Shown here: piece by piece, positions 1-34,105 of the stretch | Layout: each line of letters opens with the position of its first letter | Numbering within the stretch: position 1 is the stretch's first letter | UHGV virus genome: UHGV-0177136 | Reading direction: 5' to 3' (one strand) | DNA: 34,105 nucleotides | Source: a virus | The notes under the pieces: model-generated | The model's input: the letters and a program-made list of their open reading frames with translations, nothing else | Told to the model about the DNA's origin: nothing | The model's database searches: none | Program-made: the position numbers and the translations under genes

Positions 1-542
1 GAGGGCCACGGAACGGGCACACCAACGGGCAGTGCAGAGCCTTCCCCCAAACCAAGGTTTTTGACAAACAGCGCAGGCTCAGGAATATCTGCGCCGTTCT
101 GGTCTTTAGCCAGCTTTTCCGCCAGCTTGTTCAGTACCGTAGTCGCAAAGTTTGGATCATTACCGAGAGCGTCAGCCAGCTCTTTAAGCGTATCCAGTGT
201 CTCAGGGGCGCTGCCTGCAAGTGCCGCAAGTGCTTTGGCCACAAACTCCGTCGTCGCCAGCTTTTTGCTGTTATCACCATTTGCAGGTGTAGGTGCTGTT
301 GGTGTGCCGGTGAATGTCGGACTGGCTTTCGTCGCGTACTGGGTATGCGGGTCAACTGCCGCGATATGTGCAGCCAGGTCTGTTCCGCTTTTTTCGACCT
401 TCTGTTTGAGGTATGACGTTCGGCTGGCCAGTTGTTTAGCTTGGCGGTTAGAAATTCCGTCAGGTCCGCCCAGAACGGGGTCAGAGACCTCAATCTGGTA
501 GATGCCGCTTTCCCACTGCGGGGTTTCGGGTAGATTTGCCAT
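1..542 (-). CDS. tail fibre protein, N-terminal part only (gene continues beyond window start)
   Basis: ATG at 542..540, 2 nt after the stop of the upstream gene. My manual translation reads MANLPETPQWESGIYQIEVSDPVLGGPDGISNRQAKQLASRTSYLKQKVEKSG... with no stop down to at least position 231; not translated for 1..230. This resembles the conserved N-terminus of enterobacterial phage tail fibres. Not in the ORF track because it is open at the edge. Confidence 0.7.
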   Translation of the reverse strand, partial: MANLPETPQWESGIYQIEVSDPVLGGPDGISNRQAKQLASRTSYLKQKVEKSGTDLAAHIAAVDPHTQYATKASPTFTGTPTAPTPANGDNSKKLATTEFVAKALAALAGSAPETLDTLKELADALGNDPNFATTVLNKLAEKLAKDQNGADIPEPALFVKNLGLGEGSALPVGVPVPWP

Positions 543-544
543 AA

Positions 545-1123
545 TTAACTGCTCCCGTGGTTGTAACTACCGTCATAACGGGTAGTACTGTTGTATCGAA
601 TGGCGACAGACTGATATTCCAGACTTGCCAGATGACAGCGAGCCGGAGCAAAGGCAGCAAGCGTCTGACGTAACAGCGCCGCCTGATCGTTAGTGATGGG
701 TTGTTGAAGGATGACGCGATAGACTGCCCAGGCTTGTGCATCACCATGGACGAAAAGCCCGTTGTACGTGTGTCTGCCGTCATAGCCAATCTGCCCCGTA
801 CCTTCAATCAGATCCACTTCGCCGAAGCCAAAACGGCGGATAATTTCCCGGATTGACCACGGTGTTCCTTTATAGCGGTGTAGCTCGATAGCGGATTTGA
901 TAAGCATGCGGCGTACATCGTCCGATTCCGCCAGTTCCCAGCCATCGCCGAACAGCGAGAACTGCTCGCCAAGCCATGGCAGCGCGGAACTGTCGACAAT
1001 ATCGACGAGACCGACCATCAGTACGCTCAGGTCGATGTTATCCAGCCGTCCGGCCAGTCTTCCCAGCGTTCTGAGACTGATATCACCCTCAAGCGGTGGC
1101 GGGAGTTGTAGCACCTCAGCCAT
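545..1123 (-). CDS. tail/baseplate protein, P2 gpI-like
   Basis: 192-aa ORF between the baseplate J-like gene and the tail fibre gene; assignment by position and size. Confidence 0.6.
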   Translation of the reverse strand: MAEVLQLPPPLEGDISLRTLGRLAGRLDNIDLSVLMVGLVDIVDSSALPWLGEQFSLFGDGWELAESDDVRRMLIKSAIELHRYKGTPWSIREIIRRFGFGEVDLIEGTGQIGYDGRHTYNGLFVHGDAQAWAVYRVILQQPITNDQAALLRQTLAAFAPARCHLASLEYQSVAIRYNSTTRYDGSYNHGSS

Positions 1124-2219
1124 CGGACACCCCGGTCATGTTAAGAGTGATCGCTGTACAGTTTGCCCATTCGTTTTCTGCCACCACCCTCAGTGCCGGT
1201 GTCACCAGTTCGACCTGGTACACCCCGGAAACGGACAACACGCTGATAATCTGGCTGGGAACAATATCGCGCCCCAGCGTGGCGGTACGGGATGCCACCC
1301 AGTTCTGTATGGCGCTGTTAGCGTTGTCCTTTACCAACCTTGCATCCTGATCACGATAGATCGTAATCCTGGCTTCAATGGTGTAATCCACCTGAACAGG
1401 TGTTTTAGCCCGCACGGTATCAGTGAGTGGTCTGACTTTTTCGTCAGAACAGAAACTCTCTACCAGAGTGAGGATACTGCTGTCCGGCAGACCAGTGCTG
1501 AGCAGCGGATACAGCTCGACAGTGCCGGGAGCGGGAGAAAGAACAGCAACGTCGACAATGCCGGGATGCGCCCCCATAGCATGAAAACGGTATGCACCAC
1601 GGCTTCCGGCATTGGTGAATGACTCCGGGGCCAGCCTGATACGCTCCCGGAGCCGGTCATCGTCTTCCTGCTCTGAACCGCCAGAGCTGGCCGTCAGATT
1701 GGTCACCAGCAGGTCAATGTTATCAATCTCATCGAGTAACTGACTGACCTGCGCCGGTTGCCAGCCGTTGCCAGCGGTACCCGGCTCGGTACAGGTGGCC
1801 GTGACATTGACCAGCAGCAATCCGGCCTTCAGCACCACATCTGTATCGGTGGCAAAAATAATACTGTCGGAAGCGCTGACGCGGGTGCCTGCCGGGATCA
1901 GCACATCAATGGCCAGTGCCTCATCCACAGAGAACTGAAGTGTGGTGGTGGCAGGCTGCGCAGCAAGGCGGTATATGCCGACCAGTTCACCGAGGTAATC
2001 AATCATCGGCTCACGGGAAAAAGCGACCAGATTCTGCTTCGCCGCCTCCTGTACTGCCACCCTGACCAGCATTTCGCGATAGGCCCACAGGTCAATCAGC
2101 AGACGTTCAGCCTGTGCCGGGTACAGCGTTTTTCCGGTATCCGCTTCATACTTCGCAATCATTTCTGCCGTGATTTTATCGGCATCGCGTTCAATAAAAT
2201 CGGGTTCTGTCAGCGCCAT
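1116..2219 (-). CDS. baseplate J-like protein
   Basis: 367-aa ORF following the gpW-like gene; order V-W-J-I-fibre is typical of P2/Mu contractile tail baseplates. Confidence 0.75.
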   Translation of the reverse strand: MALTEPDFIERDADKITAEMIAKYEADTGKTLYPAQAERLLIDLWAYREMLVRVAVQEAAKQNLVAFSREPMIDYLGELVGIYRLAAQPATTTLQFSVDEALAIDVLIPAGTRVSASDSIIFATDTDVVLKAGLLLVNVTATCTEPGTAGNGWQPAQVSQLLDEIDNIDLLVTNLTASSGGSEQEDDDRLRERIRLAPESFTNAGSRGAYRFHAMGAHPGIVDVAVLSPAPGTVELYPLLSTGLPDSSILTLVESFCSDEKVRPLTDTVRAKTPVQVDYTIEARITIYRDQDARLVKDNANSAIQNWVASRTATLGRDIVPSQIISVLSVSGVYQVELVTPALRVVAENEWANCTAITLNMTGVSDG

Positions 2220-2557
2220 AGCAGTTCCTGAGTACGGGGTTGTCCGTCTGAACCTTTCCAGCTCACCCGGAGCGTAAGATGTTCGCCGTCGACGGCGGGT
2301 TTAACCGACATAAGCTGGCAGCGGGGTTCCCAGCGCCTGATGGCATCGACGGATTCGCGAACCACATGCGGAATGGCCCGGCCGACAGGCCAGTCGATAT
2401 AAAGGTGCAGATTGCTGCCGAACTCCGGGCGATGCGGGTCGCTGCCGCGGGGAGTCCGCAGGATGATCTGGATGGACTGCCGGATATCATCCAGCCCCCG
2501 GACGATTTCGCCGGGAGCCTGCAGAGCTGGTTGCCAGAATACTGAGGTCGTTTTCAT
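2210..2557 (-). CDS. baseplate protein gpW/gp25-like
   Basis: 115-aa ORF between the spike and J-like genes; size and position typical of the gpW family. Confidence 0.7.
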   Translation of the reverse strand: MKTTSVFWQPALQAPGEIVRGLDDIRQSIQIILRTPRGSDPHRPEFGSNLHLYIDWPVGRAIPHVVRESVDAIRRWEPRCQLMSVKPAVDGEHLTLRVSWKGSDGQPRTQELLWR

Positions 2558-2613
2558 GGAGGCAGTATTGCCCCCGGGAAGTAAGCGCCGATATTAAAGG
2601 CGTTTAAGAAGGT

Positions 2614-3141
2614 TCAATGGGAATGGTGATTAGAGTTCTGACCATCAGCAAATATGTTACCCGTTGCATGGGCGCTTCCGTTGATTTCCAGATCACCATT
2701 GAGTGTCGCGGGGCCGTTGATCGTGGTAACTCCCGTGAGGTCGAGGTTTTTCCCTTTGAGAGAGATATCAGCGGCAACCTCCACCACGATACGCTCAATA
2801 CCTCCTCTGACCGTCAGCGTATGGGTCGCGCGGTTATAACTGAACTCCGCGCCATCAGCGTATTTCGTACCCCGGACGTTTTTATCACTGAACGGCGGTT
2901 TATCGACGTCTGAGTACACCGCGCCCAGAATAACACCATCCTCGCCGTTGGCATCGAGCAGCACCTCAACCTGCTCCCCCACGTCAGGGAGCCAGTAATC
3001 CTTGTTATCCTGGGTATTGCGCTGTAGCACGTTAAGCCAGTTTGTGCGCAGATTATCGCATTCAGGCAGACGAACGCGGGCCTGAACCCTGTCGGCATCA
3101 ACGGCACTGACCGTACCGATCTGACGGGTGACACCAGTCAT
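2614..3141 (-). CDS. baseplate spike protein, gpV-like
   Basis: 175-aa ORF with N-terminal OB-like region and Gly/Asn-rich C-terminus, downstream of the gpD-like gene. Confidence 0.75.
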   Translation of the reverse strand: MTGVTRQIGTVSAVDADRVQARVRLPECDNLRTNWLNVLQRNTQDNKDYWLPDVGEQVEVLLDANGEDGVILGAVYSDVDKPPFSDKNVRGTKYADGAEFSYNRATHTLTVRGGIERIVVEVAADISLKGKNLDLTGVTTINGPATLNGDLEINGSAHATGNIFADGQNSNHHSH

Positions 3142-4292
3142 TTTTTCTTCTCCTTAATCACCGTCGATGTACTGCCATCCGGGTGATAAACCGTGAGTTT
3201 CTGAGTTTTTTGTTTTTTCCCTCTTGTGACTGGCCCCCGTGCCACTTCCAGCTCTGTGGTGTAGCCGCTGTTACGCTCAAACGCATGGCGGGCAGTGATT
3301 ATCAGCCATGGACCGGATAACTGTCCAAAGCCCACCAGTTCAATTTTGTTGCCTGCTGTCAGTTGAGGCGTTCCCGTCAGCGTCAGGGAGCCGTTCTGCT
3401 GGTATTCGTTATGTCTGGCCAGTGCTGAATCCGCTTTAATCCGGGCGCTGTCCGGGTCGCTGACGCGGCTGTTAACTTTAAGTGAGTCAGCGCTGGTAAC
3501 CTTACCGCCTTTGAGCTTTTTGTCGCTTTCACGGGTACCACCATCAGCTTCGTAGACGATCAGTTTTTTACTGCTGCTTTTCTGGTGTTTTACCTTTGCA
3601 GATTTATAGACCCGGTTGATGGTGTCACGCAGGGAAAAGCGGGCCACACCCTGCGGTTTTAACTGCCTGACCGGCTCCTGACTGCGCAGTGTGGCCAGAT
3701 GAGAAAAAATCAACTGGTCACTGACCACTTTCACTGCATAACCATACTCGCTGGCCAGCCGGCGCAGAAAACCCACGTCGGTTTCAGCATACTGGGTCAC
3801 CCGGTCGATTTTGATGGACTCAATGCTGCCCACCAGTTTCAGTCGGTGCTTTCTGGCAATCCGCCCCGCAACAGCTGCCAGCGTGGTGTTCTCAAAACCA
3901 CGGCTGGATTTAGTCCGCAGAGCACTGTTAACCGAGGTGGCCACCCCACGGATAGCGACAACGGACGCGGGCGAACTCACTTCGATCTCGTCTATTGAGA
4001 ATGTACCGCAGGACAGCAGTTTCTCGCCCTGATAACCCATTTTCAGCGTCAGCGTGTCACCCTTGCCCGGATACCACTTATCCAGCCAGCGACCATCGGT
4101 GTCATCCAGCTCCACCTCAATGGTATCGGACTCATTTTTGATGTTATCGCTCCAGACCACACGGGTGACATAAGGCGCGATATCAGAGGTGATGTTTTTC
4201 TGCAGATACCACAGAGTGAATACCGGCGTCAGCACATCGCTGACGCCGGTTAACGCTGATGTGGCTTGCGCAGTACTGTTTATCTCAGCCAT
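3138..4292 (-). CDS. baseplate hub protein, late control gene D (gpD)-like
   Basis: 384-aa ORF following the tail protein X-like gene; position and size consistent with gpD family. Confidence 0.7.
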   Translation of the reverse strand: MAEINSTAQATSALTGVSDVLTPVFTLWYLQKNITSDIAPYVTRVVWSDNIKNESDTIEVELDDTDGRWLDKWYPGKGDTLTLKMGYQGEKLLSCGTFSIDEIEVSSPASVVAIRGVATSVNSALRTKSSRGFENTTLAAVAGRIARKHRLKLVGSIESIKIDRVTQYAETDVGFLRRLASEYGYAVKVVSDQLIFSHLATLRSQEPVRQLKPQGVARFSLRDTINRVYKSAKVKHQKSSSKKLIVYEADGGTRESDKKLKGGKVTSADSLKVNSRVSDPDSARIKADSALARHNEYQQNGSLTLTGTPQLTAGNKIELVGFGQLSGPWLIITARHAFERNSGYTTELEVARGPVTRGKKQKTQKLTVYHPDGSTSTVIKEKKK

Positions 4293-4495
4293 GGGGCAAT
4301 ATCCTCTTCTGTACGGGCATCTTCAGCCTCAATAACCGGGATCAGTAACAACAACCCGGAGGGCAGCACCGGCGTAATGGCCACGTGCGGATTGGCTGCA
4401 ATAATCCGGGGATAGCCCAGCGGGTCACCGTAGTACTGCCATGCCAGCGAATCCCAGCGCTCTCCGTCACGGGTAATATGTTCAAGAAACATCAC
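4280..4495 (-). CDS. tail protein X-like (LysM-like small tail protein)
   Basis: 71-aa ORF (MMFLEHITRDGERWDSLAWQYYGDP...) resembling P2 gpX; overlaps neighbours by a few nt. Confidence 0.6.
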   Translation of the reverse strand: MMFLEHITRDGERWDSLAWQYYGDPLGYPRIIAANPHVAITPVLPSGLLLLIPVIEAEDARTEEDIAPWLR

Positions 4496-5376
4496 ACACT
4501 CCTCGTCAGTATTCTGGCGGCCATTGCACTTAATCCCGGAGACATGCGGTTGAATGCTGTGCCGGCGGCGTTAAGCTGCCCGGAAACGGTATCCAGAGCA
4601 CCTGCAATATTTCTTTTGTCCACACCACTCAGCGCCGACTGCGCCTGCTGTACATACGTGGCTGCCTCACTGGCTGTTCTGGCCAGACTGATGGCATCGG
4701 GCATGGATTCAGAGAGTGCATTAAACGCCGGAACACTTTTCCCCAGAGCTCCGGATATATTACCCAGTCCGCTCATCAGTCCCGGCACACGGGTCAGCGC
4801 GACAACGGGGTTACCCTTCATTTTCTGCGCCACCCGAACGGCACTGATAGTGGTCTGGAGTACAGACTGCGCCTGTTTCGCATAGTTGACGCCGTTACGG
4901 ACGAACTGCGCCACCCCGGAAGGCGATGGAACAGCACCCGATACAGCTCCGGCACCGGGAACCTGCCTGCGTATTGCCGGCGGTTGCAGAGGATTTTTCG
5001 GGTCACCGGTGTATTCCCGGAGAGACACGGTGGCACTGACAACCAGCACGTTACCGGTGCTGTCTGTCTGCTCGCTGGTTGCGGTCACATCGGTAATCAC
5101 GAACCAGCCGCGATAGTCACCGTTGCCGAAGACCAGCGCCAGTGCCTGATGGGCCTTCATGGCTGTTCGCACTCTCGCCAGCTCCACGTCGGGCACACAA
5201 TAATGCTGATGGAAGACCAGGCTTATCTGGATTTCGTCCAGCCTGTCGCCGACAAACTGCAGGCCGGGTTTACCCTCGATGCGGGCATGCTCCGCATAAT
5301 CGACGCCGAACGTGGCCTCGAAGCCGTCCCAGTAGGTAATCAGTTCAAACTCAATATCACCCAGTACGGCAAACAT
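4492..5376 (-). CDS. tail protein, gpU / DNA-circularisation-protein-like
   Basis: 294-aa ORF immediately downstream of the tape measure gene; N-terminal region resembles P2 gpU-type tail proteins; C-terminal Ala/Ser/Gly-rich extension. Confidence 0.55.
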   Translation of the reverse strand: MFAVLGDIEFELITYWDGFEATFGVDYAEHARIEGKPGLQFVGDRLDEIQISLVFHQHYCVPDVELARVRTAMKAHQALALVFGNGDYRGWFVITDVTATSEQTDSTGNVLVVSATVSLREYTGDPKNPLQPPAIRRQVPGAGAVSGAVPSPSGVAQFVRNGVNYAKQAQSVLQTTISAVRVAQKMKGNPVVALTRVPGLMSGLGNISGALGKSVPAFNALSESMPDAISLARTASEAATYVQQAQSALSGVDKRNIAGALDTVSGQLNAAGTAFNRMSPGLSAMAARILTRSV

Positions 5377-7841
5377 CAGCTGTACTCCTTACGTTGTTTC
5401 TGAGCCAGCAGACGCTCCAGCATTTTTTCCAGCTCATGCAGGCTCATATTCAGGGCACCAGTCAGCCCGGCAGGCGCTGCGGTTTCCTTACCATTGAGGA
5501 AAAACTGAGGATTAAAGCTGACCTGGATACCGCCAGACGCTCCACCGCCAGTTGCAGTTGCGCCACGGCCTGAATATCCGGCAGCCATGATTTCCGGCGA
5601 CGGGATACGGGGAACATCCGGTGTCATTTCAGCGGCCAGGCGCTGCCCGGCCAGTGCAGCAAGCGGAGTGGTCCGTTGCAGGCCAATGGCGGCACCCTGC
5701 GCGATATTGTCACCAAAGCCCATAAACACGCGACTCGGTGAATGAATGCCCAGCTTTTCGCTGAACCAGTCACTGATGCTGTCACCCATTCCGGTTACGC
5801 TGGTTTTGAGTGACGCCCATTTGTTTCTGATGCCATTTATCAACCCGTCAATAAGATGACCACCGAAGTCGGTGAATTTCGCCGGCAGATCAACGCCGAG
5901 ATATTTCAGCGCAGCCGCAAAGGCTTTATAAAGCAGACCAGCCGGAGACCAGTTAACCAGCAGTTTACCAATTCCCACGATGCCGCCGTTAAAGGCTTCC
6001 TGAATGTCAGCCCAGCGCTGTTTAAACCAGCTACTGACTGCGCCCCAGTTGCGGTAGATAAGGTAAGCTGCTGCCGCGACGGCGGTGATAACGAGACCGA
6101 TGGGATTCATCAGCAGCGCCCGGCCAATCCAGAGAACGGCACGCCCGGCGTTCATAATTCCGCGAACCAGCCCCCCTGAGAGCACACCACCCAGTGTTCT
6201 GGCTCCTCTGGCGACAGCACCAAAGCCTGTCACCAGCCAGCGGAGTTTACCGCCTTCCCCCAGTGCGAGCGTCAGACGAAGCCAGTTGGCCCGAAGTAAA
6301 ACAGCATTTTTCCAGACGCTTACAAAGGGGGAAAGAAGGAGATTCAGCCCAAGCTTGAGACCGATAGTGGCCATCCTGAAAGCGAGTAATGCGCCCACAA
6401 CCTTTATGGTGCTGCTGACGAGCTGCGGATTTGCCGCTATCCATTTGCCAACACTGTCCATTAAAGGAATAAATGTTTCACCCAACTGGAGCAAAGCCGG
6501 ACGCAAGGATTGCCCGATGCTGATAGCAGAATCATTAAAGCCGATCTGCATTCTGCGCCAGCGACCTTCAAGCGTATCATTCTGCTTTGCAGCATCCTTA
6601 TCCAGGGTAGACATTGCTGCCGGAGCATTCATTTCCTGCTTACTGGAAAGGTATTTATCCCAGCCCTGTCGCATTGACAGTAAATGGTTGACAGTCTGAA
6701 TATCGGTAAAGACCTCAGCCAGACCAAATGACTCCATGAGTTTCTGCTGACCTTCCTGATCGCCTCTTGCTCCTGCAGCTTTCCATTGCTGCAAGAACGC
6801 TTTGCCTTTACTGTCGATAAAACGGTTGGCAATCATCAGTGAAGCTTCGTACTGCGAAAAACCCTGAGCGACGTAATTCTGCATTGACCCCTGGTAATCC
6901 ACCCCGGCTTTAGCATATTTCTGGATGGTATCTCCGCGGCCCATTGCTGCCAGCCAGTTGGACATATTGGTGACCGCTTCCTCTGCAGAGCCACTACCTT
7001 TACCGACCTCCAGACTGGCAACAATCTGGGTAATCGCATCTTTTCCATAAATACCACGAGCAGCGAAGGCTTTAGCCATACCGGGTAATGCTTTTGCCAT
7101 ATCCTTCAGCTCAAATGACCCAAGTTTGGCTCCTGTTGCCGCAATACCAAACGCCTGTTCAAGTTCTTTCGCATCAGTGATTCTGAGTGCATCGCTGAAG
7201 GCATAAGTCATTTTGGCAAGGTCGGTCATATCGGCTTTGGTTGCTGTAGCGGTCTTTCCAAGCATCTCTGCAAACGTTGCTGCCCGTTCGGGGGCCATAC
7301 CATCAGCAACTAATTGTCCGACTCCCCCTAACAGAGACTCCTGCAGTTGGTTAACCTTCAGCGAGGCCTGTTTGATAGCCTGGCCAATTGCACGTTCCTG
7401 TTTTGCATCCAGGTCTCCTGTGACACTGATATCCCGCAACTGTGATTCAAACGAGGCATATTGTTTAACCGAGGCCATGACCGGTGCGCCCAGCGTTCTG
7501 CCAATAGCATAGGTTTCTGCACCCTGACCATAGAGCGCCAGGCGGTTAGCCTTCAACGCATCACCGATGGCTGATACTGCTGACAGACGGCGCTGCTGAC
7601 GTTCAATTTGCTCCATGGTGCGGCTTACCCGCAGCAGCTCGCTGTTGAGATGCTGCATCCGGGAAGAACCCAGTTGACCATAACGTTCTGTTGCACGGGT
7701 TAAAGCGTTCTGACGTTCCTGCAGGCGGCGTGAGGTATCGCTCAGGGAATCAAGCGCACGGCGGGTACCGCTCATTGCAGAACGGAATGTGCTGCCAACC
7801 ATCCCGCCGATAACAACGCCGACTGAAAACTGTCCCGACAT
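5376..7841 (-). CDS. tail tape measure protein
   Basis: 821-aa ORF, largest in the tail module, downstream of the chaperone pair; Ala/Gly-rich with hydrophobic segments typical of tape measure proteins. Confidence 0.8.
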   Translation of the reverse strand: MSGQFSVGVVIGGMVGSTFRSAMSGTRRALDSLSDTSRRLQERQNALTRATERYGQLGSSRMQHLNSELLRVSRTMEQIERQQRRLSAVSAIGDALKANRLALYGQGAETYAIGRTLGAPVMASVKQYASFESQLRDISVTGDLDAKQERAIGQAIKQASLKVNQLQESLLGGVGQLVADGMAPERAATFAEMLGKTATATKADMTDLAKMTYAFSDALRITDAKELEQAFGIAATGAKLGSFELKDMAKALPGMAKAFAARGIYGKDAITQIVASLEVGKGSGSAEEAVTNMSNWLAAMGRGDTIQKYAKAGVDYQGSMQNYVAQGFSQYEASLMIANRFIDSKGKAFLQQWKAAGARGDQEGQQKLMESFGLAEVFTDIQTVNHLLSMRQGWDKYLSSKQEMNAPAAMSTLDKDAAKQNDTLEGRWRRMQIGFNDSAISIGQSLRPALLQLGETFIPLMDSVGKWIAANPQLVSSTIKVVGALLAFRMATIGLKLGLNLLLSPFVSVWKNAVLLRANWLRLTLALGEGGKLRWLVTGFGAVARGARTLGGVLSGGLVRGIMNAGRAVLWIGRALLMNPIGLVITAVAAAAYLIYRNWGAVSSWFKQRWADIQEAFNGGIVGIGKLLVNWSPAGLLYKAFAAALKYLGVDLPAKFTDFGGHLIDGLINGIRNKWASLKTSVTGMGDSISDWFSEKLGIHSPSRVFMGFGDNIAQGAAIGLQRTTPLAALAGQRLAAEMTPDVPRIPSPEIMAAGYSGRGATATGGGASGGIQVSFNPQFFLNGKETAAPAGLTGALNMSLHELEKMLERLLAQKQRKEYS

Positions 7842-7916
7842 AGTGGTTAACCTCCGGGGAAGGTGAAAAGACGTGAGGGGATAACGCAGAACAGCCGCTA
7901 CTGGCGGCTGTCTGTA

Positions 7917-8174
7917 CTATGATTTGTCGCCGAACTCGCTTTTGATTTGCACTTCAGCCTGCTCCAGCCACATCTCCAGATCGTCAGTATCGAGGGCATC
8001 AATCTCCCCCGGTTGAAACCTGAACCATCTCGCCAGCAGGCCCTGCGCCTGCATCAGTGTTTTTGTCGCTCTTGCCCAGCCCAGTGATTTTCTGAAATCG
8101 TTTCTGCAGCTCCATATAGTCGGCAAGATCCATGTTATCGAGGTCTTCCGGGAGGATACCGGTGCTACGGGCAA
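7917..8174 (-). other. overlapping ORF in the +1 frame relative to the chaperone ORF, candidate frameshift extension (GT-like)
   Basis: 85-codon ORF overlapping the 3' half of 7999..8340 and extending 82 bp beyond its stop, at the conserved position of programmed-frameshift tail chaperones. Confidence 0.45.
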
Positions 8175-8340
8175 TCAGTGGTTCGTCCCAGTCTGCCGGG
8201 TCTTTGTTGATTTTGCGCACCTGCTTCAGGTCTTTTACTGTCAGGCGTTTCAGTTCAATCTGTTCAATTCTGGTACCTGCAGCAGTGGTGAAAGGATAAG
8301 ACAGCGTAAAAGTATCGGACTGGGTCTGTGACATGATCAT
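7999..8340 (-). CDS. tail assembly chaperone (G-like)
   Basis: 113-aa ORF between tube and tape measure genes; RBS AAGGAGT upstream of ATG at 8340. Confidence 0.6.
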   Translation of the reverse strand: MIMSQTQSDTFTLSYPFTTAAGTRIEQIELKRLTVKDLKQVRKINKDPADWDEPLIARSTGILPEDLDNMDLADYMELQKRFQKITGLGKSDKNTDAGAGPAGEMVQVSTGGD

Positions 8341-8355
8341 ACTCCTTTGTAAATT

Positions 8356-8395
8356 CAGAGCAGTATGTCTGGCGGTGGACGTGACGGATATTAAA
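8356..8395 (-). promoter_or_regulatory. diverged third copy of the late-promoter-like motif, upstream of the tail chaperone gene
   Basis: Minus-sense TTTAATATCCGTCACGTCCACCGCCAGACATACTGCTCTG; shares TAA(A/T)ATCCGT and a CTG-initiated 8-mer at the same spacing. Confidence 0.35.
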
Positions 8396-8409
8396 GGGGA
8401 TTAAGAAGA

Positions 8410-8425
8410 AGGGGCCGGAGCCCCT
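8410..8425 (-). terminator. short GC hairpin (AGGGGC-TCCG-GCCCCT, minus sense) followed by TCTTCTTAAT; candidate terminator after the tube-region genes
   Basis: Perfect 6-bp stem with 4-nt loop just downstream of the stop of ORF 8432..8713. Confidence 0.35.
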
Positions 8426-8431
8426 GTGATG

Positions 8432-8713
8432 TCAGCAAGTGCGAAAACCCTTGCAGTTACGCAGGAAAGCGATGAGAAGCGCCTTTCCCTCAGATTTGCC
8501 GGTGCCGGAGAACCAGTGGTCGGGCGGCTCCCATGCTTCAATCAAATCGGCCAGTTTGCGGGCCTTTGAACGTGTGCAGTCAATCGGGTCATTGGTTTTA
8601 CGGGTATTAAAGAGGGTCTCCACCCCCGGAATATCAAGGAGGGTAAACCACGTACCATTTGACATGCCCAGTGACGCACATCGCCCTCCTTTGTCAGTCA
8701 GTTCAACACTCAC
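8432..8713 (-). CDS. hypothetical protein
   Basis: 93-aa ORF directly after the tail tube gene; no recognisable motif. Confidence 0.4.
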   Translation of the reverse strand: MSVELTDKGGRCASLGMSNGTWFTLLDIPGVETLFNTRKTNDPIDCTRSKARKLADLIEAWEPPDHWFSGTGKSEGKALLIAFLRNCKGFRTC

Positions 8714-8715
8714 CG

Positions 8716-9237
8716 TCAGCCCCCGATATTGATTCGATAGTCAGTCAGTTGATCAACGCCACCGACGCGGAAGATGTTGGCCAGATAGTCCAGTTGCAGC
8801 AACTCTTCACCATCCAGTACCTGTCTGATATACGTGCAGGTGAAGCTACTGGAGAACTCGGCGTTCTCGTGCTGTTTGAACGTCCCCAGCGGGTTCTTCT
8901 TGAACATAATTGTCAGGAAGGTGACCAGCGGGATTTCGTCGATCAGCCCCTGCGAGCTGTAGCGCTGGACGCTGGAGCGACACTGCAGCGCCAGCGACTT
9001 GTACGGGTTCGCGGCAGACAACATCGCATCGCGGTAAAAGCTGTTCCATTTGATTTCGCCTTCCAGTTTGTCAAAACCAGCCGGGAGTTCCACCTTACCC
9101 ACCATCCCCAGTGCCTTGTGCTCCTGCATAATCATGGAGACATCGGGGAGTTTAACTTCCTCAGCCCGTCCCAGCAGGTTAGTACCATCCAGATAGATGT
9201 TGGCATTCGTGATTCGGTTTATCTCAATCTTTGACAT
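8716..9237 (-). CDS. tail tube protein
   Basis: 173-aa ORF immediately after the sheath gene; size and position typical of P2 FII / Mu M-type tube proteins. Confidence 0.75.
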   Translation of the reverse strand: MSKIEINRITNANIYLDGTNLLGRAEEVKLPDVSMIMQEHKALGMVGKVELPAGFDKLEGEIKWNSFYRDAMLSAANPYKSLALQCRSSVQRYSSQGLIDEIPLVTFLTIMFKKNPLGTFKQHENAEFSSSFTCTYIRQVLDGEELLQLDYLANIFRVGGVDQLTDYRINIGG

Positions 9238-10664
9238 CAGTTGCCCCCTTTCAGGGTTAACAGGTATTCCGAGGTGATTTCAGTCTCAAACGTCAGTCGC
9301 TCCAGCGGCGGTGGTGGCGTATATTTGTAGCTCAGCAACAGGTGCCCGGCGGCCAGCTCCGTCTCCGGATTGCGGGCCGGATCAAACCAGCAACGGAAGC
9401 CCAGTACCGCACCATCACCAGTCATTTTGCGACCGTAGGCGTTGACCGACTCCGTCAGTGCATCAATCAGCGCCTGAGTAATCGGCATGTCGATGTACTG
9501 CTGGCTGAAGTAACGAATGGACTCGTTGATCACATCACCGGTGCGGCGAACGTTCTCAAAGTTACGCATATGGGTGACCGTTGGCCATGCCGCCGTCCGG
9601 TTACCCCACAGACGAAGGCCGCTGCCGTAACTGCTGAATACCGTGGTGATCCCCTGTTCGTTAAGCAGGTTCACCTCGCTCTGCGGATCGTCAATCATTG
9701 CCGACAGCTGGCGCTCCACGCCGGTGATCCCCAGAATTTCCTGATTGGAGGATGACCACCAGTACCCTTTGTCCAGGTCGACTTTGGCACGCAGGCCCGC
9801 CGCACGCTGGCTCAGTGGCTCCAGACGCTCCGTGTTCGTCACCGGGTCATATACCTTCACATGCGGGTAGCACAGGCGGACACGGTCAGAGCTGGTATTA
9901 AAGTTAATGGTGCCTTCCGGGCCACGTCCCGCCAGAGCCTGCGCAAAAGTGGTACCAACCGGCGCATCAATATAGGTTACTGCTCCCAGTTTCTCAGCCA
10001 TGGCGATAAGCTCAACCGAGACGCTGTTCTGGGTGCAGAATACCGGAGCAATCAGGATTTTGGCGAAGTAGCCAAACAGGTTAAAACTGTCGTTAAGCAG
10101 CTTCATGCCGGTACGGTTGCCTGCAGCGTTAACGGTACCGATGATATCAGCCGGGGTGACTTTGGTCGGATCAGCATAGTTATAGCTGGCCTTCACCGTT
10201 GCATCTGCAGCAATGCTTTTACCCAGGTTAGTAATCACCCCGGTCTGTGCATCAAGCGAGTAGTCCTGACCTTCAACATAAGGCTGACCGTCGCTGTCCG
10301 GTTTCAGTACCAGTTGCGCGACCACCGGATTAGCCAGCCGGGCTCTGCCTGTCGCCTTGTCGAACGACACATTCTCACTGACCACAGCGGTTTTATGCAC
10401 AGACGGATCGAGTACGTTAATGACCAGAACGGTGCCTGCACCATGGTCATAAATCGCATCCAGCGCCTGCGGAATGGTAAAGCCGGTGAACTGGCTGCCA
10501 AATGCCGCAGCGTCTTTCTCAGACAGGCACTGTACCAGCGTATTGACATCCCCCATCGGGGCGGTACCAATCAGGCCAATAACGGCAGATTTCACCGTTT
10601 TTACCGGGCGGGCTCCGTTTTCCACCTCAATGGTTTCGACGCCATGCAGATAGTTAGCTGCCAT
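9237..10664 (-). CDS. contractile tail sheath protein
   Basis: 475-aa ORF preceding the tube gene; size and order typical of sheath proteins. Confidence 0.8.
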   Translation of the reverse strand: MAANYLHGVETIEVENGARPVKTVKSAVIGLIGTAPMGDVNTLVQCLSEKDAAAFGSQFTGFTIPQALDAIYDHGAGTVLVINVLDPSVHKTAVVSENVSFDKATGRARLANPVVAQLVLKPDSDGQPYVEGQDYSLDAQTGVITNLGKSIAADATVKASYNYADPTKVTPADIIGTVNAAGNRTGMKLLNDSFNLFGYFAKILIAPVFCTQNSVSVELIAMAEKLGAVTYIDAPVGTTFAQALAGRGPEGTINFNTSSDRVRLCYPHVKVYDPVTNTERLEPLSQRAAGLRAKVDLDKGYWWSSSNQEILGITGVERQLSAMIDDPQSEVNLLNEQGITTVFSSYGSGLRLWGNRTAAWPTVTHMRNFENVRRTGDVINESIRYFSQQYIDMPITQALIDALTESVNAYGRKMTGDGAVLGFRCWFDPARNPETELAAGHLLLSYKYTPPPPLERLTFETEITSEYLLTLKGGN

Positions 10665-10908
10665 GGGAGTCCTCCGTTTTCACTTCGCTGTCACTGCTGC
10701 TTCTGCGCTTTGGTGACTGCACAGCTGGTGTGACGGCGGGTTTAGTCTCTTCAGATACCGGCGTCAGATGCTTCAGCGCCACCAGTACCTTCACGTAGTC
10801 ATGCTCCTCCGGCAGGGAAACCGTCTTCCCCGGCCAGAGCATGATTTCGGTTCCGTCCGACAGCGTGACGCCGCTGGCCGGGCCGGAATAGCGGTATTCT
10901 TTCATCAC
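10654..10908 (-). CDS. hypothetical protein (head-tail joining region)
   Basis: 84-aa ORF between head and tail modules. Confidence 0.4.
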   Translation of the reverse strand: MMKEYRYSGPASGVTLSDGTEIMLWPGKTVSLPEEHDYVKVLVALKHLTPVSEETKPAVTPAVQSPKRRSSSDSEVKTEDSHGS

Positions 10909-11369
10909 TCGCTTTCCTCATAGTTCACTTCGGTTAACAGCGGGCCGGACGGTAAATCGCTGTCTTCGATAAAGACGCTTTCAGTCGCGAAGTCGAGGGC
11001 GTATTGCCACAGCCCCCTGACTTCACCGATAAACACCTCGCGGGTCAGCCAGATACGGCGGCGGCAGCCGGGCGGGGTGTGGCCGCCGAGAATGCGGCGG
11101 ACAGCATCCAGGACATTAATCGCCCCTTTTTTACCGTTGAGCTGGCGGAAGACCACCGTGACGCAGAGCTGGATAGTCTGAGACTGGATCACCGCACCGG
11201 TATCATCCGGCCTGTCAAAGCGCGAACCGGCATAGCTCAGCAGCAACGCGCCAACCGGATGGTTCAGGCGATATTCAGCCGGTTTCTCCGGGAAGTACTC
11301 CACCTGCAGTTGCGGCAGCTTCTCGCGTAACCGGGCCAGTACCGCATCAAGGACGGGCAGAACGTTCAT
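10905..11369 (-). CDS. hypothetical protein, Mu gp37-like by position
   Basis: 154-aa ORF in head completion region. Confidence 0.5.
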   Translation of the reverse strand: MNVLPVLDAVLARLREKLPQLQVEYFPEKPAEYRLNHPVGALLLSYAGSRFDRPDDTGAVIQSQTIQLCVTVVFRQLNGKKGAINVLDAVRRILGGHTPPGCRRRIWLTREVFIGEVRGLWQYALDFATESVFIEDSDLPSGPLLTEVNYEESE

Positions 11370-11815
11370 CAGTATTTCTCCAGTAAACCGTCACGACCGC
11401 CGAAAGTGGCCGGGCGGCTGCGTACACGAAACTCGCCAGGCTCAGGCACATCTTTCTGAGTGGACGGCAGCCCCAGCGTGAGCCTGTTATCACGTAACTC
11501 CCTGAGTTGCCGCAGCGCTTCTTTGTGGTCATCCTTCACCGTATCCGGGAGGTCACCTTCCGGGCGGCGGGCGTAGAGCCGGTAACGGACCAGCGTGATG
11601 GCAATGTCCCGCAGAACAGTCGGTATCTCTGCCAGTGGCAGGATATAGCGTCCGCGCAGATGGGCATCAATCAGCTCGTCGGCATAGCGGATACAGCTGT
11701 CCACCACACGGGTATTCACTGTTGCAGGCGAGTCGAAGTCCATCTCTTCACTGGTGAGCTCGATCAGCGTTCGTTCCGGCACCTGCGCAAGCAAATCCTC
11801 CAGGGTGCAGTACAT
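11369..11815 (-). CDS. hypothetical protein, Mu gp36-like by position
   Basis: Track ORF runs to 11977 but the likely start is the ATG at 11815 (MYCTLEDLLAQ...), 1 nt after the stop of the upstream ORF; 148 aa. Confidence 0.5.
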   Translation of the reverse strand: MYCTLEDLLAQVPERTLIELTSEEMDFDSPATVNTRVVDSCIRYADELIDAHLRGRYILPLAEIPTVLRDIAITLVRYRLYARRPEGDLPDTVKDDHKEALRQLRELRDNRLTLGLPSTQKDVPEPGEFRVRSRPATFGGRDGLLEKY

Positions 11816-11816
11816 G

Positions 11817-12155
11817 TCACACCCCGCGCAGGATACGAATGACGTCGCCTTCACCCCCGGCTTCATCAAGTGCAATACCACAGGATTTACCGTCGCCGGA
11901 CTGCGGCACGGCTCTGGCCTGAGCATCTGACTGAACAGCCACACCACGGCTGACAGCGGCCCCGGCCTCGACAGCAATAATGCCCAGAACGCTCACCGGC
12001 GTGCTGTCGCCGGTAACAGCATCCACTTCGGCAACCCCGAGCGCTGCGGCACCGGCTTTACAGGGGGTATTATCTGCCCCGACAAAACGCTGCTGTGCCA
12101 GTGCGGCCCCTGCCGTTACGGTTGTGATCAGAATGACCTGCTGAGTGGTTCCCAT
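11817..12155 (-). CDS. hypothetical Gly/Ala-rich small protein downstream of the major head gene
   Basis: 112-aa ORF directly after the major head gene. Confidence 0.4.
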   Translation of the reverse strand: MGTTQQVILITTVTAGAALAQQRFVGADNTPCKAGAAALGVAEVDAVTGDSTPVSVLGIIAVEAGAAVSRGVAVQSDAQARAVPQSGDGKSCGIALDEAGGEGDVIRILRGV

Positions 12156-12164
12156 AACGCCTCC

Positions 12165-13118
12165 TTATTTACTGATACCGGTAATGAGATACCCGGCATC
12201 GCCACCAACCACGGCGACTTTGTAGATATCGGTATAACGGCAGTACTTCACCTTGCCGCCGGCTCCGTCGTACTTGTCGGCAACAGGCATCCCCTTACGG
12301 CGCAGGGTGTAGCCGAAGGACGGCTCGTTCTCGTCCGCGCTGTCCGCCCCCGGCTGCGGCTTGCCGACGTAATGCAGCATCAGATTGTCTCCCCAGATAT
12401 CCGTCGGCACGCTGTCCTTATCCATTGCCGCTTTCATGGACGGCAGGGAGACAGGAGCACCGATGACGATCTCTTCGATCTGAAAGAGGTCCTGCAGGAT
12501 CTCCGTGGTGATGCGCTTGCGTTCGTTGGCTCCGATGGCTGCCTGAATTGCCGGGTGGAACTTCAGCAGCGCCATCACGCCGGCCCCCATGGTCATCAGG
12601 TTAGGACGCAGCCCCGTGGCCGTACGGACCGCTTCCATACCGGCTTCAATTACCCCGATGGGGTCCCCCTTACCACCGGCCCAGCGGTCGCCGGCTGTCA
12701 GTTTTTTAACGTGCCCGGTACGGTAGACCTTTTCATCCTGAGCCAGACGGGCGGCGATAAGTTCACGGCGCAGATTTACGCCATTCGTGGCGCGACGGAT
12801 GGCCTTGCTCTCCTCGTTAAACATGGACTCCGCCTGTTCGCGATAGTCCACTGGCGCAGCCAGATCGTGCTCACCCAGCACCAGATCAAGCGTGCCGGTT
12901 TTCTCACGGACCAGAACATTGCTGTCCGCCCCGACGGCACGCTCGGTGTCATATTCCACAAAGGCGGTTTTCCCGAAGGTCGGCACACGCACGCCTTCCT
13001 TGTCCGTCAGCACGACGGGGAAAATACGTTCGCCAATGAATGCGGCATTTTTATAGCCTCGGGCGATACTGGTCAGTACCGGATCAACGACACGTTTACC
13101 TTTTAAGTAATCAGACAT
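12165..13118 (-). CDS. major head (capsid) protein, Mu gpT-like
   Basis: 317-aa ORF following the protease/scaffold gene; order I-T as in Mu. Confidence 0.75.
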   Translation of the reverse strand: MSDYLKGKRVVDPVLTSIARGYKNAAFIGERIFPVVLTDKEGVRVPTFGKTAFVEYDTERAVGADSNVLVREKTGTLDLVLGEHDLAAPVDYREQAESMFNEESKAIRRATNGVNLRRELIAARLAQDEKVYRTGHVKKLTAGDRWAGGKGDPIGVIEAGMEAVRTATGLRPNLMTMGAGVMALLKFHPAIQAAIGANERKRITTEILQDLFQIEEIVIGAPVSLPSMKAAMDKDSVPTDIWGDNLMLHYVGKPQPGADSADENEPSFGYTLRRKGMPVADKYDGAGGKVKYCRYTDIYKVAVVGGDAGYLITGISK

Positions 13119-13132
13119 GCTCTCTCCTTAAA

Positions 13133-14248
13133 TTACAGGCAGCGTGCGACAGCAGCCTCATAGCTGATGCCTTCTTTTTTGGACAGGGCCACTGCTTTCT
13201 GATGCAGGGCCAGACGCTCAGGATCGGCTTCCGCAAACTCCGCCACATCCACCTTCACCGCGTCGCCGACACGATCCTTTGTGGCCTGTTCGGCGAAGTT
13301 CATCACCGGCTCCCCGTCGGAGAGCAATGAACGGAAGGCGGTGGCCAGCGGTGTGCGGCTTTCCCCCTCAGCAAACTCCACCGGCTTGTCGCCACCGGCG
13401 ACGGCATCCAGCAGGGCAACCACCACGGAGGAGGCGCGGGGAGCCAGACGCCCCTCTGCGACCAGTTTTTCTGCAAAGGCCACATTGTCCTTATGCAGTT
13501 GCTCCTGTCTGACCTGTGCATCACGCGCATCGCGATCAGCAGCCTGCTGCTTCAGGCGGCGGTTCTCCTCCTGAAGGGCTTCAATCTCTTCTTTTGTCAT
13601 CGATGATTCCTCGTTACTTGCGGAAGACGGCCCCGGGCCTGTCTCACTGAATTGTGCACCTGCTGCATCCTGCGACAATGTGTCGCGGTACGCCTCTTCG
13701 CGCAGACTGTTGAGCTGCCATTCCGGCAGGACTTTTTCTGCCTCGTCCAGACTGAAGCGGGCGATCAGAAAATCGCGCAGCTTTCCCCACAGGGAGGCAT
13801 TCGTGATGGCCTGCCAGTCGGCGAACTCCACCACACCTTCTTCCTGCTCACTGAAGGACACCTGTTTCAGCCCTTTGACGGAAGGTGGCTGTGCCCCGAG
13901 AAAGCCCACATGGCGAAGGTAGAGCACGCCGGGCTTCGGATTGGACGGTGAATCCGGGAGGTAGAAAGAGGCGGACACTTTTTTGAATCGTCCGTCGGTG
14001 ACCATCTCAGCAAACTGCGGGTCCAGCTGGGCAGGCTCTGCCATCAGATCGACGCCGCTGAGCGACAGGGCTTTCACCCAGCCCCACGCCGGGTCTTCCG
14101 TTCTGGGATGACCAATCACGAGTGGTGCTTCATGGACGGACGGGTCATAGGCTTTCACGCAGGCGGCAAGATCGTCTGGCGTGAACGGCAGTTTTTTGCC
14201 GTGCATATCGGTATGAGTACCGGCTTTAAAAATGTGAATGGCTGACAT
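13133..14248 (-). CDS. head maturation protease / scaffold protein, Mu gpI-like
   Basis: 371-aa ORF with charged coiled-coil-like C-terminal half (EEIEALQEENRRLKQQAADRDARDAQ...), immediately upstream of the major head gene and preceded by a 214-bp intergenic region. Confidence 0.65.
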   Translation of the reverse strand: MSAIHIFKAGTHTDMHGKKLPFTPDDLAACVKAYDPSVHEAPLVIGHPRTEDPAWGWVKALSLSGVDLMAEPAQLDPQFAEMVTDGRFKKVSASFYLPDSPSNPKPGVLYLRHVGFLGAQPPSVKGLKQVSFSEQEEGVVEFADWQAITNASLWGKLRDFLIARFSLDEAEKVLPEWQLNSLREEAYRDTLSQDAAGAQFSETGPGPSSASNEESSMTKEEIEALQEENRRLKQQAADRDARDAQVRQEQLHKDNVAFAEKLVAEGRLAPRASSVVVALLDAVAGGDKPVEFAEGESRTPLATAFRSLLSDGEPVMNFAEQATKDRVGDAVKVDVAEFAEADPERLALHQKAVALSKKEGISYEAAVARCL

Positions 14249-14272
14249 TTTGCTGTCCCGCGTTATGTTGTC

Positions 14273-14311
14273 GGAGACAGTTTGTGAGAAATGCAGGCCC
14301 GGCGATTTTAA
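14273..14311 (-). promoter_or_regulatory. late-promoter-like motif upstream of protease/scaffold gene: TTAAAATC-N23-CTGTCTCC
   Basis: Minus-sense TTAAAATCGCCGGGCCTGCATTTCTCACAAACTGTCTCC, in the 214-bp intergenic region between the gpG-like and gpI-like genes. Confidence 0.45.
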
Positions 14312-14384
14312 TCTGCTTTAGAAAACATCAGGGGAGAAGGACAGGGAAAGCAATGCGGTGAACCGGAGGCGGTTATAAAACAGA

Positions 14385-14416
14385 GGCTGTAAAGCCTTTA
14401 TAAAGGTAATACAGCC
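14385..14416 (-). terminator. imperfect 32-bp dyad followed on the minus strand by TCTGTTTTAT; candidate terminator after the gpG-like gene
   Basis: GGCTGTA...TACAGCC arms with internal CCTTTATAAAGG palindrome. Confidence 0.35.
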
Positions 14417-14462
14417 CCTCATTCGCTGGCAATGATAAATCACCCACCTGAAGAGAGAAAAC

Positions 14463-14921
14463 TCAGCGACGGGCCGCTGATTCAAGATGGCGGACAATGG
14501 TATCGAGGATGGGGATTACCACTTCAGGCTGTAGTTCTCCATCCCCCGTCACCGGCAGGAACGGGCGGGCCGGAAGTTCAACAGACTCATTACGCCCCGT
14601 TTTACCCCCGAACTGGTGAATGGCACCGTAAACAACGTTGGTCCCCACAACAGCCTGCCGGTCGTCATGGTCGGTTGATACTGACCCCATCAGACGCCCG
14701 GTATCCTGCAGTGTCTGCCCGTCACGTTCTTCCGCTGCCAGCGAGGGCATCCACCCCGGACGCCCCTCATCAAGAAAGTTAAACTGTGTTTCCGCCAGCA
14801 GGGTTCCGGCGATTTTGCGCATCGCGGGCTCCATGTCTGTGGCAGCCAGATCCAGCGCACGGAGGCTCCGGCGCAGGGATTTATCGTTAATGGTGATACT
14901 GACCAGGTTATCGGAAGCCAT
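14463..14921 (-). CDS. virion morphogenesis protein, Mu gpG-like
   Basis: 152-aa ORF following the F-like gene. Confidence 0.6.
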   Translation of the reverse strand: MASDNLVSITINDKSLRRSLRALDLAATDMEPAMRKIAGTLLAETQFNFLDEGRPGWMPSLAAEERDGQTLQDTGRLMGSVSTDHDDRQAVVGTNVVYGAIHQFGGKTGRNESVELPARPFLPVTGDGELQPEVVIPILDTIVRHLESAARR

Positions 14922-14923
14922 TG

Positions 14924-15745
14924 TTATCCTCTCAGTTCCTGTTGTGCCAGTGGCTGAAGCGTACCCTGATAGCGGGCCAGGTCGGGACGGTATGCTGCCC
15001 CCGGTGCATAAGACCAGCCGACGTCGGTGGTCACCTTCGTGGTGCCGGTATTAAAGGTGGCCACGTTCCGCATTTCGCCGGTTTTCTCTGAGACCAGTTT
15101 CAGTTCCTGGCCCATGGCAGAGCCGGAGCTGATAACCTTCAGGCCACGGGCACGTACATCCGCCGCACTCAGGGCAATCACACTACAGCGGCAGCGCCAG
15201 CCGTTCGGCGGGTAAAATGCCTGCCAGAACGGGTCATCCCAGCGCAGCACCAGACCATGCAGCGCCAGATGGCTCCTGCGGGTATGGCTGTCGTTGATGC
15301 CGGTATACATCCAGTACGGCCTGTCGTCGACGTTTTCCATCTGTTCCGCCCAACGACCGGCGCTGTAGAGTACGGACATATTGGTGCGAAAGATGGTATC
15401 GAGCCGCCACGGACTGCCCTGCTGAATGGTGACCGGCTTACCCGTTACCGGGTCAGTCGTGTCACGTGGTCCCCACCATCCCTTACGCTTCAGCACCGGC
15501 TCCAGCTCCTGCCGGAACCAGCGATCGGTTTTTCCTTCATCGACAGCCTGCTGCAGTGCCCCGCGAATATCTTCCAGGATATCCAGGCGGGTCACTTTAG
15601 CAACGGTAAAGGCGCGGGCATGGGCCTCCTGCCACATTTCTTCCCAGTCCCAGGTAATCTGATACCCTTTGGACTTCAGGTAACTGACTGCCCGCTTCGG
15701 GGGAAGCGTCATGCAGTACGCCAGTTCAGCCGTTGTCACGCTCAT
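14924..15745 (-). CDS. head morphogenesis protein, Mu F-like
   Basis: Follows portal gene; likely start at internal ATG 15745 (MSVTTAELAY...) rather than track start 15772. Confidence 0.7.
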   Translation of the reverse strand: MSVTTAELAYCMTLPPKRAVSYLKSKGYQITWDWEEMWQEAHARAFTVAKVTRLDILEDIRGALQQAVDEGKTDRWFRQELEPVLKRKGWWGPRDTTDPVTGKPVTIQQGSPWRLDTIFRTNMSVLYSAGRWAEQMENVDDRPYWMYTGINDSHTRRSHLALHGLVLRWDDPFWQAFYPPNGWRCRCSVIALSAADVRARGLKVISSGSAMGQELKLVSEKTGEMRNVATFNTGTTKVTTDVGWSYAPGAAYRPDLARYQGTLQPLAQQELRG

Positions 15746-17222
15746 GCAGACGTCCCCAGATATTTGCCACAAAGAGAATGCGGGCCAGCCGTTCCTGCAG
15801 ATCGTCCGTGTTCATCTGAGGGTAGAGCTCCGCCAGTTCGCCCAGCAGCTCAGTCGGGTTAACCCCGTTTTCGACCCGCTTAAACAGAGGTGCCAGGACG
15901 GGTTCCAGCGTGCCATTTAACACACCTCCGTTCATCAGAATGTCCAGCGCGTCGTCAAGCTGCTGCTGAGCCTGAATATCGGCATCAATCGCCTCGGCAA
16001 ATGACAGCGGCAGCATGTTATTCTGGCGTTCCGACGGTGGTGTCTCGTCAATATCGCCGTCCTGCAGCTGGTACTCACGCTTAAAGTACTGCGGGGTCAG
16101 ACGCAGACCCGCCCGGGTGAGTTTTTCGTCGCGGGTGGCGCGGGTGTCATCAATGGTCTCCTGTTCCCACATGGCCCAGACCGGACACGGCACATCGCCG
16201 AAGTTCAGGGTGACCACCGTTCTGATAACCTGATTCACTGCTGCCTGAATGATGTCCGCATCCGCATCGCGGATATCAGCCGTTACCTCCAGCCCGGCCT
16301 GTGCTGAGGCCTTGTTACTGTTCGCTTCCGTGGTCTGATTCTGACCAAGTAATGCAATGGAGATCTCACTGCGTGACAGTGTGATCAGCTCGCGGAATAC
16401 CTCGCTGCTGTCCGCCTTACCATCCGCGGCTTTGAGTTCGATGCTGCTGTCATCGGGGATGGCGGCCACCGCGTCCTCCACCATCTGCTCCATGGAGTCC
16501 AGCAGTTTTTCAATCTCTGCATCATTTGCACCCCTCGGGTGCTTACCGATCACCCACGGGGAGCCAAACTTTTCGGCAAAGCGGAGCCAGAATTTCATCC
16601 CGCCTTTCTTGAAGGCGACCGGCCAGAAGCACATGGACAGGTCCGGGAAACCGTAAGGATTGTCATACGAGGCATCCTGTGCCGGCACCACGAATTTTGA
16701 CGGTGACAGCAGCTCACCCTCCACACCCGCATCACGCGCCCGGAAGCGCAGGCAGTTGTCCGTATCAAACTGAAACCACTCAGGCGGTTTGCCGACAATA
16801 TCCGTCACTGCCCACGCCCTGACCGAACGGCCCCACATGATTTCACAGGGCTGATACCCGTAGAGCACGGCATCACTCATCTCACCGATGATGCGGGACA
16901 GATCCAGATCGTCGAGCATGTCGCGGATGAAACGAAAGACCCGGGCAGAAGCGTGACCGCGCTCCAGTCCACGCTCCAGTGATTTGAGCGCTGCTTTACG
17001 TCTGCGGATACAGCCCCCAACCAGCGGGTCGGTGCGCAGTTCGCGGTAGATACGGATATCCCGTCCCTGAGCCTTGAGAATGGGATCAGGATTGGGCAGA
17101 TACATGCCCAGTCCGTAAAAGTCGATCGCGCGGCTGCGGGAGGCAATCTGCGCGGTCAGTGATTTCTGAGGCTCAGAAAAAGCAACAAATTCATCGGGTG
17201 AAACCCAGATACCCCTCGCCAT
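15726..17222 (-). CDS. portal protein (Mu gp29-like)
   Basis: 498-aa ORF immediately downstream of the large terminase gene. Confidence 0.75.
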   Translation of the reverse strand: MARGIWVSPDEFVAFSEPQKSLTAQIASRSRAIDFYGLGMYLPNPDPILKAQGRDIRIYRELRTDPLVGGCIRRRKAALKSLERGLERGHASARVFRFIRDMLDDLDLSRIIGEMSDAVLYGYQPCEIMWGRSVRAWAVTDIVGKPPEWFQFDTDNCLRFRARDAGVEGELLSPSKFVVPAQDASYDNPYGFPDLSMCFWPVAFKKGGMKFWLRFAEKFGSPWVIGKHPRGANDAEIEKLLDSMEQMVEDAVAAIPDDSSIELKAADGKADSSEVFRELITLSRSEISIALLGQNQTTEANSNKASAQAGLEVTADIRDADADIIQAAVNQVIRTVVTLNFGDVPCPVWAMWEQETIDDTRATRDEKLTRAGLRLTPQYFKREYQLQDGDIDETPPSERQNNMLPLSFAEAIDADIQAQQQLDDALDILMNGGVLNGTLEPVLAPLFKRVENGVNPTELLGELAELYPQMNTDDLQERLARILFVANIWGRLHERDNG

Positions 17223-18817
17223 CAGAATCCCTCCAGCATACGGGCCGCCTGACGACGACGGCGTGAGCTTGCCTTCACCGGCCCTTTGTTAATTTCACGG
17301 CTGGCGAAATACGCCAGCGCCAGTGCGATGGCTGAATCCCCGTGGCGTTTACCACCGTCAGCCTTTGCTTTTGAGCGTTGCTCCGGCACGCGGGGGACAC
17401 CGTTCACCACCTGAACGGCCCGCAGGTCATCCAGTGTGTCTTCATCCTTTGGTAAGTCCACCAGGTTACCGTCTTCCAGTGCAGCTTTGACCGGAGGCAT
17501 ATGCTCCCGGTACCAGCCTTCAGTTGGCATCACCTGCTGAACCCGGCTGGAGCCGTAGCGCTGCATGGCGTATTCAGCCAGATAGGCACCATTACCACGG
17601 GCATCAAACGCTGCACCCAGCAGACCGGGCAGGCCATCCATCAGATACCAGGTGATTTGCTCCTGCTGTCTGAACGGCACGTTACGCAGCTCCAGTACGA
17701 ATGGCACGCGTCGTACCAGGTTCTTCTCCTGCAGCAGGGGATAGTCCACCGACAAATCACCGCTACGGCCAAAGTCGCGCCCCAGGAAAGAGCGGGCATC
17801 AGCGGGGAGTGCCTCCAGCAAGGGTTTCAGATGCTCATCAAGCCAGTCCTGTGTCTCGTGGAAGCGAACCTCATCAGACAGCAGTTCATAACCTTCCTGA
17901 CAGGTCAGACGCAATACCGGCGTATCAGCGGACATGCGGGACTCTATCAGGGCACGGGACAGCCAGGCGCCGCCACCGTTGGCCGGAATACAATCAAGCT
18001 CTTCGGATGCGCCGGCAGCGTAGAATTTGTACACCGACGCCATCCAGGCCTGCTCGGATGCCTCTGACCATTCCTTCCCGGTGCGCAGACAAACGCGCCG
18101 GAACAGCCCCTCAGATACGGCTTCCCGGAAAGTGATGCGATGTACGCTGCCTCCCTGACGTCCGGCACGGATATCCCCGATAAGCGTATTGAACGGATTG
18201 TCGTCACCGTCATGGGTGGAGATAACGCGTACCTTTCCCCCCCAGATAAGCATCGCCAGCGCCGCTTTCAGCAGTTCGTCCAGTTGCTCATGGAACGCCG
18301 CTTCGTCGATAACAATAATACCCTGACGGCCACGCAGGTTAGACGGGCGGCTGGAGAGCGCAACAATACGAAAGCCGGAGTCAGGAAATTTGATGGTGTA
18401 AGTCTTGATGTGTTTGTCGTCGTCGTCCTCTTCCCAGAATCCTTCTTCAATTTCACTGGCCGCATAGTTGAATGCCCGTGCCCACATCGCACACGCCTGA
18501 ATGTATTCGACGGTCATGTCCTGGTTATAAGCGATGTAATACACATTCATCCCGCCTGCTGGCGCAGAAGAGGCGGCGGTCAGTACGTTATCGGATGCCT
18601 CAGCCCATGTAATACCGGTACGACGGCTCTTTTCTATCACCTTAAGCGGAGAGGTGTCTGCCACCCAGCGCTGCTGGTAAGGCAACAGAACGGGAGGGAC
18701 ATCCAGCGCCGAGGTATCAGGCAAAACGGGAGCAAGGTTATTCCTCCCGTCCATGGGACTCATCCCTTCGGGGCCGCCGCCAGCGGCGTTTAAAATCACT
18801 CCGGATGATTTTGTCAT
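17222..18817 (-). CDS. terminase large subunit (Mu gp28-like)
   Basis: 531-aa ORF between small-terminase-like and portal genes. Confidence 0.75.
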   Translation of the reverse strand: MTKSSGVILNAAGGGPEGMSPMDGRNNLAPVLPDTSALDVPPVLLPYQQRWVADTSPLKVIEKSRRTGITWAEASDNVLTAASSAPAGGMNVYYIAYNQDMTVEYIQACAMWARAFNYAASEIEEGFWEEDDDDKHIKTYTIKFPDSGFRIVALSSRPSNLRGRQGIIVIDEAAFHEQLDELLKAALAMLIWGGKVRVISTHDGDDNPFNTLIGDIRAGRQGGSVHRITFREAVSEGLFRRVCLRTGKEWSEASEQAWMASVYKFYAAGASEELDCIPANGGGAWLSRALIESRMSADTPVLRLTCQEGYELLSDEVRFHETQDWLDEHLKPLLEALPADARSFLGRDFGRSGDLSVDYPLLQEKNLVRRVPFVLELRNVPFRQQEQITWYLMDGLPGLLGAAFDARGNGAYLAEYAMQRYGSSRVQQVMPTEGWYREHMPPVKAALEDGNLVDLPKDEDTLDDLRAVQVVNGVPRVPEQRSKAKADGGKRHGDSAIALALAYFASREINKGPVKASSRRRRQAARMLEGF

Positions 18818-19359
18818 GTGGCAATCCCCAGAATCTCGCGACGAAGCGCCTGTACTGCGTCGCTTGACAGTCCCCCCTTACGGGCAATTTTCTCGGCGTT
18901 GCTGGCTGCCTGCTGCGCTCTGGCCCGTACTTCAGACTGGAACTTTTTGAGGTTGACGGACGCGCGGGACAGCGTAGCCACATTCTTCGCCACCTTCGAC
19001 AGCAGGGCCACGCGTTCTTTAGGATCGACTTCGCCTTCTTCCGCCTCCTGCAACTGGACAATACTCTCGAACAGCTCGGTCTGAATAAGGGCTATCACAG
19101 CCTCCGAACGCGCATCCTGATCGTCTGCTGCGCCTTCGGTCAGCATGCGGGCCGCTTCTGTTGCCGCACGGATAGCACCATAGCGGCGCTCAATCTTCTG
19201 TCCATAGCGATGGATAGCGGATTTGCTGATAACGTACCCCCGCTCACGCAGCAGGGACTCCAGCTCGTTATACCCGCTGAAGCCGGATTCAGTCAGCGCC
19301 CGTTCAAGCCAGCGGCGCACGTCTTCCGGCAGCTTTTCTATTGTGCTGCGTCTGGCCAT
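18814..19359 (-). CDS. putative terminase small subunit (Mu gp27 / DUF3486-like)
   Basis: 181-aa ORF with N-terminal HTH-like segment, directly upstream of the large terminase. Confidence 0.6.
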   Translation of the reverse strand: MARRSTIEKLPEDVRRWLERALTESGFSGYNELESLLRERGYVISKSAIHRYGQKIERRYGAIRAATEAARMLTEGAADDQDARSEAVIALIQTELFESIVQLQEAEEGEVDPKERVALLSKVAKNVATLSRASVNLKKFQSEVRARAQQAASNAEKIARKGGLSSDAVQALRREILGIAT

Positions 19360-19670
19360 TATTCACTCCAGTACTTTTCCGGGCGGGCAATACCCGGACC
19401 ACATTCCACGGTGTATTCCACCAGGTCTACGCCGAGGCGGGTCAGGTCAGCAAACCAGTCGCCAGAAGGTTTTTTCTCCAGATCAACCATTTTACGGTCA
19501 GCCAGATAATCCAGTTCGCGGCGCAGTTCCAGCGGTGTGGTGTCCGGGTAGATGGCACGGGACACATCCAGCAGCAGCGTCTCGCTGGCGGTGTAAGGGC
19601 GGGTCTTGTTCAGGGCAACCAGCAGACTCCAGCGCAGGGATTCGCGGCGTACCCGGGTAATATCGACCAT
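19359..19670 (-). CDS. hypothetical protein (Mu gp26-like by position)
   Basis: 103-aa ORF between lysis cassette and terminase genes. Confidence 0.45.
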   Translation of the reverse strand: MVDITRVRRESLRWSLLVALNKTRPYTASETLLLDVSRAIYPDTTPLELRRELDYLADRKMVDLEKKPSGDWFADLTRLGVDLVEYTVECGPGIARPEKYWSE

Positions 19671-19996
19671 TATTGACCTCCGGTATTGCGGTACTGCTGT
19701 ACCACTTCCAGTTTGTTATAAAGCGCGTCCAGTTTGGCCTCAATGACTGTCTGGCCACGGATATAATCCTCTCGACGGACATAATTCAGCGGTAAATCCG
19801 CTTTAAATCGCATAAATTCTTTTTCCAGCTCGCCCCAGTTGGAGGCGGACTGTTGCAGGGCCTGTTCAAGGGAGGCGAATCGTGCCGCCTGGCGTTCTTC
19901 TGTTTTACTGAACAACCATTTGGCGAGCCCTCCCACAAACCCCATGAAGGTGAGCAGAAAACTCACTACCGTCCAGAATTCAACCTGCAGTGTCAT
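19670..19996 (-). CDS. hypothetical membrane protein (Mu gp25-like by position)
   Basis: 108-aa ORF with one N-terminal hydrophobic helix (FWTVVSFLLTFMGFVGGLA) then coiled-coil-like region. Confidence 0.45.
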   Translation of the reverse strand: MTLQVEFWTVVSFLLTFMGFVGGLAKWLFSKTEERQAARFASLEQALQQSASNWGELEKEFMRFKADLPLNYVRREDYIRGQTVIEAKLDALYNKLEVVQQYRNTGGQ

Positions 19997-20643
19997 TTCT
20001 GTAATCCTTCCCGTTCATCCAGTAACGCGTTTATCTGGTTCCGCCAGCGACGACATTGTCCTGCGTTGTCGATGATGTTGGCGAGAACGTCACGCTGGGA
20101 GACACCCGAATCGCGTAACCGGGTGTCAGTGGTTTCAGGTTGCCCGGTCGCTGTGCCAGAGCGGGTGCCAGCGGCGGCAACTGAGTCTGAATGACCGGTG
20201 TCGACGGATGCATTGTCATATCCGAGTGCGGCGTTGTACTGGCGCACGAAACCGCGAGTAAACACGCACTCAATGGGATGGCTCTTACCTTTTTCATCAA
20301 TCCAGCGCTGTGTGACATCGTTAATTTGCCCCTGTAGTTGTTTATTCCGGCTCTCCAGTTGAGCAATCTGCTCAAGATAACCGGCTTCAGCCCGCTGCCC
20401 GGCGGCCACCTGCTCCTGATACCGTCTGGCCCAGGCCCGCAGCGCAGCATTCTCAAGCGTTGCCTGCTCCGTTTTGTACGCGTCAAATGCTGACTGCAAC
20501 TGACTGAGCGCGGTATCACCGTCACGCTTTGCAGAGTCATGACCACTTCTGTATCCCATGGCATACAGGCCGACCAGAAAGGCATTGATAAGAATGGCCA
20601 GCAGAATGCCGCGCCACGGCAGCTTTTTAACCAGATGCCACAC
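19993..20643 (-). CDS. putative i-spanin (Rz-like)
   Basis: N-terminal TM (ILLAILINAFLVGLYAM) followed by coiled-coil region, right after endolysin. Start set to GTG 20643 (GGAGG 9 nt upstream); alternative ATGs at 20733 and 20745. Confidence 0.5.
   Translation of the reverse strand: MWHLVKKLPWRGILLAILINAFLVGLYAMGYRSGHDSAKRDGDTALSQLQSAFDAYKTEQATLENAALRAWARRYQEQVAAGQRAEAGYLEQIAQLESRNKQLQGQINDVTQRWIDEKGKSHPIECVFTRGFVRQYNAALGYDNASVDTGHSDSVAAAGTRSGTATGQPETTDTRLRDSGVSQRDVLANIIDNAGQCRRWRNQINALLDEREGLQK
20031..20297 (-). CDS. putative o-spanin lipoprotein (Rz1-like), embedded in a different frame of the i-spanin gene
   Basis: 88-codon ORF from ATG 20297: MKKVRAIPLSACLLAVSC with lipobox-like AVSC, followed by Pro-rich sequence. 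Confidence 0.45.
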   Translation of the reverse strand: MKKVRAIPLSACLLAVSCASTTPHSDMTMHPSTPVIQTQLPPLAPALAQRPGNLKPLTPGYAIRVSPSVTFSPTSSTTQDNVVAGGTR

Positions 20644-21361
20644 AACTGCTGCCTCCCCATGTGAGATATCGCGGTGCCAGTTCGCGCAGGATGCGCTGCG
20701 GATAATGGCGGTTCTCCCGCCAGCTGGCCGCATTGCGTCCGGCATTCACCGTGGCGACATGTCCGAACCAGCGGGTGCTGTCCAGACCTTTCTGTGATGC
20801 AAGCCGCCTGTCCCGTTGTACCCAGCCCAGACCACCGTTATAGCCCGACAGTGTCATGGCCATACGCTCGCAGTCGTTGGCGGCGCTGACGCGCTGCCAC
20901 AGCCAGCGGTCATAGCTGACCAGCGCCCGGATAGCCCATGCAGGATTAAACGGCTCACGATTGCTCAGCATCGGTATCAACTGGCTTATCCAGTCGGCAG
21001 TGGCAGGCATGAACTGCGCCAGTCCCTGAGCGCCAGCCGGCGAGACCGCATCAGGTCGCCAGCCGCTTTCCTGATGCAGTTGCGCGGCGAAATCGGCCAC
21101 CGGCGCAGACAGTCCCCATTCAAGCCGGGCATTACGGATCACATCATCGCGATACTGCAGCGCAGCCTGCGGAGGCTGCGCTGCGCGGGCCTGACTGAAG
21201 AAGCCGCCACACCAGAGCAGCCAGACAATCACCAGGTTGCCAGCAAGCTGCCACCAGAAGCTGTATTTATCGTTACGTGGTTCTCCGTGTCTGATGGCGG
21301 TTACGCCCAGACCAAAGGCGAACAGAATAATGAGGGTGATTTGAGGCCAGTTCATGGTCAC
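20627..21361 (-). CDS. endolysin, lytic transglycosylase (SLT domain) with N-terminal hydrophobic segment
   Basis: 244 aa; SLT-like motifs (QESGW, AQGLAQFMP); N-terminal TM-like helix suggests a signal-anchor-release type. Confidence 0.75.
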   Translation of the reverse strand: MTMNWPQITLIILFAFGLGVTAIRHGEPRNDKYSFWWQLAGNLVIVWLLWCGGFFSQARAAQPPQAALQYRDDVIRNARLEWGLSAPVADFAAQLHQESGWRPDAVSPAGAQGLAQFMPATADWISQLIPMLSNREPFNPAWAIRALVSYDRWLWQRVSAANDCERMAMTLSGYNGGLGWVQRDRRLASQKGLDSTRWFGHVATVNAGRNAASWRENRHYPQRILRELAPRYLTWGGSSCVASG

Positions 21362-21708
21362 AGTCCTGTTGCCACAGCCAGACAGACCGCTGCAACAATC
21401 AGTGCACGGCGGATTAACGCAGCAGAAAATACAAGGTGAAGGCCGGTCTGCACAGGGAAACGCCCTTCAGCCATCAGTCTGTCGTCATGTTTCAGGTACT
21501 GACCGGGACGGGCTTTGGGGAAGAGCGAACGGTCAAGCCAGTAACCCAGCACTGCTGCCAGCGTGATGAGTGCCAGCTTGTAGATCACAACAGGCAACTG
21601 CTGTGGCGAGACCAGAGCGATGATGCCCAGCAACAGCACTGAGGTCAGCAGCCAGCCGCTGAGGCGAGGTTTTTTAACAGGGGGAATGAATTTTTTCAGG
21701 TTTTTCAT
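21358..21708 (-). CDS. putative holin / lysis membrane protein
   Basis: First gene of the late cluster; likely start ATG 21708 (MKNLKKF..., RBS GAGGAGA) rather than GTG 21741; three hydrophobic helices. Confidence 0.5.
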   Translation of the reverse strand: MKNLKKFIPPVKKPRLSGWLLTSVLLLGIIALVSPQQLPVVIYKLALITLAAVLGYWLDRSLFPKARPGQYLKHDDRLMAEGRFPVQTGLHLVFSAALIRRALIVAAVCLAVATGL

Positions 21709-21727
21709 GTGTGTCTCCTCGTTTGGT

Positions 21728-21766
21728 GGAGACAGCATCACAAATGTGGCGGGATACGGATTTTAA
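21728..21766 (-). promoter_or_regulatory. late-promoter-like motif upstream of holin gene: TTAAAATC-N23-CTGTCTCC (minus-strand sense)
   Basis: Minus-sense sequence TTAAAATCCGTATCCCGCCACATTTGTGATGCTGTCTCC; the two 8-mers and their spacing recur upstream of the gpI-like gene. Confidence 0.45.
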
Positions 21767-21822
21767 ACAGCGTTAATAGTGAAGATGTAAACGTGCACTG
21801 CATGATGGCTTTGAAAGAACGA

Positions 21823-21850
21823 CCAGCCCGGTACCCGAACACCGGGCTGG
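21823..21850 (-). terminator. GC-rich hairpin (10-bp stem, 8-nt loop) followed on the minus strand by a T-rich tract; candidate intrinsic terminator/insulator upstream of the late operon
   Basis: CCAGCCCGGT / ACCGGGCTGG perfect inverted repeat; minus-sense downstream sequence TCGTTCTTTC. Confidence 0.4.
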
Positions 21851-21955
21851 CCATCGCCCCACAGGAATGCGCTGTGAGCCGACCAAGGTTCAGTCAGTCT
21901 CGCGCGACCACACTAGCCTGGCATATTTTTTATAATTGTAAAAGGCTTACAGATT

Positions 21956-22726
21956 ATGAAAATGCAGACATTACCCATCGTTCCATGGATTGGTGGCAAA
22001 CGCCGCCTTGCAAAACACATCCTGCCGCTGTTTCCGGCGCATGAATGTTATGTGGAGCCGTTTTGTGGGGCAGCAGCGCTCTATTTTCTTAAGGTACCCG
22101 GCAAGATCGAAGTCATTAATGATATCAACGGTGAGCTGGTGAACCTGTATCGGGTGGTAAAACATCATCTGGAAGAATTTGTACGCCAGTTCAAATGGGC
22201 GCTGGTCAGCCGGCAGATCTACAAATGGCTGCAGATCACCCCGGAAGAAACACTGACGGATATCCAGCGTGCAGCACGGTTCTACTACCTTCAGAAGCAG
22301 GCGTTTGGGGGCAAGGTGGCGGAGCACAGCTTTGGTACCTCCACCATATCCCCGCCACGCTTCAACCTGCTGCGTATTGAAGAAGAACTGTCAGCGGCAC
22401 ACCTGCGGCTTTCCAGAACGGTCATAGAACACATGGACTGGCAACAGTGCATAGAACGATATGATCGCCCGCATACGTTGTTCTACTGTGACCCTCCATA
22501 CTGGGGAACGGAAGGTTATGGTGTGGAGTTCGGACTAGAAAATTATGATCATATGGCAGATTTAGCACGCAGGATCAAAGGGAAGATGATTATATCGGTG
22601 AACGATATCCCGGAAATGCGGCAGGCATTCAACGGTCTAAATATTCAGTCGGTTGATATCAGCTACAACCTCAAGATCACTGGCAAATCCAGTCGCAAGA
22701 AGGAACTCATTATCCTCAACTTTTGA
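21956..22726 (+). CDS. DNA adenine methyltransferase, Dam/D12 family (no adjacent restriction enzyme gene seen)
   Basis: 256 aa; N-terminal WIGGKRRL SAM-binding-type motif and DPPY catalytic motif; TATAAT at 21931..21936 upstream. Confidence 0.85.
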   Translation: MKMQTLPIVPWIGGKRRLAKHILPLFPAHECYVEPFCGAAALYFLKVPGKIEVINDINGELVNLYRVVKHHLEEFVRQFKWALVSRQIYKWLQITPEETLTDIQRAARFYYLQKQAFGGKVAEHSFGTSTISPPRFNLLRIEEELSAAHLRLSRTVIEHMDWQQCIERYDRPHTLFYCDPPYWGTEGYGVEFGLENYDHMADLARRIKGKMIISVNDIPEMRQAFNGLNIQSVDISYNLKITGKSSRKKELIILNF

Positions 22727-23921
22727 CCGAATAGTAAGACTTCATGCAGTGAATCAAGTACTGCATGAAGTCAAGGGCTGGTTTTGTGTACCAAAAATAA
22801 ACAGTGATAGCGGTAATAATTCCCATAACTAGAACACCACGTATAATCCAGAACGTACGTTTCTGCGTGTCTAGTCGCGCAGAAATACTGCTAAATACAC
22901 CAGCCACGTCATCTTTAATGAAGGAATATTCCTTATTAATCTGTTTTTCTTTGTATTCAATTTCTTCGCCTAAGGCCTTTATAGATTGCATCTGGTTCGA
23001 AAGTGCCAGCCAGATTAACGTTGCAGCAAAAATGCATCCCAGAAGAATTATTGTGTTTGTTATCCCTTGGCCTGACCATTTCGTAGCCACTTTGAATTGG
23101 GTAGCTACGATAACAGAGGCAACAGGAATGCCAAGTATATGGTTCTGGATATCTGAAAACGCTTTGTGGATTTTACCCATTTCTTCGACTTTTGCAGCAC
23201 GCAGTTGATCCATTACTTTGTCATAAGAGAATCCAGAAGAGTAGATACGATACCCTTTCAGAAACTTTTCATGCAGACGCTGAATATTGTCCAGTAAATA
23301 AGCGAATACTAGAGGTGAATCAATTCCATCACTAACTGCTTGAATACTTTCAATCAGAATATCTAGCTTCTGATCCTTATGGGTATCATCATTGAAACAA
23401 GCTATAAGGTTATCAAGATACTCCCTTTGCAAATTTTGTACATTTTCTGCAGCGAAGTGCGGTAATAGCTTGATAACTTCTTTTTTCAGAAAAACTAACT
23501 GACAAGTTGAGTTATCAAAGTAGGCCGCGGCCTCTTTTAGCAGATTAACGAACTCGAGAATCTTCCGGTAGTTGCTGATGAAAACGGGGATATCTTCATC
23601 ATCATTACGAAATTTTGTTTCTAGGATGAAGTAATTAGCTGGCTCAAGGCACTGATGCTTTGGAGCATTTAGCAATTTTTCATGGGTGGAAAACACAAGT
23701 CCCAGTCCACTCCGTGGTGACGTCACACGTAGGATGATCGTGTTACCTGGAGCGATAGTGCCTGTATCAATAGAAAGACCATATTCACGAGGATCATCAA
23801 GCAAAGTATCAACCAGATCACAATCGGACTGATCTAAGAGCAACAGCGAACCGACACGAAACCCCTCTTGGAATTCCATACGACGATACAGAGCTGTCAG
23901 CATCTCAAATGAAATCGCCAC
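22716..23921 (-). CDS. protein of unknown function with two C-terminal transmembrane helices; candidate effector of a two-gene module
   Basis: 401 aa; start GTG 23921 two nt after the upstream stop, with GAGG inside the upstream gene end; TM helices at ITNTIILLGCIFAATLIWLAL and FWIIRGVLVMGIITAITVYFWY; N-terminal ~275 aa unrecognised; visibly AT-richer than flanking phage genes. Confidence 0.6.
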   Translation of the reverse strand: MAISFEMLTALYRRMEFQEGFRVGSLLLLDQSDCDLVDTLLDDPREYGLSIDTGTIAPGNTIILRVTSPRSGLGLVFSTHEKLLNAPKHQCLEPANYFILETKFRNDDEDIPVFISNYRKILEFVNLLKEAAAYFDNSTCQLVFLKKEVIKLLPHFAAENVQNLQREYLDNLIACFNDDTHKDQKLDILIESIQAVSDGIDSPLVFAYLLDNIQRLHEKFLKGYRIYSSGFSYDKVMDQLRAAKVEEMGKIHKAFSDIQNHILGIPVASVIVATQFKVATKWSGQGITNTIILLGCIFAATLIWLALSNQMQSIKALGEEIEYKEKQINKEYSFIKDDVAGVFSSISARLDTQKRTFWIIRGVLVMGIITAITVYFWYTKPALDFMQYLIHCMKSYYSVKS

Positions 23922-23923
23922 GA

Positions 23924-24931
23924 TTAAACCTCAGTCATCCACATTTCCCTAAATTCTTCAGGTACATTACGTAGGGTGATAATATTTGTTTCCGGATCAT
24001 AATCAATATAGCCTTCAGTTTTCCCTTCCCGGTCAAACTTAAGTTCCCAATATTTAGACTTGCCTTTAAAAGATACCAGAGCCCGAATGACTCGACCATC
24101 AGGAACGAAGCCATCCGATAACTCCAACTCTTCAGCAGCAAGTTTACCAGATAACTCCTCGGGAGCCTGGGGCCAAATGGCATTAACAAGGGTTTCAAGA
24201 CTAAGTGGTTCACCAGCCTTACTTAGTGCATGTAAGTGTTCAAACGCACTCTTAAGAAATGCATCTTTTTCAGCGCCGTCAAGTCCTTTCTCTGCCGCAA
24301 ATGCTTTTAAAACGTCACGTAACTTTTCAGACTCTCGTTTGGCGATTAAGACATCATTACAGCCTAGGAACTGTTTAAAATAGTTTGAAACATTACCTTG
24401 CCCCTTAAGAAAACTGATATAGCGCTCTGCGCCACTTTCCCACGCGGTTAAGTCAATGCGCCCAGCCATACGCAGCTTAGCAATATCAAGATAGGTACTA
24501 TCTTGGATGTTAAAATCATCTGTGACAGTGGACCCAATGGTAGCGCTTACAATAGCTATCAACAGGTGTTCATTGTGTCCTATCACGATATTTGCAAAAA
24601 GAACATAACCACCAGTAGCCATGTTTTCTCGCTGAGAACGTTCCGTCAGGTGATGCATCATTCGGCAGGAACTTTGGTAGAAATCATCAACACCTTCGAG
24701 AAAGTCCCCAGCCATTCGTTCCATAGGATAGTTATCCGTATCGCCTTCAAAATAGCCATAACCTTTACCTGTGCGTCCTGCATATTTTGCACAAATATCG
24801 TTTATAAGGCGCTGAGAGGCTTCAGTAACTAGACCTTCTTCAGGACTCAATCTCTCAGAAGCGTCTCCATTTTGTTGTTTGTCTAAAATGTGAACTACAA
24901 CGTGTTTAACTTCAATGGTCTGCTCAGACAT
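23924..24931 (-). CDS. NdpA/YejK-like (NA37 family) nucleoid-associated DNA-binding protein homolog
   Basis: 335 aa, the length I recall for E. coli YejK; segments such as GGYVLFANI, YLDIAKLRMAGRIDLTAWESGAERYISFLKG and the C-terminal YIDYDPETNIITL match my recollection of YejK ([54 protein letters not shown]). RBS AAGGTGG upstream. Confidence 0.6.
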   Translation of the reverse strand: MSEQTIEVKHVVVHILDKQQNGDASERLSPEEGLVTEASQRLINDICAKYAGRTGKGYGYFEGDTDNYPMERMAGDFLEGVDDFYQSSCRMMHHLTERSQRENMATGGYVLFANIVIGHNEHLLIAIVSATIGSTVTDDFNIQDSTYLDIAKLRMAGRIDLTAWESGAERYISFLKGQGNVSNYFKQFLGCNDVLIAKRESEKLRDVLKAFAAEKGLDGAEKDAFLKSAFEHLHALSKAGEPLSLETLVNAIWPQAPEELSGKLAAEELELSDGFVPDGRVIRALVSFKGKSKYWELKFDREGKTEGYIDYDPETNIITLRNVPEEFREMWMTEV

Positions 24932-25001
24932 TGGCTATCCACCTTATTTTTTATTGCTTAATGGCAAATAATTTCTGCTATATGTTCTCGTTAGGAACAC
25001 A

Positions 25002-25409
25002 TTAACCCACATTTTTTAACCGCTCAATCGTTGCGGATAATTCCTTCAGTTGTTTTTCCATCTCAATCACACGCTGTTTTTCTTCAGCGCCTCGCATGAG
25101 ATCTCGCCGAACCTCAGGATCTAACTGGTTTAGAAGTTCAAGCATTTTAAGGTCTGACGGGCTGAATTGATGTTGTGTTGGTACAGCAACAATTTCTTTA
25201 GATGGAATATGTTCTTTACCGGTAAGTAGCCAATCGATCGATACACCCAAATGGGTACTTAGCGCAACAAGAGCCTCTGCGTTTGGTTCTCTCTCTCCAC
25301 GCAAATAGTTTTGAAGTGAGCGATATGGAATTTTTGATAAGTCAGATAATGCCTTTATTGTCATGCCATTAGCATCCATCACTTCACGCAATCTCTCTTT
25401 TGTACTCAT
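25002..25409 (-). CDS. prophage repressor, HTH XRE-type
   Basis: Likely start ATG 25409 (MSTKERLREVMDANGMTIKALSDLSKIPYRSLQNYLRGEREPN...; track start 25505 is a TTG inside the operator region); divergent from the ner-like gene. Confidence 0.7.
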   Translation of the reverse strand: MSTKERLREVMDANGMTIKALSDLSKIPYRSLQNYLRGEREPNAEALVALSTHLGVSIDWLLTGKEHIPSKEIVAVPTQHQFSPSDLKMLELLNQLDPEVRRDLMRGAEEKQRVIEMEKQLKELSATIERLKNVG

Positions 25410-25425
25410 TTGAACATATCTCAAT

Positions 25426-25453
25426 TTGACACACTCATTTGGGTGTGTACAAT
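25426..25453 (+). promoter_or_regulatory. sigma70-like early promoter (TTGACA-16 nt-TACAAT) with an ACACAC/GTGTGT inverted repeat in the spacer
   Basis: TTGACA at 25426..25431 and TACAAT at 25448..25453; inverted repeat 25429..25434 / 25443..25448; about 45 nt upstream of the ner-like ATG. Confidence 0.5.
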
Positions 25454-25491
25454 AGACCCAATAGAGTACATCATAACCTAACAAGAACACG

Positions 25492-25722
25492 GTGCATATG
25501 AACAAACAACAAGTTCGGGCACGGCTGGTTGAACGAGGCAGTAGCTTGCGCCAGTTCGCGCTTAACGCGGGCTATGAACCACGAACAGTCACCCAGGCAG
25601 TCAGTCGCTGGGCTGGTAAAAGTGAACTACCTCGCGGTCGTTTGACTTATCGGATTTTGCGAGATCTATCGGTTGCAATAGGTAAAGAAGTTACCCCCGG
25701 TATCCTTAAGGAGGCGTCATGA
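25492..25722 (+). CDS. ner: Ner-like DNA-binding regulator
   Basis: Track start is GTG 25492; probable ATG at 25498 (MNKQQVRARLVERGSSLRQFALNAGY...); small HTH protein divergent from the repressor and first gene of the early operon, as in Mu. Confidence 0.6.
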   Translation: MHMNKQQVRARLVERGSSLRQFALNAGYEPRTVTQAVSRWAGKSELPRGRLTYRILRDLSVAIGKEVTPGILKEAS

Positions 25723-26027
25723 ATAAACCAAATACATCAAGCTCAGGTACCCGTATTTTGCGCGTTCTTAAGGCCTTACGTGGCCACGCTTTGAACGGTG
25801 TTTCTAACGGGGAACTAGCGGTTGCACTGCACGAATCACCGGCAAACATCAACCGGGCACTTAACACGCTCATTGAAGAAGGGTTGGCTCTGAAACTAGA
25901 AAACGGGCGTTTCGCACCAGGCATCCAGTTGCTGCAGATCGCCATGGCCCACAGTAACGAGATGGCACGTGCACAGGATCGCATTAACGAAATCAACCAA
26001 CGTGTTATTTCAGGTAGTCGTTTGTAA
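25719..26027 (+). CDS. winged-helix DNA-binding protein (IclR-like HTH)
   Basis: 102 aa; TRILRVLKALRG...SNGELAVALHESPANINRALNTLIEEGL; ATGA overlap with the upstream stop. Confidence 0.5.
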   Translation: MNKPNTSSSGTRILRVLKALRGHALNGVSNGELAVALHESPANINRALNTLIEEGLALKLENGRFAPGIQLLQIAMAHSNEMARAQDRINEINQRVISGSRL

Positions 26028-26037
26028 GGAGTAATCA

Positions 26038-26949
26038 ATGGGACGCACCAAATCACCGGTTAGCACTGAACTGAACGTCGAGGTACCGCTGTCGGATGAT
26101 CTCAATGTCAGTCTAAACGCCATGACACAGCATCGCATGGAAATCATGCAACAGTTCGGCGATGGTCTGCCCTATGAGCGCGATCGTGTTGTCCATGAGG
26201 CATGCTTTTATATGGCACAGAGCGCTGAGGCCATGCTGGAGGCAGGTAAGCGGCTGATAATCCTTAAGGAAAATGAACCACACGGGGAGTTTATAAAGAT
26301 TCTTGAAAGTGAGTTGGGGCTGGCATACCGGACATCTGTGAGAATGATGCAAGCATCGACAAAATACTTATCCCCGGCGCTGAAACCAAATGTGCCAACG
26401 TTGGCACATTTGGGAAAAGCCAAACTTTTCGAATTAATGACAGAAGACGACGAAGAGCTTGCCGAACTGGCCGACGGCGGCACAGTTGCCGGCCTGACGC
26501 TTGACGACGTTGATCGCATGTCAGTACGCGAACTTCGCCAGGCCCTGCGCGAAGCGCGCGAAACCAACGCAGCACAACAGCGCGTACTCGCCGATAAAAA
26601 TGAAAAAATTGATTCTCTCTCTACCAGACTGGAAAAGAAATCCCGTATTCAGCCGCCTGAGCCTGATGAGGAGGTTAAGAAGCTGCGGGCGGAAGTGACA
26701 GCATTAGCGGTTGAGGCGGAATCTGCTATCGCCGTTCGACTGTCCAGCGCTTTTGAGACACTGTGCGCATATTGTGCTGAAAACATGATTGATACCCCCA
26801 GAGACTTCATGGCAGGCCTGGTCTGTCAACTGGAAAGCACAGCGCGTAGCCTGCGCTCCACATTTGACCTGCCGGACGAGCCAACAGGCAATGCAGCGCC
26901 TTCATGGCTGACTGAGCCGACGCCACAGATTAACGGGCTGGAGGCATAA
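26038..26949 (+). CDS. hypothetical early protein
   Basis: 303-aa ORF with RBS AAGGAG; acidic and coiled-coil segments; directly upstream of the transposase. Confidence 0.5.
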   Translation: MGRTKSPVSTELNVEVPLSDDLNVSLNAMTQHRMEIMQQFGDGLPYERDRVVHEACFYMAQSAEAMLEAGKRLIILKENEPHGEFIKILESELGLAYRTSVRMMQASTKYLSPALKPNVPTLAHLGKAKLFELMTEDDEELAELADGGTVAGLTLDDVDRMSVRELRQALREARETNAAQQRVLADKNEKIDSLSTRLEKKSRIQPPEPDEEVKKLRAEVTALAVEAESAIAVRLSSAFETLCAYCAENMIDTPRDFMAGLVCQLESTARSLRSTFDLPDEPTGNAAPSWLTEPTPQINGLEA

Positions 26950-26952
26950 CCA

Positions 26953-28722
26953 ATGAATGCTGCCCTGACTGAACGACTGGTTTATGTCGCCCGCGCGGCA
27001 CGTGACGCGGGGCATGGTAAACGCGGTGCAATATACGACGCTGCCTGTGCTGAACTTGGCATGTCCCGCGCCACTCTGCTGCGCAGGCTGAAGGAGGTCT
27101 CTGTGACTGATAAACGCAAAAAACGCGCCGATGCCGGGCGCAGCGCCCTGACCCGCGACGAAGCCGCGCTGATATCTGCCACACTGCGTGAGGCCACCCG
27201 CAAGAACGGTAAGCGTCTCTATTCCATCGCGGATGCAGTGGAAACCCTGCGGGCTAACGGCTTTATCTCCGCAGGCAGAACAGATGAAACCACCGGTGAG
27301 TTTTTCCCGTTGTCCGAAGATGCCATCAGCCGTGCCCTGCGTAACTATGGCCTGCACCCGGAACAACTGGATGCCCCTGCACCACATACTGAAGTGGCCA
27401 GTCTGCATCCCAATCATGTCTGGCAGATTGATGCCTCGCTCTGCACGCTTTACTACCTGAGCAATGGACATAAAGGGCTGCAGGTGATGGACAGCGCGAA
27501 GTTCTACAAGAACAAGCCCGCTAACCTTGCCCGTATCGCCAGTGACCGCGTGTGGAGTTACGAGATTACCGACCATGCCAGCGGCTGGATTTACGTTGAG
27601 TATGTGACGGGGGCGGAATCCGGTGAGAACCTGTGTTCTGTGCTTATCAACGCCATGCAGGAGCGTGGCGGCGCAGACGTGTTGCACGGTGTGCCGAAAA
27701 TACTCTATCTCGACCCCGGCTCGGCAAACACCGCGGGTATGACGAAAAACATGTGTCGCTCACTGGGCATTGACCTGATAGCGCACAAGCCGCATAACGC
27801 CCGCGCCACCGGACAGGTGGAAAAGGCGCGTGACATTATCGAACGCAAGCTGGAGCCGGGTCTGAAGTTCCGGCCGGTTCACAGTCTGGAAGAACTCAAC
27901 GCGCTGGCCGCGAAATGGCGCAGCCACTTTAACGCCACGGCTGTTCACAGCCGCCACGGTAAAACCCGCACGGATATCTGGCTGAAGATTACTGCTGAGC
28001 AGCTGAAAAAAGCGCCTTCCGTTGAGGTATGTCGTGAACTGGCTGTGGCGGCACCAGAACTCCGCAAAGTCACGCCAAAACTTCGTGTCTCGTTCCGGGG
28101 CACTGAATTTGACGTATCAACGGTACCGGGCGTACTGGTCGGTGAAAAACTGATGATTACCCGTAACCCGTGGCGCAGCGATGTGGCACAGGTGGTTCTG
28201 ACCGGTGAGGACGGCCACGAGACGTTCTTCCTGGTCGAAGAGGTCAGAAAGAACGAGTTTGGCTTTGCTGAAGGCGCGGCGGTATTTGGCGAAAGTTACA
28301 AAGCCCTGCCGGAAACCCCGGCGCAGATGGCGGCAAAAGAAACCGAAGAGCTGGTCACCGGTACAGACAACGCCGCAGATGCAGCTGCCGCACGCAAGGC
28401 GAAGGCGCTGCCGTTCGGCGGGCGGCTTGACCCGTATAAACATATTGATGACGCCACACTTCCGGCCTACATGCCGAAGCGCGGTCAGGCCTCTGACGTA
28501 CGCGGGCCGCGCACTGAACAACGTCCCATGACTCATGTGGAGGCCGCGAAAGCCCTGCGCGATAAGTTCAGCGCCGACGGCCTTACCTGGACGCCGGAAC
28601 ATTACCGCCAGTTAACGGCACAGTACCCGGACGGCGTACCGGAAGCTGCACTGGATGAAGTCATGGCCACGCTGACCACGCCGGCACGCAGCAGTGTTAT
28701 CAGCATTGTTAACGGCAACTGA
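26953..28722 (+). CDS. DDE transposase, Mu A-like
   Basis: 589 aa; N-terminal HTH-like region then integrase-core-like segment with candidate catalytic residues (WQIDAS, YLDPGS, downstream E); followed by the ATPase partner. Confidence 0.8.
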   Translation: MNAALTERLVYVARAARDAGHGKRGAIYDAACAELGMSRATLLRRLKEVSVTDKRKKRADAGRSALTRDEAALISATLREATRKNGKRLYSIADAVETLRANGFISAGRTDETTGEFFPLSEDAISRALRNYGLHPEQLDAPAPHTEVASLHPNHVWQIDASLCTLYYLSNGHKGLQVMDSAKFYKNKPANLARIASDRVWSYEITDHASGWIYVEYVTGAESGENLCSVLINAMQERGGADVLHGVPKILYLDPGSANTAGMTKNMCRSLGIDLIAHKPHNARATGQVEKARDIIERKLEPGLKFRPVHSLEELNALAAKWRSHFNATAVHSRHGKTRTDIWLKITAEQLKKAPSVEVCRELAVAAPELRKVTPKLRVSFRGTEFDVSTVPGVLVGEKLMITRNPWRSDVAQVVLTGEDGHETFFLVEEVRKNEFGFAEGAAVFGESYKALPETPAQMAAKETEELVTGTDNAADAAAARKAKALPFGGRLDPYKHIDDATLPAYMPKRGQASDVRGPRTEQRPMTHVEAAKALRDKFSADGLTWTPEHYRQLTAQYPDGVPEAALDEVMATLTTPARSSVISIVNGN

Positions 28723-28732
28723 GGAGGAAAAC

Positions 28733-29899
28733 ATGCTGGTACTGAAGCAGCAACTGAAAGAGGCCCGTATCTCACAGGCGGTGGTGGCGAGAGCTGTCGA
28801 TGTTTCTGAGGCCACGCTGGCCCAGATTGTGAATCATAACGCGTGGCCCCGCACCCGCCCCGGAGAAGTGCGCCGGCGTCTTGCGTCCTGGCTGGAAAGT
28901 CAGGGGATTGATACAACGAAGAGTTTTGATGCTGTACAGGGCGCGGCCACGCCCCGTACAGCGGGTACCACAGATAAAACGAGCCTCAGTGAGGAAGAGA
29001 ATATGTTACTCAAAAAACAGGTGTTATTTCCAGCAACCAAAAAAGCGTTTGGTCTTTTCCGTGACCCGTTCGCCGACGAAGCCATGCAGGGTTCTGATGA
29101 TGTGTTCACCACCCCGGACATCCGCTATGTGCGTGAGGCGCTGTACCAGACAGCCCGTCATGGTGGATTTATGGCCGTCATCGGTGAGTCCGGTGCGGGC
29201 AAATCCACGCTGCGCCGCGACCTGACTGAACGTATCAACCGCGAGAATGCGCCGGTAATTGTTATCGAGCCATACGTCATCGCTATGGAAGACAACGATG
29301 TGAAAGGGAAAACTCTGAAGGCAGCAGCGATTGCCGAAGCCATTATCAGTACCATCGCACCACTGGAAAGCATCAGACGCAGTCAGGACGCCCGCTTTCG
29401 CCAGTTGCATCGCGTCCTGAAAGACAGCAGCCAGGCGGGGTTCAGCCACGTTCTGGTGATTGAGGAGGCTCACAGTCTGCCCATTCCGACACTGAAACAC
29501 CTCAAACGCTTTTTTGAGCTGGAGTCCGGTTTCAAAAAGCTGCTGTCCATCATGCTGATTGGCCAGCCGGAACTGGCGACAAAACTGTCTGAACGCAACA
29601 TGGAAGTCCGCGAAGTCGTTCAGCGCTGTGAGGTGGTCGAACTTCTGCCTCTGGACAATCACCTTGAAGAATTTCTGACGTTCAAACTGCAACGGGCCGG
29701 TAAACAACTGACGGACATTATGGACGCCAGCGCAGTGGATGCCATACGTACCCGCCTGAGCAATCCGGGAAGTCATCGTAAAAATATGGTCAGCCTGCTG
29801 TATCCGCTGGCCGTCAGTAACCTGGTAATAGCCGCCATGAATCTGGCCGCTGAAATCGGGGTTCCACAGGTCAACGCTGACGTTGTCAAAGGGGTTTAA
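28733..29899 (+). CDS. transposition ATPase, MuB/TniB-like AAA+
   Basis: Start ATG 28733 after GAGGAGG (track ORF starts at an upstream GTG); N-terminal HTH-like segment; Walker A GESGAGKST; Walker B-like HVLVIEEAH. Confidence 0.8.
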   Translation: MLVLKQQLKEARISQAVVARAVDVSEATLAQIVNHNAWPRTRPGEVRRRLASWLESQGIDTTKSFDAVQGAATPRTAGTTDKTSLSEEENMLLKKQVLFPATKKAFGLFRDPFADEAMQGSDDVFTTPDIRYVREALYQTARHGGFMAVIGESGAGKSTLRRDLTERINRENAPVIVIEPYVIAMEDNDVKGKTLKAAAIAEAIISTIAPLESIRRSQDARFRQLHRVLKDSSQAGFSHVLVIEEAHSLPIPTLKHLKRFFELESGFKKLLSIMLIGQPELATKLSERNMEVREVVQRCEVVELLPLDNHLEEFLTFKLQRAGKQLTDIMDASAVDAIRTRLSNPGSHRKNMVSLLYPLAVSNLVIAAMNLAAEIGVPQVNADVVKGV

Positions 29900-29901
29900 T
29901 A

Positions 29902-30171
29902 ATGAAATCCACCACAGGTATCAACCAGCAAATCAGTAAAGTGCAGTCAGCCATTATGGCGCTTAAGGCGACGAACACGGATGTACAAAGCATCACCATC
30001 AGGGGTAACAAACCTGTCATCCGTGTTTCCAGGAGTGCGCATTGCATGCGCATGCTTGAGCAGGGAAAGGCCTGTTATCTGTATACCGGACATGACCACA
30101 GGGGATATTTCCGTCAGGGCGTTTTCGAACTGCACGGCTGTCGCGTCGTGTGGCCGGAATCTTTGTGGTAA
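29902..30171 (+). CDS. hypothetical protein
   Basis: 89-aa ORF tightly following the ATPase gene. Confidence 0.4.
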   Translation: MKSTTGINQQISKVQSAIMALKATNTDVQSITIRGNKPVIRVSRSAHCMRMLEQGKACYLYTGHDHRGYFRQGVFELHGCRVVWPESLW

Positions 30172-30198
30172 TCAGCACAACTGGAGAAATCATAAAAA

Positions 30199-30729
30199 AT
30201 GGCAAAAAGTACAAAAGGTGCAAAACGTATCAAGGCCGCAGCAGCACTCTGGGTGCCGGGGACACGTGAAGAGGTCATTGAGGGCATCAGACTGCTCGGT
30301 GACGCACACCGTGAACTGGTCAGGGCTGAAACAGAAATGAATGACGCCATTGGCGATATCACCGCACGTTATGCCCCGCTCACCGAGAGCCTGAAAAAAC
30401 GCATGGCCGAACTGCAGTCCGGTATTCAGACATGGTGTGAGGCACACCGTGATGAACTGACCGGCAACGGGAAGGTGAAGTTTGCTAACCTCACCACCGG
30501 CGAGGTGCAGTGGTGAAACCGCCCGCCGTCAGTCAGCATTCGCGGAGCGGATAATGTTATTGAACTACTGAGACGTCTGGGGCTTGAGTGCTTTATTCGT
30601 GTAAAAGAGGAAATAAATAAAGACGCTATCCTGAATGAAAAAGAGGCCGTGAAAAATATTCCCGGTATTTCCATTAAAAGCGACATTGAGGATTTTTCAA
30701 TAATTCCTTTTGAGCAGGATGTGCAGTAA
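30199..30729 (+). pseudogene. gam: Mu Gam-like host-nuclease inhibitor interrupted by an in-frame TGA at 30514..30516
   Basis: Codons 1-105 (MAKSTKGAKRIKAAAALWVPGTREEVIEGIRLLGD...) match my recollection of Mu Gam. The same frame stays open after the TGA for 70 more codons (NRPPSVSIRGADNVIELLRRLGLECFIRVKEEINKDAILNEKEAVKNIPGISIKSDIEDFSIIPFEQDVQ) that match the Gam C-terminus; the TGA sits where Mu has Arg. Confidence 0.7.
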
Positions 30730-30826
30730 ACACACCACGTTAATTATTTAATAAAAACATTTTCTTTTTTATTCCGGCGTCAGCGCCGTGGGCTTCTGCA
30801 CGCCGGAAACAGAGGAGAATTAAATT

Positions 30827-31021
30827 ATGATATTTAAATGTATTCAGTGCGAGAGGGATATAACAGCCCTGCGTTTTCACAGCGCCATCGCCGTGGTGTC
30901 CGGTAAGTACCATGTACCTGCAGTACGTGTCACCCTGGTCTGTCCGTACTGCAGCCAGCATTTTTCGGCGGACGTGCCCGTCATGGAATTCTCCCGCCCT
31001 GACAGGGAGGACGCGCAATGA
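30827..31021 (+). CDS. small zinc-ribbon-like protein
   Basis: 64 aa with CxxC (CIQC) and CxxC (CPYC) pairs; RBS GAGGAG upstream. Confidence 0.5.
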   Translation: MIFKCIQCERDITALRFHSAIAVVSGKYHVPAVRVTLVCPYCSQHFSADVPVMEFSRPDREDAQ

Positions 31022-31290
31022 TTACCCCACAGGAAGCACGACAGCGCACCCGAACTCTTGTTGAACACTATGTCAACGAGTGTGAATGCCGCGACCTCAC
31101 CGATGTGAAGCACGTCCTGACGGCGCTAATCAGCATGGCCACGCAGGCCATTGTGGCAACCAACGGAAAGGAGGCTGCCCTGCAGGTACTGATGAACACA
31201 CTCACCCACACGGCAGAGCACGAGGTGCCGTACCGGGTGGAAACCACTGCAGAAGGCGGCCTGAACATCACCGTCGACCGGAAACACTGA
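31018..31290 (+). CDS. hypothetical protein
   Basis: 90-aa ORF; ATGA overlap with the upstream stop. Confidence 0.45.
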   Translation: MITPQEARQRTRTLVEHYVNECECRDLTDVKHVLTALISMATQAIVATNGKEAALQVLMNTLTHTAEHEVPYRVETTAEGGLNITVDRKH

Positions 31291-31299
31291 GGGCGCGGC

Positions 31300-31602
31300 A
31301 TGACACGGAACACCGAACTCACCCGCACCGCCCTCTACCGTCTGGCCCTGCAGCGTTTCGGGCCGGACGCACAGGCCCTGAAACTGACAGAAGAGGCCGC
31401 TGAACTGGCGGCCAGTGCCGCCCGCAACCTGAACGGACAGGGCAGCGAAAGTGACCTCGCGGCAGAGCTGGCAGACGTGGAAATCATGACAGAGCAGCTG
31501 CGCCTTCAGGGAATGGACCGGCTGATTGACTTCCACAAACAGAAAAAACTGGAACGCCTTGCCGCACGGCTGGGCGTCACATACACCGGAGAAATCATAT
31601 GA
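31300..31602 (+). CDS. small all-alpha protein with MazG-like EExxE signature (putative nucleotide pyrophosphohydrolase domain)
   Basis: 100 aa; TEEAAELAAS and ELADVEIM acidic motifs reminiscent of MazG/HisE-type NTP pyrophosphatases; from memory only. Confidence 0.4.
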   Translation: MTRNTELTRTALYRLALQRFGPDAQALKLTEEAAELAASAARNLNGQGSESDLAAELADVEIMTEQLRLQGMDRLIDFHKQKKLERLAARLGVTYTGEII

Positions 31603-31982
31603 ACCGCACCGAACAGACGCCACAACTGACGCCGGAAGATGCTGCACAGCGTATTCGGGTACTGGAAGACGAAAACGAATACCTGCGCAAGAGATTTGAA
31701 GAGGTGGACCTGTACTTCGGGCGCAATCTGGTCGTCATGAAAGCTGCAGTGATTGAGTGGCGGGCCACCGGTGATGCCTGGAACGGCATGGCGTGGATTT
31801 ACAACACCCTGTGTGGGCCGGGCGAACTGCCGCCGCAAGAGGAAAAAGAGGCACAGGAATACTTCAACAGGGAAACTGAAGTTATCGACAGAAAACTGGC
31901 TGCCCTGTACCACTGGTTCAGGAAATATCACAGGACACACGCCGCACCTGACCAGACCACCACAGGAGGTACCAGTGACTGA
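31599..31982 (+). CDS. hypothetical protein
   Basis: 127-aa ORF; ATGA overlap with the upstream gene. Confidence 0.45.
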   Translation: MNRTEQTPQLTPEDAAQRIRVLEDENEYLRKRFEEVDLYFGRNLVVMKAAVIEWRATGDAWNGMAWIYNTLCGPGELPPQEEKEAQEYFNRETEVIDRKLAALYHWFRKYHRTHAAPDQTTTGGTSD

Positions 31983-32190
31983 CACCATTATGGAAATTGT
32001 GGTATGGGCTTTCCTGCTTACTGGTATAGCCGTGTGCATCTGCGCCGGATTCGCCCTGGTTGCCCTGCTGACCCACGTGGTGACGCAGTGGTTATGGGAA
32101 AAGCTTAAAGCAGCATACAGCCTGAAAGAGCTGTCCGACGCTGTTCGGGCATGGAAACGGCAGAAAAATACCGGAGATACTGAACAATGA
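31975..32190 (+). CDS. small membrane protein (single TM helix)
   Basis: GTG 31975 with AGGAGG 7 nt upstream (ATG alternative 31990); VVWAFLLTGIAVCICAGFALVALL hydrophobic helix; lies inside a longer track ORF that starts upstream. Confidence 0.45.
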   Translation: MTDTIMEIVVWAFLLTGIAVCICAGFALVALLTHVVTQWLWEKLKAAYSLKELSDAVRAWKRQKNTGDTEQ

Positions 32191-32870
32191 CAGACCAGAA
32201 TAAACACATTGAGAAACTGAAAAAGTTGCTGGCGCTGGCCGCATCCGGCAACCCGCACGAGGCCGCTCTGGCACTGCGCCGCGCCCGTAAACTGATGGAT
32301 GTTCACGGCATCACACATTCCGACATTGCCATGAGTGATATTGATGAAACCATCAGTCATTACTGGCCGACAGGCAGTCTCCGTCCACCGCGCTACATGC
32401 TGGGCCTGATGAACATCATCCGCGAGGCATTTGGTGTTAACTCCATAATTCACCCCGGCACATATCCGGGTGTGGGGTTCTACGGCAACCGGGAACGGGC
32501 CGCACTGGCTGCGTACACCTGGGAAGTGCTGGCCCGCCAGCTGAAAAAGGCGCGTCAGCAGTATATCAGCGCACAGAACAAAAGAATAAAAACTGCCACC
32601 CGTACCAGCCGTGGTGACCAGTTTGCTGAAGGCTGGGTGCTGGTCGTTATCAGTGAAATACAGTCCTTCGCCCTGACCGATGACGAACGTGAACTGATGC
32701 AGCAGTGGCTGGAACATAAATACCCGCAGACGCAAACCACCAGGGCGCGTAAACCGGGAAGAAGCCGCAATGGCGACGCCTCGCGCTATGCGGGGTTTCG
32801 TGAAGGGCAGAACGTCAGACTGCACCGCCCGGTCAGTGGGCAGGAACAACAGAAACTGGAGGCCAGATGA
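32187..32870 (+). CDS. DUF2786-like phage protein
   Basis: 227 aa; N-terminus KLKKLLALAASGNPHEAALALRRARKLM typical of a widespread phage/plasmid family; ATGA overlap upstream. Confidence 0.55.
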   Translation: MTDQNKHIEKLKKLLALAASGNPHEAALALRRARKLMDVHGITHSDIAMSDIDETISHYWPTGSLRPPRYMLGLMNIIREAFGVNSIIHPGTYPGVGFYGNRERAALAAYTWEVLARQLKKARQQYISAQNKRIKTATRTSRGDQFAEGWVLVVISEIQSFALTDDERELMQQWLEHKYPQTQTTRARKPGRSRNGDASRYAGFREGQNVRLHRPVSGQEQQKLEAR

Positions 32871-33097
32871 TTACGCTATCAGGTAACAGCCGGAAATTAA
32901 AAGCCTGCCGAATATCTGCCAGATACCTTTTTGCCCGCGCCTTTTTTAAGAACGTCAGGCCGGGGATCACAATTGGTGTTATTGCCGGACGCGAACAGGT
33001 TGAAAAATACATGTCAGGTGCATGGTGGAATAACGACCCTGTCATTGCTGCCCGTAATATTCATATCAGTTGGGGGGATATTCAGAATGACTGCTGA
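32867..33097 (+). CDS. hypothetical protein
   Basis: 76-aa ORF; ATGA overlap with upstream gene. Confidence 0.35.
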   Translation: MITLSGNSRKLKACRISARYLFARAFFKNVRPGITIGVIAGREQVEKYMSGAWWNNDPVIAARNIHISWGDIQNDC

Positions 33098-33302
33098 ATC
33101 TGTTGTATGTGCCCTGTTCTGGTATTGTTTTGTCGGTTGGTGTACTGCTGAACTGCACCGCCGTTCAGGGTTTTATTCACGTTACAGTGGTGCCGGCTAC
33201 TGGATTAGCTGGTCGGTGATGTTCCTGTGCTGGCCTGTGGCGCTTCCTTTATATGTCGATTATATCGGTGGCGCAGGTAAAAGGAGCAACGATGATGACT
33301 AA
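33087..33302 (+). CDS. small membrane protein (two hydrophobic segments)
   Basis: ATG 33087 inside a longer track ORF; 71 aa with VVCALFWYCFVGWC and WISWSVMFLCWPVALPLYV. Confidence 0.4.
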   Translation: MTAESVVCALFWYCFVGWCTAELHRRSGFYSRYSGAGYWISWSVMFLCWPVALPLYVDYIGGAGKRSNDDD

Positions 33303-33744
33303 ACAACGTCTTATCCAGCTCATTCATATTGCCCGTAATGAACTGGGTATGGATGAAGACACCTACCGCCAGATGTTACAGGGGCTGACCGGTAAAGCCT
33401 CAACCAAAGGAATGGATACCACACAACTAAATTGCGTGCTGGAATCCATGAAAAGGAAAGGCTTTCGCGTTAAGCCTGCCGGAAAAGCCAGCTCCGGTTT
33501 ACAGCTGGATAACCATCCGCAGTCCAGGAAAATCCGTGCTCTATGGCTTGAAATGGCTGCTGCCGGCATTGTTCGTGACCGTTCAGAAAATGCATTAGCG
33601 CGGTGGATCAAGCGGGAAACGGGCATCAGCGCCCTGCGCTGGCTCAATACTGAACAGGCAAGCAGTGTTATTGAGAAACTGAAGAAGTGGCAGCACAGAG
33701 CTGCGGGAGTAAAACATGAGCGACCTGAATCAGTTTCGAAGTAA
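33292..33744 (+). CDS. gemA: GemA-like protein (Mu gp16 family)
   Basis: Start ATG 33292 after AAAGGAG; MMTKQRLIQLIHIARNELGMDEDTYRQMLQ... resembles Mu GemA-family proteins; directly precedes the Mor-like gene as in Mu. Confidence 0.65.
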   Translation: MMTKQRLIQLIHIARNELGMDEDTYRQMLQGLTGKASTKGMDTTQLNCVLESMKRKGFRVKPAGKASSGLQLDNHPQSRKIRALWLEMAAAGIVRDRSENALARWIKRETGISALRWLNTEQASSVIEKLKKWQHRAAGVKHERPESVSK

Positions 33745-34105
33745 AGGGCCGGAACTCCTGGTGGAACTGGCACAGCATACCTCTGAGACCGTTCGCGAGA
33801 TTATTGATATTGAGCCCGCAATTGCCGACCAGATTGGTCAGGCCGTCGCGAACCGCATGATGCAGGTCTGGGGCGGGCAAAACGTTTATTTCCCGATGGG
33901 CATGGTATGGAAGGTCAGTCAGCGCGACCGGGAAATCTTCAGGGAGTTTAACGGACGTAACCACCATGAACTGGCCCGCAAATTTGGTGTTTCGCTTCAG
34001 TGGGTCTACAGCGTGGTTAAGCGGGTAAGAAAAGAAGAACTGGATCGGATGCAGGGCAAGCTATTTGCTGATGAACCCGATGTAGATACGGAGAAAAAAG
34101 AGTAA
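33716..34105 (+). CDS. mor: Mor-like middle transcription activator
   Basis: 129 aa; C-terminal region (REFNGRNHHELARKFGVSLQWVYSVVKRVRK) resembles the Mu Mor/C family; complete, stop at 34103..34105. Confidence 0.75.
   Translation: MSDLNQFRSKGPELLVELAQHTSETVREIIDIEPAIADQIGQAVANRMMQVWGGQNVYFPMGMVWKVSQRDREIFREFNGRNHHELARKFGVSLQWVYSVVKRVRKEELDRMQGKLFADEPDVDTEKKE

Follow-up and report, generated by a model that had tools for sequence, protein, structure and literature searches.

In phage Mu, the operators overlap the early promoter Pe, and the DNA-binding domain of the c repressor resembles the N-terminus of MuA. The choice of Mu between lysis and lysogeny is governed by the promoters PcM and Pe (PMC3820752). 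The transposable phage B3 has overlapped pC2 and pE promoters, an arrangement that has been called prevalent (PMC9936078), and the comparison of BcepMu with KS10 lists its small gp16 product among the DNA-binding proteins (PMC2628397). For the phage group studied here, our literature search returned no transcript, footprint or genetic data, and no description of immunity control.

The locus lies within a 34,105-bp stretch of DNA, the whole of which was analyzed (the window). As in the immunity region of Mu (c, Pe/PcM, ner and O1-O3), also that of a transposable phage, a repressor gene diverges from an early operon in which a small HTH gene is followed by transposase A/B genes. The layout (repressor, small HTH gene, DUF3102-like gene, rve transposase) matches the synteny of BcepMu, in which the gp17 repressor gene faces gp16, followed by a DUF3102/gp10-like gene and the rve transposase gene. 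Since phage PhiKM, whose early region shows 93% identity, has been assigned to Bcepmuvirus, and since the locus has an equivalent of the gp17/gp16 pair, we regard the element as a BcepMu-like transposable prophage and the 88-bp gap between the divergent genes as its immunity region. Our main reading, to which we assign a probability of about 0.8, is that positions 25402-25475 are the immunity switch of this prophage, and that Pe would be shut by the XRE-type repressor at two operators, O2 and O3.

The prophage and its regulatory genes

An initial annotation of this DNA had proposed a lysis-lysogeny switch, and the gene layout supports it: an XRE-type repressor gene on the minus strand faces a small HTH gene, behind which lie the IclR-HTH, DUF3102, rve and AAA+ genes. 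The genes concerned are:

25002-25409, minus strand: repressor gene (135 aa); its product has an XRE/CI-type HTH at the N-terminus, a DWLLTG linker that is conserved, and a helical C-terminal part
25498-25722, plus strand: small HTH gene (74 aa) that opens the Pe operon, at the place of Cro or Ner; its product is close to the BcepMu gp16 family
25719-26027, plus strand: IclR-type HTH gene
26038-26949, plus strand: DUF3102 gene
26953-28722, plus strand: rve (DDE) transposase gene
28733-29899, plus strand: AAA+ MuB-like ATPase gene

The repressor matched Pfam HTH_3 (3.4e-12) and Phage_CI_repr (1.5e-6), PHROG transcriptional repressor families and an ImmR-like Xre HTH in the PDB, and it also matched DicA and RstR models. 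Pfam revealed no Peptidase_S24 autocleavage domain in the 135-aa protein, and PADLOC gave generic HTH matches only. A longer, 167-aa repressor ORF starting from TTG at 25505 was rejected, because this stretch carries 1-2 nt indels and is not conserved in relatives, and RefSeq/GenBank annotate proteins of 135-138 aa.

The 74-aa protein had been described as ner-like. Its scores are below the family thresholds both for TIGR04111 (29.1 bits, cut-off 34) and for Pfam HTH_35 (16.7 bits, cut-off 25). BLASTP gave no alignment with BcepMu gp16, and PDB sequence searches with the single sequence and with a 30-sequence profile gave no meaningful match. A UniRef homologue that is 73% identical is named 'BcepMu gp16 family'. 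The AF2 model (pLDDT 94) predicts a four-helix HTH, whose best fold match in the PDB is EnrR (TM 0.62-0.65, probability 0.96, E 0.17), followed by general XRE/434 Cro-type domains; EnrR is ∼45% identical to Mu Ner (PMC9023278). With profile scores below threshold, an EnrR fold match and this position, the protein is to be classed as a Cro/Ner-type HTH by predicted fold and position only, and it is in this restricted sense that the earlier name holds. Further along the operon, a weak HTH_3-like stretch was seen at the N-terminus of the MuB-like ATPase (residues 4-34, 28733-28840; E 0.007, below the cut-off).

The divergent genome layout is the BcepMu arrangement rather than that of Mu. To the left of the switch, 1-21741 is occupied by long minus-strand ORFs that, by analogy with KP12, probably include lysis and structural genes, the early genes run rightward over 25498-34105, and a Dam methylase gene (21956-22726, plus strand) lies between the two blocks. 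Between the repressor and the Dam methylase gene there is a two-gene cargo on the minus strand (22716-24931), coding for a 335-aa protein of the NA37 nucleoid-associated type (Pfam 1e-80) and a 401-aa protein with a weak C-terminal match to the PADLOC model KwaA (Kiwa defence system; 8e-5). Different genes occupy this place in KP12, Ecol_448 and PhiKM, so that it looks like a variable moron or defence slot. The early region was found in 634-644 of 5,426 complete E. coli genomes (∼12%), as well as in phages KP12, Phi06_2974 B and PhiKM, and the family extends to Klebsiella, Mixta, Pantoea, Lelliottia and other genera.

The proposed early promoter and a candidate repressor promoter

The elements of the proposed switch are listed below; the dyads have no strand.

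25426-25431, plus strand: −35 hexamer of Pe, TTGACA, from the sequence read and the promoter scan; TTGAC is invariant in 11 diverged relatives
25448-25453, plus strand: −10 hexamer of Pe, TACAAT, from the sequence read and the scan; TA..AT is nearly invariant in relatives
25429-25448, dyad: O2, a 20-bp near-palindrome (ACACACTCAT/TTGGGTGTGT) filling the Pe spacer, with a 16-bp core at 25431-25446; five immunity types have a palindrome at this position
25454-25469, dyad: O3, AGACCCAATAGAGTAC, centred 23 bp rightward of O2 and covering the position where Pe is predicted to start; all 11 relatives keep GAGTACA
25402-25417, dyad: O1, GTACTCATTTGAACAT, centred 29 bp leftward of O2, where it overlaps the start codon of the repressor gene; its left half is good and its right half poor
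25243-25258, dyad: distal operator-like site, ACACCCAAATGGGTAC, centred 188 bp leftward of O2, within the repressor gene (codons S-T-H-L-G-V)
25470-25475, minus strand: candidate −10 hexamer of the repressor promoter, TATGAT, facing Pe; conserved in relatives, but scoring only 8/12

On the plus strand the order is CAT, TTGAACATATCTCAAT, TTGACA, CACTCATTTGGGTGTG, TACAAT, the O3 sequence and ATCATAACC.

The hexamers of the rightward promoter in the initial annotation, TTGACA and TACAAT on the plus strand with a 16-nt spacer, were borne out by the sequence read and by the promoter scan. Pe matches the sigma-70 consensus at 11 of 12 positions (6/6 at −35, 5/6 at −10), has no TG extension and has a spacer one nt below the optimum; it is the sole match of at least 11/12 on both strands of the window. 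By chance 0.19 such matches are expected per window, and 17% of first-order Markov random sequences contain at least one; hence, the weight of Pe comes mostly from its location in the 88-bp divergent intergenic gap, pointing into the early operon from 45 nt upstream of the first gene. At a threshold of 9/12 there were three sites against 3.6 expected, so that only the 11/12 site is informative. Comparison with 11 diverged relatives also supports a rightward early promoter, since the hexamers, the 16-nt spacing and the distance to the repressor ATG are kept while the intervening DNA is variable. The −10 box appears among the relatives as TACAAT, TAAAAT, TAATAT, TATCAT or TATAAT, and neither the 14 nt that separate O1 from the −35 box (with 1-2 nt indels) nor the distal 5′ UTR is conserved. 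From the position of the −10 hexamer, transcription would start at ∼25460, and the transcript would cover the genes for the small HTH protein, the IclR-HTH protein, DUF3102, the DDE transposase and its AAA+ partner. Folding of the Pe 5′ UTR was no better than that of shuffled sequences.

The scan detected no leftward promoter of at least 9/12 for the repressor gene. In the TATGAT hexamer, T1, A2 and T6, together with a G at −14 (25477), are invariant in 11 relatives, and the middle bases vary; no convincing −35 box was found for it. We infer that TATGAT may be the −10 box of the repressor promoter, with a leftward start near 25463, so that it would stand face to face with Pe and O3 would lie exactly between the two −10 boxes. 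A lambda-style back-to-back promoter, or a leaderless one, to the left of O2 appears unlikely, as there is no −10-like hexamer in this stretch, which is the least conserved and carries indels. No match to the IHF consensus WATCAANNNNTTR with one mismatch or fewer was found in 25410-25497, no LexA box was seen by eye in the 88-bp gap, and an Rfam scan of 24900-25800 (E ≤ 1) gave no match.

The candidate operator sites and the proteins that may bind them

The operator proposed earlier consisted of ACACAC and GTGTGT arms, 8 nt apart, within the Pe spacer. The arms are real (25429-25434 and 25443-25448, with the inverted repeat centred at 25438.5), but they reach beyond the spacer: ACA of the left arm also belongs to the −35 box, and the right arm ends on the first base, a T, of the −10 box. 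O2 has dyad symmetry of the size of an HTH dimer site, with 8 of 10 pairs over 20 bp, and looser arms of 17 nt show 76% complementarity. What is conserved is the inner core, RYACYCA-WW-TGRGTRY at 25431-46 (ACYCA-NN-TGRGT), and not the outer arms, in place of which KP12 has ACATAC/GTGCGT. In close relatives of the same immunity (KP12, two E. coli prophages, and prophages of Mixta, Apirhabdus and Pantoea), both hexamers are retained, the −10 box of Pantoea being TGCAAT, and the differences from the window lie mainly within O2, e.g., ATACCCGTTTGGGTGC. In the KP12-type relatives, complementarity of the outer arms falls to 4/6, while it improves in the inner core, ACCC...GGGT. Compared with KP12, identity is 70% for the C-terminal coding part of the repressor gene, 84% for its HTH-coding part, 93% for the 88-bp gap, 93% for the gp16-like gene and 80% for the next gene; because the gap and the adjacent gp16-like gene are equally identical, part of the gap conservation may reflect a shared recombination block rather than selection.

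Conservation extends beyond this set, as the hexamers, the spacing and the inner dyad of O2 are kept across relatives whose repressors are 40-92% identical. In the more distant ones (40-66%), TTGAC, the 16-nt spacing, TA..AT, the O2 core YC-N3-4-TG-GT and the GAGTACA of O3 are invariant or nearly so. The Lelliottia repressor, for example, is 50% identical overall and has the same PYRSLQNYLRGEREP helix region, and its promoter reads TTGACC-TACTCGTTTGAGTACG-TAAAAT.

Where a single operator had been noted, the site is one among three or four candidates. The core ACTCATTTGGGT recurs nearby in both orientations, and four 16-mers can be aligned in one orientation: ACACCCAAATGGGTAC (25243-58), GTACTCATTTGAACAT (25402-17), ACACTCATTTGGGTGT (25431-46) and AGACCCAATAGAGTAC (25454-69). 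The degenerate motif RYACYCAWWTGRGTRY, with two mismatches or fewer, has exactly four matches in the 34 kb, all within 25243-25469 (227 bp); 0.96 were expected and 2 of 100 shuffles reach four, a count that is partly circular since the consensus was derived from the same sites. With O2 alone as the query, the distal site matched at 13/16 and O3 at 11/16, and matches of 11/16 are frequent elsewhere. The half-site TGRGTRC is the strongly conserved half, and left halves are degenerate in several lineages. O1 is the weakest operator call; it has equivalents at −28 to −30 in class 2 (see below) and PhiKM, and its conservation is partly explained by the coding and start-codon context.

The strongest test of the operator reading is the comparison with hetero-immune relatives. 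In class 2 (Ecol_448, HSP60 and Pseudocitrobacter), the repressor HTH is unrelated, the C-terminal half of the repressor is kept and the gp16-like protein is 96-99% identical. The spacer dyad of this class is TTATTCAtttTGAATAA. It too has a neighbour on either side, at −28/29 and at +23, the latter (the position of O3) being a hybrid site. Three further classes share a different 62-aa Cro-like protein. The promoter of PhiKM and H105 reads TTGATA-TGCTCATAATTATGAGC-AATAAT, that of B1H118 and LR31 TTTACA-TATCCCATT(T/A)TTGGGAT-AATAAT, and a further immunity type has repeated CTGCAC motifs. Altogether, four other immunity types have their own palindrome, often perfect over 17-18 bp, at the same spacer position. 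Since class 2 has exchanged both the HTH and the dyad while its gp16-like protein is nearly unchanged, the palindrome in the Pe spacer follows the repressor DNA-binding domain and not the downstream small protein. The proposal of an operator in the spacer is thus upheld by relatives with a different palindrome there that tracks the repressor HTH, but it is the inner core, and not the arms first noted, that is conserved. The classes differ by a modular swap of the repressor N-terminus. Within E. coli, the prophage family has at least five immunity types, and that of the window was found in 62 of 5,426 genomes; one class is a hybrid in which the C-terminal half of the repressor and the gp16-like gene were kept and the HTH and operators swapped (loci L002-L006 and L087-L092 compared).

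From these observations, each of the 16-bp dyads is most likely a target for a dimer of the 135-aa XRE-type repressor. Because O2 fills the spacer and touches both hexamers, repressor bound there would exclude RNA polymerase from Pe. O3 would cover the Pe start site, and O1 lies over the start codon of the repressor itself.

In lambda and Mu, a Cro or Ner protein binds inside the same control region, and it is conceivable, but unlikely, that here the dyad is mainly bound by the gp16-like protein, which would shut Pe late in the decision, with the repressor binding elsewhere. The high-confidence four-helix HTH model, whose best fold match is the Ner relative EnrR, agrees with such a role, and so does the right half of O3, GAGTACA, which is invariant in class 2, where the gp16-like protein is the same and the repressor HTH is unrelated. 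However, O1 and O2 of class 2 are different and track the swapped repressor HTH, in spite of the near identity of the gp16-like proteins, and one relative (L125) lacks a gp16-like gene and yet keeps O2 and O3 alongside a class-1-type repressor N-terminus. O1-O3 could still be used by both the repressor and the gp16-like protein.

Still less probable is that the inverted repeat is a chance low-complexity (AC)3/(GT)3 sequence, and that a real promoter is regulated from other sites only. Taken alone, the ACACAC/GTGTGT repeat is not beyond chance, since the window has 14 perfect repeats with 6-bp arms and an 8-nt gap against ∼8 expected, and palindromes with at least 8 of 10 pairs at 21 positions; the arms are a dinucleotide repeat of a type common across the window, and they decay in the KP12-type relatives as described above. 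Against this reading, the inner dyad is kept across repressors of 40-92% identity, the four other immunity types have spacer palindromes of their own, and related copies stand at fixed offsets. It is very improbable that the palindrome acts as a nucleic-acid structure, i.e., a hairpin in the leftward repressor leader or a cruciform, instead of as a protein site: the 30-nt segment 25424-25453 does fold at −12.2 kcal/mol (z = −4.0), but the palindrome lies upstream of the Pe start and would hence be absent from the Pe transcript. For the leftward leader (25465-25410), folding did not exceed that of shuffled sequences (z = −0.67), and the Rfam scan gave no match. Among relatives, changes in the left half are not compensated in the right half, as expected for a protein site rather than for a stem.

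The distal site and comparison with known switches

The site at 25243-25258 is embedded in the repressor gene. In most class-1 relatives, the best intragenic match to their own O2 or O3 is found at −188 ± 2, over the codons T-H/R-L-G. The Leu codon of this site is TTG in 18 of 18 relatives, down to 30% protein identity; TTG makes up only 25% of the Leu codons in these repressor genes, and neighbouring Leu columns vary. The Gly codon is GGT in 10 of the 11 sequences that have Gly. The repressor gene of each other immunity class likewise contains a copy of that class's palindrome, 174-256 bp away from O2; the protein positions concerned (CINIA, LTGMS and VPKMSP) are not homologous. When operators and genes were compared in all combinations, the cross-matrix was block-diagonal. 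After shuffling the triplets of each gene, the observed match was reached in 0.05-5% of the trials, depending on the class. These results support the distal site as a real candidate operator.

The distal copy may stabilize repression by cooperative binding or by looping through the shared C-terminal domain of the repressor. Two matches to the IHF consensus with one mismatch occur on the minus strand of the repressor gene, at 25231-25243, which abuts the distal operator, and at 25347-25359, between the distal site and O1; as the window has 27 such matches against 19 expected, which is near the chance frequency, they are only a lead for a bend-assisted loop. A more elaborate scheme can be drawn in which a looped device of four operators acts on face-to-face lytic and lysogenic promoters, with starts ∼3 bp apart and O3 exactly between the −10 boxes, and in which at least four immunity types acquired their intragenic operators independently, each at codons not homologous to those of the others. 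We offer this scheme tentatively, at somewhat less than even odds. A distal operator with synonymous-site conservation would be a small, clean case of regulatory DNA embedded in coding sequence.

When compared with Mu, the repressor of the window belongs to the XRE/HTH_3 type and not to the Mu c type. The control region is only 88 bp long, with no IHF consensus in the gap, and the late genes are on the opposite strand. BcepMu is closer in organization: it reads CAT-19 nt-TTGACA-17-CATACT, with 7-bp inverted arms (GATTACC/GGTAATC) flanking the −35 box, so that in both loci TTGACA is found at 16-19 nt from the start of the repressor gene, and inverted arms surround that of BcepMu. The two repressors, however, are only 27% identical over 48 aa, and the operator sequences are unrelated.

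With the OR region of the lambdoid phages (lambda, 434 and P22), the locus shares a repressor with an HTH_3/CI-type domain, dyads of 16-17 bp, a row of three sites at intervals of 23 and 29 bp, a small HTH gene that diverges from the repressor gene, and the modular swapping of immunity by exchange of HTH and operators. It differs in that the repressor has no S24 autocleavage domain, the central operator lies in the spacer of the lytic promoter, no back-to-back promoter of the PRM type was found (the sole conserved leftward −10 box being to the right of O3), and the extra operator is inside the repressor gene and not at a separate OL. The candidate repressor −10 box (25475-25470) facing Pe, with starts a few bp apart, recalls the face-to-face switch promoters of P2 (Pe/Pc), 186 (pR/pL) and B3 (pE/pC2). 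In P2, the C binding sites flank the −10 box, ∼22 bp apart. Unlike in these phages, the leftward promoter proposed here is deduced from TAnnnT plus a G at −14 and has no good −35 box. In TP901-1, CI acts with OD, a distal operator inside a gene, and with DNA looping. As in systems of this type, the family studied here has a few candidate operators at the switch plus one that is 170-260 bp away in coding sequence, which in this case is the gene of the repressor itself.

The region would be a new, uncharacterised phage switch, in which the operator embedded in the repressor gene is modestly interesting. The promoter, the operator consensus and the immunity types can be used for predicting which prophages repress each other, for designing reporter and induction experiments, and for annotation of this switch in related genomes. 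The mechanism, in which a repressor would occlude a sigma-70 promoter, is a textbook one and a normal phage design; relative to the known systems, the new detail is only the extra sites, one of them in the repressor gene.

Follow-up and report, generated by a model that had tools for sequence, protein, structure and literature searches.

The gam gene of phage Mu lies in the 'semi-essential' (SE) early region of the genome (PMC3325207). This region has been deleted in a replication-defective MuBam phage, which nonetheless could be prepared and used for infection (PMC3325207; PMC3820752). Pseudomonas aeruginosa phage JBD30 carries a GamMu homolog (gp13) that sensitises the phage to Gabija (PMC12407980, a 2025 preprint), and a natural Gam substitution of the phage F8 family, L73R, leads to escape from Gabija (PMC12407980). 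We describe here a gam homolog interrupted by an in-frame TGA codon in a stretch of 34,105 nucleotides of the UHGV virus genome UHGV-0177136, designated the window throughout. The reading that we favour, with a probability of roughly 85%, is that of a genuine nonsense gam allele of a BcepMu-like E. coli prophage, fixed in one clonal lineage and leading to loss of function.

The window covers almost the whole of a BcepMu-like transposable prophage of E. coli. Prophages of this family are present in 624 out of 5426 complete E. coli genomes. Among named phages, Escherichia phage PhiKM (Bcepmuvirus) comes closest, being 98% identical in the gam region. The late genes (terminase, portal, head, sheath, tube and baseplate) occupy positions ~500 to 21700 on the minus strand, followed by the repressor and accessory region (~21900-25500) and by the early operon, which extends on the plus strand from ~25700 as far as the end of the window. 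The early operon codes successively for a DUF3102 protein, the DDE transposase (26953-28722, plus strand), a MuB-like AAA+ protein (28733-29899, plus strand), an 89-aa ORF (29902-30171, plus strand), gam, several small ORFs, a DUF2786 protein, gemA and mor. The position of gam 3′ of the transposase and MuB-like genes is the one expected for a member of the Gam family. The three genes preceding gam are intact as assessed by their ORFs, by the annotation of relatives and by full-length, stop-free tblastn matches. A tblastn comparison of 45 proteins of the F1140 prophage, itself apparently intact, with the window revealed an internal stop in gam alone, the other 44 being stop-free, 42 of them aligning essentially over their full length. 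The exceptions are the tape-measure protein (756 of 896 residues aligned at 60% identity) and the tail fibre, which is cut by the window start.

Three other features of the window deserve mention. The tape-measure (5376-7841) and baseplate V (2614-3141) genes, both on the minus strand, show 60% and 70% identity, respectively, to their F1140 counterparts amid neighbours that are 95-100% identical, a pattern that we read as module exchange in the tail region relative to the F1140 prophage. The accessory region next to the repressor is variable and codes for a Dam-like D12 methyltransferase (21956-22726), a 401-aa protein (22716-23921, minus strand) whose only PADLOC match, to KwaA, is weak, and an NA37/YejK-type nucleoid-associated protein (23924-24931, minus strand), and is followed by the CI-like repressor (25005-25505, minus strand). 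At an identity of 99.5% or more, this cassette (21956-25505) is found as a whole in only 19 of the 5426 complete E. coli genomes; it may be a prophage-borne defence or moron module. Between gam and the next gene there is a 9-bp inverted repeat, TTCCGGCGT ... ACGCCGGAA, with a 19-nt spacer (30772-30808). A T-run is found before the repeat and not after it, which does not make a canonical terminator on either strand. The right arm carries a C to T change at position 30804 in the sister lineage described below.

The gam locus spans positions 30199-30729 of the plus strand. The reading frame starts with ATG at 30199 and has 105 sense codons up to the TGA at 30514-30516 (ORF 30199..30516), exactly as the sequence-only reading had described it and as confirmed by sequence, translation and Pfam. 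Beyond this stop the same frame continues with 70 stop-free codons (30517..30729), the former codons 107-176, until the original TAA at 30727-30729. This remnant, now untranslated, differs at the protein level from the intact F1140 copy exclusively by an R131C change and has eight synonymous DNA differences to it. The probability of finding 70 open codons by chance is, by our own arithmetic, (61/64)^70, about 0.035. The first 105 residues match positions 1-82 of the Pfam profile Phage_Mu_Gam (PF07352; E-value 1.6e-19, 70.8 bits) and the 70 residues encoded beyond the stop match positions 85-148 (E-value 2.3e-12, 47.6 bits), so that the Gam likeness proposed initially for the downstream codons is upheld. 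The two halves are thus recognised separately and in collinear order, while the joined protein with the arginine restored scores 135.8 bits over positions 1-148 of the 149 in the profile; all three values are above the PF07352 cut-off of 28.3 bits. Because both halves match the profile, the downstream frame is, as judged by this comparison, explained by homology and not by a chance open frame. The uninterrupted frame of ~170-176 codons characteristic of the Gam family is broken here by the TGA at codon 106. On these sequence grounds the window gam belongs to the Gam family by its ancestry and is a pseudogene in its present state, and the 105-aa fragment is the sole product expected from it in quantity.

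The codon that preceded the stop could be assigned with precision. An uninterrupted gam of 531 nt with CGA at codon 106 is present in seven out of seven relatives (F1140, IAI39, PhiKM, MS1657, CUVET21-PYO5, A20 and A24). The 35 IMG/VR contigs that carry the surrounding 20-mer all have C, and never T, at the mutated base. The TGA allele is also absent among the 604 complete E. coli genomes that match 131 nt around the stop, the best of which has 97.7% identity over this stretch, corresponding to three mismatches. Conservation of the related prophages is therefore of the CGA codon, found in every relative examined, and not of the TGA. At the protein level, Arg106 is invariant in 30 diverse Gam homologs (55-78% identity), and the same column has Arg in five and Lys in one of the members of a six-homolog phage protein alignment. 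The stop also aligns with an arginine of phage Mu Gam (GDVSW-R-VRPPSV). Codon 106 is the sole CGA codon of gam. The nonsense change is, according to these alignments, one transition from CGA (Arg106) to TGA caused by C to T at position 30514, as had been supposed from the window by itself.

The premature stop is found well beyond the window. In a large protein collection the exact 105-aa protein is encoded by about 12-15 public contigs (ENA and Logan assemblies). The codon is covered by seven contigs from as many run or assembly accessions (ERZ28622648, ERZ19650749, ERZ1034973, SRR7658679, ERZ28620656, ERZ27289119 and SRR7658665), which match the window at 100% identity over 1.0-6.3 kb and display three assembler naming styles, although several of them probably derive from one cohort. 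Judging by the label 'PASO19' and by the run numbers, several may belong to the Madagascar cohort of Pasolli et al. 2019 (PMC6349461). An ascertainment-free check was provided by the contigs that code for the exact MuB-like protein of the window: 11 out of 11 encode the adjoining 105-aa Gam. Neither the intact R106/C131 protein nor its W106/C131 version was found in a collection of 15 billion proteins, in which the three common intact Gam alleles are represented by 1000 contigs or more each. When GTDB genomes and JGI metagenomes were scanned for an exact 20-mer of the TGA allele, each gave one match (the Parasphingopyxis MAG L009 and L060, respectively); both have no similarity to the window and were discarded as chance matches. 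An eighth candidate contig (L017; ENA ERZ27257961 k141_193758), which has two mismatches to the window, was dropped from the set of TGA contigs as it ends exactly at window position 30513. The contig may have been broken there during assembly because strains vary at this site, in which case it would hint at the presence of gam+ and gam- phages together in that sample.

The nonsense change travels with one further private missense change, R131C, located 3′ of the stop (C to T at 30589, plus strand; CGC to TGC). Codon 131 is CGC in all relatives, including the otherwise identical alleles of a sister sub-lineage represented by two contigs: L045, an IMG/VR contig from an isolate genome (IMGVR_UViG_642979344_000011), and L061, a Logan contig (SRR31637084_88) seen in two samples. 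These two contigs hardly differ from one another. Compared with the window they show ~110 SNPs over 6-7 kb, but are almost identical to it between ~29588 and 30895. This segment includes the same rare gam DNA allele, with its C at position 30522, and both contigs have CGA at codon 106. The window gam has only two private changes relative to L045 and L061, the nonsense change and R131C; with one private missense and no private synonymous change, the events are too few to assess constraint 3′ of the stop. The allele itself is mosaic. Site-by-site comparison with the seven relatives assigns its ends to the F1140/IAI39 class and its centre (30483-30565, plus strand) to the MS1657 class, with seven synonymous MS1657-type variants clustered in the middle of gam. 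As the remainder of the gene and of the prophage is intact, the nonsense change is young in evolutionary terms. The initial description of the mutation as 'very recent' is correct in this sense, yet the change had time to become fixed in a clonal lineage that is found across several metagenome assemblies.

How the nonsense change would act can be described from the AlphaFold model of an intact homolog (P0016; mean pLDDT 86). The model has a disordered N-terminus, a long helix (residues 23-82) and a small alpha/beta domain made of strands 95-98, 101-107, 111-114, 157-160 and 164-170 and of helices 117-126, 141-146 and 148-151. The C-to-T change at the sole CGA codon converted the codon of the invariant Arg106 to TGA, and ribosomes stopping there would release a 105-residue fragment with the disordered N-terminus, the helix 23-82 and the first two beta-strands, the second of which would be two residues short. 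When projected onto the model, the fragment is devoid of the remaining three strands and of all short helices, i.e., of most of the alpha/beta domain. With this C-terminal domain mostly missing, the fragment is very probably unable to act as the dimeric Gam that binds DNA ends and blocks RecBCD. We infer loss of function from a monomer model combined with sequence conservation, and the proposal that truncation would inactivate Gam is plausible from this model. The importance attributed to that loss for the phage was overstated, considering that Mu gam is in a semi-essential region that can be deleted (PMC3325207).

The phage would be expected to tolerate the loss of gam, an accessory early gene. 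Since Mu gam belongs to the deletable semi-essential region, a null gam in an otherwise intact prophage would be unsurprising by analogy. Intact gam genes are nonetheless under strong purifying selection: the 19 distinct alleles analysed display 41 synonymous versus 7 non-synonymous segregating changes (pN/pS 0.05). An effect of the stop on expression of the downstream genes was also considered. The gam stretch left untranslated is G-rich and not C-rich (GC skew +0.16 to +0.39), which argues against a good rut site, and we would not expect strong Rho-dependent polarity on gemA and mor.

The alternative that survives best maintains that gam is null and adds that its loss was selected, either because in this host lineage Gam licenses a Gabija-type defence at RecBCD-shielded DNA ends or because its leaky expression from the prophage harms host break repair. 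We consider it unlikely. Its experimental basis is the sensitisation of JBD30 to Gabija by its Gam and the escape conferred by L73R (PMC12407980), the JBD30 Gam being 65.5% identical to the window Gam. Genomic support comes from the sister copies, each of which has its own gam lesion and no other indel over the 6-7 kb aligned. In L045, 1 nt is deleted at window position 30273 (codon 25; L045 position ~3515), whereas in L061 the loss of 11 nt at ~30496-30506 (codons 100-103; L061 position ~3298) yields a 114-aa product (P0002). Three different and independent lesions (R106*, -1 nt and -11 nt) are thus present in one gam allele group. Furthermore, two complete E. coli genomes have IS1 inserted near the gam 3′ end, after ~codon 164: AH21C062 (L004; NZ_CP196276.1, 2250-2947) and S10EC (NZ_CP076697.1), with a 172-aa fusion like P0017. 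A few other sporadic Gam truncations occur as single contigs.

The Gabija preprint and the three lesions on one allele make selection for gam loss a legitimate hypothesis. However, L061 was found via a cluster of truncated proteins, which makes its discovery biased, and L045 is a single contig whose 1-nt deletion could be a sequencing error. The strong family-wide conservation of gam noted above also speaks against adaptive loss, as does the fact that intact gam alleles vastly outnumber the broken ones. In addition, GemA, the second Gabija-licensing factor of JBD30, is intact in the window. The more specific proposal of a repeated adaptive loss of gam in one sub-group of E. coli BcepMu-like prophages, accounting for all three lesions on the rare allele, appears to us quite improbable. 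If it were correct, null gam alleles would be field-collected escape mutants in which RecBCD protection was traded for evasion of defence. They would then provide a natural counterpart to the licensing of Gabija by Mu-type Gam, or of another defence system that watches RecBCD access to DNA ends.

A second alternative considers that the UGA is read through, by leakage, by a programmed mechanism or by selenocysteine insertion, to give functional full-length Gam at a reduced and perhaps regulated level. The persistence of 70 open, Gam-like codons downstream of the stop is compatible with this possibility, and so is the A that follows the UGA, which as fourth base supports termination rather weakly. 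Read-through of UGA by tRNA-Trp reaches ~2% at 37 °C and 4% at 25 °C in E. coli K-12 reporters (PMC10570021). We nevertheless regard such a recoding as very unlikely. The stop is missing from every relative and is hence no conserved recoding site. TGA terminates 25 of the 41 window genes and is the commonest stop of the prophage, which eliminates an alternative genetic code; four of those genes end by TGAA, the same context as the gam stop. A phage-borne suppressor tRNA can be dismissed since there is no tRNA gene in the window. Selenocysteine insertion or a structured read-through element were rejected after the search for RNA features: the 81 nt around and after the stop have a minimum free energy of -20.5 kcal/mol versus a mean of -23.2 kcal/mol for shuffled sequences (z +0.79), and no family came near threshold in the Rfam scan. 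Read-through would also insert Trp at the position of an invariant Arg. Separate expression of the C-terminal part was rejected by inspection of the sequence, which has no in-frame ATG, GTG or TTG before codon 152 (two GTGs, at 30510 and 30513, lie in other frames). Partial read-through, one of the options put forward by the sequence-only reading, is accordingly disfavoured as a designed feature, while background leakage may generate a trace of full-length W106/C131 Gam.

It is also conceivable that the fragment, composed of the long helix and two strands, retains a function or has acquired one, such as that of a dimerising dominant-negative protein or of a partner-binding module. The helix 23-82 is confidently modelled and coincides with the region called the leucine zipper of Gam in PMC12407980. 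Against this idea, no relative encodes a conserved short form, the short proteins present in the sequence clusters are contig-end partials or sporadic lesions, and nothing points to selection acting on the fragment; a function of this kind would be highly improbable. Finally, a sequencing or assembly error concealing an intact gene with CGA has a negligible probability even if single-base differences are the commonest type of error, the window originates from metagenome-type data and L017 stops at the base before the TGA: the recurrence of T in seven identical contigs of seven accessions, its presence in all 11 contigs of the lineage defined by the MuB allele and the absence of 'repaired' proteins lead us to rule it out for practical purposes and to reject this option of the original interpretation.

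The nonsense allele of gam has little intrinsic importance as one more broken accessory gene of a prophage, a kind of event that is already known and that annotation pipelines would flag as a pseudogene. Its value is that of a clean and verified nonsense allele, maintained in several metagenome samples. The prophage, Mu-like and otherwise intact, is a naturally occurring gam-null variant that could be compared with its gam+ relatives if an isolate is found. A possible lead is whether end-binding anti-RecBCD proteins are counter-selected in hosts with a Gabija-type defence.

Among the described systems, Mu Gam, a host-nuclease inhibitor, shares ~60% amino-acid identity with the window protein over residues 6-174, has a similar length (174 versus 176 aa), features Arg at the mutated column and is encoded at the same place in the early operon, downstream of the transposase A and B genes. 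The window copy differs from it by the interruption at codon 106, and the genome that carries it is BcepMu-type, with divergent early and late arms, and not Mu-type. A putative Gam from Desulfovibrio vulgaris (PDB 2p2u) is a distant relative with 19% identity and a weak structural match over 78 residues. Gp13 of JBD30 and the related Gam proteins of Pseudomonas Mu-like phages belong to the same family at the level of identity given above. In one of these phages, D3112 (L056; AY394005.1, 289-1053), the gam CDS has 267 aa and its C-terminus diverges after ~residue 159, while the Gam of its close relatives JBD30 and MP42 matches to the end; this looks like a frameshift in the D3112 record or in the phage. 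Licensing of Gabija and escape by point mutation were shown for JBD30-type Gam (PMC12407980), whereas the Gam of the E. coli prophages is known here from sequence. The closest counterparts of the window gene are the intact gam genes of E. coli BcepMu-like prophages and PhiKM (PQ738613; WP_001140134 and WP_001140136), which are 98-99% identical to it in DNA sequence and found within the same gene order, but in which codons 106 and 131 are CGA and CGC, respectively, and the annotated products are full-length proteins of 176 aa.
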